From Desulfosoma sp. (lineage in GTDB: Bacteria; Desulfobacterota; Syntrophobacteria; Syntrophobacterales; DSM-9756), in contig JBBFKW010000004.1 in NCBI GenBank assembly GCA_037481835.1, positions 110,569-174,568 of the forward strand: 64,000 nt of DNA. Reading direction: 5' to 3'. Shown here piece after piece: positions 1-64,000 of the stretch; position 1 is the stretch's first letter, and the number at the start of each line of letters is the position of its first letter. The position numbers and the translations under genes were made by a program. The notes beneath the pieces were generated by a model that saw only the letters and a program-made list of their open reading frames with translations, ran no database searches and had not been told where the DNA came from.

Positions 1-2
1 AA

Positions 3-1235
3 GGCCTCCAACTGCCGCTCCATTTCGCGTTCAAACGCCTTCGCCACACCCCGCACGAAATGCGAGCCCTTTTCAAAAAACTCGGCTGGCGCCGCATCGT
101 GGGCTTCCAGACCCGCAATCCCATGCACCGCGCCCAGTTCGAAATGACCCTTCGGGCCATGGACCGGGCCAAGGCGAACCTTTTGCTCCATCCCGTGGCG
201 CGCCGGACCACGCCGGCCGATATCGACTACTACACGCGCATCCGCTGCTACCAGGCGGTGAGCCGGTATTACCCGCCCAACATGATGCTCCTGAGCCTCC
301 TTCCCCTGGCCATGCGGCTCGCCGGGCCTCGAGAGGCGCTCCTGCACGCCATCATTCGCAAGAACTACGGCTGCACCCATTTCATCGTCGGCCGGGATCA
401 TGCCAGTCCGGCCCCGACCCCGGACGGCCGCCGGTTTTACGACCCGCAAGCGGCCGTGAAAACGGCCATGGCCCATGAAGATGCCTTGGGGATCGAAATC
501 ATCCCCTTTGAAGAAATGGTCTATGTTTTTGAAGAAGACAGCTACATGCCCCTTCGCGAAGTGCCGCCGGGAAGCACGGTAAAATCCCTTTCCTTGGAAG
601 AATTTCACCGAAGGCTCCGCGAAGGCAAACGCGTCCCCGAATGGTTCAGCTTTCCGGAAGTCATCGAGGAGCTCCAACGGGGGTACCCGCCGCGCCACAA
701 ACAAGGCTTCACCATCTTCTGCACCGGCCTTTCCGGGGCGGGAAAGTCCACCATCGCCCGGATTCTCCACGCCCGCCTTCTGGAAATGGGCGGCCGGCCC
801 GTCACCCTTCTGGACGGGGACGTGGTGCGCCGAAATCTTTCCAACGAACTGGGCTTTTCCAAGGAACACCGGGACATCAACGTGCGCCGTATCGGCTTTG
901 TGGCGAGCGAAATCACCAAGAACCGGGGGATCGCCATCTGCGCCCCCATCGCCCCCTATGCGGCCACCCGCCGCCAGATCCGAAGCCTCATCGAAACTTA
1001 CGGCGGCTTCGTGGAAGTGTATGTGGCCACTCCCTTGGAAGTGTGCGAAAGCCGCGACCGCAAGGGACTCTACGCCAAGGCCCGGGCGGGCCTCATCAAG
1101 GGCTTTACGGGCATCGACGACCCTTACGAGCCGCCTCAGGCGCCGGAAGTCGTCATCGACACGACGGAACTCACCCCCGACGAAGCCGCCCAGGAAGTGT
1201 TGCTCTACCTGGAACGCGCCGGCTATATCAAATGA
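3..1235 (+). CDS. sat-cysC: Bifunctional sulfate adenylyltransferase / adenylyl-sulfate kinase, 5'-truncated by the window edge
   Basis: Frame open from the window start. ATP sulfurylase motifs QTRNPMHRAQ and RKNYGCTHFIVGRDH, then APS kinase motifs GLSGAGKST, LDGDVVR, RDRKGLY and FTGIDDPYE. Confidence 0.93.
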   Translation, partial: GLQLPLHFAFKRLRHTPHEMRALFKKLGWRRIVGFQTRNPMHRAQFEMTLRAMDRAKANLLLHPVARRTTPADIDYYTRIRCYQAVSRYYPPNMMLLSLLPLAMRLAGPREALLHAIIRKNYGCTHFIVGRDHASPAPTPDGRRFYDPQAAVKTAMAHEDALGIEIIPFEEMVYVFEEDSYMPLREVPPGSTVKSLSLEEFHRRLREGKRVPEWFSFPEVIEELQRGYPPRHKQGFTIFCTGLSGAGKSTIARILHARLLEMGGRPVTLLDGDVVRRNLSNELGFSKEHRDINVRRIGFVASEITKNRGIAICAPIAPYAATRRQIRSLIETYGGFVEVYVATPLEVCESRDRKGLYAKARAGLIKGFTGIDDPYEPPQAPEVVIDTTELTPDEAAQEVLLYLERAGYIK

Positions 1236-1263
1236 CGGGCCCAAAGCCATAAGGAGGATCGCC

Positions 1264-1806
1264 ATGGAGGTTTTGATCCGACGGATGATTCGCGCAGCCA
1301 AGCTGGATGTGACCTTGTACGAGGAGGTGGAGGCGGATCCATCCACCATGGGCCAGGCCGTGGCCGTGGTCATCCTTTCCAGCGTGGCCGCAGGGATCGG
1401 CACCATGAGCGTCGGTGGGTTCCGGGGGCTTCTCGTCCTCACCGTCATGGCTCTGGCCAGCTGGTACGCGTGGGCCTACATCACTTACTTCATCGGCACA
1501 AAGTTCCTGGCCGAACCCCAAACTCGCTCCACCCCCGGAGAACTTTTGAGAACCCTGGGCTTTTCCAGCGCGCCGGGCGTGCTCCGCGTTCTCGGCGTCA
1601 TTCCTGGCCTGGGAGGTGTGGTGATCCTCATCGCCGGCGCGTGGATGCTCGTCGCCATGGTCATTGCCGTTAGACAAGCCTTGGATTACACGAGCACGGG
1701 CCGAGCCGTGGCTGTGTGCGCCATCGGCTGGATCATCCAAACGGTGCTCTTGGCCGTCGCCTTTTCCCTTTTCGGCCGGCCCGGCATGACGCCCCATCCC
1801 GGATAG
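1264..1806 (+). CDS. Yip1-like integral membrane protein
   Basis: AAGGAGG RBS before ATG 1264; about 5 hydrophobic segments; LLRTLGFSSAPG and IAVRQALDY patterns. Confidence 0.7.
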   Translation: MEVLIRRMIRAAKLDVTLYEEVEADPSTMGQAVAVVILSSVAAGIGTMSVGGFRGLLVLTVMALASWYAWAYITYFIGTKFLAEPQTRSTPGELLRTLGFSSAPGVLRVLGVIPGLGGVVILIAGAWMLVAMVIAVRQALDYTSTGRAVAVCAIGWIIQTVLLAVAFSLFGRPGMTPHPG

Positions 1807-1943
1807 GTCTTCCCCGGAGGCTTTGTTTTCGAAAAGTCAAACGCCCCCGGAGCCGGGGGCGGTGGGCGGCGGCAGGGACCGAGTTTCGGGATGCGCAGTG
1901 GAGAGGCCCCGAAGACGGCGCGCGCCTTCAGAGGAGCGGAACC

Positions 1944-2984
1944 GTGACCGGACGATCCCCCAGAGGACCGAGCGGCGCCGAACAACGCCTCACCTGGGCG
2001 CTCCTCGCCGTGTTGGCCATGACGGCCGCCGGTGTTTTCGCCGTCTCGTTCCACCCGGACCCATGGCTTACGGGAACCGTCGGGGCGGGACCGACCGCCG
2101 CGAACAGCCCTCAAGATCATGCCTCCAGGTCGGGCGAACCGGATGTGTCCAAGGCCTTGCCCCCGTCGCTCGTTACGGCGGGATCTGCGCAACGGTTCGA
2201 TGCTGACAGGCTCGCCGACAAAATCGACGGCAAGGCGGATCTCTACCTGGAGGCAGGATTTCGATCCTTGATCACCCAAAGGGTGTCTCTTGCGAAAGAC
2301 CCCGAACGGTGGGCCGAGTTCTTCGTCTTTTCCATGGAAAGTCCGGAAAGTGCCTTCGCCGTCTTCAGCCGACAGAGGCGCTCTTCGGCCGTGCGGCTGC
2401 CCGCTCCGCCTTTCGCCTATCGCGCCGCCAACGCCGTGTGCGCCACCGCCGGATCCTATTACGTGGAAGGGATCGGTTCCTCCGAAGACCCCCAACTCAT
2501 GGACGCCTTAACGGCAACCGTTGCAGCTCTTTTGGAACACCTCCCCCTTTCGCAAGACATTCTCCGGCATTTGGCCATGTTTCCCGAAGCCGCCGCGCCC
2601 TTCGACCGTGCCGTGCTCTACAAAGGAAGCGCCTTCGGTTACGACGGGTTCGAATACGCCTACGCCGTGCCCCTGACGGAAGACGGCGCCGCCTTGACGG
2701 CCTTCGTCGCCGTCGGCAAGAATTCCCAGGATGGCCGAAGGTCCGCCGAGGCGTTCATCCGGTCCCTGGAAGAAAACGGGGCCTCGCGCGTTTCGGGATC
2801 GGATCCGGAAACGGGGCCCGTGGTCCTGGATTTTTACGGCTTCACCGAAGTGGTTTTTTCCCACGGGCGCTACGCCGCCGGAGTGCACGAAGCCGACCGC
2901 AGGGACGCGGCCCAACGCTGGGCGGAAACCCTTCGCAATCGGCTGCGGGCCGTGGATGGCAGCGTCGGCGGTCCGCCGGGTTGA
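1944..2984 (+). CDS. Membrane-anchored periplasmic protein, DUF6599-like
   Basis: GAGGAG RBS before GTG 1944; N-terminal TM; LADKIDGKADLYLEAGF and MESPESAFAVFS patterns; first gene of the DUF362 cluster. Confidence 0.6.
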   Translation: MTGRSPRGPSGAEQRLTWALLAVLAMTAAGVFAVSFHPDPWLTGTVGAGPTAANSPQDHASRSGEPDVSKALPPSLVTAGSAQRFDADRLADKIDGKADLYLEAGFRSLITQRVSLAKDPERWAEFFVFSMESPESAFAVFSRQRRSSAVRLPAPPFAYRAANAVCATAGSYYVEGIGSSEDPQLMDALTATVAALLEHLPLSQDILRHLAMFPEAAAPFDRAVLYKGSAFGYDGFEYAYAVPLTEDGAALTAFVAVGKNSQDGRRSAEAFIRSLEENGASRVSGSDPETGPVVLDFYGFTEVVFSHGRYAAGVHEADRRDAAQRWAETLRNRLRAVDGSVGGPPG

Positions 2985-3068
2985 AATCGGGCCGATCCGC
3001 TCCGAGAACCCGGCCTGCCGCCTCGCCGGGCGATTCAACCCAGGCCGCTCCTCAGGGACATTGGGCTT

Positions 3069-4070
3069 ATGGAAAAAAACGAACCGTCCTCTTCTGTCCA
3101 TAACGCGCGGCGCCGCTTCCTGATCCGCGGGGTGCGCTACGGCGTGGGTCTTGCGGCGCTCTGGGGGTTGGGTTTGAGCCTGGCCGATTGGGTCGGCCCT
3201 TCCGGCCTCGAGTTTCCCGGCGACGCCCGGGCCGGTCCCTTCGATTGGACCGTTTCGAGCGCGCCCAAGGCCGTCGCCGTCGTCACGGGGACGAGCCGCG
3301 CCGCGTGTTGTGCGGCGGGGATCGCCGCCCTGGGCGGCATGAAAACGTACGTCGCGCCGGGGGATCGCGTTTTCGTCAAGGTGAACGCCGCCTTCGCCAG
3401 CCCGCCGTCCCTCGGAGCCACCTCACACCCCGAACTGGTGGAAACCGTCGTTCGCCTGTGCATGGACGCGGGCGCCGCCGAAGTCGTCGTCTCCGACAAC
3501 CCCATCAACGACCCGGTGAGCTGCTTTCGCTTGACGGGCATCGCCGATGCGGTGCGCCGATCCGGCGCCCGGTTGTGGATTCCCGAAGAACACCGCTTCC
3601 GGCCGGTGACGCTCCCCGGCGGTCGCTATCTCCAGCACTGGCCGGCCTGGATGGATCCGTTCCTTCGGGCCGACAAGGTGATCAACGTGGCTCCGGTGAA
3701 ACACCATCATCGGGCGGGCGCTTCCATGATCTGCAAGAACTGGTACGGGCTTTTGGGAGGTCCCCGAAACCTCTTTCACCAGCACGTGCACGACGTCATC
3801 GGGGAACTGGCGGCCTTGTTTCGGCCGACCTTGGCGGTTCTGGACGGCGTGACGGCCATGGTGACCAACGGCCCGACGGGAGGATCCCTGGCGGACTTGA
3901 AGGATTCCCGGACACTCATCGTGAGCTCCGATCCCGTGGCGGCGGACGCTCTGGGCGCCCGCATTCTGAACCTGGACCCGGAAAAACTGCCGTACCTGGC
4001 GTTGGCGGAAAAGGCCGGAGCGGGCACGCTCGACGTCGGCCGCCTCACGGTGCATCGGCTGAACGCCTAG
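3069..4070 (+). CDS. DUF362 family protein with Tat-like signal
   Basis: N-terminal ARRRFL plus hydrophobic stretch; GDRVFVKVN, SHPELV, KNWYG, GPTGG and DPVAADA motifs. Confidence 0.8.
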   Translation: MEKNEPSSSVHNARRRFLIRGVRYGVGLAALWGLGLSLADWVGPSGLEFPGDARAGPFDWTVSSAPKAVAVVTGTSRAACCAAGIAALGGMKTYVAPGDRVFVKVNAAFASPPSLGATSHPELVETVVRLCMDAGAAEVVVSDNPINDPVSCFRLTGIADAVRRSGARLWIPEEHRFRPVTLPGGRYLQHWPAWMDPFLRADKVINVAPVKHHHRAGASMICKNWYGLLGGPRNLFHQHVHDVIGELAALFRPTLAVLDGVTAMVTNGPTGGSLADLKDSRTLIVSSDPVAADALGARILNLDPEKLPYLALAEKAGAGTLDVGRLTVHRLNA

Positions 4071-4178
4071 GCCGCCCATGGCACGGCGTCGGCTTGCTCG
4101 GGGAAAAACGGTGCGGGGCGAGCCCGCAGCGGGCGATCCTTTGGCGGGTTGGAAGCGAAAGCGGGTAAAAGGGCGATC

Positions 4179-6158
4179 ATGCGCATCCACCATGTGCGAC
4201 GGCTGAGTCAGGGCTTCTTTTTTGCGCTCTTTGTCTTGCTGTGCGCGGTTACGCGCGTGGGCGGCCGGTGGACCGAAATCCGCGGCTGGCCTGTCAACTG
4301 GTTCCTGCAACTGGATCCCCTGACGGGGCTGGGCACGGCCCTGGGGACGGGAACCCTCTTTGCGGGGCTGCTCTGGGGTGCAGCCACCCTTTCCCTCACG
4401 GTGATCATGGGCCGTTTTTTCTGCGGCTGGATCTGTCCCTTCGGGACGCTCCATCACGCCCTGGGCTGGGTGCGCTTCCGTAAGCGGCGTTTTTCCGAAA
4501 GACAGGCGGCCAACGCCTTCCATCGGGCCCAAAGCCTGAAATTCTATCTGCTTTTCGTTTTCCTCGGCATGGCTTCCGGCCCTCTTTGGACGATCCCGCG
4601 ATGGACGACCCCGGCCACTGCGCTAAAAACCTTCGGTCTTCTTGCGGCGACGACCTGGCTTGTAACGGCCTGGGCTTCCCGGCAGGGGCCTGCGCGGGAA
4701 AAGGGGGAGCATCGCCGGGAGGAGATCCTGACGGCGGCCGCGGTCTTCCTCCTGGGGGCGGCCTTGGGGCGGTTTCCGGCGGCCGTGGGATCCCTGCAGA
4801 CGGGCCTTTTGGATCCCATCCCCTTTGTGCAGCGATCGCTCAACCAGATCGTCTTTCCGGCTGTGGGTCTTTTCCAGCCGGAAGGTTTGGCGGGAAACCG
4901 CTGGACCCACGGCGCCTGGCTCCTGGGGGCGTTTTTCCTCGCCGCCGTGGGCCTGAACGCCCTAAGGCCCCGGTTTTACTGCCGGTACGTGTGTCCCGCC
5001 GGAGCCCTCATGCACCTTGTGGGGCGGCGCTCCTTGTACCGCATGGTGAGGATCCCTCAACGGTGCACGGATTGCAAACGGTGCGAAACGGTCTGTGATG
5101 CGGCATGCCGCCCGTCCACGGACCTTTTAACAGGAGAATGCACCCTGTGCGGAAACTGCCTGGTGGTGTGCCCCGAGAGGGCCGTCACCTACACGGCCGA
5201 AACCCGTTCCGCCGAAATTTCCCCGGCGCCCGAGCCGGCCGTGGATATTTCGCGCCGCCGGGCTTTGGCCGTCTTGGGGTCGGGGATCTTGGCCGTCCCC
5301 GGGGTTCGATTGGAAGGATTGACGGGACGGCGGTTTGCGCCGTCCGTGGTGCGGCCCCCGGGGGCTTTGCCCGAAACCGAATTCTTGCGCCGCTGCATCA
5401 AATGCGGCCAGTGCCTGCGCATCTGCCCCACCAATGTCCTCCAACCCGCCCTGTGGGAAGCCGGAATCGAAGGGCTGTGGACACCGGTCTTGGATTTTCG
5501 CGCGGGAACCAGCGGCTGCCAGTACCGGTGCGTCGCCTGCAGCCGCATCTGCCCCACGGCGGCCATCCGGCGGCTGACCCTGGAAGAAAAGCTCGGGACC
5601 GGAGAATTCGCCGCCCGGGGCCCGGTGCGCATCGGGGCCGCTTTCGTCGACCGAAGCCGGTGTCTTCCCTGGGCTTTTGGAAAACCGTGCATCGTCTGCG
5701 AAGAAAACTGCCCGGTGAGTCCCAAGGCCATCCAAACGGTGGAGGCCTTGGAAAAATGGCCGGGACCGCCCCTTCGGGTCACAGACCGTCAAGGGGACCG
5801 CTGGACGGTCGACGGGTTTCGACCGCCCCCCAACGCGCCCCCTTTGGAAAGTCTTTTTCTGGTGGAAAACCTCAGCGATCCCTCCCGGCACCGGCCCATC
5901 CGGGACTGGGGCGACGGGTGGATCGCCGTGGGATCAGGCGATGGAGGCCGGGGGGACGACACGGCCAAGCCCCCCGCAGGGGACGGGCCCGTCTTTTTGG
6001 CCGTTCGGCTCAAACGACCCGTGGTGGATCACACGCGGTGCGTGGGCTGCGGCATTTGCGAACACGAATGCCCCGTTCGAGGCCTCCCGGCCGTTCGGGT
6101 TTCCGCGGAAAACGAATCGCGCCACCCGGAACGGTCCTTGATCGTGGGAAAGGCCTAA
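4179..6158 (+). CDS. Membrane polyferredoxin (NapH/MauN-like TM domain fused to NapG/MauM-like 4Fe-4S domain)
   Basis: GRFFCGWICPFG and RFYCRYVCPAG motifs, several CxxCxxCxxxCP motifs, VRPPGA...FLRRCIKCGQC; internal SRRRAL before the last TM. Confidence 0.85.
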   Translation: MRIHHVRRLSQGFFFALFVLLCAVTRVGGRWTEIRGWPVNWFLQLDPLTGLGTALGTGTLFAGLLWGAATLSLTVIMGRFFCGWICPFGTLHHALGWVRFRKRRFSERQAANAFHRAQSLKFYLLFVFLGMASGPLWTIPRWTTPATALKTFGLLAATTWLVTAWASRQGPAREKGEHRREEILTAAAVFLLGAALGRFPAAVGSLQTGLLDPIPFVQRSLNQIVFPAVGLFQPEGLAGNRWTHGAWLLGAFFLAAVGLNALRPRFYCRYVCPAGALMHLVGRRSLYRMVRIPQRCTDCKRCETVCDAACRPSTDLLTGECTLCGNCLVVCPERAVTYTAETRSAEISPAPEPAVDISRRRALAVLGSGILAVPGVRLEGLTGRRFAPSVVRPPGALPETEFLRRCIKCGQCLRICPTNVLQPALWEAGIEGLWTPVLDFRAGTSGCQYRCVACSRICPTAAIRRLTLEEKLGTGEFAARGPVRIGAAFVDRSRCLPWAFGKPCIVCEENCPVSPKAIQTVEALEKWPGPPLRVTDRQGDRWTVDGFRPPPNAPPLESLFLVENLSDPSRHRPIRDWGDGWIAVGSGDGGRGDDTAKPPAGDGPVFLAVRLKRPVVDHTRCVGCGICEHECPVRGLPAVRVSAENESRHPERSLIVGKA

Positions 6159-6324
6159 AGAGGCCGATCCCGGCGTTTTGCCGAGCCGCCTTCGCCGGCA
6201 AAGACACGGCTTCCTTTCGAAGGAGCGGCTTATCGACGACCCCTGGAAGAAATTTTTCAAGAAGCACGGAAAGAAGACTCTCAATAAGCCCGCCTTTGGG
6301 CGCGGCGCACACAGGAGGCCCACC

Positions 6325-7575
6325 ATGGACCGAAGAACGCAAAAAGACCCCGAAAATCCTTCCAAAGGCCTTTCTCGGCGCGGCTTTCTGAAAGCGGCAG
6401 GGATGGCGGGCATGGGCGGCGCCGCGGCCTCCCTCGGCCTCCATGCTTCGGCGATCGCCCAGGAAACCGGCGCCCCCCAAAAAGTGCCCACGCGCCCTTT
6501 CGGAGCGTCCAAGATCCCCGTCTCCATTCTTTCCCTCGGGGGCATGTTCGATACGGTAGCGAACCACATCCTGCTGCGCCAGGCGCTGCGCTGGGGCGTG
6601 ACCTATTGGGATACGGCCGACTGTTACGGCGGCGGCCGAAGCGAAGAAGGCATCGGGGCCTTTTTCGCCCGGTTTCCCGAAACCCGAAAAGAAATCTTTC
6701 TCGTGACCAAATCCGACGCCCGGGATCCGGCCGGCATGACGAAGCTTCTCCATCGGAGCCTGGATCGGATGAAGACCGACTGGATCGACCTCTACTTTCT
6801 CCACGGCGTGGATTCCATCGGGGAGTTGACCGACGACGTGCGCCGGTGGGCGGAACAGGCGAAAGCGTCGGGAAAAATCCGGCTCTTCGGGTTCAGCACC
6901 CACGCCAACATGGCCGCATGCCTGGAAGGAGCGGCCAAGCTCGGCTGGGTGGACGGGATCATGTTCACGTACAATTTTCGGCTCACCCACGATGCGGCCA
7001 TGAAACGGGCCATCGACCGGTGCGTTGCCGCAGGAATCGGCCTTACGGCCATGAAAACCCAAGGGGGAGGCCCCCTTCGCGCGGATGCTTCGGAAGGAGG
7101 GGCCCTTGCGGAAAAGCTTTTGGCCCGCGGTTTTACGGATAAGCAAGCCAAGCTCAAAGCCGTCTGGGAAGACACCCGGATCGCAAGCCTCTGTTCCCAG
7201 ATGCCCACCATGACCATTTTGATGAGCAACGTGGCGGCGGCCTTGGATAAGACGGCGCTGAGCCTGGAGGAAAGGGAACTGTTTCGCCGCTACGCGGAAG
7301 AAACCCGGGGGAGTTACTGCGCCGGGTGCGCCGAAATCTGCCACCGTGCCTCGGGAATCCCCATCGCCGACATGATGCGCGGGCTCATGTACGCCCGGGA
7401 CTACGGCGATCCGGAGGCCGCCCGGGCCGCTTTGGAGCCCCTCCTTCGAAGCGGCGTCTTCGATGCCCTGGACGACGGAAGAATCCGGGAGGCCGAAGCG
7501 CGCTGCCCCCGGGGGCTTCCCGTAGGGCGGCTGGTAGCCGACGCCGCCCGCTTGGCCCGTTCATTTCCGGCCTAG
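6325..7575 (+). CDS. Tat-exported aldo/keto reductase family oxidoreductase with C-terminal Cys cluster
   Basis: AGGAGG RBS; LSRRGFLK signal; AKR tetrad in WDTADCY, LVTK and FLHG; C-terminal YCAGCAEIC...RCP. Confidence 0.85.
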   Translation: MDRRTQKDPENPSKGLSRRGFLKAAGMAGMGGAAASLGLHASAIAQETGAPQKVPTRPFGASKIPVSILSLGGMFDTVANHILLRQALRWGVTYWDTADCYGGGRSEEGIGAFFARFPETRKEIFLVTKSDARDPAGMTKLLHRSLDRMKTDWIDLYFLHGVDSIGELTDDVRRWAEQAKASGKIRLFGFSTHANMAACLEGAAKLGWVDGIMFTYNFRLTHDAAMKRAIDRCVAAGIGLTAMKTQGGGPLRADASEGGALAEKLLARGFTDKQAKLKAVWEDTRIASLCSQMPTMTILMSNVAAALDKTALSLEERELFRRYAEETRGSYCAGCAEICHRASGIPIADMMRGLMYARDYGDPEAARAALEPLLRSGVFDALDDGRIREAEARCPRGLPVGRLVADAARLARSFPA

Positions 7576-7696
7576 GCGCCCTCCTCGGGACGGCTCTCCA
7601 AGGCGCCCTTTCCCGGAACCCCGGGCCCCCGCCCTACACAAAGACCCATCGGCCAAGGGCTTTCGCCCCCATGCCGACACCGCCGATGTTGCTGAT

Positions 7697-7727
7697 GTAG
7701 GTTGGGGTGAGCGAAGCGAACCCCAAC
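7697..7727 (+). repeat. GTAG-type REP element, copy 1
   Basis: GTAG-GTTGGGGT-GAGCGAAGCGA-ACCCCAAC: GTAG foot plus hairpin; near-identical copies at 7838 and 15508. Confidence 0.85.
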
Positions 7728-7837
7728 ACCAAAACGTCCGCCGGGGTGCGATGGAGGTTTCCATAAACGTCGAACTCAGAGCGTGACAAGGCCGGCCTTT
7801 CGTGGTTCGTTTCCTCGCCGAACCGACATGGTGAAAT

Positions 7838-7868
7838 GTAGGTTGGGGTGAGCGCAGCGAACCCCAAC
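7838..7868 (+). repeat. GTAG-type REP element, copy 2
   Basis: GTAGGTTGGGGTGAGCGCAGCGAACCCCAAC, one mismatch to copy 1, same orientation. Confidence 0.85.
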
Positions 7869-7950
7869 ACCACCCCCAATACCACCAAAGAGCCCCTCTC
7901 CCCCCGAAGACGGCCCTTCCCCCACGGCTCTGGCCCCATGCCTGAAAGAA

Positions 7951-8006
7951 TGCAAGGACCCTACACACTATGCAATGCCTTGCACACTTTTTGAGCTTTT
8001 TTTGCA
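7951..8006 (+). promoter_or_regulatory. Putative enhancer sites (UAS) for a sigma54 activator
   Basis: Three imperfect palindromes at 20-21 bp spacing (TGCAAGGACCCTACA, TGCAATGCCTTGCA, TGAGCTTTTTTTGCA), each followed by CAC, about 120-170 bp upstream of the sigma54 site. Confidence 0.5.
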
Positions 8007-8123
8007 CACCTTCGCCAGCCCGGCCGCACGGCACGCAAGCCACCCAATCAAAACCGATTGCCAAGTCATCGCTTTTTCAGCGCTTTTTTGCGCCTTGGCG
8101 GCGCTCCCTCCGATTCTTCCACG

Positions 8124-8139
8124 TGGCATACGGCTTGCT
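8124..8139 (+). promoter_or_regulatory. Sigma54 (-24/-12) promoter of the PEP-CTERM gene
   Basis: TGGCATACGGCTTGCT with exact GG-N10-GC spacing, about 90 bp before the ATG. Confidence 0.8.
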
Positions 8140-8226
8140 CCAATTGGAGACACCAAGGTACGGGCGGCACGCGTTCTTCGGGGGCGGCCATGGCGGGATA
8201 TCCCTTGAGGTGAAGGAGCATTTGTT

Positions 8227-9132
8227 ATGAAACGACCCATTCTTCTTTCGGTTCTTGCGGCGGCGTTCATCCTTGCGGCGGTTCCTTTCCCCGCCCAGGC
8301 GACCCCAATCACGGTAGGGTTCGGGGACAATTCGAAATACTGGCCCGGGTGGGTAAGTCCTGACAACAACGACAACGGAGAGGATGTTATTGGAGAAGAC
8401 CGAGGTATACCACACATCACAGGTGGAACCGCCACAATTGAAGATAATAGTCATCTGAAAAGCATAGTTATCAACTTTGCCCAATGGGATTCTAATACTG
8501 TCCCAACCTATAATAAACTTGCACCCAGCGATCTTTTTCTCAGCGTGGATAACGATACTAACTGGGAATATGTTGTCTATTACGACTCCGCCGACAAAAG
8601 ACCGGTTACCGGGAATCCACCTCGTCCAACCACTCCAACTGTTCCAAACACCTGGAACTTGTACTCCTTTTCTGGAACAGGATTAGATCTGAATGACAAA
8701 TCGGGAGTCTACCTTGATTCGGGCAACGACCCCTTTTCTTCTGGAAGTTACTGGTATGGCTACAGAATACGCGACAACCATCCCATCGGGCTTATCGGGA
8801 CTCCTACGTCTGGTTTTTTAGGTAAAGTCGATGTTAACGGCTGGGGAACGACAAATTTAACCTTTAGTTTCGGGGATCTTTTAAAGCTAACTCCTGTTTC
8901 TTCAAATAATGAATCCGATTCTTACAAGCTGACCATCGGCTTTACGGTAAACTGCGCCAACGACGTCCTTTATGAAACTCTTGAATGGGAGGTCAAACGT
9001 TCAATCCCACCCCAGCAGCACGTTCCCGAACCGGCGTCCATGCTGCTCATGGGCACGGGCTTGGTGGGGCTTGCGGGTTACGTGAGGGCCCGCGGCCGAA
9101 ACAAACGGAAGGAATCGCCTGACAAGGCGTAA
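8227..9132 (+). CDS. PEP-CTERM sorting-domain surface protein
   Basis: Sec signal peptide (AQA cleavage), N/S/T/D/G-rich core, C-terminal VPEPASMLLMGTGLVGLAG plus basic tail RARGRNKRK. Confidence 0.92.
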   Translation: MKRPILLSVLAAAFILAAVPFPAQATPITVGFGDNSKYWPGWVSPDNNDNGEDVIGEDRGIPHITGGTATIEDNSHLKSIVINFAQWDSNTVPTYNKLAPSDLFLSVDNDTNWEYVVYYDSADKRPVTGNPPRPTTPTVPNTWNLYSFSGTGLDLNDKSGVYLDSGNDPFSSGSYWYGYRIRDNHPIGLIGTPTSGFLGKVDVNGWGTTNLTFSFGDLLKLTPVSSNNESDSYKLTIGFTVNCANDVLYETLEWEVKRSIPPQQHVPEPASMLLMGTGLVGLAGYVRARGRNKRKESPDKA

Positions 9133-9156
9133 TCCTCTCAATGGCCACCTTGAGCC

Positions 9157-9200
9157 AACCCCGGCCGGCGGGAATCCCCCCGGCCGGGGTTTTGCTTTTC
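9157..9200 (+). terminator. Intrinsic terminator after the PEP-CTERM gene
   Basis: AACCCCGGCCGG...CCGGCCGGGGTT stem followed by TTGCTTTTC. Confidence 0.7.
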
Positions 9201-9275
9201 CGGAAAGCATCGATCCCGGCGGCGTGGGCGAACCGAAAGGTCGGCCCCGGAATTGCCGCACTGGGCGGGCGGCGG

Positions 9276-10862
9276 TCAGGCACCGAGGATGGGCCGGATG
9301 GGGACTTTGCCGGCCAGGAAGGCCTTGACGGCGCTGATGGGCACTTCCCTTCGGTGGAAGATGCCTGCGGCCAGGGCCGATTCCGCCCGCGTTCGCGTGA
9401 AGACTTCCAGGAAGTGTTCCGCGCAGCCGGCGCCGCTGGAAGCGATCACCGGAATGCTCACGGCGTCTTTGACGGCGTTGATGAGTTCCAGGTCGAATCC
9501 GGCGTTGGTGCCGTCCCGGTCGATGCAATTGAGAAGAATTTCCCCCGCGCCCAGCTCCTGGCACACCAGCGCCAGGGTCACGGCGTCCACGGGCCGGCCT
9601 TCCCGGCCTCCTTTGACGGTGCACTGGTACCAGCACCAGCGTTCGCCGTTCGGCCCGGGATAGGCGGTTTCCAGGACCCGGTGCGGCACGGCCTGGGGAC
9701 TCGGCACGTAGACCCTTCGCGGGTCGATGGAAATGACCACGGCCTGGCTGCCGTAAACCCGGGAAATCGTCTCGACGGCGCTGTGCCCGCTCTTCTTTCC
9801 CGTGCGGAGCACCTCTTCCACGATGCGCACGGCGTCGCTTCCGATGGAAATCTTGTCAGCCCCGGAACGGAAATATTCTGAAGCCACTTCCAGGGCGGTG
9901 TAAGCCGTCCCGTCTTGGTCCACGTAGTCCCGGATGCCGCCGCCGATGGTCAGGGGAACGAAGACGTTTTCCGACGTCCGGCGAAGCACTTCCAGCATGG
10001 GCAAGTCTTTCAAGGGAAAATCGCGAAAGCCCGTGATGTTGAGAAAGGTGATTTCATCGGCCCCTTCTTCGTAGTAGCGCCGGGCGAGCTCCACGGGCTT
10101 TCCCAGATTGCGCACCGTCCCCCTTTCCCGAACGTCGTAGCGGTCGCCCTTGGTCACCACAAGGTCGCCCTGATCGTTGGTGCGCACATCCAGGCAGGCG
10201 ATGATGCGCTTGGCCAGTTCCGTCTTGGAAGGCGTTCGAGGCGGCCGAACGGGCGGGGCATCCATGCCTTCGAGAAAATTCTTCAGGATCGCCAGCCCCG
10301 TGGGGCCGCTTTTTTCGGGGTGGAACTGGACCGCCGCCACCCGCCCCTTCTGGACGGCGCTCACGAATTCCAGACCGTAGTCCGTGGTCGTGAGCACCAC
10401 CGACGGATCTTCCGGGACCACGTGGAAGGAATGGACGAAGTAGACCTTTTCGTCGCCTTCCAGGCCTCCAAAGAGCGCCGACGGTTTCTGCGGCTTGATG
10501 CCGTTCCAGCCGATGTGCGGCACGGCCAGATCCACCCGAAACCGGCGGACCGTCCCTTCGAGGAACCCGATCCCGTCTTCGCCGGGAGCCTCCTCGCTTC
10601 CCTGGAAAAGGGCCTGCAGCCCCAGGCAGATACCCAGGAAAGGCCGGTCCGCCTCCAGATAGCGGCGAAGGGGTTCCACGAAGCCTCGACGGCGAAGGAC
10701 GCGCATCATTTCTCCGAACGCCCCCACGCCGGGGAAAATGAGCCTTTCCGCCGAAAGGATATCTTCCGGGCGGGTGACGAACCGCACCGTATAGCCGAGG
10801 CGCTGCACGGCATTGACGACGCTCCGCACGTTTCCGGCTCCGTAGTCGAGCACAGTCACCAT
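9276..10862 (-). CDS. hisHF: Fused imidazole glycerol phosphate synthase (glutaminase HisH plus cyclase HisF, HIS7-like)
   Basis: N-terminal DYGAGN, GICLG, QFHPE; C-terminal AKRIIACLDV, GADEITFL, GGGIRD, DRDGT and ASSGAG in one 528-aa ORF. Confidence 0.93.
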   Translation of the reverse strand: MVTVLDYGAGNVRSVVNAVQRLGYTVRFVTRPEDILSAERLIFPGVGAFGEMMRVLRRRGFVEPLRRYLEADRPFLGICLGLQALFQGSEEAPGEDGIGFLEGTVRRFRVDLAVPHIGWNGIKPQKPSALFGGLEGDEKVYFVHSFHVVPEDPSVVLTTTDYGLEFVSAVQKGRVAAVQFHPEKSGPTGLAILKNFLEGMDAPPVRPPRTPSKTELAKRIIACLDVRTNDQGDLVVTKGDRYDVRERGTVRNLGKPVELARRYYEEGADEITFLNITGFRDFPLKDLPMLEVLRRTSENVFVPLTIGGGIRDYVDQDGTAYTALEVASEYFRSGADKISIGSDAVRIVEEVLRTGKKSGHSAVETISRVYGSQAVVISIDPRRVYVPSPQAVPHRVLETAYPGPNGERWCWYQCTVKGGREGRPVDAVTLALVCQELGAGEILLNCIDRDGTNAGFDLELINAVKDAVSIPVIASSGAGCAEHFLEVFTRTRAESALAAGIFHRREVPISAVKAFLAGKVPIRPILGA

Positions 10863-10878
10863 GAAGGGAAAGCCTCCT

Positions 10879-12426
10879 TTAGGGGTGGATCATCGGCATG
10901 AGCGCTTGAGGCCGGTCCGTGATGACGGCCGAAACGCCCCATGCCTTGAGCTGCTTCAGCCTTTCGGGATCATTGACCGTCCAGGCGATCAGGGGAATGC
11001 CCGCCGCCTGGCATCGGCGGACGAGGGCTTCGGATATTTTTCCGTCCGCGGGGTGCAGGGTATCGGCGTTCACGGCGCGGATCAAGGCCTCCGGATCGTC
11101 GATGGTTTCCTGCGTCAAGACGCCCGTGAGGATCCGCGGGTCCAGGCTCTTGAGTCGGCGAAGGACGTCGTGGTGAAAGGACGAGACGAGAACCCATGCG
11201 TGCATCTCGAGATCGGAGATGAGCCTTGCGGTTTCTCGGACGAGGCGGTCGTGGTGGTCGGGGTGCCCCTTGATCTCCACATTGACCGGCCAGTTCAGAG
11301 CCCGGGTGAATAATAGGGCCTCGCGCAGGGTGGGGATGCGGGCGGGGGGAGGGGGGGCGTTTTCACCCCTCACCCCGGCCCTCTCCCCTAAAGGGGAGAG
11401 GGGGGACGGGACGGATCTCTCCCCTAAAGGGGAGAGGGAGGACCGGATGGATGTCTCCCGGAAAGGGGAGAGGGAGGACGGGGGGCTTGTCTCCCCTGCA
11501 AGGGACAGGGAGCATTGGGGAAGTGTCTCCCTTAACAGGGACAAGGGGTAGTGGCACTGTGTCGTCCTTGCATGGGAAAGGGAGCGCCGGGGATGGGCAT
11601 CCCTCGGAGGGGCGGTAAATGCCAGGGCCTCGCGCAGGGTGGGGATGCGGGCGGGGGAAGGGGGGGCGTTTTCACCCCTCACCCCGGCCCTCTCCCCTGA
11701 AGGGGAGAGGGGGTCCTGGATGGATCTCTCCCCGAAAGGGGAGAGGGGGTCCTGGATGGTTCTCTCGCCTAATGGTGAGAGGGGGGACGGGATGGATGTC
11801 TCACCTAAAGGGGAGAGGGAGGACGGGGGGCTTGTCTCCCCTAAGGGGGAGAGGAAGAATTGGCGGAGTGTCTCGCCCAAAGGAGAGAGGGAACACTGGG
11901 GCAATGTGTCCCCTAAAGGCGAGAGGAAGAATTGGCGGAGTATCTCGCCTAAAAGGGTAAGGGAGAAGTGGGGGAGTGTCTCCCCTAAGGGGGGCAGGGA
12001 GCGCTGGGGGAGTTTCTCCCGTAAGGGAAAGAGGGAGGAGTGGCGGAGTGTCTCCCTTAGAGGGGAGGGGGCGCAGTGGGGCTGTGTCGGCCTTGCCTGG
12101 GAAAGGGAGCGCCGGGGATGGGCATCCCTCGGGGAGGCGAGGGGGCGGAGCGGCCGGATTTCTTCCCACAGGAAATCCCGAACGCGCCACGGCTTCCGAT
12201 CCGGATAGAGCTCGGCGGCGTCGGTCGTTCTTTCCAAGGTGTCGTCGTGGATCACCACGGGGATGTCGTCCTTGGAAAGCTGCACGTCCAGTTCCCAGAA
12301 ATGGGCCCCGGTCAAGTACCCCAGGGCGGCCGTTTCCAGAGTGTTTTCAGGGCCCAGGTCCCGGCCCCCCCTGTGCGCCCCCACCCAGAAAACCCCTCCG
12401 GCTCTAAGATCCGCCCATCGCTTCAT
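10879..12426 (-). CDS. Glycerophosphodiester phosphodiesterase with a large in-frame repeat insertion
   Basis: GAHRG, PENTL, ELDV, VIHDDTLERTT, RIPTLREAL, VEIK, SSF, WTVND and ITDRP motifs; ATG overlaps the upstream stop (ATGA). Confidence 0.88.
   Translation of the reverse strand: MKRWADLRAGGVFWVGAHRGGRDLGPENTLETAALGYLTGAHFWELDVQLSKDDIPVVIHDDTLERTTDAAELYPDRKPWRVRDFLWEEIRPLRPLASPRDAHPRRSLSQARPTQPHCAPSPLRETLRHSSLFPLREKLPQRSLPPLGETLPHFSLTLLGEILRQFFLSPLGDTLPQCSLSPLGETLRQFFLSPLGETSPPSSLSPLGETSIPSPLSPLGERTIQDPLSPFGERSIQDPLSPSGERAGVRGENAPPSPARIPTLREALAFTAPPRDAHPRRSLSHARTTQCHYPLSLLRETLPQCSLSLAGETSPPSSLSPFRETSIRSSLSPLGERSVPSPLSPLGERAGVRGENAPPPPARIPTLREALLFTRALNWPVNVEIKGHPDHHDRLVRETARLISDLEMHAWVLVSSFHHDVLRRLKSLDPRILTGVLTQETIDDPEALIRAVNADTLHPADGKISEALVRRCQAAGIPLIAWTVNDPERLKQLKAWGVSAVITDRPQALMPMIHP
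11315..12140. repeat. Two arrays (7 and 13 units) of a 36-bp palindromic unit, each ending in a BoxC-like element, inside the GDPD gene
   Basis: Unit core CTCTCCCC-TAAA-GGGGAGAG (11381, 11417 and onward); full element CCCCTCACCCCGGCCCTCTCCCCT(A/G)AAGGGGAGAGGG near 11366 and 11675; near-identical flanks at 11315/11624 and 11574-11607/12099-12132. Confidence 0.9.
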
Positions 12427-13424
12427 GGGCCTCCTCTGTCCGGGTGCGGCTCCCGGAGCCGTTCCAGCAGGGCGCACACGCTGCAGCGGGTCCCGTAACA
12501 GGGTTCGCCGCACCGGTCGCACGTGCCGAAATCATCCACAACTTTCGGGGCCGACCTCGCATCCAGGTAGGCGAAAAGAAAGTCCCTCTTGGTTCCCGGC
12601 ATTTTGCCTTCCAGCATGTCCAGGGCTTCTTTGAACATGTGGCTTGTGGCGCCGCGGGACAGAGGGCAGGCTCCTTCCACGTAAGCAATCCCTTCCACCC
12701 GGCAGTAGGTGCGGATTTCGTCGGCCGAAACGCGATAGAGCGGCTTGATTTTTTCCGGGAGCTTCGGATGGACGGACGGCAGATAGGGAGATTGCTTTTC
12801 GATGTATTCCCGTCGGTTTCGCACGAGGTTTCCCAGAAGCCTTCCGGCTTCGTCGTCCAGGTTGTGGCCCGTGGCGATCACGCGCAGCCCCTCGCGGATG
12901 GTGAGGCGGTTCAGGAGGCGGCGCTTGATCATGCCGCACACGGAACAGATGGGACGCCGGATGCGCCGCCGAATCTCGGGGATGGAGAAGCCCAGCAGGT
13001 CCCGGAGGGAATAGCTCACCCACGGGAGGTTCCGTGCCTCGGCAAAGGCGGCGATGGCGTCCTGCGACGCATCGGAAAAGGCCGGGATGCCGAGATTCAG
13101 GTGGACACCCCGGGTGCGGTAGCCCAAATCCTGCAAAACGGCCCAGGCGGCCAGGGAATCCTTGCCGCCCGAGACGGCCACGAGGATGGGCTCATCGGCC
13201 CTGATGGGAAAATGTTTCATGGCCCGAAGAACCGCCCGGCGAAAGAAAAGAACAAAGCATTCTTCACAGAAATTGGCATGATGGCTGGGCAGGGCGATGA
13301 CGGCCCGCTTTCGGCATCGCGTGCACTTGGCCGTTTCGGGAAGAAGCCTATGTTCGTGGGGCAGCGTCCTGGGTCCTCGAAAAACGTTCCCCGGAGCCGT
13401 CCCTTCGGGTCGGTTGGCGTCCAT
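12423..13424 (-). CDS. ttuA: tRNA 2-thiolation protein, TtuA/Ncs6-type PP-loop ATPase
   Basis: N-terminal CxxC...CxxC finger, SGGKDS, CSVC, TGHNLDDE, CP and C-terminal CxxC...CxxC finger. Confidence 0.75.
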   Translation of the reverse strand: MDANRPEGTAPGNVFRGPRTLPHEHRLLPETAKCTRCRKRAVIALPSHHANFCEECFVLFFRRAVLRAMKHFPIRADEPILVAVSGGKDSLAAWAVLQDLGYRTRGVHLNLGIPAFSDASQDAIAAFAEARNLPWVSYSLRDLLGFSIPEIRRRIRRPICSVCGMIKRRLLNRLTIREGLRVIATGHNLDDEAGRLLGNLVRNRREYIEKQSPYLPSVHPKLPEKIKPLYRVSADEIRTYCRVEGIAYVEGACPLSRGATSHMFKEALDMLEGKMPGTKRDFLFAYLDARSAPKVVDDFGTCDRCGEPCYGTRCSVCALLERLREPHPDRGGP

Positions 13425-13434
13425 GGGCGGTTCT

Positions 13435-14349
13435 CTATTCAAAGGGTTCCGTTTCGATGACAAACGGTGCGGCATCGGTGGAAATATCGCAGGGTTCTTC
13501 CAGGACGCGGCGCATGTACCCCGGCAGGGTGCGGAACCGTTCCAGGAGCTGCGGCGTGTAGGCAAGGAGCCCCTCGATGCCGCGCTCGGCCCCCCGTCGG
13601 GCCAATTCCTTTTCGTCCACTTCCAGGACGTCGTCCATGGAACAAACGGAGAAGGCGAAATCCAGCATGTAGCCCACGATGTAAGCCGCATATTGGCGCC
13701 GATGGGGGAAAACGGCGTCCAGGGTCTTGGTGATGACGTTGTAGGCTTGGGGGAAAAAAAACGGCGAGTCGTTGTGCAGCCCAAGGATCCCTCCGCGGCG
13801 CAACCGGCGGGCGCACAGGGCGTAAAATTCCTTGGTGTAGACGTACTTGGACGGTTCCATGGGGTCGGTGAGGTCCAAGAGAATCACGTCGAAGGATTCG
13901 TCGGTTTCTTCCACGAATCGGCGGCCGTCGCCGATGACGAGCCGGACCCGGGGATCTTCGAACGCCGCCCCGCAGATGCTCCGAAGATGCGCCTTGGCGA
14001 TGTCCACCACTTCCGCGTCCAGTTCCACCATGGTGACGGCGCAAACGGACGGATGTTTCAGAACCTCTTCCAACGTGCCGCCGTCGCCGCCGCCGATGAT
14101 GAGAACGTTCTGCGGTTCGGGGTGCAGCATCATGGCCGGATGCACCAGGGATTCGTGGTAGAAGAATTCATCCTTTTCGGACGTCTGGAACCGGCGGTCC
14201 AGAAACAAGGTCACGCCGAAGTCGGCAATGTCCACGACTTCCACGAGCTGGTAGGGCGTCTTGCGGGTGTGGATCACGCGTTGGACGCGAAACCGGCGGC
14301 CCATGGTGGCGCTGAAGGGTTCGTAGAGCATGGCATCACGTTCGGTCAT
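13435..14349 (-). CDS. speE: Polyamine aminopropyltransferase (spermidine synthase family)
   Basis: DEFFYHESLVHP, LIIGGGDGG, VELD, DGRRF and DVILLDLTDP motifs. Confidence 0.9.
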   Translation of the reverse strand: MTERDAMLYEPFSATMGRRFRVQRVIHTRKTPYQLVEVVDIADFGVTLFLDRRFQTSEKDEFFYHESLVHPAMMLHPEPQNVLIIGGGDGGTLEEVLKHPSVCAVTMVELDAEVVDIAKAHLRSICGAAFEDPRVRLVIGDGRRFVEETDESFDVILLDLTDPMEPSKYVYTKEFYALCARRLRRGGILGLHNDSPFFFPQAYNVITKTLDAVFPHRRQYAAYIVGYMLDFAFSVCSMDDVLEVDEKELARRGAERGIEGLLAYTPQLLERFRTLPGYMRRVLEEPCDISTDAAPFVIETEPFE

Positions 14350-14469
14350 CGAAGGGGCCTCCTCGGTTGAAATTTTTCGAGCGGTTCACTATAGAGGAAT
14401 CGCTTGGAAATCTCAAACCGGATCGCGGGCACGCCCTTTTTGGCGCAAAGATCCTACGGAGTGGTTCCC

Positions 14470-15348
14470 ATGGATGGGATGCATTACGAAGGGATCATCA
14501 TCCGCCCGCCCAGTGAGGCGGACAGCATCCTTTTGCAGGTCACGGTGGGCTGTTCCCACAACAAGTGCACCTTTTGCGGCACCTACAAAGGGGTGCGGTT
14601 TCGGATCAAGGACCAGGACGTTATCGACCGAGACATCGCCTACGCCGCCCGGAACTTCCCGTTTTTTAGGCGGGTGTTCCTCACGGACGGCGACGCCTTG
14701 ATCCTCCCCCAGGCCCGTCTTGTGGAAATCCTGGATAAGATCCGCCGATCCATGCCGTGGATTCAGCGCGTGGGGCTGTACGGCAACGCCAAGAGCATCC
14801 TCCGGAAAACGCCCGAGGACCTGGAAGCGCTCAAGGACCTGGGCCTGGGCATTGTCTATCTCGGCGTGGAAAGCGGCGATCCCGAAACATTGAAAGCCAT
14901 CCGGAAAGGGGTTTCGAGAGAAAGACTGTTGGAAGCGGGCCGAAGGGTTCGAGACGCGGGGTTGAAGCTTTCCGTGACCGTCCTTCTGGGGATCGCCGGG
15001 CGAGACCGGTCCCTGGACCATGCGCACGCCACGGGATCGCTCCTCACGGCCATGGATCCCCATTACGTCGGCACCCTCACCCTCATGGTCCTTCCCAACA
15101 CCGAACTGGGAGAAAAGGTCCGCCGAGGCCAATTCCCCATCCTCACCCCCAGGGAGCTCCTTCGGGAACTGCGCCACATGCTCGCCCACACGCACATGAC
15201 CCGCGGGCTTTTTCTGTCCAACCACGCCTCCAACTATTTGCCCCTCAAGGTGAAGATGCCCGCGGACAAGGAAAAGGCCCTGGCCGTGATCGATGCGGCC
15301 CTGAACGACCAGGTGCCGCTCAAGCCCGAGTGGATGCGGGCGCTTTAG
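14470..15348 (+). CDS. Radical SAM protein of unknown function
   Basis: RPPSEA, GCSHNKCTFC cluster motif, YLGVESG and SNHASNY. Confidence 0.85.
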   Translation: MDGMHYEGIIIRPPSEADSILLQVTVGCSHNKCTFCGTYKGVRFRIKDQDVIDRDIAYAARNFPFFRRVFLTDGDALILPQARLVEILDKIRRSMPWIQRVGLYGNAKSILRKTPEDLEALKDLGLGIVYLGVESGDPETLKAIRKGVSRERLLEAGRRVRDAGLKLSVTVLLGIAGRDRSLDHAHATGSLLTAMDPHYVGTLTLMVLPNTELGEKVRRGQFPILTPRELLRELRHMLAHTHMTRGLFLSNHASNYLPLKVKMPADKEKALAVIDAALNDQVPLKPEWMRAL

Positions 15349-15392
15349 GACCGGGCCCGAGAATGCTTTATGCCGCTCTTCCCACGGGCTCC

Positions 15393-15485
15393 CGTCATCC
15401 CAGGGAAAGCGGGAGTCTCTAACGGGCTGTCAATCTGATATTCCCGCTCCCCTTTCAGGCCGGGGACGAGTTTCGCGGGGATGCC
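15393..15485. repeat. Inverted pair of CGTC-type REP-like palindromes
   Basis: CGTCATCCCAGGGAAAGCGGGAGTC (+, 15393-15417) and GGCATCCCCGCGAAACTCGTCCCCGGCCTGAAAGGGGAGCGGGAATATC (-, 15437-15485), both resembling CGTCATTCCCGCGAAAGCGGGAATCC. Confidence 0.55.
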
Positions 15486-15507
15486 CCATGGCCATGGAGC
15501 ACTTTTT

Positions 15508-15538
15508 GTTGGGGTTCGCTGCGCTCACCCCAACCTAC
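15508..15538 (-). repeat. GTAG-type REP element, copy 3
   Basis: Exact reverse complement of copy 2; lies between convergent genes. Confidence 0.85.
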
Positions 15539-15684
15539 ATCCGGACCCGGCGAGACAATGAGCCATGAAAGTCCGGACTTTTCACACTTTGAGCGCACCT
15601 TTGATCCAAACGTGGAAAATGACCTGTTCTCGGACACACGCCCGGTCCCGCGCCTCCCACAGGCGGAGGGCGCTCCGGCGGGGG

Positions 15685-16530
15685 TCAGGTCTGGCCCCAC
15701 TTGAGCTTGGTGCGAAGGATTTCGAAATAGTCGGTGCTCGTGGGCTTGATGAGCTTGAGGGTGTGGGGGGACATGGCGATGGAAATCCTGTCGTTGGGAG
15801 CCAGCCGATGGCCGACCTGGCCGTCGCAGGTCAGGGTGACGTCCTGAGCCTTGTCGTCCAGGTCGACGCGAATCACGGCGGTGGCCGGAAGGATGATGGG
15901 CCGGTTGGTCAGGGTGAAGGGGCAGATGGGGGTGAGGATCACGGCCAAGGCCGTGGGATAGACGATGGGCCCGCCGGCCGAGAGGTTGTAGGCCGTGGAT
16001 CCCGTAGGGGTGGCCACAATGAGGCCGTCGGCACGGTAGTGGGTGAGGTAACACCCGTCGATGTGGGTGTAGAGGTCCACGATGCGGGCGAGGGCCCCCT
16101 TGTTGATGACCACGTCGTTTAAGACCGTCTGGGAAAAGACCTCGCGACCCGCCCTTTCGATGACCACGCGAAGCCGCATGCGCTCTTCGATTTCGTAGGC
16201 ACCGGCCAGCACCTCTTCCAGGTCTTCGAAGCAGCGCTCCCGGCTGATTTCCGTAAGAAACCCCAAGCCCCCAAGGTTCACGCCCACGATGGGGATCTGG
16301 CGGTCTTCCAGCTGGCGGGCCACGCTGAGCAAGGTGCCGTCCCCGCCGAGAACGACGACCGCATCGGCATTCATGGCTGGAGGCGGCGGGGGACAGAAGG
16401 TGCCCGTGTCGTCCATGTTTTCGCGGGCCGAGGCGTCAAAGCCCTTGGATGTGAGCCAGCTCGTGAGCCTTTCGGCCAGCTGCGCCGCTTCGCTTCGCCC
16501 TCTTTTGTAAATGATGAGAATCCGCTGCAT
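15685..16530 (-). CDS. nadK: NAD(+) kinase
   Basis: LGGDGTLL, NLGGLGFL, LNDVV and DGLIVATPTGSTAYNLSAGGP motifs. Confidence 0.95.
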   Translation of the reverse strand: MQRILIIYKRGRSEAAQLAERLTSWLTSKGFDASARENMDDTGTFCPPPPPAMNADAVVVLGGDGTLLSVARQLEDRQIPIVGVNLGGLGFLTEISRERCFEDLEEVLAGAYEIEERMRLRVVIERAGREVFSQTVLNDVVINKGALARIVDLYTHIDGCYLTHYRADGLIVATPTGSTAYNLSAGGPIVYPTALAVILTPICPFTLTNRPIILPATAVIRVDLDDKAQDVTLTCDGQVGHRLAPNDRISIAMSPHTLKLIKPTSTDYFEILRTKLKWGQT

Positions 16531-16665
16531 GAAATTCGAGCCTCGCTCCGTCCCCTACCAGGAGTCTTTTCCAATGAATAATGCGGAAAATCCATTGCCA
16601 AAGGCCTCGAGACAACGTATTGTAAATTTCCCGTCGGTGCAAATGCTTCTTGGGATAAACAACGC

Positions 16666-17634
16666 ATGAAAGCCTCTCTACGCGATCAAAGCTTCGGCCC
16701 GCAGCGCATCCTCGTGGTGGATGACGAGCGCAGTGTGCGGGAACTGGTGGCGGAAAGTTTGAGCTACATCGGCCACCAGGTCACCACTGCCGCCGACGGA
16801 AAGGACGCCGCGGAGAAGCTCAAAAACGGCGACTTCGACATCGTCGTCACCGACATGGACATGCCCCGCATGGACGGCATGGAACTCATCCAGCACATCC
16901 GGCAGCACCACCCCGACACGGACACCATCGCCATCACGGGCCACGCCACCAAGTACAAATACGTGGACGTCATCAACGCCGGTGCGGCGGATTTCATCAC
17001 CAAGCCGTTCGGACTGGACAAGCTTGAGGCCAAGATCCGCCGCCTGCTCCGGGAGCGGTATCTTCGCCGGGAGCTGGAGCAATTGGCCATTCGGGACCCC
17101 TTGACCGGCCTTTACAACCGGCGCCATTTCCGGAGCGTCCTCACTCAGGAAGCCGTCCGGTCCGTGCGTTACGGGCACCCGCTGTTTCTCCTGTTCATCG
17201 ACATCGACCAGTTCAAACAGTACAACGACCAGGAAGGACACCAGGCGGGCGACTCCTTGCTGATCGAATTGGGATCCATCCTGCAACAGTCCATCCGGGA
17301 ACATGTGGACACGGCCTTTCGCTACGGCGGCGACGAGTTTACCATCGTCTTGCCCCATCTCAACGCCGATCAGGTCCGCATGGTCGTCGAGCGCATCCAG
17401 AGGCGCTACGCCACCCTGGACGCGGCCCCCACAAGCCTGTCCATCGGCGCCGCTCAATTTCAGTATCGGGACGGCGATATGGAAAAAAGCATCGACGACC
17501 TCATCCAAAGGGCCGACAAGGCCCAGTACCGCGCCAAGAAAGAGCTGGGAGGAAACCGGCTCTGCCTGGACGGGGATTCCCAAAGCCCCGAGCCCGTGGT
17601 TGCCATGAAAGAGCCCTCTCAATCCGTGGGTTAA
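16666..17634 (+). CDS. Response regulator diguanylate cyclase (REC-GGDEF)
   Basis: VVDDE, TDMDMP and KPF receiver; DPLTGLYNRR, DIDQFK, GHQAGD and RYGGDEF. Confidence 0.93.
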   Translation: MKASLRDQSFGPQRILVVDDERSVRELVAESLSYIGHQVTTAADGKDAAEKLKNGDFDIVVTDMDMPRMDGMELIQHIRQHHPDTDTIAITGHATKYKYVDVINAGAADFITKPFGLDKLEAKIRRLLRERYLRRELEQLAIRDPLTGLYNRRHFRSVLTQEAVRSVRYGHPLFLLFIDIDQFKQYNDQEGHQAGDSLLIELGSILQQSIREHVDTAFRYGGDEFTIVLPHLNADQVRMVVERIQRRYATLDAAPTSLSIGAAQFQYRDGDMEKSIDDLIQRADKAQYRAKKELGGNRLCLDGDSQSPEPVVAMKEPSQSVG

Positions 17635-17713
17635 GCGATTTCCTTCGAAACCCGCCCCTTCCCGGCTCCACCCGGTCACGCGGCGTCGTTTGCATAAGCC
17701 GCACAATTTTTTC

Positions 17714-17782
17714 TTGACATCGGGGATCCCGACCCTTATACAAAGCGCGCTTTTTTAAACTTTTCGTTTAATATAGGTAAAC
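17714..17782 (+). promoter_or_regulatory. Sigma70-like promoter plus palindromic operator upstream of the XRE-cupin/speD/speB operon
   Basis: TTGACA-17 bp-TATACA (17714-17742); TAAAC-N5-GTTTA and GTTTA-N7-TAAAC overlapping palindromes at 17756-17782. Confidence 0.55.
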
Positions 17783-17783
17783 C

Positions 17784-18335
17784 ATGGAGGACGGGCTCAA
17801 GATCGGGGGTAAGCTTCGGCGGCTCCGCATGGAAAACGGCCTGACCCAGGAAGAGCTGGCCAATCGGGCCTATTTGACCAAGGGATTCATCTCCCAGCTG
17901 GAACGGGACCTCACATCCCCGTCCATTGCGACGCTCAAGAGCATCCTGGACGTGCTGGGGGTGGATCTGGCCGAGTTTTTCCAGGACATGCCGCGCCCCA
18001 CGGTGGTGGGCCGCAAGAAATCGCGCGTGCTCAGTTCCGAGTCCTCGGAGCGGTGCGCCATTTACTTTCTGCTGCCCCGGGCCATGGGCCGGGTCATGGA
18101 TCCCGTGATCGTGAGGATGCAGAAAGGGGGGCGAACCGTGGAGCACACGCCTCATGAAGGCGAGGAGTTCGGCTTCGTCATCAAGGGGTCGGTCACTTTG
18201 TGGTTCGACAACAAACCCCATCGGCTGAGCGTGGGGGATTGTTTCTATTTCAAGAGCTCCACCCGGCACTGGGTGGAAAATTCCGGCCGGGGCGAGGCGC
18301 ACATCCTTTGGGTGGTGAGCCAATCCCGGTTTTGA
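17784..18335 (+). CDS. XRE-family HTH plus cupin transcriptional regulator (PuuR-like)
   Basis: LTQEELA...TKGFISQLERDLTSPSI HTH; HEGEEFGFV cupin. Confidence 0.88.
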   Translation: MEDGLKIGGKLRRLRMENGLTQEELANRAYLTKGFISQLERDLTSPSIATLKSILDVLGVDLAEFFQDMPRPTVVGRKKSRVLSSESSERCAIYFLLPRAMGRVMDPVIVRMQKGGRTVEHTPHEGEEFGFVIKGSVTLWFDNKPHRLSVGDCFYFKSSTRHWVENSGRGEAHILWVVSQSRF

Positions 18336-18421
18336 GGCTCTGGAGCGCGGAGAAATGAAGGCCATGACCGGGGCTTCGGGCTTCCGGTTCGATCCATCGC
18401 GAGGGCGGGGAGGTGCACGAC

Positions 18422-18871
18422 ATGAACACGAAAAAACCGGAATTTGGCTTCGGGGTCCATCTCATGCTGGACGGGTACGGATGCGATCCCGAGCTTTTGC
18501 AGGACATCAACGGAATTTACAATTTCTTGGACGAGTATCCCCAAGAAATGGACATGACCAAGATCATGCCGCCCTATGTGTTTCGCTACAGCGGGGCCGT
18601 TCCTGAGGATTGGGGCATTTCCGGTTTCGTGCTCATTGCTGAAAGTCATATCAGCATCCACACCTTCCCCGAGAAGAGGTATCTCAGCTTGGACATGTTT
18701 TCGTGCAAGCCTTTTGATACCGACAAAGCGGTGGCCGCCGTCAAGGAACGTTTCCGCATCCAAAAATGCGAAATCAACGTCCTGGACCGAGGACAGGAAT
18801 TTCCCAATACCATTGAGGATTCCACGCACGTGGTGCGCATGGACCGGATGCTTCGCCAGCGAAGCCGCTGA
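18422..18871 (+). CDS. speD: Pyruvoyl-dependent S-adenosylmethionine decarboxylase proenzyme family
   Basis: GVHLMLD, LIAESHISIHTFPE self-cleavage motif, DMFSCK; GGAGGT RBS before ATG 18422. Confidence 0.88.
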   Translation: MNTKKPEFGFGVHLMLDGYGCDPELLQDINGIYNFLDEYPQEMDMTKIMPPYVFRYSGAVPEDWGISGFVLIAESHISIHTFPEKRYLSLDMFSCKPFDTDKAVAAVKERFRIQKCEINVLDRGQEFPNTIEDSTHVVRMDRMLRQRSR

Positions 18872-18880
18872 TCTTTATCT

Positions 18881-19798
18881 ATGAGCACGGAAAAACATGC
18901 TTTGGGGATCGAGGTGCTCCGTTACCTCGGTCCCTGTTCGTCTTTTTTGGGCCTGAGCGAATACGCCCGCCCTGTGGAAGAGGCGCGGGCCGTCCTCGTG
19001 GCGGCCCCCTACGACGGCACCACCACGTTCAAGGCCGGCACCCGCGAAGGCCCCCGGGCGATCCTGTGGGCCTCGCGCGAATTGGAATGCTACGAAGAAG
19101 ACACCGAAACGGAACCCTACCGACACGGCATCGCCACCTTGGGGGAGCTCAATGTCACGGCCGCCTCCCCTCAGGAGATGGTGGAAAGAGTCCGCCGGGT
19201 CGGGGAGGCTCTTTTCAAGGCCGGCAAAATCCCGGTGTTGCTCGGCGGCGAACACCTCTTGTCTTTGGGCATGATTCAAGCCGCGGCGGCGGCTTTTAAC
19301 CCCTTGACGGTCCTCCACCTGGATGCACACCCCGATCTTCGGGATTCCTACCAGGACACGGCCTACAGCAACGCCTGCGTCATGCACCATGTGCTGGACC
19401 TGGCGGATCTCGTGCAGGTGGGGCTTCGGTCCATGACCCGGCAAGAGCACCGGCTCATTCGAGAGCGAGGCATCCCGGCCTTTTTCGCCGAAGAGGTCGT
19501 GCGGGGCGGCGATGCGGTAGTCACTCGGATCGTGGAGGGCTTAGGGCCCAACGTGTACGTGAGCATCGACTTGGATGTTTTGGACCCTTCGGTCATGCCC
19601 GCCGTGGGGACGCCTGAGCCCGGAGGGTTGGGCTGGTACGACCTCTTGGCCCTCCTTCGCGCCGTCACGGTCCGATGCCGCGTGGTGGGCTTCGACGTCA
19701 TGGAATTGTGCCCCATCCCCGGCATGGTCGCCCCGGACTTCCTTGCGGCCCGATTGGTTCATAAGATTCTCGCCTATATTTTTCTAGACAAGAAATGA
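18881..19798 (+). CDS. speB: Agmatinase / ureohydrolase
   Basis: GGEH, DAHPD, SIDLDVLDP, GTPEPGG and DVME motifs. Confidence 0.88.
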   Translation: MSTEKHALGIEVLRYLGPCSSFLGLSEYARPVEEARAVLVAAPYDGTTTFKAGTREGPRAILWASRELECYEEDTETEPYRHGIATLGELNVTAASPQEMVERVRRVGEALFKAGKIPVLLGGEHLLSLGMIQAAAAAFNPLTVLHLDAHPDLRDSYQDTAYSNACVMHHVLDLADLVQVGLRSMTRQEHRLIRERGIPAFFAEEVVRGGDAVVTRIVEGLGPNVYVSIDLDVLDPSVMPAVGTPEPGGLGWYDLLALLRAVTVRCRVVGFDVMELCPIPGMVAPDFLAARLVHKILAYIFLDKK

Positions 19799-19890
19799 AG
19801 GCGCTTGTTAGATTTTTGCAACTCCATGCCACATGCCGGTCGGGGCTCATCCGTGGCCACAGTCCGATGTTTTGAGGTTGAGGGAACGAT

Positions 19891-20760
19891 TTGGAAGAGG
19901 AATCTGCCAAAGGCTTGTCGCGCTGGCTGAAAAAGGCTCTGCGTCGCCTCTCGCGGATCGACAAACCCAAGGATCTTGAAAAAGAGATCCAGCAGCTCAT
20001 CGATGAGGGGGAAGAACGCGGGCTGATTTCCGAAGACGAAGGGGAAATGATCCAGGGGATCTTTTCCTTTCGGGACACGGTGGCCCGCGAGGTCATGGTG
20101 CCGAGAACCGACACGGTGGCCGCGCCGGACGAATCCTCCGTGGAATCCCTCATCGCCCTTATCGTGGAATCGGGCCATTCCCGAATCCCCATCTATCAGG
20201 ATTCCATCGACAACATCATCGGCATCTTGCACGCCAAGGACCTCTTGCAGCACTGGGGCAAGACCGACCTGGACCTGCGCACCATCCTCAGGCCTCCGTA
20301 TTTCATCCCCGAAAGCAAGAAAATCAGCGAAGTGCTCCGGGATCTTCGGCACCGCAAGTCCCACATGGCCATCGTCATCGACGAATACGGCGGCACGGCC
20401 GGTGTGCTCACCATGGAAGACATCATCGAAGAGATCATCGGCGACATCATGGATGAGTACGACGCCGAAGAAAACTGGCTGGTGGAACAGGAAGACGGTT
20501 CCATCCTCGTGGACGCCCGGCTGGATGTGGAGGAATTGGAGGATTACCTGGATATGGAATTTCCCGAGGGGAAGTTCGAATCCGTCGGCGGCTTCATCAT
20601 CAGCCGACTGGGCCGGGTGCCGGCCGTCCATGAAAAGGTTCTGTTCAAGAACCTGGAAATGATCGTGGAGGCCGCCGACAGCCGAAAGGTGGAAAAAGTC
20701 CGCATCCGCCGCCGCGAAGGTGCTCTCGACAACTCCGAAGCGTCGGAATCGTCCCACTGA
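19891..20760 (+). CDS. corC: CorC/HlyC-family CBS-domain protein
   Basis: VMVPR, GHSRIP, IDEYGG, MEDIIEEIIGDI and C-terminal CorC domain; upstream of lnt. Confidence 0.88.
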   Translation: MEEESAKGLSRWLKKALRRLSRIDKPKDLEKEIQQLIDEGEERGLISEDEGEMIQGIFSFRDTVAREVMVPRTDTVAAPDESSVESLIALIVESGHSRIPIYQDSIDNIIGILHAKDLLQHWGKTDLDLRTILRPPYFIPESKKISEVLRDLRHRKSHMAIVIDEYGGTAGVLTMEDIIEEIIGDIMDEYDAEENWLVEQEDGSILVDARLDVEELEDYLDMEFPEGKFESVGGFIISRLGRVPAVHEKVLFKNLEMIVEAADSRKVEKVRIRRREGALDNSEASESSH

Positions 20761-20775
20761 GGGGGAGTCCGTCCT

Positions 20776-22338
20776 TTGATCGCCGTGCTCACTTCCCCCT
20801 GGACGGCCGCCGTGACAACGGGGCTGTTGCTCACCGCCGGCTTTCCTTTTTTCAACGTGTCGGGAGCAAGCTGGATCGCTCTCATCCCCCTTCTGGCCCG
20901 CATCGGGCACATGCCTCTGCGAACCGCTTTTCGTGCGGGTTTTGCCGCCGGGTTTGTCCACAACCTGACAGCCCTTTACTGGATCACCTACGTGGTCACC
21001 CATTACGGAGACCTGCCGTTGCCGGTCTCCGCCGCGGTGCTGTGCCTCTTGTGCGCCTACCTGGCCCTTTACCCGGCCGTCTTTTTCGCCGCGGCACGGC
21101 GCTGGAGGGCCTCGTCCGGACTTTGGCTCTGGGGACTTCCGTGCCTTTGGATCGCCTTGGAATGGGTCCGCGCCCACGCTCTCACGGGCTTTCCCTGGAC
21201 CAACGTGGGCTACACGCAGACCGCCGTGGAACCGCTGCTGCAGACGGCGGACATCGCCGGGGTCTACGGCGCCGGATGGCTCGTCATCCTCGGAAACACC
21301 CTCCTGGCGGGGCTCCTCATGCGGAAGGTCGGCTGGCGTTCGTGTGCGGCCGTCGCCCTGTGTTTTGCCCTCTTTTTCGGATACGGGGCATGGAGAGGCC
21401 AAAACCTCAGAAAAAGCGCCCCCCATGCGGCCCCCTCCCTGCGGGTCGCCCTCATCCAGGGCAATATCGATCAATCCGTCAAATGGGATCCCGCCTTTCA
21501 ACAAAGAACCCTGGAAATTTATCGGGACCTTTCGCAAGCGGCGATCCAGGACAATCCTCCGGATCTTCTCATCTGGCCTGAAACGGCGGCCCCTTTCTTC
21601 TACGGCTTGGAAGAGACCCCCACCCGAATGCTCCACGATATCGCCGCCTCCCTGAACGTGCCGACGGTTTTGGGCATCCCGTGGGTCGTTTCCGACGGCT
21701 CCGCGGTGCGTTTGCAAAACCGCGCCGTGCTTTTTCATCCCACGGAAGGGATCGTCGCCGCTTATGCCAAGCGCCACCTCGTTCCCTTCGGGGAATACGT
21801 GCCGCTGAAACGCCTGCTTTTTTTCGTGGAAAAGCTCGTCGCCGCCGCGGGGGATTTCGTCCCGGGGACAAGTCCGGCGGTTTTTGCTTTCAAGGACGCC
21901 CCCTTCGGGGTGCTCATCTGCTATGAGGCCATCTTCCCGGAACTGGCTCGAGACGCGGTGCGCCACGGAGCCCGTTTTCTCGTGAACCTCACCAACGACA
22001 GCTGGTTCGGGAGGACGGCCGCCCCCTTCCAGCACCTGGAAATCGCCCGCTGGCGTTCTGTGGAATGCCGCGTTCCGCTGGTGCGCTGCGCCAACACGGG
22101 GATCAGCGCCGCCTTCGACGCGGAAGGGAAAACTTTGGCGTCCCTTCCCCTCAATGTGGCCGGAACCGCTGCCGCCGACATCGTCCCCGGAAAAGACGCC
22201 CCCACCTTTTACGTGCGCTACGGGGATCTCTTCGCATGGATCTGCACCTTGACGGCGCTCCTCTGTGTCGTGTATGGGGAGCGGGCCCGAAGGGCACGGC
22301 GGTCCGTCCCGCGAAAAGGGAATCGCATCTCTCTGTGA
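20776..22338 (+). CDS. lnt: Apolipoprotein N-acyltransferase
   Basis: TM N-terminus, TGFPW, QGNI, WPE, KRHLVPFGEY, ICYE, TNDSWF and ANTGIS. Confidence 0.95.
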   Translation: MIAVLTSPWTAAVTTGLLLTAGFPFFNVSGASWIALIPLLARIGHMPLRTAFRAGFAAGFVHNLTALYWITYVVTHYGDLPLPVSAAVLCLLCAYLALYPAVFFAAARRWRASSGLWLWGLPCLWIALEWVRAHALTGFPWTNVGYTQTAVEPLLQTADIAGVYGAGWLVILGNTLLAGLLMRKVGWRSCAAVALCFALFFGYGAWRGQNLRKSAPHAAPSLRVALIQGNIDQSVKWDPAFQQRTLEIYRDLSQAAIQDNPPDLLIWPETAAPFFYGLEETPTRMLHDIAASLNVPTVLGIPWVVSDGSAVRLQNRAVLFHPTEGIVAAYAKRHLVPFGEYVPLKRLLFFVEKLVAAAGDFVPGTSPAVFAFKDAPFGVLICYEAIFPELARDAVRHGARFLVNLTNDSWFGRTAAPFQHLEIARWRSVECRVPLVRCANTGISAAFDAEGKTLASLPLNVAGTAAADIVPGKDAPTFYVRYGDLFAWICTLTALLCVVYGERARRARRSVPRKGNRISL

Positions 22339-22405
22339 GACGCCGCCGAAATCTGATATGAAAAAAGAAAATAACGCGCCCTCACCGGGCCGCAAGGAGG
22401 GACCC

Positions 22406-23564
22406 ATGATCATCGACACCACGGAAATCCGAAGCTCCATGAAGGAATTGCTGCAGAGGGTAGACACCTTGGGAGGCTATCTTTGACATCCCGGGCAAAC
22501 GCACCCGCCTTCAAGAATTGGATCGGCTCATGGCCCGGCAGGACTTCTGGGACGATCCGGAAAAATCCAAGGAGGTCCTCAAAGAACGGGCCCAGCTGTC
22601 GGAAATCGTCTCGGAATTCGACGCCCTGAAAACGGAACTGGAAGACAACGAGCTCCTTCTGGACCTGGCCGTTGAAGAAAACGACGGGGACGCCCTCCAG
22701 GAGGTTGCCCGCAAGGCCAAAGAGCTCCACAAGAAGATCAAAGCGCTGGAAGTGCGCCAGATGCTCGGCGGAGAAAACGACCGGCGCAACGCCATCGTGA
22801 GCATCAACGCGGGCGCCGGCGGCACGGAAGCTCAGGACTGGGCGGAGATGCTCCTGCGCATGTACCTGAGATGGTGCGAGCGGCGCGGTTTCCAGACCGA
22901 CGTGGTGGATCTCCTCGAGGGCGAAGAGGCGGGGATCAAGAGCGCCACCTTCACCGTTTCCGGCCCCTACGCCTACGGGCTGCTCAAGGGGGAATCCGGC
23001 GTCCATCGGCTGGTGCGCATTTCGCCTTTCGACGCCAGCGGGCGCCGCCACACCTCCTTCGCCGCCGTGTTCGTCTACCCCGAAGTGGACGATTCCATCG
23101 TCATCGACATCAAGCCCTCGGACCTCCACGTGGAAACCTATCGGTCCAGCGGCGCCGGCGGCCAGCACGTGAACAAGACGAGTTCGGCCGTGCGCATCAC
23201 CCACATCCCTACGGGGATCGTCGTCCAGTGCCAAAACGAAAGGTCCCAGCACCGCAATCGGGACATCGCCATGAAGGTCCTCAGGGCACGGCTCTACGAA
23301 AGGGAACTCCAGAAAAAGCAGGCGGAAATGCAGGAACTGCACGATAACCTGGACGACATCGCCTGGGGCAATCAGATCCGTTCCTACGTCCTTCAGCCCT
23401 ACCGCTTGGTCAAGGACCACAGGACCCAGGTGGAAAAAGGCAACGTGGACAGCGTCCTGGACGGCGAACTGGACGAGTTCATGGAAGCGTTCCTCTTCCA
23501 GCAGCTTCACGCCAAGTCCGGAACCTCCACCAGCGCCGCCGCCGGAGCCGCCCCCGCCAACTGA
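22406..23564 (+). CDS. prfB: Peptide chain release factor 2, expressed by programmed +1 frameshift
   Basis: Short ORF from ATG 22406 (AAGGAGG RBS) ends in CTT-TGA-C; the +1 frame continues with GTEAQDW, SPF and GGQ motifs. Confidence 0.96.
22472..22487 (+). other. prfB +1 ribosomal frameshift site
   Basis: GGAGG-CTAT-CTT-TGA-C: internal SD plus slippery CTT and in-frame stop. Confidence 0.93.
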
Positions 23565-23599
23565 AAACTCCCATCCCCCGACGTGCCCTCACCGGCACG

Positions 23600-25627
23600 T
23601 CATACGATCTGCACGCGCAGCACGTCGTCCCGCGGGTTCAGGCGCTCGATTTTGAGGCGCACCATTTCCCCGGCTGTCACGGCCTGTTCCTGCGGCAGCG
23701 GCGCGTGGACTTCCATGAGGAAATCGGGCAGCAGCAGATAGGCGAATCTGGCATTCTTGTCCAGGACGATGGCATTGAGGCTTTGGATATCTTCCTGTTC
23801 CAGGTATCGGAGGATCCAGTAGCGGGTCCATTTGCGATGGACGAAGGCCACTTTGCCGAGCTGCACGCGGATGTGGGTGAGGATTTTTTCCAGCACGTCT
23901 TCCGCATAAGCGGGGCGGCCTTCGCTGAGGGCCGTCTTGATCTGGCGCTGGACCACCAAATCGGTGTAGCGGCGAATGGGGGAGGTCACCGTGGTGTAGG
24001 GGTTCATGCCCAGGCTGCAATGCGGTCCCGGCCGCGTCTCCAGTTCGGCCCGTGCGAATAGGCGTCGCTGCCGATAAATGTGGAAGATGGGATAGTCGCT
24101 TTGCACCTGATCCGTTTCCGGCCGGCATTCCGCCTGGCAGCGGTAGATGGCCGGCAGGTCCTTTTCCGCCAGGTAGGCGGCGGCGAGGCCGTTGGCGGCG
24201 ATCATCCATTCGGAGACGATGATCTGGCTGGGATTTTCCTTTTCGTAGCGCACGAGCTGGATCATGCCGTGGTCGTTGACGCTGATGTGGATTTCCGGAA
24301 GGGGCAGGAGCACCGCGCCCCGCTCCCGGCGCTGTTCCCTCAGGCGTTCGCTGAGGTGGAACAGGGCCTTGAACGTGGGGTCGGTTTCCACCAATCGGTC
24401 CACCTGCTCATAGGTCAGCCGTCTCGAGACGCGCACGACCCCCGGAAGGATTTTCCAGGCGTGGATCCACCCCGAAGCGTCCACTTCCATGACAAAGCTC
24501 AGGGTCGCCCTGTCTTTTTCCGGGCACAGACTGCAGGCTTCTTCCGAAAGAGACGGCGGGAGCATGGGGATGCGCCGATCCGGCAAGTAGATGGAGGTCA
24601 CCCGGGAGGCCGCCTCCCGATCAACGGGATCATCCATATCCACAAAGTGGGCGGCATCGGCGATGTGGACCCCCACCTCCCAACGATCCTCCCCCAAAGG
24701 CCGAAAGCTCAAGGCGTCGTCCAGGTCCCGGGTCGAGGCGCTGTCGATGGTGAAGGCTTCGTAGGAGCGGAAATCGGCGCGTTCTTCTCCGACCGTGATG
24801 CGCTGCAGCCGATCTTTCCCGGCCTCGGCCGCATGGAGGATCTCCGGGGCAAAATCCGTGGCCAGGCCCTGCTGGTGCAAATAAAGATTTTCGTTTTCCG
24901 ACCAGACCCCCAAGCGCACGAGAAACCGAAAGGCCGCGCCCTGTTGAGCGGGTATTCCGGAGCGGCCGAAGAGCTCTTTGACGAATGATGCACTTTCCGC
25001 ATCCTGGCCGAAGAGGCAGAATTCCTTGATTTTTTCGACAATGTCCTCATTGAAGATGTCGTAGCGGGCGCCGGGTTTCGCCTGCATGACACGACGCACC
25101 CACTGGGCACCTTCTTCCAGCAGGCGCTCCTTTCTGGCCTCCCGCTCCATGTCCTCACGGCGGCGTTCCACCTGCTCGGCCGTCCGAGCGGCGAACAATC
25201 CATCCTTGAATTGAAAGTACAAGCGGTCGGCGAGAAGGACGCGCTGCACGGCCGCCACGTGATCGTCGGTCACTACTGCGCCGGCGAAGACCAATTCGGC
25301 CAGATCCTGAGGGCTGTAGCCTTCGGGTTCGCCTTCCAGAACGGACCACAGTTCCGCCACGTCCACTTGAGCGGCCAGGGATTCGCGCTCGCCTCGGATT
25401 TTTTTGAGGGCCCGCACCAGGTCATCGCGGTTCTGCGCCGGGTTCAGCTTGGCTGGCGAGGCCGATACCACGCGGCGCATCACCAGGCTCATTTCCCGGT
25501 TGTTTTCCGTCAGCACGCTGAGTTTCTGGTCTTTGACGGCGAGACAGACGCCGAGGAGCAGTTCTTTGGCTTCGAAAAATTCCACCACCGTGCCGGGTGC
25601 CACCCCCGGCCATTCGGACTGGCTCAT
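23600..25627 (-). CDS. RNB-family exoribonuclease (RNase II/R-like)
   Basis: TIDSASTRDLDDALS, VHIAD, MIAAN and TSPIRRYTDL; start overlaps the amidase stop. Confidence 0.9.
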   Translation of the reverse strand: MSQSEWPGVAPGTVVEFFEAKELLLGVCLAVKDQKLSVLTENNREMSLVMRRVVSASPAKLNPAQNRDDLVRALKKIRGERESLAAQVDVAELWSVLEGEPEGYSPQDLAELVFAGAVVTDDHVAAVQRVLLADRLYFQFKDGLFAARTAEQVERRREDMEREARKERLLEEGAQWVRRVMQAKPGARYDIFNEDIVEKIKEFCLFGQDAESASFVKELFGRSGIPAQQGAAFRFLVRLGVWSENENLYLHQQGLATDFAPEILHAAEAGKDRLQRITVGEERADFRSYEAFTIDSASTRDLDDALSFRPLGEDRWEVGVHIADAAHFVDMDDPVDREAASRVTSIYLPDRRIPMLPPSLSEEACSLCPEKDRATLSFVMEVDASGWIHAWKILPGVVRVSRRLTYEQVDRLVETDPTFKALFHLSERLREQRRERGAVLLPLPEIHISVNDHGMIQLVRYEKENPSQIIVSEWMIAANGLAAAYLAEKDLPAIYRCQAECRPETDQVQSDYPIFHIYRQRRLFARAELETRPGPHCSLGMNPYTTVTSPIRRYTDLVVQRQIKTALSEGRPAYAEDVLEKILTHIRVQLGKVAFVHRKWTRYWILRYLEQEDIQSLNAIVLDKNARFAYLLLPDFLMEVHAPLPQEQAVTAGEMVRLKIERLNPRDDVLRVQIV

Positions 25628-27495
25628 GCCCCTTCCCCCAAACGACCGACCTGAGCCAGCCGATCCGTATACGAGCGAATACCCTGAGAAATGGCCCGCA
25701 CCAGTTCTTTCTGAAAAGCCGCGTCTCTCAGGAGCCGCTCTTCCTCTTCGTTGGAAATGAAACACGTCTCGATGAGGATGCTCGGCATCTGGGCGCCGAG
25801 CAGAACGTAAAAGGGCGCTTGCTTCACGCCCAGATCGCGCAGTTTGTGGCTGGATTCCAGGCGGCTCATGAGCCGTTGGTGCACCTCCCGGGCCAGGCGC
25901 GAGGATTCGTTGATCTTGGTGTTGCGCAACAACTCGTTCAAAATGGCCTCCAAGTCACTGATCTGCTTGGCAGAGGCGGCATTTTCCAAAGCGGCCACCC
26001 GCGCCGACTCTTTGTCCGTGGAAAAATTCAGAAAGTACGTTTCAACGCCGCCGAGACTCCGGTCCGTGTGGGCATTGGTGTGGATGGACAGGAAAAGGTC
26101 CGCCTTCTTGGTGTTGGCGATGGCCGTGCGTTCTTCCAGACTCACGGTCCGGTCCGAGTCTCGGGTGAGGATGACTTCGTAGCCGCCTTCCTTTTCCAAG
26201 ACTCTTTTCAACTGCTTGGCCAAGGCCAGGGTGACGTCCTTTTCGTAGAGCCCCCCGGGGCCGATGGCGCCTTTGTCCTTGCCGCCGTGACCGGGGTCGA
26301 TGACGATGCGCCGCACTGTAAGACCCAGCTGCTCCACCATGCTGGGCATGTCCTTCTTGATGACGGGCCGGGCCTGGGCCGGGGATGCAGGGGGCTGAGC
26401 CGGGGCCGCAGGGGCCGGCGGGGATTGAGAAACCGGAGGCGAGGCCGCCGATGCGGTGGCAGGCCGCCCCGCGCCAGGGGGCGCCTCCGTTTTCCTCTTG
26501 CCCTGCACATCAATCACAACGCGAAAAGGATCGGCCAGGGAAAAGACCCGAAAAGAATCCATGGACTGGAGATCCAGCACCACCCGGGTCTTGTCGTCGG
26601 CGGACGATTCCACGCGCACGTCTTGCAGCAATCCGTCCATGATGGAAATCATGGGCTTCAGTTTGGGCCGGACAGCGCAGCGCTCCAGATCCAGAGCGAT
26701 TCGTGTCGGTTTTTTTTCCTTCGGTTCCGCGGGCAACACGGAGCGGCTGTAGCGCACGGGGCCGTTTAAGTAGACGACCACGCGGGAGTATTCGTCGGCG
26801 GACCAGTGCTGGATCTTTTCCAAAACGGCTTGAGGCGTTTCCCGGGACGGCGCCCCAGCAGGCTCCCGGGTGTCCTTGGGTTTCTTGTCCCCGGCGGAGC
26901 GTTCTGGGGGAGGGGCGGCCTTTTCGTCTCCAGCCGTTGGCCTCTGCGCTCCCGAGGGGGCGGCGGACCGGGCGGCCAAAGCCTCGGCTTTTTGGCGAGC
27001 CCGCGCCGTGAGATCACCCTGGGGAAACAAGACGACGACTCGCGAAAATTCCAGGTACGCCTCGGCCGGGTCTTGAGCTTCCAGGAGGATTCCGGAAAGA
27101 AAGAGAGCATCATCGGCCAAGGGGCTCTGGGGGAAACGAACGGCCACCTGCTTGTAATAGCTCAAAGCCTTCTTGGCATCGTCCTCCGAATGGCGGGCAT
27201 CGTAGAGGTGATGATAGGATTGGGCGATCATGAAAAGGCACCGGTCCGCCAGCCGCTGTTGAGCGTCGTCCCGGAGAATCCCTTCGAATTTTTTGATGTT
27301 CTTTTGGAACAGCACCTGGTTTTCCGGAACATCCAGCCGCCCCAAGAGTCTTTGGTATTCGCGGCGCGCTTCGGCATAGCGGCCGTCCATGTCGCCCTGG
27401 GCGCCCATGACCGCCAAAGGGCACAGCACCCCCAACGCCACGGCCAAAGCCGGGACCCATCGCAGGAGTTGCGGCTTCCTCGGCGCTCCCTTCAT
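25624..27495 (-). CDS. N-acetylmuramoyl-L-alanine amidase with TPR-like and AMIN domains
   Basis: Signal peptide; FPQSPLADDAL TPR-like repeat; RVVLDL AMIN; IDPGHGGKD, SIHTN and LIE Amidase_3 motifs. Confidence 0.92.
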   Translation of the reverse strand: MKGAPRKPQLLRWVPALAVALGVLCPLAVMGAQGDMDGRYAEARREYQRLLGRLDVPENQVLFQKNIKKFEGILRDDAQQRLADRCLFMIAQSYHHLYDARHSEDDAKKALSYYKQVAVRFPQSPLADDALFLSGILLEAQDPAEAYLEFSRVVVLFPQGDLTARARQKAEALAARSAAPSGAQRPTAGDEKAAPPPERSAGDKKPKDTREPAGAPSRETPQAVLEKIQHWSADEYSRVVVYLNGPVRYSRSVLPAEPKEKKPTRIALDLERCAVRPKLKPMISIMDGLLQDVRVESSADDKTRVVLDLQSMDSFRVFSLADPFRVVIDVQGKRKTEAPPGAGRPATASAASPPVSQSPPAPAAPAQPPASPAQARPVIKKDMPSMVEQLGLTVRRIVIDPGHGGKDKGAIGPGGLYEKDVTLALAKQLKRVLEKEGGYEVILTRDSDRTVSLEERTAIANTKKADLFLSIHTNAHTDRSLGGVETYFLNFSTDKESARVAALENAASAKQISDLEAILNELLRNTKINESSRLAREVHQRLMSRLESSHKLRDLGVKQAPFYVLLGAQMPSILIETCFISNEEEERLLRDAAFQKELVRAISQGIRSYTDRLAQVGRLGEGA

Positions 27496-27575
27496 GGCAC
27501 TCCTCCCCCATCGACTCCCTCACAATGACACGAACCGCTGCGGCCGTGCAAGATGATCCGCCCTGTGACGCAGCC

Positions 27576-30284
27576 TCACGCTTCGGGGATCGGAACGGAA
27601 AGGCGCCCCGGCATGTCTTCGGTACCGGGGGTCTCTCCATGCTTGGGCGATCCCCCGGCAGGTCGCCTTTTAATCTGTTCCTGGAGGCCATAGAGGGTTT
27701 TCAAGGCCGCCAGGGGCGTCATGCGATCCAGGTCCAGAGCCATGATGGCGTCCCGCAGCCACTCCATGCTCGGCTGGAACAGACTCATCTGAAAACCCGC
27801 CTTGGATCGGCGCCGTGGGGCCGTGCGGACGGAATCCTTGGGCCTCTCAGGAGGCCTGTGGCTTCCCGCTTCCAGTTGGCTCAGGATGTCCTGCGCCCGA
27901 AGGATGACCTCTTGGGGAAGCCCGGCGAGCCGTGCCACGTGAATGCCGTAGCTCTTGTTCGTCCCGCCGGGAAGGAGCCGATGGAAAAAAACGATGTCCG
28001 TCTCGAATTCCTTGACGGCCACGTTGTAGTTCTTGACTCGAGGCAGCCTTTCCGCCAGCTCGGTGAGTTCATGGTAGTGGGTCGCAAACAGGGTTTTCAC
28101 GCCCACGCCGTCCAGGTCGTGGAGGTATTCCGCCACGGCCCAAGCCAGGCTCATGCCGTCAAAGGTGGAGGTCCCCCGGCCGATTTCATCCAGAATGATC
28201 AAGCTCTTGGGTGTGGCTTGATGGAGGATATTGGCCGTCTCCTGCATTTCCACCATGAACGTGGAACGGCCGCGGGCCAGGTCGTCGGACGCGCCCACTC
28301 GGGTGAAAATGCGGTCCACGATGCCGATTCGAGCTTCGGACGCGGGGATGTAGGCTCCCATCTGGGCCATGAGCACCAGGAGAGCCGTCTGGCGCAGGAT
28401 GGTGGACTTGCCCGCCATGTTGGGTCCCGTAATGATGAGAACCTGCTGGGACTCGCCGTCCAAGTGGACATCGTTGGGCACGAAGGCGCCGTCGGGCAAG
28501 AACCTTTCCACCACAGGGTGGCGGCCGTCCCGAATGTGGATGACCTCACCGTCGTCCACCACCGGCCGGCAATAGCCGTACCGGGTGGCGGTTTCCGCCA
28601 GGGCGGCGAAGACATCCAGGAGGGCGATCCTTCGCGCGGCCTCCAAAATCCTTTCGGACCGTTCCGCCACCCAGGCCCGAAGAGCCTCATAGAGCCGTTC
28701 TTCCAACTCCCGGCGCTTTTCATCCGCCTGGAGAACCTGTTCCTCGAAGGTCTTGAGTTCTTCGGTGATGAACCGTTCGGCGTTGACCAGGGTCTGTTTG
28801 CGCACGTAGTCGTCCGGAACCAAGGCCAAGTTGGCCTTGGACACTTCAATGAAGTACCCGAAGACTTTGTTGTAGCGCACCTTGAGGGATCCGATGCCCG
28901 TCCGTGCCCGTTCCCTCAGCTCATAGTCGGCCATCCAGCCCTTGGCGTCCAGAGCGAGACGCGTGTAGTGGTCCAGTTCGGCATCCACGCCGCGACGGAT
29001 CACCCCGCCTGCGCCCAGGGAGTGGGGCGGCTCGTCCACGAGCGTTTCGGCGATGCGCTGCGCCACATCTTCCAGGGAATCCCAACGGGCCGCCACTTCC
29101 GCAAGAAGATCACAGGCCGCCGCCTCGAGCAGGGCCCGCATTTCCGGCAAGATTTCCAAGGAGCGTCGAAGCGCCGCAAGATCCCGCGGGCCCGCCGTGC
29201 CCACACTCACCCGACCCACGATCCGCTCCACGTCGGCCATGTGTTTCAGCATGTCCCTCAGCTGAGAGCGCACCCCCCCCTGACGGATCATTTCGGCGAC
29301 GGCGTCCTGCCTTCTTATGATGGACGGAACATCCACCAAGGGATATCGGACCCATTTCTGGAGGAGCCGCGCTCCCATGGGGGTCACCGTCTCATCGAGG
29401 ACGTGCAGCAGGGAACCTTTTCGGCTCGAGGTCGCTGCGGCCGTGAGCACTTCCAGGTTTTTCACCGTCGCCTCGTCCAGCGCCATGAAATCCCGGGAAC
29501 TGTAAGGGGTGATCTTGCGCAGGTGGGCGCAGGCGTCCATGTGGTTGGCCCGCAGATATTCCAGGATGGCCCCGGCGGCGCGAATGAGCAGAGGGTTTTC
29601 GCCGATCCCGAAACTTTCCAGGGAATAGACCCGGAAATGCTCCAGCAGCCTTTCGCGGCACCGTGCCGCATCGAACGCGGCCTCATCCAGAACCGTGACC
29701 GCCACGGGATTGGCCGAGGAAAACTCCGAAAGCCACGAGACGTGTTCGTCGTCCGAAACCAGGATTTCCTTGGGGCTTACCCGGGCCAGCTCGCGCAGCA
29801 CCCCATCCCGCGAGTCCACGTCAACGACCTGAAAATCCCCCGTGGACACATCCACGTAGGCCAGACCGTACCGGTCCCCTTTATGGGCGACGGCGGCGAG
29901 ATAATTGGGATCCTTGGCCGACAGGTTTTGGCTTTCCACAACCAGACCCGGCGTGATGACCCGGGTCACTTGCCGTTTCACCAAACCCCGTGCCTTCTTG
30001 GGATCCTCCACCTGATCGCACACGGCCACCTTGTATCCCGCCCCCACAAGGCGTGCGATGTACCCTTCGGCCGCGTGGTAAGGCACGCCGCACATGGGCA
30101 CGGGCTCCTCGGCGTTCTTGTCCCGGGAGGTCAGGGCGATATCCAGGATGCGGGAGGCCGTGACGGCATCCTCGAAAAAGAGCTCGTAAAAATCCCCCAT
30201 GCGGTAAAGAAGCAAGGCCTCGGGATGCTGGGCCTTGATGTCCAAATACTGCTGCATCATGGGGGTGATTTTGTTCATGGCCAT
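27576..30284 (-). CDS. mutS: DNA mismatch repair protein MutS
   Basis: [38 protein letters not shown] and ATHYHEL. Confidence 0.97.
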
Positions 30285-30305
30285 AGAAACTCTAAGGCAC
30301 GCTCT

Positions 30306-30686
30306 TTAGGCGGGAGTGTCGGAAGCCTGGTGCTCCGGCGCCGTTTCCCGGGGCGGACCTTCCACGGCCTGGGGCTCCGGCATGCCGGCTTCTTCGGCGG
30401 CCTTGGCTCTCTCCCCCAGAAGCCGCTCTTTTTCGAGGCGTTCCGCTTGGAGAGCCTTTCGCGTGTGGTAGAAAGGTCGAAACATCAAGGCCAGGCCGAT
30501 GACGAGGCCCACGAACCCGGAGAGGAAAATCACTGTGGAGACCTTCAGGGACCAGCGCACATCTTCCCGGATGAACAGATACAGGCTGAAATCCAGATCC
30601 CTCTGAAAGGTCGCCATGTTCTGCCGCACGAAAAGCACGATCACAGCCAGGAGCAAAAGGGTGGTAAACAGCCTAAAGAGCTTCAT
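30306..30686 (-). CDS. LapA-like (DUF1049) small membrane protein
   Basis: TM segment, VRQN, second TM, then a charged coiled-coil tail. Confidence 0.6.
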   Translation of the reverse strand: MKLFRLFTTLLLLAVIVLFVRQNMATFQRDLDFSLYLFIREDVRWSLKVSTVIFLSGFVGLVIGLALMFRPFYHTRKALQAERLEKERLLGERAKAAEEAGMPEPQAVEGPPRETAPEHQASDTPA

Positions 30687-31173
30687 GCGCCTTCTCCTTT
30701 TCAAAATGCGGTCGCAACTTGTCGTATGTTTGCCTCAGGTGCTCGGGAATGCTCCGCACATCGGCAAAAACCGTCATGAAATTGGTGTCCCCTTCCCATC
30801 GGGGCACCACGTGGAAATGCAGATGGCTTTCCACGCCGGCCCCCGCCGCCGCACCCAGATTGAGCCCCACGTTGAATCCATCCGGCCTCATAATGCGGCG
30901 AAGGATCTTCACGCAGTCCTGCACCTTTTTCATGAGGTCGGTCATTTCCTCATCCGTGAGGTCTTCCAGGCCGGCCACGTGGCGCCACGGGGCCACGAGC
31001 AGGTGGCCGTTGTTGTAGGGGTATTTGTTCATCATGACCATGGTGCGTCGGCCGCGATAGAGAATGAGCCGCTCTTCGTCACTCAGCCCGTCGCCTTCCG
31101 GGCAGAAAATGCAGTAGGGTTCCCGTTTGCCCAAGATGTATTCCATCCGCCAAGGCGCCCAGAGATTCCGCAT
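30673..31173 (-). CDS. HIT-family nucleotide hydrolase
   Basis: LWAPWR, CIFC, NKYPYNNGH and HLHFHVVPRW. Confidence 0.92.
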   Translation of the reverse strand: MRNLWAPWRMEYILGKREPYCIFCPEGDGLSDEERLILYRGRRTMVMMNKYPYNNGHLLVAPWRHVAGLEDLTDEEMTDLMKKVQDCVKILRRIMRPDGFNVGLNLGAAAGAGVESHLHFHVVPRWEGDTNFMTVFADVRSIPEHLRQTYDKLRPHFEKEKAHEAL

Positions 31174-31183
31174 GATCCCACTC

Positions 31184-31660
31184 CTAAAGCCTCACGATTT
31201 CCGCATCCAGCGACCTTCCCACATGGAGCACCGCCAGGGTCCGCCCCGAAGAGCCTCGGCCTGAAAAAGCCGAACCCGGATTGACCAGGAGCCTCCCATC
31301 GACCCTTTCCACAAGCGGCCGATGAGTATGCCCGAAAAGAACGGCATCGGCCGTATTGAATTCCCGAAGGAGGTGCGTCCTGACATCGTCGCCGTAGCCC
31401 CAGCCGTGGGTCAAGCCGATCCGGAAAGCCCCCACCCGGATGATTTTCTTCGTGGGCAGTCGAAGACGCACCCCCATGTCGTCCATGTTGCCGCACACCC
31501 CTTCCAAACGGTACTGCTCGAAATAATCCAACACACACGCCGCCGTCCAGTCTCCCAAGTGCACGACCATATCCGCCGGGTCGCAATAGAGGCTGCACAA
31601 GGTCTGCAGGTCCTGCGTGACGGTTGCGAGATGGGTGTCGGAGAGCACCACGATTTTCAT
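31184..31660 (-). CDS. YfcE/MJ0936-family metallophosphoesterase
   Basis: SDTH, HLGD, GNMD, THG, GHTH and NPGS motifs. Confidence 0.9.
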   Translation of the reverse strand: MKIVVLSDTHLATVTQDLQTLCSLYCDPADMVVHLGDWTAACVLDYFEQYRLEGVCGNMDDMGVRLRLPTKKIIRVGAFRIGLTHGWGYGDDVRTHLLREFNTADAVLFGHTHRPLVERVDGRLLVNPGSAFSGRGSSGRTLAVLHVGRSLDAEIVRL

Positions 31661-31756
31661 GATCAGCCGCCGCTCGATTCAAAAAATGCTTTGAATACCA
31701 ATGGTTAGTTGAGCATATAGCAGCCGGGCCCGGGAAACACAAGGGCTTTTTGTGCT

Positions 31757-32491
31757 TCACGGCACGGTCAGCTCGATTCTCCCCCATGCGGCCAGGCGAT
31801 CCCCAAAGACCGCCAGGGCGCCGAGAACGCCGGGCACAGATTGCGCCCAGGCCAAGGCCGGCTCCAAATCTTCTTCCCGCCCGATGCGGTTGCCGAAAGC
31901 CGTGGCGCAGGCATCGGCCAAGGCCGCGTCCTTGGAAAGAATGGTGGCCGCATCGGCCCGTCCGAAGCTCAGGGAATGGCCGAGGGTGCCCGAGGAGGTG
32001 CACACCGCCACCGGCAGGTCTTGGGCGGAAAGCTTCAGGGCCAGCCGATCCCGAAAAGGGGATTTTTCCCCAGGATAGATGGCCACCACCAGGTCTTCGT
32101 CGCCCGCGGCGTAACAGTCTCCACCGTTTTCGACGATCACGGACCGGGTCCACGGTTTGAGCCCTTCGGCCACGGCCTGGGCGATGGCTCCGGCCACGGC
32201 GGCCATGGGGCCCACCTGGGCCTTTTGGGCGGCATGCAGCATGCGCCGGACGATATCCGGCGCCAGAGGATCGTCGGGCAAGGGGGTCAGGGCCGTGAGG
32301 AACGCGGGCACGGTGCGGCTGTATTGGAGGATTTGGCGCCGATAGGTCAGGACCAGGTCGTGGGTGCGGTGTGTGAGATCGCTGTCGGCGCGCACCCACA
32401 AATCCGTTTGTTCCACCTGCACTCGAAAGGTGTGCCAGGGCCCGCGCTTGTGTCGGTCTCGATAGAACCTGTGGACCGGCCGGGCGTCCAT
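31757..32491 (-). CDS. UPF0280 / ApbE-like protein
   Basis: GPMAAVAGA, ENGGD, CTSSGTLGHSLSFG and ADACAT motifs. Confidence 0.85.
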   Translation of the reverse strand: MDARPVHRFYRDRHKRGPWHTFRVQVEQTDLWVRADSDLTHRTHDLVLTYRRQILQYSRTVPAFLTALTPLPDDPLAPDIVRRMLHAAQKAQVGPMAAVAGAIAQAVAEGLKPWTRSVIVENGGDCYAAGDEDLVVAIYPGEKSPFRDRLALKLSAQDLPVAVCTSSGTLGHSLSFGRADAATILSKDAALADACATAFGNRIGREEDLEPALAWAQSVPGVLGALAVFGDRLAAWGRIELTVP

Positions 32492-32492
32492 G

Positions 32493-34049
32493 TCATTCCC
32501 ATTCGATGGTGCTCGGCGGCTTGGACGAAATGTCGTACACGACTCGGTTGACGCCGGGCACTTCGTTGATGATCCGGTTGGAAAGGCGCGCCAGAAGGTC
32601 GTAGGGCATCCGCGCCCAATCGGCGGTCATGGCGTCCACACTTTCCACCGCGCGTATGGCCACCACCTGTTCATAGGTGCGCTCGTCCCCCATGACGCCC
32701 ACGGAACGAACCGGCAGCAGGACGGCAAAAGCCTGCCACACGCGATCGTACCAATTTTCAGCCTCCAACTCTTCCAAGACGATGGCGTCAGCATGGCGCA
32801 AGATCTTCAGACTCTCGGGCGTCACTTCCCCGATGATGCGGATGGCCAATCCCGGCCCCGGAAAGGGATGCCGCATGATGATGCGCTCGGGAAGGCCCAA
32901 TTCCCGGCCCAATTGGCGCACCTCGTCTTTAAAGAGCTCCCGCAACGGCTCGATGAGTTCCAGGTTCATGCGTTCGGGAAGGCCGCCCACGTTGTGGTGC
33001 GTTTTGATGGTCGCCGACGGCCCTTTGAACGAGACGCTTTCGATGACGTCGGGATAAAGGGTTCCTTGGGCCAAGTAGCGCGTCCCGTGGAGTTTTGCCG
33101 CTTCTTTTTCAAAAACTTCGATAAAGAGGTTCCCGATGATTTTTCGTTTTTGTTCGGGATCGGTCACGCCTTTGAGCCGACCGAGGAAGAGGTCCGTGGC
33201 GTTGACCGAAACCAGGTTGATTTCAAAATGGTCCCGAAAGACCCGTTCCACCGTTTCGGCTTCCCCTTTGCGCAGAAGACCGTTGTTGACGAAGATGCAC
33301 TGGAGCTGATCCCCGATGGCCTTGTGGAGCAAGACGGCCACAACGGAGGAATCCACGCCGCCGCTGAGGGCGCACAGGACTCGATCGGAACCGACCTTTT
33401 GGCGCACCGCCGAAACGGCCGAATCCACGAAGCTTTTCATGGTCCACGTGGGCTTGCAGCCGCAGATGTGAAAGAGGAAGTTGTCCAGGAGCGTGCGGCC
33501 GCAGGGTGTGTGGGCCACTTCCGGATGAAACTGGACCCCGAAAAGTTTTCGCTGAATGTCGGCCATGGCCGCCACCGGCGAATTGGCGCTGTGGGCAAGG
33601 ATGCCAAAGCCCGGAGGCAGAGCCGCGATGCGATCCCCATGGCTCATCCAGACCCTCACATCCTGACGGTCGATATCCTGGAAAAGGACGGCGGGCTCGT
33701 CCACTTCCAGCAGGGCCGGGCCGTATTCGCGATGTTCGGCCCGTTCCACGTGACCGCCCATAAGGTGCGCCATGAGCTGCATGCCGTAGCAGATGCCGAG
33801 AATGGGGATGCCCATGTGGAAGAGTTCCGGCGGGGCAAGCGGTGCATGGGCGTCATGCACGCTGGAAGGCCCTCCGGAGAGAATAATCCCTTTGGGGGCG
33901 TAGGACCGAATCGCCTCCAAGGCCATGGTGCACGGGTGGATTTCGCAATACACGTGGCTTTCCCGCACTCTTCGGGCGATGAGTTGTGTGTATTGGGATC
34001 CGAAATCCAGGATGAGGACTCGGTCCGGATGCAAGGCATGCCAGTCCAT
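32493..34049 (-). CDS. guaA: GMP synthase (glutamine-hydrolysing)
   Basis: DFGSQY, GICYG, QFHPE, SGGVDS, IKTHHN and [10 protein letters not shown]. Confidence 0.97.
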
Positions 34050-34064
34050 AAGGGCTCCGTTTCT

Positions 34065-36639
<2,575 letters not shown>

Positions 36640-36755
36640 CGTTGTCTTTTTTCTCCCTTTGTGTTTACTTAATTTTTAAGGGGGATCGGCCGGGGCGGCC
36701 GAATTCCGCCATAGGGCTTCCAGAGCACTTCACCACAAGAAGGAGAGGGACGCCT

Positions 36756-37373
36756 ATGATCTTGGAAATCAACCCCCGCAATCCCGAACCGCGTAAGATC
36801 AAACAGGTGGCCGAAATTCTCGCCAAAGGAGGAGTCATCGCTTATCCCACGGACACGTATTACGGGATCGGATGCGACCTGTTCAACAAGCCGTCCATCG
36901 AAAAGATCTACAAGCTCAAACGCCGCTCCCCCCAACAGCCCTTCAGCATCATCTGCAGTGACCTGAAAAGCATCAGCGAATACGCTCAGGTGACCAACTA
37001 CGCCTACAAGACCATGAAGCGGCTTCTGCCCGGGCCTTACACCTTCATTTTGGAAGGCTCCCGGCTTGTCCCGAGAATCATGCTCACCAAGCGCAAAGCG
37101 GTAGGGATCCGCGTTCCGGACCACCCCATCTGTACCGCCATCGTCAAGGAACTGGGCCACCCCATCATCAGCACCAGCGCCACGGACCCGGAAAACGGAC
37201 GCATCCTGGAATCCCCTCAAGAAATCCGGGACGTGCTCGGCCATTCCCTGGATCTCATCGTGGACGGGGGCCCCGTGCCGGGACGTCCTTCCAGCGTTAT
37301 TTCCCTCATTGAAGACGTTCCCGAAGTGATTCGCGTCGGCAGCGGGAACGTGGAAATTTTCCAAACGCCGTAG
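36756..37373 (+). CDS. Sua5/YrdC/YciO-family threonylcarbamoyl-AMP synthase
   Basis: YPTDTYYG, KRR, PGPYT, GIRVP and STSA; AAGGAG RBS. Confidence 0.9.
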   Translation: MILEINPRNPEPRKIKQVAEILAKGGVIAYPTDTYYGIGCDLFNKPSIEKIYKLKRRSPQQPFSIICSDLKSISEYAQVTNYAYKTMKRLLPGPYTFILEGSRLVPRIMLTKRKAVGIRVPDHPICTAIVKELGHPIISTSATDPENGRILESPQEIRDVLGHSLDLIVDGGPVPGRPSSVISLIEDVPEVIRVGSGNVEIFQTP

Positions 37374-37374
37374 T

Positions 37375-38259
37375 TCAGCGCCCCAACACAAGTTCATAGC
37401 GCACCGGGCTCAAGGCCGGATCGATCACCTGGTCCAAGGCCGTGAGCCCGGTGGCTCCGAGAATCTGCCGAAGCAGGCTCTTTCGGTCCTTGTCCGCGTA
37501 AACCACATGGGGTTCCCCCGCAATCCCGCCCAATTCCTTGGCCTTGGCCAGCGCATCCTGAAAATTGCCCAAGGCGTCCACGAGCTTGAGCTCCAGGGCC
37601 TTTTCACCCGAAAGAACCCGGCCGTCGGCGATGGGCTGGACTTGTTCCGGTGAAAGCCGTCGGCCTGCAGCCACGTCTTTGACGAACTGGGCGTGCATGC
37701 TTTCGATGGTTTCCTGCAAGAGCGCCCTTTCCGATTCGGTCATTTCCCGGCCGGGGTTGCCCACGTCCTTGAATTGGCCGCTCTTGATGGTCACGGTGCG
37801 ATAGCCCACCTTGTCAAAGAGCCCTTGGAGGTTGGGCAAATGGGCCACCACGCCGATACTGCCGGTGAGGGTTCCCGGGTTGGCCACGATGTACGAGGCT
37901 GCCGCCGAGGCATAATAGCCCCCGGAAGCCGCCACCCCTCCGAAAGAAGCCACCACGGGCTTTTCTGCGGCCGTCCTTTGGACCTCCCGGTACACTTCCT
38001 GGCTCGCCCCGACGCCGCCTCCCGGAGATTCCACCCGCACCACGACGGCCCTCACGTTGGGATCCTTTCTAAATTCCGTCAAGGCTTCCAGGACCGGACG
38101 GGCGTCACTCAAGAGCCCTTCAATTTCCACCACGCCGATTCGGTTGGGTTCCTTCTTCCAGTCCCATTGCGGGGCCACGAGCCACAGGTACAAGCCCACA
38201 AAGGGCACGAGCACCACAAAGGCGATCATGAGAAGGATTTTTAAGGTCTTCTTGAACAT
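37375..38259 (-). CDS. sppA: Signal peptide peptidase SppA (36K type)
   Basis: N-terminal TM, SPGG, AASGGYY, TGSIGV, KSG.FKD and ADGR. Confidence 0.92.
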   Translation of the reverse strand: MFKKTLKILLMIAFVVLVPFVGLYLWLVAPQWDWKKEPNRIGVVEIEGLLSDARPVLEALTEFRKDPNVRAVVVRVESPGGGVGASQEVYREVQRTAAEKPVVASFGGVAASGGYYASAAASYIVANPGTLTGSIGVVAHLPNLQGLFDKVGYRTVTIKSGQFKDVGNPGREMTESERALLQETIESMHAQFVKDVAAGRRLSPEQVQPIADGRVLSGEKALELKLVDALGNFQDALAKAKELGGIAGEPHVVYADKDRKSLLRQILGATGLTALDQVIDPALSPVRYELVLGR

Positions 38260-38360
38260 GGGCGTTTCCTCAAAAGCGAACACCCGGCGTTGCACAAAGC
38301 CGGGTGTCCAGCAGCCCTAAGAAAAGAACATGAACTTACGCCTCGGAAGACGTCCGAAGG

Positions 38361-40136
38361 CTACTCCTCTTGGGAATTTTCCGCGTTCTGGAGCGCCGCC
38401 CCTTTGAGCAGTTCGCCCAAATTGGAGGTGGCCGCCTTCGGGCTGTTCATGTATTCCTTGTAGTCGGTGCGCTCGTCGTGCTCTTCGGCCTTCTTGATGG
38501 ACAAGCCGATCTTTCGCTCTTTGGGCGAAATATTGATGACCTTGGCCGTCACCCGATCCCCGACCTTGTACTCGTCGGGAGCGCCCTTGGCCTTTTCCTT
38601 GCCGATTTCGGAGACGTGAACCAGCCCTTCGATGCCTTCTTCCAGTTCCACAAAAAGGCCGAAATCGGTGACGTTGGTCACGGGCCCCGTGATGACGCTG
38701 CCCACAGGGTAGCGCTGGGCCACACTTTCCCAGGGGTCGGGTTCCAGCTGCTTGATTCCCAGGGAAAACCTCTCGTTGTCCTTATCGATATTGAGCACGA
38801 TGGCCTGGACTTCCTGGCCCTTCTTGTAAATTTCAGAAGGGTGGCGAATCCGCTTCGTCCAGGAAATGTCGGAGATGTGCACCAGACCGTCGATCCCTTC
38901 ATCGATCCCGATAAAGATGCCGAAGTCGGTGATGTTCTTGATTTTGCCGGAAATAACCGTTCCCACGGGGTATTTTTCCGAAATCACGCTCCACGGGTTC
39001 GGTTCCAGTTGCTTCATGCCCAAGGAAATGCGCTTGCGGTCGGGATCGATGCTGAGGATGACGGCTTCCACCTGATCGCCCACGCTCAGGATCTTGGACG
39101 GGTGGCGGATCTTGCGCGTCCAGGACATTTCCGACACGTGGATGAGCCCTTCGATCCCTTCCTCGATTTCCACGAAGGCCCCGTAATCCGTCAGGCTCAC
39201 CACCTTGCCCCGAATCTTGGTCCCCACGGGGTACTTTTCGGCGGCATTGGTCCACGGATCCGGCTGGAGCTGTTTGAGGCCCAAGGAGACGCGTTCGTTT
39301 TCCCGGTCGAAATGGAGCACCTTGACCTTGATGGTGTCGCCGATCTGGCACAGTTCGGACGGATGCCCCACACGGCCCCAGCTCATGTCGGTGATGTGCA
39401 GCAACCCGTCGATACCTCCCAGGTCCACAAAGACCCCGTAGTCCGTGATATTCTTGACCACACCTTCCATGACCTTGCCTTCTTCCAGCATGGCCAGGGT
39501 CTGACCTTTTTGGCGCTCCCGTTCTTTCTCCAGCAAGACGCGGCGCGAGAGGACCACGTTGCGGCGCTTCTTATTGTATTTGAGGATCTTGAAATCGAAG
39601 GTCTTGCCGATGAGGGCGTCCAGGTTGCGCACGGGGCGCAAATCCACTTGGGATCCCGGCACAAAGGCCTGGATGCCGATATCCACGGCCAACCCGCCCT
39701 TGACCCGCGAAACCACCTTGCCTTGGATGACGCCGTCTTCGTTGTAGATGCGGCTGATGTCGTCCCACACTTTTATCTTTTCCGCCTTTTCTTTGGAAAG
39801 GAAGACGGTCCCTTCGTCGTCGTCGTGGTATTCCAAAAGCACGTCCACCTCATCGCCGATGGCCACCTCCAGGTTGCCCTTCTCGTCCCGGAATTCGGCG
39901 ATGGGAATTTCCCCTTCGGACTTATAGCCAATATCGACCATGACATAATCGTCCGAAATCTGGACCACCCTCCCACGAACCACTTCACCTTCCTGAATGT
40001 TGCCGAAGCTCTGTTCGTAAAGCTTCTCGAAGGTGTCGCCGTCCACGTCGTCCGTGTCGGCTTCGCGTTCCGTAACGGACCCTTGCGTTTGTTGATGCTG
40101 CAGTTCTAAGTTTTCCGTTGTCTCTTTCGTGATCAT
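38361..40136 (-). CDS. rpsA: 30S ribosomal protein S1
   Basis: Six S1 repeats (DYGVFVDLGG, GLLHITDMSW, RISLGMKQL and others). Confidence 0.97.
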   Translation of the reverse strand: MITKETTENLELQHQQTQGSVTEREADTDDVDGDTFEKLYEQSFGNIQEGEVVRGRVVQISDDYVMVDIGYKSEGEIPIAEFRDEKGNLEVAIGDEVDVLLEYHDDDEGTVFLSKEKAEKIKVWDDISRIYNEDGVIQGKVVSRVKGGLAVDIGIQAFVPGSQVDLRPVRNLDALIGKTFDFKILKYNKKRRNVVLSRRVLLEKERERQKGQTLAMLEEGKVMEGVVKNITDYGVFVDLGGIDGLLHITDMSWGRVGHPSELCQIGDTIKVKVLHFDRENERVSLGLKQLQPDPWTNAAEKYPVGTKIRGKVVSLTDYGAFVEIEEGIEGLIHVSEMSWTRKIRHPSKILSVGDQVEAVILSIDPDRKRISLGMKQLEPNPWSVISEKYPVGTVISGKIKNITDFGIFIGIDEGIDGLVHISDISWTKRIRHPSEIYKKGQEVQAIVLNIDKDNERFSLGIKQLEPDPWESVAQRYPVGSVITGPVTNVTDFGLFVELEEGIEGLVHVSEIGKEKAKGAPDEYKVGDRVTAKVINISPKERKIGLSIKKAEEHDERTDYKEYMNSPKAATSNLGELLKGAALQNAENSQEE

Positions 40137-40223
40137 TGAACTCACTACCCCCTTGTCCGGATTTCGGCTGACGCCGTTTTTGCTGGGTGCGCACTCTAGC
40201 AGACACCCCAACCCTTGACAATC

Positions 40224-40922
40224 CTAATCTGCATGAGACCTTCCATGCCGTGTCTGTTTTTTCGCCGCATTCTCCACAAGATTCATCAACACCTGCACCA
40301 CTTCGGCAATGGCAAGACGGGATGTGTCCACCAGAACAGCACCTTGAGCGGGTTTGAGCGGGGCGATGGAACGGCGGGAATCGGCGTCGTCCCTCTCCTG
40401 AAGACTTCGCAGCACGTCCTGGACATCGACCTCGATGCCCTGATCGCGATACTGGGCCGCACGGCGGCGGGCTCTTTCCTCAGGGCTGGCTGTAAGAAAA
40501 ACCTTGACCTCGGCGTCGGGAAACACCACGCTGCCCATATCCCGCCCTTCGGCCACCACGACGCCGCCCTGGTGCGCCGCCTGCCTCTGTTTTTCGAGGA
40601 GAAACCGGCGGACAGGTTCCCGTTGGGCCATGGCGGAAGCCGCTTGGGTCACTTCCGGCGACCGAATTTCCGGACCCAACGGAACCCCGTTCCAGGAGAT
40701 GTGGACCCGCCCGTCACGGACGGCGAATTCCAAGGGCAAGGAGGGCAATAGGCGTTCCAGGACGGTGTCTTGGGCGTCGAGCGCACGCTTCTGTGCCAGG
40801 GCCCAAGCCACGGCCCGGTACATGGCCCCGGAGTCCACATAAACACCCCCGAGCCGCTCGGCCAGGAGGCGGCTGATGGTGCTCTTTCCGGAGCCTGCGG
40901 GCCCGTCAATGGCGATGATCAT
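40224..40922 (-). CDS. cmk: Cytidylate kinase
   Basis: IDGPAGSGKST, DSGAMYR, EGRDMG and RDDADS.R. Confidence 0.95.
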   Translation of the reverse strand: MIIAIDGPAGSGKSTISRLLAERLGGVYVDSGAMYRAVAWALAQKRALDAQDTVLERLLPSLPLEFAVRDGRVHISWNGVPLGPEIRSPEVTQAASAMAQREPVRRFLLEKQRQAAHQGGVVVAEGRDMGSVVFPDAEVKVFLTASPEERARRRAAQYRDQGIEVDVQDVLRSLQERDDADSRRSIAPLKPAQGAVLVDTSRLAIAEVVQVLMNLVENAAKKQTRHGRSHAD

Positions 40923-42025
40923 TGGTCCAATTGTTCCAAAACCTTGGCAAAAGCCTTGAGAAACCGCTCGTTCTCCTCGGGCAGCCCCACGTTGACCCGA
41001 ATGTGGCGGTCCAGCCCGTAAGCGTTCATGGCTCGAAGAATCACCCCTTCGCGCAGCATGGCCTCGTAGATCTTTTTCGCGTCCACGGGAACGGTGATGA
41101 GAAAGAAATTGGTATGGGTGCGAAGATAGTGCACTCCCAAGGCATCCAGGCCACGATAGAGGTATTCCAGGCCTTCGCGGATCACCCGGCGGCTCTTTTC
41201 CAGGAAATCGTCGTCGTCCAAAGCCGCCAGGGCCGCCGCCTGGGCCGGCGTGCTCACATTGAAAGGCTGGCGCACCCGGTGCAAAAAAGCCGCCACGGCG
41301 GGATCCATGACCCCGTAGCCAACCCGAAGCCCCGCCAGACCGTAGGCCTTAGAAAAGGTCCGGGCCGTGACGACCCAGGGCCCTTGAGAACTCACGAAGT
41401 CCAGCCCGTTGAAGGTCGATCCCTGGGGAGCGAATTCGATGTAGGCTTCGTCGATGACCACCACCATATCGGCAGGCAGGGCACGGAAAAAGTCCTTGAA
41501 AGCCGACTCGCTCAGCACGGTGCCGGTGGGATTGTTGGGGTTGTTGATGAAAATCAGGCGCGTGCGGTCCGTTACCGCCCGAAGAACCCCGTCCAAGTCG
41601 ATGGTGAAATCTTTCAGGGGAACAGAAACCACGGTGCCGCCCACGGTCTGCACGGCCAGACGGTACACGAGAAAGGACGGGTTGGGGATGATCACTTCCA
41701 AGCCAGGCCGGACAAACGTGCGAATGACCAGCTCGAGAATTTCGTTGGACCCGTTACCGATGACCACCGCCTCCATGGGCACACCCAGCTTTTCGGCGAT
41801 CCTCCGGCGCAGGTAATAACCGCTGCCGTCGGGATAACGGTGCAACCCGTCGAGTTTTTCCCGAATGGCCGCCACGGCCTTCGGGGACGGCCCCAACGGG
41901 TTCTCGTTGCTGGCCAACTTGATGGAATTCTTGATTCCGAGTTCCCGCTCCAGTTCTTCGATGGGCTTTCCGGGAGGGTACGGATCAATGGCGGCAATGT
42001 GGGGGGGCACCAGCCGGGAGATCAA
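40919..42025 (-). CDS. hisC: Histidinol-phosphate aminotransferase
   Basis: KLASNENP, NPNNPTG, DEAY and RTFSKAYGLAGLR. Confidence 0.95.
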   Translation of the reverse strand: MISRLVPPHIAAIDPYPPGKPIEELERELGIKNSIKLASNENPLGPSPKAVAAIREKLDGLHRYPDGSGYYLRRRIAEKLGVPMEAVVIGNGSNEILELVIRTFVRPGLEVIIPNPSFLVYRLAVQTVGGTVVSVPLKDFTIDLDGVLRAVTDRTRLIFINNPNNPTGTVLSESAFKDFFRALPADMVVVIDEAYIEFAPQGSTFNGLDFVSSQGPWVVTARTFSKAYGLAGLRVGYGVMDPAVAAFLHRVRQPFNVSTPAQAAALAALDDDDFLEKSRRVIREGLEYLYRGLDALGVHYLRTHTNFFLITVPVDAKKIYEAMLREGVILRAMNAYGLDRHIRVNVGLPEENERFLKAFAKVLEQLDQ

Positions 42026-42235
42026 CGGGTCGGGCTCCTTTCACGCTCTGTGGGCTTCATACCGGTCCACGCACAGGCTTATAGAAAAGAGCCGGCCAAA
42101 ACGCAAGCTTTTGTGGCGTCTTGAACCAATTATGGTAATATGTTTTAAACGATGCCCGGACGGCAATGCCGACGCTTGGCCCCGCACGGCAACGCGGCAC
42201 CGCGAACCGGCTAAGGAGGGAGGCGGTTAGACGCG

Positions 42236-43249
42236 ATGGTCAAGAAAAAGGAACGCTCGCAGCCTATTTTCGAACACGAGGCCTCGCCTGAAATCGTCTT
42301 GGACGAGGCGCCCATTTCCGAGGCGGAAGAGGTTTTCGACCAGGACATTCCGGCTTTGGAAGCCCCGAACAAGGACTGGCCCCAGGTTTACGACCCACTG
42401 AGGGCCTATCTGGAGGAAATCAAGAGGTACCCGTTGCTCAGCCGCGAAGAGGAAACCCAGCTGGCCATTCGCTACAAGGAAAAGGGTGACTTGGAGGCGG
42501 CCTACAAGCTGGTCACGTCCAACCTGCGGCTCGTGGTGAAAATCGCCATGGATTTCCAACGCCACTGGATGCAAAACCTCATGGACCTCATCCAGGAAGG
42601 CAACATCGGCCTCATGCAGGCCGTGAAGAAATTCGACCCGTATCGAGGCTACAAGTTTTCCTACTACGCTTCTTTCTGGATTAAGGCCTACATCATCAAG
42701 TTCATCATGGACAACTGGAAGTTGGTCAAGATCGGCACGACCCAAGCGCAGAGAAAGCTCTTTTTCAACCTGCGCAAGGAAAAGGAGCGGTTGGAAGCCC
42801 AAGGCATAGAGGCCAGCCCCAAACTCCTCAGCCAACGTTTGGATGTCAAAGAATCCGAAGTGACCGAGATGGACATGCGTCTGGCCAGCGGTGAAATCTC
42901 CCTGGACGCTCCCCTCGATCACGATTCCACGGACACGCACAAAGCCTTCCTGCCGTCCCGAGACATTCCCGTGGACGACATGCTGGCCGATGCCGAAGCC
43001 AAAGCCATCCTCCACGAGAAGCTCAAGCGGTTCCGAGAGGGGCTTAAAGACAAAGAAGCCGTCATTTTTGATCATCGGCTCCTGACCGACGAACCCATGA
43101 CGCTCCAGGAAATCGGCGATCAATTCGGCATCAGCCGGGAAAGGATCCGCCAGATCGAAAGCCGCTTGAAGAAAAAGCTCAAAGCCTACTTGGAAGAAGA
43201 GGTGGAGGATTTGGAACTCCTGCAGGAGAGCCTGACCGACGCGTCCTGA
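42236..43249 (+). CDS. rpoH: RNA polymerase sigma-32 (RpoH-like) factor
   Basis: NLRLVV, DLIQEGNIGL, RpoH box QRKLFFNLR and region 4 SRERIRQIE. Confidence 0.88.
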   Translation: MVKKKERSQPIFEHEASPEIVLDEAPISEAEEVFDQDIPALEAPNKDWPQVYDPLRAYLEEIKRYPLLSREEETQLAIRYKEKGDLEAAYKLVTSNLRLVVKIAMDFQRHWMQNLMDLIQEGNIGLMQAVKKFDPYRGYKFSYYASFWIKAYIIKFIMDNWKLVKIGTTQAQRKLFFNLRKEKERLEAQGIEASPKLLSQRLDVKESEVTEMDMRLASGEISLDAPLDHDSTDTHKAFLPSRDIPVDDMLADAEAKAILHEKLKRFREGLKDKEAVIFDHRLLTDEPMTLQEIGDQFGISRERIRQIESRLKKKLKAYLEEEVEDLELLQESLTDAS

Positions 43250-43271
43250 GCTGCAGGCCGTCCCCTCCGGA

Positions 43272-44132
43272 TCACGGGATGGCGTCTCCCAATCCCAACA
43301 GGCGGGCTGCATTGCCGCCCATAATCGCCGCCTTATCTTCGAGACTCAGGCCCGCTTCGTCCATTTCCTTTTCATACCGGGCGGGGGGCAGGAGAGGATA
43401 ATCGCTTCCGAAAAGGATGCGCTCCCTCCCCACGATATCGAGGGCCTGTCGATAAACGGCGCTTCGATAAAGGAAAGGGGAAGCGGCGGTGTCGTAGAAC
43501 ACTCGGGCGAGCCTTTCCGGCGCTTCCTTCCTTAAGAGTTCATAGAAAAAGAGCCCTCCGCCCCAGTGGGCAAGGACGAGGGGGACATCCCGGCTCATTG
43601 TGGCGAGTTCGTAATAAAACCGTAACCCCATGGGAGCTTTGCCGGGGTAGAGGTGCCCGACGGGCTCGTTGGCATGAATGAGAACGAGCCGATTCTTCTC
43701 ACGGCACAATTCCAGCAACGGCCGGTAAGCCTCCAAAGCCGCGCCTTCGTCTCCTCCTTCGTAAACGGCCAACTCCCCAAGCCCCGCCGCCCCCTGGTCC
43801 AGGCACCGAGCGGCCTCGTCCATCGCCCAGGCCGCCGTCGGATCGAAACACGCCAAAGGTCGGAATCTCTCGGGCCGTCGCCCGGCCGATTCTAGCACGT
43901 AGTCGTTGTGGCGCCGCGCCTTTTCCTTGTCTTTCCAAGGGAACCCGAAGATCACGGCCACGTCCACGCCGCTTTGGTCCATGGCCTCAAGGACCGTTTC
44001 CGTATCGGCCAAGCGCGCCTTGGGATGCCCGTAGAGGCTGAGAAAAGCCGGCTCTCCGTCAAAGAACCGTTCTCGGTCGGCCACCACGGCCGGCGGAAAC
44101 GTGTGAACATGAAAATCTATTTTCATCCTCAT
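43272..44132 (-). CDS. Amidohydrolase_2 family metal-dependent hydrolase
   Basis: IDFHVH, GEL, IH, AHWGGG, YDTAA and FGSDYP. Confidence 0.88.
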   Translation of the reverse strand: MRMKIDFHVHTFPPAVVADRERFFDGEPAFLSLYGHPKARLADTETVLEAMDQSGVDVAVIFGFPWKDKEKARRHNDYVLESAGRRPERFRPLACFDPTAAWAMDEAARCLDQGAAGLGELAVYEGGDEGAALEAYRPLLELCREKNRLVLIHANEPVGHLYPGKAPMGLRFYYELATMSRDVPLVLAHWGGGLFFYELLRKEAPERLARVFYDTAASPFLYRSAVYRQALDIVGRERILFGSDYPLLPPARYEKEMDEAGLSLEDKAAIMGGNAARLLGLGDAIP

Positions 44133-44203
44133 CCCCCTGATGATAAGGAAACGCCGACGACGACGGCCGCTACCTTAACTCAAAGGTTTTCCAGGGGGCA
44201 ACG

Positions 44204-45064
44204 GTGAAAGAGAGCAGGCGGGCAGGCGCAGACCCTTTTCTTCAGCCGCAGGAAGCCGAGCTGGCGCGCGCGACGGCGCGATTGGCGATCTTCGAAGCGG
44301 GGGCCTTCATCCGGGAAAAGTTTCAGTCCCGAGGGCCGCTCGCCGTCGAAAGCAAAGGGACTTTCGACTTCGTGACGGACGTGGACCGGTTTTGCGAAGA
44401 CCTGATCTTGGACCGAATCCGGAAGGCCTTTCCAGACCATACCCTCATGTCGGAAGAACGCCCCATCGAAAACCATTCGCCGTCCCACGTGTGGATCGTG
44501 GACCCCTTGGACGGCACCACCAACTTCATCCACGGCTTTCCCATGATCGCCGTCTCCATCGCCTTGGCGGTCCGAGGCAGGGTCGTCATGGGATGGGTGT
44601 TCGACCCATTGCGGCACGAGCTGTTCGAAGCCCGGCAGGGGCACGGCGCTTCGTGCAACGGCCGGCCCTTGGCGCCTCTTCGGGAAGGCCCCCTGGAACA
44701 AGCCCTTCTCGCCACCGGATTCCCATTTCGATCCAAAGATGTGCTGGAGCCCTACCTTCGGGTTTTCAAGGATGTCTTTGTCCAGGTCAGCGGAATTCGG
44801 CGGGCCGGTTCCGCCGCCTTGGACCTCGCCTACACGGCGGCAGGCCGAGTCCAAGGCTTTTGGGAAATCGGCCTCAAGCCATGGGATATCGCCGCCGGAG
44901 CGCTGCTGATCCGGGAAGTGGGAGGAACGGTCACCGACTTTTGGGCAACCGAAAACTACTTGGAAAACGGGCACATCGTGGCGGGATCCACTCAGGTGCA
45001 CCGTTTCCTCATGGAAAAAATCGAACCCTTGAGAGGACCGCTCCAGGCACGGTGCGGCTCATAG
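44204..45064 (+). CDS. suhB: Inositol monophosphatase family protein
   Basis: SEE, WIVDPLDGTTNF, RRAGSAALDL and WDIAAG. Confidence 0.92.
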   Translation: MKESRRAGADPFLQPQEAELARATARLAIFEAGAFIREKFQSRGPLAVESKGTFDFVTDVDRFCEDLILDRIRKAFPDHTLMSEERPIENHSPSHVWIVDPLDGTTNFIHGFPMIAVSIALAVRGRVVMGWVFDPLRHELFEARQGHGASCNGRPLAPLREGPLEQALLATGFPFRSKDVLEPYLRVFKDVFVQVSGIRRAGSAALDLAYTAAGRVQGFWEIGLKPWDIAAGALLIREVGGTVTDFWATENYLENGHIVAGSTQVHRFLMEKIEPLRGPLQARCGS

Positions 45065-45134
45065 CCGGTTGCGCCCCAACGAACCGCCGCCGTTCGCGGC
45101 AAGCCCCTTGGAACGCACACTCCGGCATGTCATT

Positions 45135-45530
45135 TCAGGAGGCCTTGGGCGGGGGAGGCGTGACGTTCATCGCCATGAGTTTCTTGCTGGTCTCGTAGAC
45201 GACTTCCATCTTTTTCGGGGTGATGACGTTGCTCACCACTCCCAACCCGAAGACGGGATGCCAAATGAGATCGCCTTCTTTGTACGAATCCGACATGTTG
45301 TATTCGGGAACCCCTTCACGGCTGGCTTCCATAAGGCGCACGCGCCAGTCTTCTTCCGTTTTGGGCTTGGGGCTTCCCTTCAAGAGGACGGACGGGATCA
45401 TGTCGTCTTCGTCTTCGATGAGGATTTCTTCCTCTTCGTCCTCGAAGTCCAAGTCCCCGCCGCCTTCGAAGTCCAGGCTGTCGTCTTCGTAGTCTTCCAT
45501 GAGCTGATCTTTGTCCATGTCTTTGGCCAT
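45135..45530 (-). CDS. Hypothetical protein: very acidic N-terminus plus Tudor/SH3-like C-terminal domain
   Basis: GGAGAG RBS; D/E-rich first 45 aa; YKEGDLIWHPVFGLGVV...KMEVVY. Confidence 0.7.
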   Translation of the reverse strand: MAKDMDKDQLMEDYEDDSLDFEGGGDLDFEDEEEEILIEDEDDMIPSVLLKGSPKPKTEEDWRVRLMEASREGVPEYNMSDSYKEGDLIWHPVFGLGVVSNVITPKKMEVVYETSKKLMAMNVTPPPPKAS

Positions 45531-45658
45531 CGGTGCTCTCCATGTGGATTCTTGGCTTTACCCCGTAAGGTCCCGAGTCTATTAAAGCCGAGACCGGTCA
45601 AGGTCAAGCCTTTTCACGGCGCGTGCCCGAAACCTTTCCCTTGCAGTGGAGGCGGCGG

Positions 45659-46600
45659 ATGCTGAACGTTTTCATCACCCACATTCTTCCCGTCTTTTCC
45701 ATTATCGGCCTGGGTTACGTGCTCATGCACCGGCACTTCGTCGGGGAGGCTTTTATCGCGGCGGCCAACCGCCTCGTCTATTACGTGGCCGTCCCGGCCA
45801 TGCTCTTCCATGAAGTCGCCCGCTCGTCATTTTCCGAAAACTTCCATGGGGGTGCGGTGCTTTCCATGCTGGCGGGCCTCGGCCTGATCACCGCCTCAGC
45901 GCTCCTGTGCGCCCGCTTCAGTGCAAAGCCCGCCTCATTCAAGGCCACTTTCGTCCACAGCGCCTTTCACGGCAACCTGGGATACATGGCTTACGCCATC
46001 GCGTTCTATGCCTTGGGAGACAAGTTCTTCGCCCAAACCGCCCTCTTGAGCAGTTTTCTCATCATCGCGCAAAATTTTCTCGCCGTCTGCGTCTTCGCCA
46101 CTTTCCGACCCGGCGATGTGTCTCCCGCCGGCCCTCGAGGCATCGATGCAGCCGCGACCCTTAAACGGATCCTGACCAACCCCATCATTGTTTCGGTGAT
46201 GGTCGGAACGGGTTTCTCTTATCTTTCCATTTCGCTGCATCCCGCCGTTTCGCAGTCCCTCAAAATCCTTTCCGGCATGGCCCTGCCCTTGGCCCTGCTC
46301 CTCATCGGCACCTCCCTTTCCTTTCGGGCGTTGGGAAAGCTCATCCCGGCCATAAGCGTCATCGGGTTCCTGAAATTGATCCTTTTTCCCATACTCGTCT
46401 ACGGGCTGATGCGCTGGGCATCCGTGCCCCGCTCCTTCCACGTGCCGGTCTTGATCCTGACGGCAGCCCCACCGGCGACCGTCACCTACATCATGGCTTC
46501 GGAACTGGGCGGCGACACCGAACTGGCCGCCGCGGCCACGTCGCTTCTGACCTTGATCTCCGGCTGCACGTATGCGGTTTTGCTTTCGGTGCCCTGGTAA
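45659..46600 (+). CDS. AEC (auxin efflux carrier) family transporter
   Basis: About 10 TM; NRLVYYVAVPA, GNLGYM, NPII, PLALLLIG and PPA motifs. Confidence 0.85.
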   Translation: MLNVFITHILPVFSIIGLGYVLMHRHFVGEAFIAAANRLVYYVAVPAMLFHEVARSSFSENFHGGAVLSMLAGLGLITASALLCARFSAKPASFKATFVHSAFHGNLGYMAYAIAFYALGDKFFAQTALLSSFLIIAQNFLAVCVFATFRPGDVSPAGPRGIDAAATLKRILTNPIIVSVMVGTGFSYLSISLHPAVSQSLKILSGMALPLALLLIGTSLSFRALGKLIPAISVIGFLKLILFPILVYGLMRWASVPRSFHVPVLILTAAPPATVTYIMASELGGDTELAAAATSLLTLISGCTYAVLLSVPW

Positions 46601-46607
46601 AATCCCG

Positions 46608-48035
46608 TCAAAAGGATCTCTGCGGGCTCTGCGTGCCGGGGTCTTCTTCATCGTCTTCAGTGGTGAGGCCGTGTTTGAGGAGCCTGTAGCGGAAGGATCG
46701 GAAGGTGAGTCCCAGGAGCCGGGCGGCTTTTTGCTTGGACCCGCCGGACCGTTCCAGAGCCTGGAGGAGGAGGCTTTTTTCCAAATCCGCGAGGAACTTG
46801 GGAAGGTCCATGCCTTCAGGAGGCAGCACGGGTCGAAGGGTTTCTTTGTCGTCCTGGCGTTTCTTTCTATATGCGGCAATGGTCAAACTCTCGGGGAGAA
46901 TGATGCTCGACGATTCCAGGGCCACCCCTCGTTCGATGATGTTTTCCAGCTCCCGGACGTTTCCCGGAAAATCGTAGCTTTTGAGAATATCCATGGCGTA
47001 GGAGGAAATCTTTTGAATGTCCTTGCCGAAGGCCTTGGAAAATTTGGCGAGGAAGTAATCGGCGAGCAGCGGAATGTCTTCGCGTCTTTCCCTCAAAGGA
47101 GGCATCCGCAGCTGGATGACATTCAGGCGAAAGTAAAGGTCCTCCCGGAACTGTCGGTCGATGATCATTTGTTCGAGGTCTCGGTTGGTGGCGGAGATGA
47201 TGCGCACATCCACGGGGATATCCACCGTGTCCCCCACCATGCGGATGGTCTTTTCCTGCACCACGCGGAGCAATTTTACCTGAAGGCTCGGCGACAGTTC
47301 GCCGATTTCGTCCAAGAACAACGTGCCGCCCTGCGCCGCCTCCACCAGCCCTTTTCGATCCGCGGCGGCGCCCGTAAAAGCCCCTTTTCGGGAACCGAAA
47401 AGCTCGCTTTCCATGAGGGATTCGGGCACCCCGGCGCAGTTGACGGCAACGAAAGGTTTGTCCGCCCGGGGGCTCCGACGGTGTATGGCCTTGGCGACCA
47501 GTTCCTTGCCCGTGCCGCTTTCGCCCGTGATGAGCACGTTGCTCGTGGTGGCCGAAACCCGTTCGATGAGTTCGTAGATCTTTTTCATGGCCGGGCTTTC
47601 GCCGATCATGCACCCGAAATACAAGGGACCTTGGCGGGCATGCGGCGGCAGCTCCCGACCTCGGGTCTTCAGGGCGTTCTGAATGACCCGGCGCATCTCA
47701 TCGATCTTGAACGGCTTGGGCAAGTAGTCGTAGGCGCCTTCGCGCATGGCGGCCACGGCGGTTTCCGTGCTGGCGTAGGCCGAAATGATGATGACGACGG
47801 TTGAGGGGCACAACTGCTTGCACTGCCTGAGGACTTCCAAGCCATCCACGGGCTTCATGCGGATGTCGGTGATCACCAGGTCGAAGGCTTGCTGCTTGAG
47901 GATTTCCAAGGCTTCCACGCCGCTTGCCGCGCAGCGCACCGCATAGCCGTCCTTTTGGAGCATGATCTCAAGAAATTCCCGCATGCTCCGTTCATCGTCC
48001 ACCACGAGGATCCGACCGTCGGCGTGCTGCACCAT
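46608..48035 (-). CDS. pilR: Sigma54-dependent response regulator, PilR-like
   Basis: REC (VVDDERSMREFL), GESGTGKE, GAFTGA, FREDLYFRL, GNVREL and C-terminal AARLLGLTFRSFRYRL HTH. Confidence 0.8.
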   Translation of the reverse strand: MVQHADGRILVVDDERSMREFLEIMLQKDGYAVRCAASGVEALEILKQQAFDLVITDIRMKPVDGLEVLRQCKQLCPSTVVIIISAYASTETAVAAMREGAYDYLPKPFKIDEMRRVIQNALKTRGRELPPHARQGPLYFGCMIGESPAMKKIYELIERVSATTSNVLITGESGTGKELVAKAIHRRSPRADKPFVAVNCAGVPESLMESELFGSRKGAFTGAAADRKGLVEAAQGGTLFLDEIGELSPSLQVKLLRVVQEKTIRMVGDTVDIPVDVRIISATNRDLEQMIIDRQFREDLYFRLNVIQLRMPPLRERREDIPLLADYFLAKFSKAFGKDIQKISSYAMDILKSYDFPGNVRELENIIERGVALESSSIILPESLTIAAYRKKRQDDKETLRPVLPPEGMDLPKFLADLEKSLLLQALERSGGSKQKAARLLGLTFRSFRYRLLKHGLTTEDDEEDPGTQSPQRSF

Positions 48036-48050
48036 GCGACTTCGAGCCCC

Positions 48051-49337
48051 CTAGCGGAACGGATAGCGCACGAGTCCATCGACCAGGGTCATGACAACAC
48101 GGCCCCGCCCGGACCATCCCCGGAAAGGACAGTTGCGCCCTTTGGATTGGAACCCTTCCGGGTCGATGACGACCTCCGCTTCGGGGTCGATAACCGTCAC
48201 ATGGGCCGGGAATCCCGGCTGGAGGGACCCCATGGGAATCCCGAGGATTCTTGAAGGGTTGCAGGTTACTTTGGCGAGGATGTCCAAGGGGTCCCCCACG
48301 CCGTCACGAATGAGGCTCAAAACGAGGGGCAGGGCCGATTCGAGGCCGATCATGCCGTTGGCGGCATCCTGAAACTCCGTGTCTTTTTCCAGGACGCTGT
48401 GAGGGGCGTGATCGGTGGCGATGGCATCGATGGTCCCATCCGCCAGGCCCTCCTTGACCGCTTCCACATCGCGGCGGGTGCGCAACGGCGGATTGACCTT
48501 GAAGACGGTGTCGAAACCCTCCACGCACTCGTCGGTCAGCGTAAAGTAGTGGGGCGCCGTTTCGCACGTGACGGCAATGCCGCGCCGCTTAGCCTCCCGA
48601 AGGATCCACACCGACGCCTCCGTGCTCACATGGGCGATATGGAGGCGGCCTCCCGTGAGTTCGGCCAGGAGCACGTCGCGGGCGATCATGGTCGCTTCCG
48701 CGGCCGCGGGAATGCCCTGCAGTCCCAGCCGCGTGGACACAAGCCCTTCATGCATGTGGCCGCCACGGGACAAGGCCTCGTCCTCGGCATGGCTGATGAC
48801 CACGAGGTCGAAGGCCCTGGCGTATTCCAAAGCCCGCCGCATGAGCGCGGCGTTTGTCACGGGGCGGCCGTCGTCGGAGACGGCCACCGCACCCGCTTCA
48901 CGAAGCTCTCCGAACTCCGAAAGCTCCTGTCCCTTGAGCCCCTTGCTGATGGCCGCCACGGGATAGACCCGGCAGAATCCTTGTTCCTGGGCGCGGCGCC
49001 GGATGAATTCCGTCACCGCCGCACAATCGTTTACAGGATGGGTGTTGGGCATGCAGGCGACGGCGCCGAATCCGCCCGCCACAGCGGCGGCCGTTCCCGT
49101 GGCGATGGTCTCCTTGTATTCTTCGCCGGGTTCCCTCAAGTGGACATGCATGTCCACCCACGCGGGCACAACCCACTTGCCCGTCACATCGATCACGCGG
49201 GCTTGCGGCGACGGCACGATGTCTTTGGGGTCCCAGACGACGGCCTGGATATGACCGTCTCGGATCACCACGTCGCCGACCCTGTCGATCCGCCGTTCCG
49301 GATCCAGGATGCGGCCGCCCCTAAGAATCATCTCCAC
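48051..49337 (-). CDS. pyrC: Dihydroorotase (start uncertain, could be 49388)
   Basis: DMHVHLREPG, MPNT, HAED, HVST, KVNPPLR and ATDHAPH; GGAGG RBS before GTG 49337. Confidence 0.93.
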   Translation of the reverse strand: MEMILRGGRILDPERRIDRVGDVVIRDGHIQAVVWDPKDIVPSPQARVIDVTGKWVVPAWVDMHVHLREPGEEYKETIATGTAAAVAGGFGAVACMPNTHPVNDCAAVTEFIRRRAQEQGFCRVYPVAAISKGLKGQELSEFGELREAGAVAVSDDGRPVTNAALMRRALEYARAFDLVVISHAEDEALSRGGHMHEGLVSTRLGLQGIPAAAEATMIARDVLLAELTGGRLHIAHVSTEASVWILREAKRRGIAVTCETAPHYFTLTDECVEGFDTVFKVNPPLRTRRDVEAVKEGLADGTIDAIATDHAPHSVLEKDTEFQDAANGMIGLESALPLVLSLIRDGVGDPLDILAKVTCNPSRILGIPMGSLQPGFPAHVTVIDPEAEVVIDPEGFQSKGRNCPFRGWSGRGRVVMTLVDGLVRYPFR

Positions 49338-49384
49338 GGCTTCCTCCCTCATCGTCCCAGGGCTCCCTTTCGGGAAGCGCGCCT

Positions 49385-50317
49385 TCAACCCGCCGACTCG
49401 TCCCGCTGCACCAGCAGGTAAAGCAGCGCCATGCGCACGGCCACACCGTTGGTCACCTGATCCAAGATCACGGAATGGGGCCCGTCGGCCACATCGGGAC
49501 TGATTTCCACGCCGCGATTCATGGGCCCCGGATGCATGATCAGGACATCGGGCTTGGCGTGAGCCAGTTTCCTGCGATCGATCCCGTAGTAGGCGGCGTA
49601 TTCCCGCAAAGAAGGCAACAACCCCTGTCCTTGCCTTTCCTTTTGGAGGCGCAGGACCATGATGACGTCCGCTGAAGGAATCACGGGTTCCAACTGCAGG
49701 GAGACTGTCACCGGAAGCTGGTCCATATGGGACGGCACAAGCGTGGGCGGGCCGCAGACCACGACCCGGGCCCCCATCTTGGTCAGGCCCCAGATGTTGG
49801 ATCGAGCCACCCGGCTGTGGGCAATGTCGCCTACGATGAGCACGGTCAGCCCCTCCAGGCGCCCCTTGCGTTCCCGGATGGTCAGCATGTCCAAGAGGGC
49901 CTGGGACGGATGCTCATGCATGCCGTCGCCGGCGTTGATCACCGAGGCCGTCGTGCGCTGCGCGACGCGATGCGGGGTTCCCGAAGCCGAATGGCGGATG
50001 ATGAAGACATCCGGGCGCATGGCTTCCAAGTTCTTGATCGTATCCAGAAAGGTTTCGCCCTTGACCATGGAACTGGTGGTCGTGGCGATGCTGTAGGTGT
50101 CCGCGCTGAGTCGCTTGGCCGCAATGTCAAAGGATGTGCGCGTTCGAGTGCTCGGTTCGTAAAAGAGATGCACAACGGTTTTGCCCCGAAGGGTGGGGAC
50201 TTTCTTGATGGAGCGGGTGTTGATTTCTTTGAGGGATTCGGCGGTATCGAGAATGGTTTCGATTTCATGGACCTCCAAATCCCGCATACCCAGAAGGTCT
50301 TTCCTCGTAAAGGCCAT
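49385..50317 (-). CDS. pyrB: Aspartate carbamoyltransferase catalytic subunit
   Basis: EPSTRT, KGE, NAGDG..EHPSQ, HSRVARS, RLQKER and HPGP.NRG. Confidence 0.96.
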
Positions 50318-50630
50318 GAGTGCGTCCTCGATGTGTGTTCCAAGACCCCAGGAGACCTCTTTTCGAGAAAATTACCATGTTTCGAACGGAAAAGTGAGGG
50401 AAAAATCGGACGCCGGGACGTCCTACAGGGTTCTTGACACCCCAACCCAATCCCGATAAATGAATCTGCACCTCAAAGCCGTTCCCTTTTCCTGCGATTT
50501 CGGCCTTTGGGACCCGCACCGGCATCGCCCCCAGACCGTTTCGGCTCGTTCGATCCGAAACGTTTCGGGCCGTGTCGGCGCCGCTATGGGACGGTTTTGA
50601 CGGTGAATTCAACGGATCTGGAGGCAGACC

Positions 50631-51101
50631 ATGGAAAGGGTTCCCATTACTCGGGAAGGGTACGAAAGACTGCGCCAGGAACTGCAGCGGCTCCAAAAGG
50701 AAGAACGCCCCAAGGTCATCAAGGCCATCGAAGAAGCCCGCGGCCACGGCGATCTTTCGGAAAACGCCGAATATGAAGCCGCCAAGGAAAAACAGGCCCT
50801 CATCGAAGGGCGCATCGCCGATATCCAGGAAAAGCTGGCCTGCTGCGAAATCGTGGAAACCAACGGCTCCGACGGCGGCAAGGCCATGTTCGGCCTGACC
50901 GTCGTCCTGGAAGATTTGGACAGCGGCGAAGAACACACGTACCGCCTCGTCGGGCCTTACGAAGCGGACATTCAGTCGGGGACGCTGTCGGTGACCTCGC
51001 CCCTGGGCAAGGCCTTAATCGGCAAAGAAGAAGGAGATACCGTTTCTGTCCGCACTCCCAAGGGCATCCGGCAGCTGGAAATCGTGGAAGTGCGCCCGTA
51101 G
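50631..51101 (+). CDS. greA: Transcription elongation factor GreA
   Basis: HGDLSENAEY and SPLGKAL. Confidence 0.96.
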   Translation: MERVPITREGYERLRQELQRLQKEERPKVIKAIEEARGHGDLSENAEYEAAKEKQALIEGRIADIQEKLACCEIVETNGSDGGKAMFGLTVVLEDLDSGEEHTYRLVGPYEADIQSGTLSVTSPLGKALIGKEEGDTVSVRTPKGIRQLEIVEVRP

Positions 51102-51139
51102 CGGGCCCTGCAGAGCTCGGGCGCCGGGTGGAAAGCTTC

Positions 51140-51168
51140 TTGACAGGTGGCCGATGGGCCGGTAAAAA
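51140..51168 (+). promoter_or_regulatory. Putative sigma70 promoter of rpsT
   Basis: TTGACA-17 bp-TAAAAA. Confidence 0.5.
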
Positions 51169-51241
51169 GCAAGGTCCCTAAAAGGGACCCAGCGCCTTGT
51201 CCGGGCATGATGACGGTGAGAAACTGAAGGAGGGAGAGGTT

Positions 51242-51520
51242 TTGGCCAATCACAAGTCTGCGATCAAGAGAGCCAAGCAAAGTGAGGCCCGCCGCATGCG
51301 CAACCGCATGCGCAAGAGCCGCATGAAGACCGCCATTCGAAAACTGGAAGAAGCCATTCGCAACAACGCCGTGGACGAGGCCGTCGAGCGTCTTCGGGAA
51401 GCGACTTCCATTATTGCGAAAACCGCTTCCAAGGGCACCATCCATCGCAATACGGCGTCGCGCAAAATTTCCAGGCTGACCCGAAAGGTAAACGGACTCA
51501 AGGCGGCGCGAAGCGCCTGA
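51242..51520 (+). CDS. rpsT: 30S ribosomal protein S20
   Basis: TTG start; ANHKSAIKR...KGTIHRNTASRKISRL. Confidence 0.96.
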   Translation: MANHKSAIKRAKQSEARRMRNRMRKSRMKTAIRKLEEAIRNNAVDEAVERLREATSIIAKTASKGTIHRNTASRKISRLTRKVNGLKAARSA

Positions 51521-51579
51521 TCCATTTTCCCCCGTCACGGCACTGCCTTCGCGCAGCGCCGCTCTCTGCGTCCCGTCGC

Positions 51580-52629
51580 TCAGCCCACAGGGATCGTGCG
51601 AGGCGGGCCCTTCACCGGGTCCGCCTCTTTTTGTGCCCTCACGGCGCACATTTGGTAGATCACCGCCTCCAAGGCCCGATCGGGACTGAGGGCGGTGGTC
51701 TTCAGGGCCAAGTCCACGGCCGTCAAGGTTCCATGGAGGTGTTCCAGCGCCTCCGCGGAAAAACGCGGCGCATGCCGAGCGGTTTTTTCCACAACGAAGG
51801 CGGGAAGATGCAGTTTCCGGCCCATGGCCGCCACGGTCTCTCCACGGGCCAGGCCGTCCTTGATTTGCCACATGAGGCGCACGTGACGGGCCAGAAGAGC
51901 CATCAGGGCCAGCGGGGAATCGCCTTTGAGAAGCACCTGCCGAAGCGCTTCGAAGGCGGCCTCGGGCCGCCTTTCCGCCACATGGTCCATGAGCTTGAAG
52001 ATGTGTTCCGATCGAACCCGGCTGCAGGCGGCGTCCACGTCTTCCGCCGTGATGCGCGGCGCATCCCCCACATAAAGGCAAAGTTTTTCGATTTCCCTTT
52101 CCAGGGCGTAAAGATCCGGTCCCACCGCATCCACGAGCTGCGCCGCCACGGCCGGCTTCATGGTCTTGCCGTACCCCGCCGCCTTTTCTTGAACCCAGGC
52201 GGGCAGTTGACGTTCCGGAATCGGCGTGAAATCGACGATGAGGCCCCGGCCTTCCACGGCCTTTTCCAGAGCCTTCCAGCTCTTCTTGCTCCCCACCGTG
52301 AGCACCAGATGAGCGCGCGGGTTGGGATCGGCTGCGTATCGTTCCAGCAGTTCCCGCTGCTCTTTGGGCCACTGGTCCACATCCCGAACGCGAAGCACCC
52401 GTCGCGGGGCAAACATGGGAACCGTGCGGACTCTGCCCACCACCTCGTGGGCCGTCACGTCCCTTGCGTCCATCTGTTCGCCTTTGACCGGCTTTTCTTC
52501 GAGGGACGCCACCGCATGAACCAGGGCCTCCCAGGCCTTGTCCATGAGGGCGGTCTCATCGCCTCGGAAAAGATAGACGCTTGCGGGGGGGGCTTCGCGC
52601 AGGTGTTTGAAAAAGAGGCGGCTGTCCAT
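51580..52629 (-). CDS. holA: DNA polymerase III delta subunit
   Basis: YLFRGDE, PMFAPRR, EIEKL.LY and IFKL; leuS-lptE-holA synteny. Confidence 0.9.
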   Translation of the reverse strand: MDSRLFFKHLREAPPASVYLFRGDETALMDKAWEALVHAVASLEEKPVKGEQMDARDVTAHEVVGRVRTVPMFAPRRVLRVRDVDQWPKEQRELLERYAADPNPRAHLVLTVGSKKSWKALEKAVEGRGLIVDFTPIPERQLPAWVQEKAAGYGKTMKPAVAAQLVDAVGPDLYALEREIEKLCLYVGDAPRITAEDVDAACSRVRSEHIFKLMDHVAERRPEAAFEALRQVLLKGDSPLALMALLARHVRLMWQIKDGLARGETVAAMGRKLHLPAFVVEKTARHAPRFSAEALEHLHGTLTAVDLALKTTALSPDRALEAVIYQMCAVRAQKEADPVKGPPRTIPVG

Positions 52630-52637
52630 GGTCTTCG

Positions 52638-53156
52638 TCAAAACCGACTCATGAACCGGTCGAAAATCCTGGCGGCCGTCTCTCGGGCCGCCCTTTTCAG
52701 CGCGTCCTGCCGATTCTGAAACGCAACCGTGGATTCCGGGTTTTGCAGGTAGTCTTCGAAATAGGTCAGCGCCCGGTCCTGCCACAGGATCGCTCCCGAT
52801 TCTCGCTCGACGCATCGCACATCCAAGGTGACCGTAAGCCGTGTGAGCACGGTATCCTGGGCCTTGCGGTGCGCCACATCGGTGGTGGAAAGGCGCCGAA
52901 TCTGGCCGATGAAAACGGCGTCCGCCTGGGACTCCGGAACCAGCCGAAGCCGGCTCTTCATGAGGAACTCCTGGCGCAAGGCTCCGGTAAAGACGGCTTC
53001 GATGCCGGGTTCCGCCGTGAGGTTTTCGAAGACGGGAACGGCCACGGTGCGGATGCGCGGGTCCAGGTTCGTGCCGTCCCCGGCGAACCGATAGCCGCAG
53101 GAGACGGCACACAAGAGGAGGGCCATTGTCAGAACGCCCCATCGGCTTGGGCCCAT
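52638..53156 (-). CDS. lptE: LPS assembly lipoprotein LptE-like
   Basis: Lipobox AVSC-GY, VPVFEN; between leuS and holA. Confidence 0.85.
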   Translation of the reverse strand: MGPSRWGVLTMALLLCAVSCGYRFAGDGTNLDPRIRTVAVPVFENLTAEPGIEAVFTGALRQEFLMKSRLRLVPESQADAVFIGQIRRLSTTDVAHRKAQDTVLTRLTVTLDVRCVERESGAILWQDRALTYFEDYLQNPESTVAFQNRQDALKRAARETAARIFDRFMSRF

Positions 53157-53184
53157 GAGTCCCTCCTCTTCCGTGTATGCCTTA

Positions 53185-55674
53185 CTAGAGGACGATGTTG
53201 ATCAATTTTTTCGGGACGACGATGACCTTGCGGACGGGTTTTCCGCCGAGAAAGCTTTGAATCTTGGGATCGGCCAAGGCCATCTCCTTCAGGCGCTCTT
53301 CCGAGGTGTCCGCCGGAACCGTGAGGCGGCTGCGCAGTTTCCCGTTCACCTGGACCACCACGAGGACCGTATCCGCCGCCAGGGCCTCTTCGCGATACGT
53401 GGGCCACGGTCTCTTGGCCACACTGGGAGCCATCCCCAGCTCGACCCACAGCTCTTCGGCGATGTGCGGGGCCATGGGCGAGAGCATGAGAACGACCGCC
53501 TCCACGGCCTCTCGAAGCACCGGCCAACACTGCGGCTCTTCCTTGGCCTTCTCGAGGACGGCGTAGATCTCGTTCACCAGTTCCATGATGGCGGCAATGG
53601 CCGTGTTGAAATGGAACCGCTGCTCGATATCTTCAGTGACCTTCTTGATGGTCTGATGGGTTTTGCGGTGCAGACTTTGGAGCTCTTGGGGCAAGGGCGC
53701 CGAGCCGTCATAGGGGCGTGCGCCCTTGAGTGTCTCCAGATTTTCGGCCACAAGGCGCCACACACGTCCCAGAAAGCGGGACGCCCCTTCCACACCCTGA
53801 TCGCTCCATTCCAGCTCTTTTTCCGGGGGAGCGGCGAAAAGGCAGAACAGGCGGACCGTATCCGCCCCGTAAGCGCGGATCATGTCGTCGGGATCCACCA
53901 CGTTCCCCTTGGATTTGCTCATCTTGGCGCCGTCTTTGATCACCATGCCCTGGGTGAGCAGATTGGTGAAGGGCTCGTCCACCTGCAGATAGCCCATGTC
54001 TCGAAGCACCTTGGTGAAAAACCGGGAATAGAGCAAGTGGAGCACGGCGTGTTCGATCCCGCCGATGTACTGATCCACGGGCATCCAATAGTGGACTCGG
54101 GAACCGTCCAGCGGGCCCTGGTCGTAGTCGGCGCAGGCGAATCGAGCGAAATACCACGACGATTCCACGAAAGTGTCCATGGTGTCCGTCTCTCGCCGAC
54201 CGGGCCCTCCGCACCGGGGACATTGCGTCTTGACAAAGGCTTCGCTGAACGGCAGGGGAGAGGCCCCGTTTTCGGGCATCTCCAGGTCCAGAGGCAGAAG
54301 AACGGGAAGATCCTTTTCGTTCACGGGCACAGTGCCGCATTGATCGCAATAGACGATGGGAATGGGGGCGCCCCAGTAGCGCTGGCGGGATATCCCCCAA
54401 TCCCGAAGCCGGTATTGGACCGTGAGGCTCCCTTGCCCCTTGGCCTCCAAATCCCGCGTGATGGCCTCCCGGGCCTGGGCCGAACTCATGCCGGTGTACG
54501 GGCCGGAGTTGACCAGCACGCCGTCCTCTTCGAAGGCGTGGGTCAAGGCGTCGGGTTCCGGTGTCGCGGCGGTTTCGTTTTCCTTGATGACCACTTTAAG
54601 GGGGAGGCCGTATTTTCGGGCGAACTCGAAATCCCTCTGGTCGTGGGCCGGTACCGCCATCACGGCCCCTGTGCCGTATTCCATGACCACGAAATTCGCC
54701 ACAAAAATGGGCATCCGTTCTCCGGTCATGGGATTGATGCAGTAGGAGCCGGTAAAGATTCCCTCTTTTTCCAGCAAATCGGCGACGCGGTCGCTGCGTT
54801 TGGCTTGTTTGGCCTTCTCCACAAAGGCCAGCACGGCGTCTTCATGCTCGGATCCCCGGCACAGCTCGGCGACCATGGGGTGCTCCGGAGCCAGGCTCAT
54901 GAAAGTGGCCCCGAAGAGGGTATCGGATCGGGTCGTGAACACTTCGATAAAGCCTTGGCCTGAGGCCAGAGGAAATCGGATGGTGCTGCCGAAGCTCTTG
55001 CCGATCCAGTTGCGCTGCATGGTCAAAACACGCTCGGGCCAGCCGGGGAGCTTGTCCAGGTAGTCCAAGAGCTCTTCCACGTAAGCCGTGATCTTGAAAA
55101 ACCATTGCTCCATTTCCTTTTGGATCACCGGCTGATCGCAGCGCCAGCATGCGCCGTCTTCAACCTGCTCGTTGGCGAGCACCGTCTGACACGTGTTGCA
55201 CCAGTTGACGTAGGATTTTTTCTTGTAGGCCAAACCCCGTTCGAACATTTTGATGAAGAAGAGCTGTTCCCACCGATAATAGGACGGATCGCACGTGGCC
55301 AATTCCCTGGACCAGTCGTAGGAAAAGCCCAGCTGTTTGAGCTGGCTGCGCATGTAGTCGATGTTGTCGTAGGTCCATTTGGCGGGATGGGTTTTGGCTT
55401 TGATGGCCGCGTTTTCCGCCGGCATGCCGAAGGCGTCCCATCCCATGGGGTGGAGCACGTTATAGCCGCGCATGGACAAGAACCTGGCCACCACGTCCCC
55501 GATGGAATAGTTGCGCACGTGGCCCATGTGGATGCGGCCCGAAGGGTAGGGAAACATTTCCAGAAGGTAAAATTTCTTCTTCCCCGGATCTTCCGAGGCC
55601 CTAAAGAGCTGCTCCCGCTCCCAGTAATCCTGCCATTTCTTTTCAATGCTCTTCGGGTTGTATCGACTTTCCAT
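53185..55674 (-). CDS. leuS: Leucine--tRNA ligase
   Basis: [27 protein letters not shown] editing domain, KMSKS and VQVNGKLR. Confidence 0.97.
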
Positions 55675-55859
55675 CACCAACGTCCTCGTTCAGTGTCTTT
55701 CCGGCGCACGCCGGGATCACCAGCCGACCGACAAAAGCGCTTGCCTTGTAACACAGGCGCCTGCCGTGCGCAACGGAAGACACGGAAAAGAGGCCGTCAG
55801 GCGAGGGCGTGTGACGACGCCGACCAAGAATCGGCCTGGAAGGAAAAGGACCGGCGGGC

Positions 55860-56807
55860 TCAGCTCAAAAGCTCGTCGTTTCCCGCCACGCGGCGGACAA
55901 GATCCCGATAATCCTTGGCTCCCGGAGACCCCGGGGCATATTCGTAGATGGTCTTGCCGTAGCCCGGTGCTTCGGAGAGGCGGACATTGTAGCGGATCGG
56001 CGGGCACATCCGGCTGTTGTAGTAAGATGTCAACTGCTGCAGGATTTCTTCCGACTGCTTGACGCGTTTGTCCAGAAATGTGGGCACCACGTATTTCAGC
56101 GTGAGATCTTTATGATAGTTCTGGACGGAGGCGAGACTTCGGCAGAATTCCAGCAGTCCCTGAATGGCCATCACTTCGAGGCTCACCGGGATGAGCACTT
56201 CCTGCACGTAGAAAAGGACGTTGATCGTCAAGACGTCCCACCCCGGGGAGGTATCCACAATGACGTAATCGAATTGGCCGTCCAAAGGAGTGAGCGCCTC
56301 CGTCAGGGTCATTTCGCCCCGAAAATCCTTGCGTGCGATGAGCCGCTTGACGCCGGCCAAAGACCGCCCGCCCGCCAAGAGCCACAGCCGTTCCCGGGCT
56401 TGCATCAAGCATTCTTGCGGGATGAGTTCGCCCGTCATGAGTTCCGTCAGCCCCGCTTTCGGCTTGATGCCCAGCATGTAGGACGCCTGCCCCTGGGTGT
56501 CGGTATCCACCAAAAGTACGTTGAAGCCGGCCAGGGCCAAACCGGCAGCCAAGTTCACCGCCGTGGTCGTTTTCCCCACGCCTCCTTTGCTCAGCGACAC
56601 GGCGATGCGCCGCATGGAGGAAGTCGGGCTTTGCGGGGACGCGGCAGGTTCGGGCGGGGCCGCGGGCGGCTCCGCATCGGGAACGCTGGGCCTGGGAATG
56701 GGGAACTTATGGCCGCAGAAGACGCATTTTGCCGCCTTGACCTTGTCCGAAAGGCGGGTTTCATCGACTTTATGCTGCCTTTTGCAGCTGGGGCAAACGA
56801 TGATCAT
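55860..56807 (-). CDS. ParA/Soj-family ATPase with N-terminal MJ0042-type zinc ribbon
   Basis: CPSC-x17-CVFC finger, Pro-rich linker, KGGVGKTT, DTDTQG, VDTSP and SEAPGYG. Confidence 0.88.
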   Translation of the reverse strand: MIIVCPSCKRQHKVDETRLSDKVKAAKCVFCGHKFPIPRPSVPDAEPPAAPPEPAASPQSPTSSMRRIAVSLSKGGVGKTTTAVNLAAGLALAGFNVLLVDTDTQGQASYMLGIKPKAGLTELMTGELIPQECLMQARERLWLLAGGRSLAGVKRLIARKDFRGEMTLTEALTPLDGQFDYVIVDTSPGWDVLTINVLFYVQEVLIPVSLEVMAIQGLLEFCRSLASVQNYHKDLTLKYVVPTFLDKRVKQSEEILQQLTSYYNSRMCPPIRYNVRLSEAPGYGKTIYEYAPGSPGAKDYRDLVRRVAGNDELLS

Positions 56808-57268
56808 GTGACTTCTTCTCCCGGTTTGGTCCTCGCGATGGGCCGCTCTTCCTTCGCTCTTCGACACACGTCCTGAAGCATCCGAAACAATCGGCTCTTC
56901 GGCCCTTTGGTGTCCAGTTCCTGAAGGGCCGCCCGCAGGGCCGTTTCCACGATCACGGACTTGGAAACCTTCGGCCTGAGCCCCTCGGATTCGGCCTCCG
57001 TGAGCTTTTCCTGGGCCTTTTCCAAATGTTGAATGATGAGCTTGGTCAGGTAGTAAGTGACCTTCTTCTTGGGGCGTGCATCCTTGGGTTGGGCGGTGTA
57101 CGCCTGCCGCGCTTGGGCCGTCTCGGAACCGTTACGGTGTTCCAGGCGCCTCAGGTAGAAGGCCAGCCTTTCAATGATGTCGTTTTCTTCCGTGGTGATT
57201 TTGGGCGCTTCTCCATTGAGTAAGGCTCCCATGATATCCATCGGTTCCTTCTGACGAGACGGCGCCAC
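56804..57268 (-). CDS. Hypothetical protein with ribbon-helix-helix-like C-terminus, probable ParA partner
   Basis: GGAGG RBS before GTG 57268; KKKVTYYL strand, helix, then SKSVIVETAL helix; stop overlaps the ParA start. Confidence 0.6.
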   Translation of the reverse strand: MAPSRQKEPMDIMGALLNGEAPKITTEENDIIERLAFYLRRLEHRNGSETAQARQAYTAQPKDARPKKKVTYYLTKLIIQHLEKAQEKLTEAESEGLRPKVSKSVIVETALRAALQELDTKGPKSRLFRMLQDVCRRAKEERPIARTKPGEEVT

Positions 57269-57384
57269 CGGAAATCCTCCTATGCCCCCCAATGTTTCCA
57301 AGCCCCAGAACGGCTCACCCATGTTCACGCATCCTTCGGCAACGCGAGGGCATGGAGCCCTCGGGTCCTTCACGGTTGACCGCC

Positions 57385-57804
57385 TCACCCTTGGGCAAAA
57401 AAACGCTCCCGCGCCTTGTGCACAAAATCCACCATGAAGGCTCGGGCGTCCTCGTCCACGTCCAGGGAAAGCCCGTACAGATAGCCGCCGTACTCCAACG
57501 GGGTCACGTGGCGCACCGTGCCTTCACCGCGGATATCCCTTCCGTCACATCGAAGATGCACGGAAACCATCCTCTGGCCGACCTCTGCAAGATCGGCGGA
57601 GTCCGCTAAAAATCCCACGCCGCCTTCGCTAATGTTGGCCACCTGATAGGAAACACCGGAAATGCGCAACTCCACAGGGGTCTGCTCGTTGACCGGCACC
57701 CGGAACGTTTTACGAACCACGGTCTCGCTCCCCAGAGCGCTGCTCAATTCCAGGGTCTCCTCCAAATCTTTCAAGCTTTCCAGAAGGCTTTCCTGTTTCG
57801 TCAT
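57385..57804 (-). CDS. PilZ-domain protein
   Basis: RKTFR (RxxxR) and NISEGG (D/NxSxxG) motifs. Confidence 0.85.
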   Translation of the reverse strand: MTKQESLLESLKDLEETLELSSALGSETVVRKTFRVPVNEQTPVELRISGVSYQVANISEGGVGFLADSADLAEVGQRMVSVHLRCDGRDIRGEGTVRHVTPLEYGGYLYGLSLDVDEDARAFMVDFVHKARERFFAQG

Positions 57805-57912
57805 CGAGTCTTCCTCCGCAGCCGTGACGCACACACCCCGTCTCGAACCCTAAATAAGCGGGGCCGCCTCTGCTCGTCGGTCCACATCCTCTTTTAGGCC
57901 GTTCATTTTTAT

Positions 57913-57939
57913 ATTTCGGCATTCCATTGTTCGGCCTTA
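57913..57939 (-). promoter_or_regulatory. Putative sigma28 (FliA) promoter
   Basis: Minus strand TAAG-N15-GCCGAAAT versus consensus TAAA-N15-GCCGATAA, about 110 bp upstream of the PilZ gene. Confidence 0.55.
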
Positions 57940-58155
57940 AACACTTTTCCCGTCTTTGTTCTCCCTTGAAGCCCGGGGAGAGCCGACGCGCCGCCGGGGC
58001 CTTATCGGGAGCGGCAGATCCCTCCCGCCGCGGAGCCCGTCCCGGCCCGAAGTCGGGTTCCCGGGCCTTTCTTGAAAAAGAGGCGCTCCGCGCTTATAGT
58101 GATGGAGCATGCAGCAAAACTTTCTCCTTCGGAGAAGCCGAAAGCCAGGTGCCCT

Positions 58156-59949
58156 ATGGACGATCTATGCCAAAAATTTCCCGATCAAGAACAATTGGAA
58201 AAAGAGCTCAGCGAGTTTCTTTCCAAGAAATACGGACGCCCGATCCGGGTGATTTCCCCCATGATGGTCGCCCAGCCCAAAAGCGCCGAATCCAAGAAAT
58301 CCGGCTCGGAAAACGTGCGCAAAATCCAGTTCGACATGAAACCTGAAGAGCTGGAAGCTTACTTGGATCAATACGTCGTCAAACAAGACCAGGCCAAAGC
58401 CATCTTGGCCACAAAGATCTGCACCCATTACAACCGGATCAAATGGCGCATGGAGCGGGGACAGCGAAACGCGGATCCCGTCGGGCGCATCAAGAATAAC
58501 ATCATCCTCATGGGGCCGACCGGCGTCGGGAAGACCTACCTCATCAAGCTCATCGCTCAAAAAATCGGTGTGCCCTTCGTCAAGGGGGACGCCACCAAGT
58601 TCAGCGAAACCGGCTATGTGGGCGGAGACGTGGAAGACCTGGTACGAGACCTGGTGCGCGCCGCCGACGACGACTTGGAACTGGCCCAGTACGGCATCAT
58701 CTACATCGACGAAATCGACAAGATCGCCTCTTCGTCCCACATCCTCGGGCCCGATGTATCCCGCACCGGGGTTCAGCGGGCTCTTTTGAAACCCATGGAA
58801 GAAACAGAGGTGGATCTCCGCGTTCCCCACGATCCCATCTCCCAGCTGCAGGCCATCGAACAATACCGTCGAACCGGAAAACGCGACAAACAAACCATCA
58901 ACACCAAGAACATCCTGTTCATCGTCAGCGGCGCATTCAACGGGCTGGCCGACATCGTCAAAAAGCGCCTCCAACAGCAGGGCGTGGGCTTCAAGGCCGC
59001 CGTGCACAGCCGCGGCGACGACTCCAAGTTCCTCCAGCACGTCAAGGCGGAAGATCTCATCGAGTTTGGCTTCGAAAGCGAATTCGTGGGGCGCCTTCCC
59101 GTGATCGCCGTCCTGGAACCCTTGGAAGTGGAAGACCTCTATCAGATCCTCAAAAATCCCCACAGCCCGGTCATCCAAGGCAAGAAGGAAGACTTCCGCT
59201 GCTACGGCATCGACCTCAAGTTCGAAGACGAGGCGTTCTGGACACTGGCGGAAATGGCTTTCCAGGAAAAGACAGGGGCACGGGGGCTGGTCAGCGTCAT
59301 CGAGCGGGTTCTGCTCGGTTTCGAAAAGCGGCTTCCCTCGACCAACATCCGCTCTCTGGTGGTGACCAGAGAACTCGTCCTGCATCCTCAGGAAACTTTA
59401 GAGGCCATTCTGAAGGATCCCGAATCGCCCGAACGGCGCAGCCTCTACGAGCGCATCGTCCGGGAGGAAAAGGAAGCCGTTCGTGACCAGGTGCTTAAGA
59501 AGAAAAAGCACTACGTGCAGAATTACCCGTTCGTCTTCACCCCGGGGCGCCTCGAATTGCTGGTGGACCAGCACGTGAAAACCGGCGAACCCATTGAGGG
59601 CCTCTTCGACGTCCTGATCACCTTGTACAACCAGATCAAGGTCTTCGAGGATGAGTTCCACGACAATCAAGGGTTCAAGATCCACTTCGACGACCACGCC
59701 ATCACGGCCATCATGTTCAAGGCGCTGGCGGAAGACAAGACGGCCACGGCCGTGTGCCGAGAAATTTCACGGGACTACGACTATGCGTTCCGCCTTGTCG
59801 CCGAAAGGAGCGGGCAGATCCAGTTCATTCTGCCCAAGGAGGCTGTGGATGCTCCGGAAAGCTACCTGGATCAGCTCATCCGCGATACGTACCGAAAGCA
59901 TCCCCTGCCCGGCGACGCCGCTTCGTCCGAGAAAGGATCCTCCCAATGA
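58156..59949 (+). CDS. Atypical ClpX-like AAA+ ATPase (no N-terminal zinc domain, long C-terminal extension)
   Basis: LDQYVVKQDQAK, GPTGVGKT, GYVG, IDEIDK, VQRALLK, VGF loop, GRLP and GARGL; start could be 58102. Confidence 0.85.
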   Translation: MDDLCQKFPDQEQLEKELSEFLSKKYGRPIRVISPMMVAQPKSAESKKSGSENVRKIQFDMKPEELEAYLDQYVVKQDQAKAILATKICTHYNRIKWRMERGQRNADPVGRIKNNIILMGPTGVGKTYLIKLIAQKIGVPFVKGDATKFSETGYVGGDVEDLVRDLVRAADDDLELAQYGIIYIDEIDKIASSSHILGPDVSRTGVQRALLKPMEETEVDLRVPHDPISQLQAIEQYRRTGKRDKQTINTKNILFIVSGAFNGLADIVKKRLQQQGVGFKAAVHSRGDDSKFLQHVKAEDLIEFGFESEFVGRLPVIAVLEPLEVEDLYQILKNPHSPVIQGKKEDFRCYGIDLKFEDEAFWTLAEMAFQEKTGARGLVSVIERVLLGFEKRLPSTNIRSLVVTRELVLHPQETLEAILKDPESPERRSLYERIVREEKEAVRDQVLKKKKHYVQNYPFVFTPGRLELLVDQHVKTGEPIEGLFDVLITLYNQIKVFEDEFHDNQGFKIHFDDHAITAIMFKALAEDKTATAVCREISRDYDYAFRLVAERSGQIQFILPKEAVDAPESYLDQLIRDTYRKHPLPGDAASSEKGSSQ

Positions 59950-61136
59950 TCGGTATCTCCAAACTCTACTGCGGCACGGTGGAACCGTCCGACGCCCTGC
60001 GCTATGGACGGCACAGCGGCCGGCTCCCTTCCCATCTCCTGCAGTTTTCCCAGGACAAGAAACCCGTCGTGGTCTGGAACATGACCCGCCGATGCAACCT
60101 GAAATGCGTCCACTGTTATGCGCAGGCTTTGGATCGCGATTTTCCCGATGAACTGACCACGGCGGAAGGCAAGGCGCTCTTGGACGACCTGGCCGCCTTC
60201 GGCTGCCCTGTGGTGCTCTTTTCCGGCGGCGAACCGCTCCTCAGGCCGGATCTGGTGGAACTGGCGGCCTACGCCGTGGCCAAGGGCATGCGCGCGGTGA
60301 TTTCCACCAACGGGACCCTCATCACCCCCCAGGTGGCGCGTCAACTCAAAGACATCGGTCTGTCCTACGTGGGGATCAGTCTGGACGGCATGGAGGAGGT
60401 CAACGACCGGTTCCGGGGCGTCAAGGGCGCTTTTCGCCGGGCTTTGGACGGCATTGCGGCCTGCCAGGAAGCCGGCATCAAGGTGGGGCTGCGGTTTACC
60501 ATGAATCGAAGAAACGCCGCCGAAATCCCTGCGATCTTCGATCTTCTGGAATCCCACGACATCCCCAGGGTCTGTTTCTATCACCTCGTCTATGCCGGCC
60601 GCGGCTCCAAGCTCATGGAAGACGATCTCAGCCACGAAGAAACCCGCCGCGCCGTCGACCTCATCATCGACCGCACCGCCGATCTGCACCGTCGGGGAAA
60701 GCCCAAGGAAGTGCTCACCGTGGACAACCATGCCGACGGCCCCTACGTGTACCTGCGCATGGTGCGGGAAGGTTCGCCGCGAGCCCCGGACGTGCTGAGG
60801 CTCTTGGAAATGAACGAAGGGAACAATTCCGGCCGTGGGATCGGCTGCGTGAGCTGGGACGGCCAGGTCCATGCCGACCAGTTCTGGCGCCATTACACGT
60901 TCGGAAATATCCGGCAACGCCCGTTCAGCACCATTTGGACGGATCTGTCCAACCCCTTGATGGCCCGCCTGAAAGACAAGAAACGCTACGTCGCCGGCCG
61001 ATGCGCCCGGTGCCGGTGGCTTTCCGTGTGCGGAGGCAACTTCCGCGTGCGCGCGGAAGCCGCAACGGGCGATCTGTGGGCCCCCGATCCGGCCTGCTAC
61101 CTCACCGATGAAGAAATCGGCCTCGAGCCCATGTGA
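59946..61136 (+). CDS. ahbC: 12,18-didecarboxysiroheme deacetylase / Fe-coproporphyrin III synthase (radical SAM)
   Basis: MIGISKLYCG...DALRYGR...HLLQFS.DKKPVVVWN, CNLKCVHC and SPASM C-terminus; next to hemB. Confidence 0.9.
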   Translation: MIGISKLYCGTVEPSDALRYGRHSGRLPSHLLQFSQDKKPVVVWNMTRRCNLKCVHCYAQALDRDFPDELTTAEGKALLDDLAAFGCPVVLFSGGEPLLRPDLVELAAYAVAKGMRAVISTNGTLITPQVARQLKDIGLSYVGISLDGMEEVNDRFRGVKGAFRRALDGIAACQEAGIKVGLRFTMNRRNAAEIPAIFDLLESHDIPRVCFYHLVYAGRGSKLMEDDLSHEETRRAVDLIIDRTADLHRRGKPKEVLTVDNHADGPYVYLRMVREGSPRAPDVLRLLEMNEGNNSGRGIGCVSWDGQVHADQFWRHYTFGNIRQRPFSTIWTDLSNPLMARLKDKKRYVAGRCARCRWLSVCGGNFRVRAEAATGDLWAPDPACYLTDEEIGLEPM

Positions 61137-61154
61137 GCGAAGGAGGTTCCCCCA

Positions 61155-62132
61155 ATGTGGTTTCCCGAGTACCGCCCGAGGCGTTTGCGACGGACGGAAA
61201 ATCTGCGGCGCATGGTGCGAGAAACCCGGCTCAGCCCGGACATGTTCATTTACCCGCTTTTCGTCCGCGCGGGACGCGGGATCCGGCAGGCCGTGCCGTC
61301 CATGCCCGGAGTGTTCCAGCTTTCGCGGGACACCGCAGCCACCGAAGCTCAGGAGGCCAAGGATCTGGGCATTCCCGCGGTCATTCTCTTCGGGCTTCCG
61401 GAAAAAAAGGACGATAGAGGCTCCGAAGCCTATGCTCCCGACGGGGTGGTCCAAGAAGCCGTGCGCTCCATCAAGGACCGGTGCCCGGACCTGGTGGTCA
61501 TCACCGACGTGTGCCTGTGCGAATACACCAGCCACGGTCATTGCGGCGTGCTTCGAGGCCGTGAAGTGGACAACGACCCCACGCTGGAGATCCTGGCCCG
61601 CATTGCAGTGTCCCACGCCCAGGCGGGGGCCGACATGGTGGCCCCGTCGGATATGATGGACGGACGCGTCGGCGCCATTCGCGAAGGACTCGACGCCGAA
61701 GGCTTCTCCCAGACGGCCGTGATGGCCTATTCGGCCAAGTACTGCTCCGCCTTTTACGGACCCTTTCGGGAAGCGGCGGAATCGGCCCCTCAATTCGGGG
61801 ATCGGCGCGCCTACCAGATGGACCCGCCCAACGCTCGGGAGGCCCTTCGAGAAATCCAGCTGGATATCGAAGAAGGGGCGGACATTATCATGGTCAAGCC
61901 CGCCTTGGCTTACTTGGATATCATCCGGCGCGTGCGCGAAGAATTCGACTGGCCCTTGGCGGCCTACAACGTGAGCGGCGAATACGCCATGATCAAGGCC
62001 GCAGCGGCCAACGGCTGGCTCGACGAACAGCGGGCCATGATGGAGGTCCTGACCGCCATCCACAGGGCCGGAGCGGATCAGATCATCACCTATTTCGCCA
62101 AGGACGCCGCCAGGCTTCTGGCCTCAGCGTGA
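61155..62132 (+). CDS. hemB: Porphobilinogen synthase
   Basis: [30 protein letters not shown] and YNVSGEY. Confidence 0.97.
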
Positions 62133-62157
62133 AAGGCGCACCTGCCGAGGAACCTCT

Positions 62158-63282
62158 ATGCCATCCGATGAACCAACCAAAGACACCGCTTCCCACCCGG
62201 CAACGGCCCCGTCCGCCCACGGGCACGGGTGGACCCTCCGCCTGGTCGCGTGGGAAGTCACCCGCACGTGCAATCTCTCCTGCGTGCATTGCCGCGCCGC
62301 CGCCATGGACAAACCCTACGCCGACGAACTCACCACCGAGGAATGTTTGCGCCTCCTGGACGACATCGCACGCGTCGGCACCCCCATCGTCATCCTCACC
62401 GGCGGAGAACCCCTTCTGCGTCCGGACATTTTCGAACTGGCCGCTTACGGCCATGAAAAAGGGCTTCGGATGACCATGGCGCCCAACGGCACCCTGGTCA
62501 CCCCTGAAGCGGCGCGCCGCATGAAAGAAGTGGGCATCCAGAGAATCAGCATCAGTCTGGATGGAGCCGACGCCGAAAGCCACGACAGTTTTCGTCGAAT
62601 GCCCGGCGCCTTTCAAGGGGCGCTGCGCGGCATCCGCAACGCCAAGGAAGCCGCCCTGCCTTTTCAGATCAACACCACCATCACGGGGGCCAACCTTCAC
62701 GAACTGCCGAAAATCCAGGAACTCGCCGTGTCCCTGGGCGCCGCGGCACATCACATCTTCCTTCTCGTGCCCGTCGGGCGGGGCAAGAACCTGGAAGAGC
62801 AGACAATCAACGCCGAACAGTATGAAAAAATTCTCCATTGGTTCTACGAACAACGCGACAAGGTTCCGCTGCAGCTCAAGGCCACCTGCGCCCCGCACTA
62901 TTACCGGATCCTGAGACAACGGGCCCGGATGGAAGGGCGCCCGGTGGATCAGAAAACTTTCGGGCTGGACGCCATGACGCGAGGGTGTTTGGGCGGGACC
63001 GGCTTTTGCTTTATCTCCCATGTGGGCACCGTCCAGCCCTGTGGCTACCTGGAAGTGGATTGCGGCAACGTGCGACATCGGACGTTTCAGGACATCTGGG
63101 AGAACTCGGACGTCTTCCGGCGCCTCAGGAATTTCAAGGCGCTGGAAGGCAAGTGCGGTCGATGCGAATTCGTGAGAGTCTGCGGGGGATGTCGCGCTCG
63201 AGCCTATGAAGCCACCGGCAATTACATGGCCGAAGAGCCTTTGTGTTTGTACGAACCGGGACGCGTCTCCTCCGGCCCGTGA
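62158..63282 (+). CDS. ahbD: Heme b synthase (radical SAM)
   Basis: LVAWEVTRTCNLSCVHC, HIFLLVPVGRG, KATCAPHYYR, RGCLGG and SPASM cysteines. Confidence 0.9.
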   Translation: MPSDEPTKDTASHPATAPSAHGHGWTLRLVAWEVTRTCNLSCVHCRAAAMDKPYADELTTEECLRLLDDIARVGTPIVILTGGEPLLRPDIFELAAYGHEKGLRMTMAPNGTLVTPEAARRMKEVGIQRISISLDGADAESHDSFRRMPGAFQGALRGIRNAKEAALPFQINTTITGANLHELPKIQELAVSLGAAAHHIFLLVPVGRGKNLEEQTINAEQYEKILHWFYEQRDKVPLQLKATCAPHYYRILRQRARMEGRPVDQKTFGLDAMTRGCLGGTGFCFISHVGTVQPCGYLEVDCGNVRHRTFQDIWENSDVFRRLRNFKALEGKCGRCEFVRVCGGCRARAYEATGNYMAEEPLCLYEPGRVSSGP

Positions 63283-63336
63283 CGGGATGCCCCTTCGCTC
63301 CCGAAACGGCCCTCCAGGGCCCCGGGCCCTTGCCGT

Positions 63337-63999
63337 TCAGGGACTGACCACGAAAACCTCGACGGCGAGCCACTCCTCCGGCTGGGCATCGGTTTGGACT
63401 TTCAGGGTCGTGCGTTTCCGCGACCCGGCAGGAACGGCTTCCAGCTTGGCAGAGACATCCAACACATAGCCCGGGGGAGCCTCTTGGGGCGTTGCGACCA
63501 CGTCCAAAAGCTCCCGATCATAGTCCACCTTGGTGATGCGGAACGCCGCGCCGGTATGGCTCACCACCAGCACTCTGCCCACCCGGTTCGCCATGTCCCC
63601 CTTTACCTTGCCGACAAGGAGACTCGTGGGCCGAATGCCGATGGGCCCTTCCACCATGCCTCGAACGGAAATCAACACCTCGGGTTTTTGCGGATGATCC
63701 GTGACCAATCGAATGAACCCCGAATAGGTTCCGCGCTCGGCCTGGTTCGTTACCACGACGCGGTATCGCGCACCTTCCGCCAGGGGTTCGACCTTGACCG
63801 AGACCTCCTTTTTCAGGTCGCTCTCCACTCGGAGAATATGCATGGGCGTCTTGGTGCTTTCCACTTCCAGGTCCTGAGGCTTCAAGGCCGCCGCCGGCCC
63901 TCGAAAGACCACCGTATCGCTCGGGCGAATGTCCACGAAGGGGACGACCTTGGCACTGACCGACAGGGACACCCGCGGGGTTTGGGGGTCGTTGCAATA
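63337..63999 (-). CDS. DUF1573-like Ig-fold protein, 5'-truncated by the window edge
   Basis: Frame open to the window end (YCNDPQTPRVSLSV...); repeated beta-rich modules ending in TDHPQKP and TDAQPE. Confidence 0.55.
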   Translation of the reverse strand, partial: YCNDPQTPRVSLSVSAKVVPFVDIRPSDTVVFRGPAAALKPQDLEVESTKTPMHILRVESDLKKEVSVKVEPLAEGARYRVVVTNQAERGTYSGFIRLVTDHPQKPEVLISVRGMVEGPIGIRPTSLLVGKVKGDMANRVGRVLVVSHTGAAFRITKVDYDRELLDVVATPQEAPPGYVLDVSAKLEAVPAGSRKRTTLKVQTDAQPEEWLAVEVFVVSP

Positions 64000-64000
64000 A

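What the first reader, a model, noticed from the sequence alone, without database searches (positions are those of the whole stretch)
11315..12140. GDPD enzyme carrying a ~259-aa in-frame insertion built from BoxC-like palindromic DNA arrays
Seen: between the N-terminal catalytic half (AHRG, ELDV, IHD) and RIPTLREAL lie 13 + 7 units of exactly 36 bp (12 aa, LSPLGExxxxxx). Each is centred on the hairpin CTCTCCCC-TAAA-GGGGAGAG. Each array ends in a full CCCTCACCCCGGCCCTCTCCCC..GGGGAGAGGG element that reads as LSPLGERAGVRG. Removing the insert leaves about 256 aa, a normal GDPD length, and the catalytic motifs are intact. Established: this element resembles the normally intergenic E. coli BoxC palindrome, and Rickettsia palindromic elements are a precedent for single in-frame insertions. 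Inference: a selfish palindrome was amplified inside a gene and now encodes a new Pro/Ser/Leu-rich repeat region.
Basis: partly seen in the sequence, partly recalled or inferred. Interest (0 to 1): 0.82.

Follow-up and report, generated by a model that had tools for sequence, protein, structure and literature searches.

The report
Triplex-motif repeat arrays inside an enzyme gene
A normally intergenic bacterial DNA repeat (BoxC/triplex motif) has multiplied inside a phosphodiesterase gene, doubling the protein with a floppy extra loop while the enzyme core stays conserved.

Summary
The gene at window 10879-12426 (minus strand, 515 aa) is a glycerophosphodiester phosphodiesterase (GDPD). Its two catalytic halves are separated by 13 + 7 units of exactly 36 nt. 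Each array ends in an exact BoxC/PIT/TMECO "intrastrand triplex motif", reported as always intergenic in E. coli MG1655.

- The two arrays are one tandem segmental duplication that also copied the host codons for ENAPPxPARIPTLREAL.
- Hairpins are perfect next to the motif and decay away from it.
- Same-genus orthologues at the syntenic locus lack the insert. Two closer alleles (281 and 314 aa) carry a single motif at the same site.
- The same genome carries in-frame arrays of this family in a uracil-DNA glycosylase and in ComEC.

The catalytic core looks selected: 7 synonymous to 1 non-synonymous difference against strain variants. The insert evolves freely (7 to 25) but keeps its frame, and AlphaFold models it as disordered in a loop that varies among relatives. 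The duplication junction occurs in metagenomes from two studies.

Best reading: a tolerated, translated expansion of the repeat, not a pseudogene or an artefact. It is a new variant of known kinds (BoxC/TM elements; Rickettsia-style in-frame palindromes). Translation is not shown. An earlier scan note identified BoxC-type repeats in a phage.

The parts
10879..12426 (-). GDPD gene: 515 codons plus stop; its ATG overlaps the stop of the upstream gene as ATGA
   Evidence: Synteny with the downstream hisHF fusion is conserved in relatives.
12142..12426 (-). N-terminal catalytic part, aa 1-95 (AHRGG, ENTL, WELDV, IHDD)
   Evidence: Pfam stretch 19-100. Invariant columns in the alignment. pLDDT 78-96.
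11674..12141 (-). Array A: 13 units of 36 nt (aa 96-251). Distal units A1-A2 are decayed; A12-A13 have perfect 8-bp stems.
11676..11711 (-). Triplex motif (BoxC/PIT/TMECO, type B with CCG second loop) closing array A, on the sense strand
   Evidence: Exact match to CCCTCNCCC-N3-6-GGGNGAGGG-N3-GGGNGAGGG. The pattern is taken from PMC4666352.
11617..11673 (-). Duplicated copy of host codons, ENAPPSPARIPTLREALAF (aa 252-270)
   Evidence: 52 of 57 nt identical to the original at 11308-11364. This host stretch occurs nowhere else in the genome.
11365..11616 (-). Array B: 7 units of 36 nt (aa 271-354), collinear with A1, A2, A3/A5, A9, A10, A10/A12 and A13
   Evidence: Unit identity matrix. The junction piece 11578-11653 is held with 0 differences in runs X1 and X4.
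11367..11402 (-). Triplex motif closing array B
10882..11364 (-). C-terminal catalytic part, aa 355-515, beginning ENAPPPPARIPTLREAL
   Evidence: Aligns to 2pz0 residues 97-248. pLDDT 90-98.

Best explanation
A roughly 40-nt BoxC/PIT/TMECO element (C-stem, loop, G-stem, CCG, second G block) entered the loop-coding part of the GDPD gene in an ancestor of this Desulfosoma-like lineage.

Its hairpin half plus a 16-nt spacer was then copied in tandem on the C-stem side of the motif, in steps of one or two units. Replication slippage at the stable hairpin or triplex is the most likely cause.

An array of about 7 units, together with the adjacent host codons (ENAPPxPARIPTLREALxFT), was then duplicated in tandem. 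The upstream copy later gained about 6 more units.

Because the unit is 36 nt and free of stops in the sense frame, the gene stayed open. The result is translated as a Pro/Leu/Ser-rich, disordered stretch of about 260 aa. It emerges from a variable surface loop of the TIM barrel, and the enzyme goes on working.

Shown: the anatomy, the alleles, the frame conservation and the selection contrast. Inferred: slippage as the mechanism, translation, and retained activity.
For: Identity of the element. It is an exact TMECO pattern match. The family is dispersed in this genome: 19 copies with loop 3-8, 21 at one mismatch or fewer against 0 in a shuffle.

Arrays belong to the family. Hairpin-like units lie 5' of the motif, at regular spacing, for 8 of the 19 motifs. 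They lie downstream at regular spacing only at the three inverted-pair ComEC motifs; two UDG motifs also show one downstream hit each.

Insertion series at one syntenic site:
- G001: no insert.
- P0003 (281 aa, 80% identity): one degenerate motif, RTPFGERAGTRGE.
- P0002 (314 aa; 75% and 66% identity over the two local alignments, which include its insert; the catalytic parts align almost without change): one motif plus about 4 decayed units.
- This gene: 13 + 7 units.

Rarity. Of 80 listed GDPD loci (best of 568), none matches over more than 993 nt. None of the best 150 representatives is longer than 465 aa.

Duplication history. A1-B1 32/36, A2-B2 30/36, A9-B4 31/36, A10-B6 33/36, A13-B7 35/36; within array A, A6-A8 30/36 and A11-A12 31/36.

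Selection. Against strain variants in runs X3 and X4, the core shows 7 synonymous to 1 non-synonymous difference. The insert shows 7 to 25, spread 9/13/10 over codon positions. No indels are listed.

Structure. Both core parts have pLDDT above 90 and together match GDPD 2pz0 at target-normalised TM 0.86-0.89. The insert, aa 101-358, is almost all below 50.

Reality of the DNA. In X1, 100%-identical contig pieces overlap along the region; the listed pieces leave 11654-11668 open, though every depth bin is above zero. The duplication junction occurs in two studies.

Parallel cases in the same genome. UDG carries 3 x 90 nt and ComEC an insert of about 450 aa. Neither insert is present in the G001-G003 orthologues.
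Against: - There is no RNA or protein evidence that the insert is translated.
- Three other frames of the array have only 1-3 stops, so an open frame alone is weak evidence.
- The synonymous/non-synonymous counts rest on Logan contigs of two runs from one study. They cover 40 of 42 listed differences, and pieces may be laid on the wrong unit inside the array.
- Unit number and order cannot be proven from 31-mer contigs; no listed piece spans the array.
- Expansion is not strictly next to the motif. Units A3-A8 arose in mid-array, so the decay gradient could instead reflect homogenisation near the motif.
- A disordered stretch of about 260 aa on the catalytic face of the barrel might impair the enzyme.
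Confidence: 0.72

Rival explanations
1. The insert has been recruited for a function of its own. It could be a flexible tether or spacer, an interaction or localisation segment, or a length-variable (contingency-like) region whose unit number tunes the enzyme.
For: - The peptide GERAG[VT]RG[EQ] is kept in three diverged alleles.
- The frame is kept over 20 diverged units with 0-1% indels in the two main arrays.
- Loose ends inside the arrays in X3 and X4 suggest that unit content differs between populations.
- Three proteins of one genome carry such inserts.
Against: - Amino-acid changes in the insert look unconstrained: 25 non-synonymous to 7 synonymous, evenly spread over codon positions.
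- The insert is predicted to be disordered.
- Same-genus orthologues do without it.
- The same DNA family forms arrays of many other periods (29-90 nt) at places that no long open frame spans.
Confidence: 0.12
2. The gene is a decaying pseudogene or is not translated through the array. The open frame survives only because the G+C-rich unit happens to lack stops.
For: - Other frames of the array are nearly open, with 1-3 stops.
- GDPD evolves much faster than its neighbour hisHF across the genus: 58-74% against 89% identity to G003.
Against: - The core shows 7 synonymous to 1 non-synonymous difference.
- All alignment-invariant catalytic columns are intact.
- The ATGA overlap with the upstream gene is kept.
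- Every unit is exactly 36 nt, whereas other arrays of this family in the genome show 0-13% indels and periods that are not multiples of three.
- Alleles P0002 and P0003 are also intact in frame.
Confidence: 0.08
3. It is an assembly artefact. Short-read assembly of a repeat could have inflated the unit number or stitched two strain alleles (13-unit and 7-unit) into a false tandem.
For: - The genome is a 38-contig assembly.
- Two stretches of about 100 nt are near-identical.
- No listed contig piece spans the array, and strain variants co-occur in X3 and X4.
Against: - The junction B1/host-copy (11578-11653) is unique sequence. It is found with 0 differences in X1 and in X4, which belong to different studies.
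- The two copies differ by 3-17% unit by unit and in the host-derived part (52/57), unlike strain alleles.
- Each unit is distinct enough for 31-mers to place, and the X1 pieces overlap consistently.
Confidence: 0.06

Closest known systems
BoxC / PIT element / TMECO intrastrand triplex motif (Holder et al. 2015, PMC4666352; sections 15, 16, 18, 20 and passages read)
   Same: The terminal element of each array fits the printed consensus exactly. It has the CCG second loop of 'type B'. The family is multi-copy and patchily distributed among relatives (G000 19, G006 101, G004 3, and 0 in the other 18 of the 21 genomes searched), as that paper describes for Enterobacteria. The paper links the motif with local genomic instability.
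   Different: In E. coli MG1655 it is reported as always intergenic. Here it lies on the sense strand inside three genes. Here it also caps tandem arrays of its own hairpin half. I saw no such array described in the sections I read; only inverted pairs are mentioned.
Rickettsia palindromic elements (RPE). Read only as described in the MITE review PMC10969869 (passages); the original papers are recalled, not read.
   Same: Palindromic repeat DNA inserted in frame into unrelated housekeeping genes. It is translated as an extra peptide and judged compatible with the protein fold.
   Different: RPEs are single elements of about 150 bp from ten families, and they are specific to Rickettsia. Here a roughly 40-nt motif seeds arrays of 36-nt units that add 260-450 aa. 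I ran no sequence comparison with RPEs.
Ordinary intragenic tandem repeats and low-complexity loop insertions
   Same: The period is a multiple of three, growth is slippage-like, the product is disordered, and the site is a loop that also carries unrelated inserts in relatives (G003 about 80 aa, P0006 about 75 aa).
   Different: Here the unit can be traced to a dispersed non-coding repeat family of the same genome. That family also builds arrays of other periods at places that no long open frame spans.
GDPD enzymes with solved structures (2pz0, T. tengcongensis)
   Same: Sequence (E 1.2e-25) and predicted fold (target-normalised TM 0.86-0.89) match over both halves.
   Different: 24 residues of 2pz0 (73-96) are replaced by 288 residues (74-361) here.

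Membership tests
GDPD (PF03009) | Profile match above the curated cut-off | tested here: met
   139.7 bits against a cut-off of 23.6, in two stretches.
GDPD (PF03009) | Conserved catalytic-site columns (HRG, E..D, HD, E.K) | tested here: met
   H18 R19 G20 E45 D47 H60 D61 E384 K386 are invariant in 11 orthologues and present here. That these residues are catalytic is recalled, not tested.
GDPD (PF03009) | TIM-barrel fold | tested here: met
   The AlphaFold2 cores have pLDDT above 90. Foldseek gives 2pz0 at target-normalised TM 0.86-0.89, E 1e-15.
GDPD (PF03009) | Phosphodiesterase activity | not testable with these tools
   Needs an enzyme assay.
BoxC/PIT/TMECO triplex motif | Sequence pattern CCCTCNCCC-N3-6-GGGNGAGGG-N3-GGGNGAGGG | tested here: met
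   Two exact matches in the gene, 7 in the genome. The pattern is as printed in PMC4666352.
BoxC/PIT/TMECO triplex motif | Dispersed multi-copy family, more frequent than chance | tested here: met
   19 copies with loop 3-8 and 0 for the reversed-pattern control. 21 at one mismatch or fewer against 0 in a shuffled genome.
BoxC/PIT/TMECO triplex motif | Intergenic location (as reported for E. coli MG1655) | tested here: not met
   Both copies lie inside the GDPD reading frame. Further copies lie in the UDG and ComEC frames. This is a reported habit of the E. coli copies, not part of the sequence definition.
BoxC/PIT/TMECO triplex motif | Forms an intrastrand triplex | not testable with these tools
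   Shown in vitro for E. coli oligonucleotides and not seen in vivo, according to PMC4666352.
Rickettsia palindromic elements | Single element of about 150 bp from an RPE family, inserted in frame | tested here: not met
   In frame, yes. But the unit is 36 nt, it is arrayed 13 + 7 times, and it belongs to the TMECO family. Sequence similarity to RPEs was not tested.
CRISPR array | Identical repeats of 28-37 nt separated by unique spacers of similar length | tested here: not met
   The 20-nt hairpins are separated by 16-nt spacers that resemble one another, and the whole lies inside a reading frame. True CRISPR arrays of this genome have periods of 70-74 nt.
REP/REPIN with RAYT transposase | Associated Y1 (RAYT) transposase | tested here: inconclusive
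   One weak PF01797 match in the genome (27.9 bits, C8:140941-141240), with no shown link to this repeat family.

The most novel reading that the evidence does not exclude
BoxC/triplex motifs may act as seeds for new protein sequence. Wherever one lands, its hairpin half is copied outward into a tandem array. When the period is a multiple of three and the site is a tolerant loop, the array becomes hundreds of residues of translated, freely evolving polypeptide. If so, one repeat family is remodelling several housekeeping proteins of a thermophilic sulfate reducer (GDPD, UDG, ComEC). This would be a general and so far undescribed route for the birth of disordered regions in bacteria, and evidence that these elements insert into new sites.
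Probability: 0.25. Interest if true: 0.8.

Novelty: new variant of a known kind. Interest (0 to 1): 0.62.

Why it matters
BoxC/PIT/TM elements have been known since the 1990s. No function or mode of spread is established for them, and they are described as intergenic in E. coli. This locus offers three things:

1. A graded series at one orthologous site: empty, one motif, a short array, and 13 + 7 units with a segmental duplication. The series shows the element entering a gene and then expanding.
2. A within-gene contrast between a core under selection and a freely evolving but frame-locked insert.
3. Two more genes in the same genome treated the same way.

Together these make two questions testable: how non-B-DNA repeats expand, and how much extra disordered sequence a TIM-barrel enzyme tolerates. 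For annotation, the peptides LSPLGERAGVRG, PLPLEGERSGEG and SPPLGGEGRGEG are translated repeat DNA, not domains.

Tried and rejected
- CRISPR-like array: rejected. The spacers are 16 nt, resemble one another, and lie in frame.
- Known RNA family: nothing reaches a gathering score. Whalefall-1 (RF01762) gives sub-threshold matches at several units, best 25.9 bits against 37.
- Promoter or terminator inside the array: none found.
- Relation of the roughly 80-aa insert of G003 to the 36-nt unit: no DNA similarity beyond 8-10-nt words, E 0.2 or worse.
- A dispersed mobile unit carrying the RIPTLREAL codons: rejected. That stretch occurs only at the two in-gene places.
- Strictly motif-proximal growth of the array: weakened, because mid-array duplications exist.
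- Expression: no RNA holder is listed among the sequencing runs.
- Cover in run X2: parts of the array have no cover there. This is not used as evidence.
- Insert as query against 5.8 billion proteins, 283-902 aa only: one hit, P0002. Shorter and longer proteins were not searched with the insert.
- P0113, a 436-aa protein with a 12-aa TLTPLGEAIVRG repeat: judged chance similarity and not followed.
- C10:26424-28247 open frame over an array: no Pfam match, and it looks like an antisense frame. It was not counted as a gene.
- Literature: three full-text searches listed no paper whose title or abstract start reports BoxC/PIT/TM elements inside reading frames or capped arrays. Only PMC4666352 and PMC10969869 were opened. 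Hoyne et al. 2000 and the original RPE papers were not read, and the supplements of PMC4666352 were not opened.
Full report
WHAT IS THERE

The window is G000:C4:110569-174568, in a 3.63-Mb, 38-contig assembly with 60.4% G+C. The closest named relatives of the gene are an uncultured Desulfosoma MAG and Desulfacinum.

On the minus strand an ORF runs 10879..12522. The likely start is the ATG at 12426, which overlaps the stop of the upstream gene as ATGA (read). That gives 515 aa. Pfam finds GDPD (PF03009, E 2.3e-40) in two separate stretches.

Printed in gene order in steps of 36 nt, residues 96-251 form 13 units and residues 271-354 form 7 units, all in one register. TRF reports period 36 with 0-1% indels for the two main arrays; a fourth, overlapping row over the decayed distal units shows 11%.

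- Only 4 of the 20 units carry the exact 8-4-8 hairpin. Watson-Crick stem pairs rise toward the terminal element: 2,3,5,4,5,3,5,6,7,6,7,8,8 in array A and 4,3,6,5,6,8,8 in array B.
- RIPTLREAL occurs twice.

THE ELEMENT

Each array ends, on the sense strand, in CCCTCTCCCC-TT[TC]A-GGGGAGAGGG-CCG-GGGTGAGGG. This fits exactly the consensus that Holder et al. 2015 print for TMECO, the motif earlier called BoxC or PIT. It has the CCG second loop of their type B (PMC4666352, sections 16 and 18 read; pattern matches).

A 58-nt query spanning it hits 5078 of 5426 complete E. coli genomes, with a median of 6 places per genome. The 8 listed places are 85.7-93.5% identical over 46-49 nt, and no annotated feature lies under them.

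That paper states that the 23 MG1655 copies are always intergenic. It found no promoter, terminator or regulatory role, showed a triplex in vitro but not in vivo, and linked the motif with local genomic instability.

The element is a genome-wide family in G000:
- 7 exact matches with loop 3-6, 21 at one mismatch or fewer, and 0 in a shuffled genome.
- 19 matches with loop 3-8, and 0 for the reversed control.

Among the 21 genomes searched (G000 plus 20 relatives) the distribution is patchy. G001-G003 of the same genus have 0, G004 has 3, G006 has 101, and the remaining 15 have 0.

For 8 of the 19 motifs, hairpin-like units lie at regular spacing on the C-stem (5') side. Regularly spaced units on the other side occur only at the three inverted-pair ComEC motifs; two UDG motifs also show one downstream hit each. 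TRF periods of these arrays range over 29-31, 33, 35-37, 39, 42-44, 55, 59-63, 72-73, 85 and 90 nt, with up to 13% indels. Most are not spanned by any long open frame. A motif-capped hairpin array is thus the usual form of this family here, and the GDPD arrays are two instances of it.

HISTORY OF THE LOCUS

The two arrays are one tandem segmental duplication. The units pair collinearly: A1-B1 32/36, A2-B2 30/36, A9-B4 31/36, A10-B6 33/36 and A13-B7 35/36. The host codons after the motif (ENAPP[SP]PARIPTLREAL[AL]F) are 52/57 identical. That host stretch occurs nowhere else in the genome.

An array of about 7 units plus the next 19 or so host codons was therefore duplicated in place. Copy A then gained about 6 units, partly in mid-array (A6-A8 30/36) and partly next to the motif (A11-A12 31/36).

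Orthologues at the syntenic site, directly upstream of the hisHF fusion, are 260-315 aa long:
- G001 reads ...ELETFAAIPGVWRIPTLREAL, with no insert.
- G003 and P0006 carry unrelated inserts of about 75-80 aa at the same loop.

Two closer alleles from other assemblies carry one motif at the same site:
- P0003, 281 aa and 80% identity, with ...RTPFGERAGTRGE....
- P0002, 314 aa, with about 4 decayed units followed by LSPLGERAGVRG. Its catalytic parts align almost without change.

The series therefore runs: empty site, one motif, short array, and 13 + 7 units. None of the 80 listed loci (best of 568 relatives in 185,579 species genomes) matches over more than 993 nt. None of the best 150 representatives of 1.84 billion proteins exceeds 465 aa.

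IS IT REAL, AND IS THE GENE ALIVE?

Logan contigs from four runs were laid on 10900-12450.
- X1, possibly the source sample, gives overlapping 100%-identical pieces along the region. The listed pieces leave 11654-11668 open, though every depth bin is above zero.
- The unique junction between B1 and the duplicated host codons (11578-11653) is present with 0 differences in X1 and in X4, a hot-spring metagenome from another study.
- No contig skips the array, and no indels are listed.
- No listed piece spans the array, so unit number and order still need long reads.

X3 and X4 hold strain variants. I classified the 40 listed differences (2 more were not shown). The catalytic parts have 7 synonymous and 1 non-synonymous change. 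The insert has 7 and 25, spread 9/13/10 over codon positions, at about 3.5 times the density. These are contigs from two runs of one study, and some pieces may sit on the wrong unit, so this is indicative only.

The gene frame is the only one of six without a stop over the 826 nt, though three other frames have only 1-3. All catalytic columns invariant among 11 orthologues are present.

AlphaFold2, run with the orthologue alignment, gives pLDDT above 90 for both halves, and they assemble into a GDPD barrel (target-normalised TM 0.86-0.89 to 2pz0). Residues 101-358 are almost all below 50. By sequence, 2pz0 residues 73-96 correspond to 74-361 here. The insert is 17% Pro, 16% Leu, 15% Ser and 10% Arg. 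As RNA, the array folds far better than shuffles (z = -9.7).

NOT A ONE-OFF

Two other conserved genes of G000 carry in-frame arrays of the same family.
- A family-4 uracil-DNA glycosylase (C22:23034-24038, minus strand) has 3 x 90 nt, that is 3 x 30 aa, with a motif in each repeat. They occupy the variable linker between the N-terminal helix and the UDG domain. The five orthologues have unrelated linkers there.
- ComEC (C6:165005-169270) has an insert of about 450 aa inside its N-terminal DUF4131 region. It is built of 30-nt and 24-nt arrays and three 426-nt repeats with inverted motif pairs. In G001-G003 the flanking parts abut, in 901-aa open frames.

The TRF periods at these in-gene arrays include 36, 90, 30, 24, 48, 60 and 426 nt, all multiples of three; for GDPD and UDG no other period is reported.

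MECHANISM AND RIVALS

Best reading (0.72): a BoxC/TM element entered a tolerant loop, expanded by slippage-type duplication of its hairpin half, and was then segmentally duplicated. It is carried as a translated, disordered, freely evolving but frame-locked insert in an enzyme that is still under selection.

Rivals:
- A recruited function for the insert (0.12).
- A pseudogene or untranslated gene (0.08).
- An assembly artefact (0.06).

What remains inferred: slippage as the mechanism, translation of the insert, and retained activity. The idea that new units arise only next to the motif is weakened by the mid-array duplications.

COMPARISON AND NOVELTY

By sequence the element is a member of the BoxC/PIT/TMECO family. 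Its in-gene position departs from the intergenic habit reported for E. coli. In effect it works like the Rickettsia palindromic elements, which insert in frame into housekeeping genes (read only in the review PMC10969869). It differs from them in family, unit size and arraying.

Three full-text searches listed no paper whose title or abstract start reports these motifs inside reading frames or capping hairpin arrays. Only PMC4666352 and PMC10969869 were opened. Hoyne et al. 2000 and the supplements of PMC4666352 were not read and may bear on this.

It agrees on the family and concerns other DNA.

Verdict: a real feature, a new variant of known kinds, interest 0.62.

Noticed in passing
G000:C22:23034-24038 (locus L025), minus strand: A family-4 uracil-DNA glycosylase has three 90-nt (30-aa) repeats in the linker before the UDG domain, each containing a full triplex motif. 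The orthologues in G001, G002, G003, G005 and G006 have unrelated linkers there.
   Followed up: partly
G000:C6:165005-169270 (locus L018), plus strand: ComEC carries an in-frame insert of about 450 aa in its N-terminal DUF4131 region. It is made of 30-nt and 24-nt arrays and three 426-nt repeats with inverted triplex-motif pairs. The G001-G003 orthologues lack it.
   Followed up: partly
G000:C6, about 77-125 kb and 165-167 kb: This one contig holds 12 of the genome's 19 triplex motifs and most of its hairpin arrays. That suggests a repeat-rich region or island.
   Followed up: no
window 11415-11479 and five other places in the arrays: The Rfam whalefall-1 RNA motif (RF01762) matches array units below its threshold, best 25.9 bits against 37. 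Its consensus has a CUCUCC..GGAGAG hairpin plus a GGGUGAGG block. That orphan metagenomic motif may itself be a BoxC/TM-type repeat.
   Followed up: partly
window 9276-10862, minus strand: The downstream gene is a 528-aa fused hisH-hisF (imidazole glycerol phosphate synthase). The fusion is conserved at 81-89% identity across the family.
   Followed up: no
G000: many contigs (e.g. C1:68033, C3:121238, C10:84143, C14:47298): A second dispersed repeat family, with the core GTTGGGGTTCGCT.CGCTCACCCCAACCTAC, often occurs as inverted pairs 62-65 nt apart. One weak Y1 transposase (RAYT-like) match lies at C8:140941-141240.
   Followed up: no
G006:C1 (complete 3.4-Mb genome of the same family): It has 101 nearly identical triplex motifs, many in tandem arrays with spacings of about 71, 110, 120, 125 and 230 nt. 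The three same-genus relatives of G000 have none.
   Followed up: no
G000:C12:31072-33575 and C20:414-10596: Two CRISPR arrays with different repeats and periods of about 70-74 nt.
   Followed up: no
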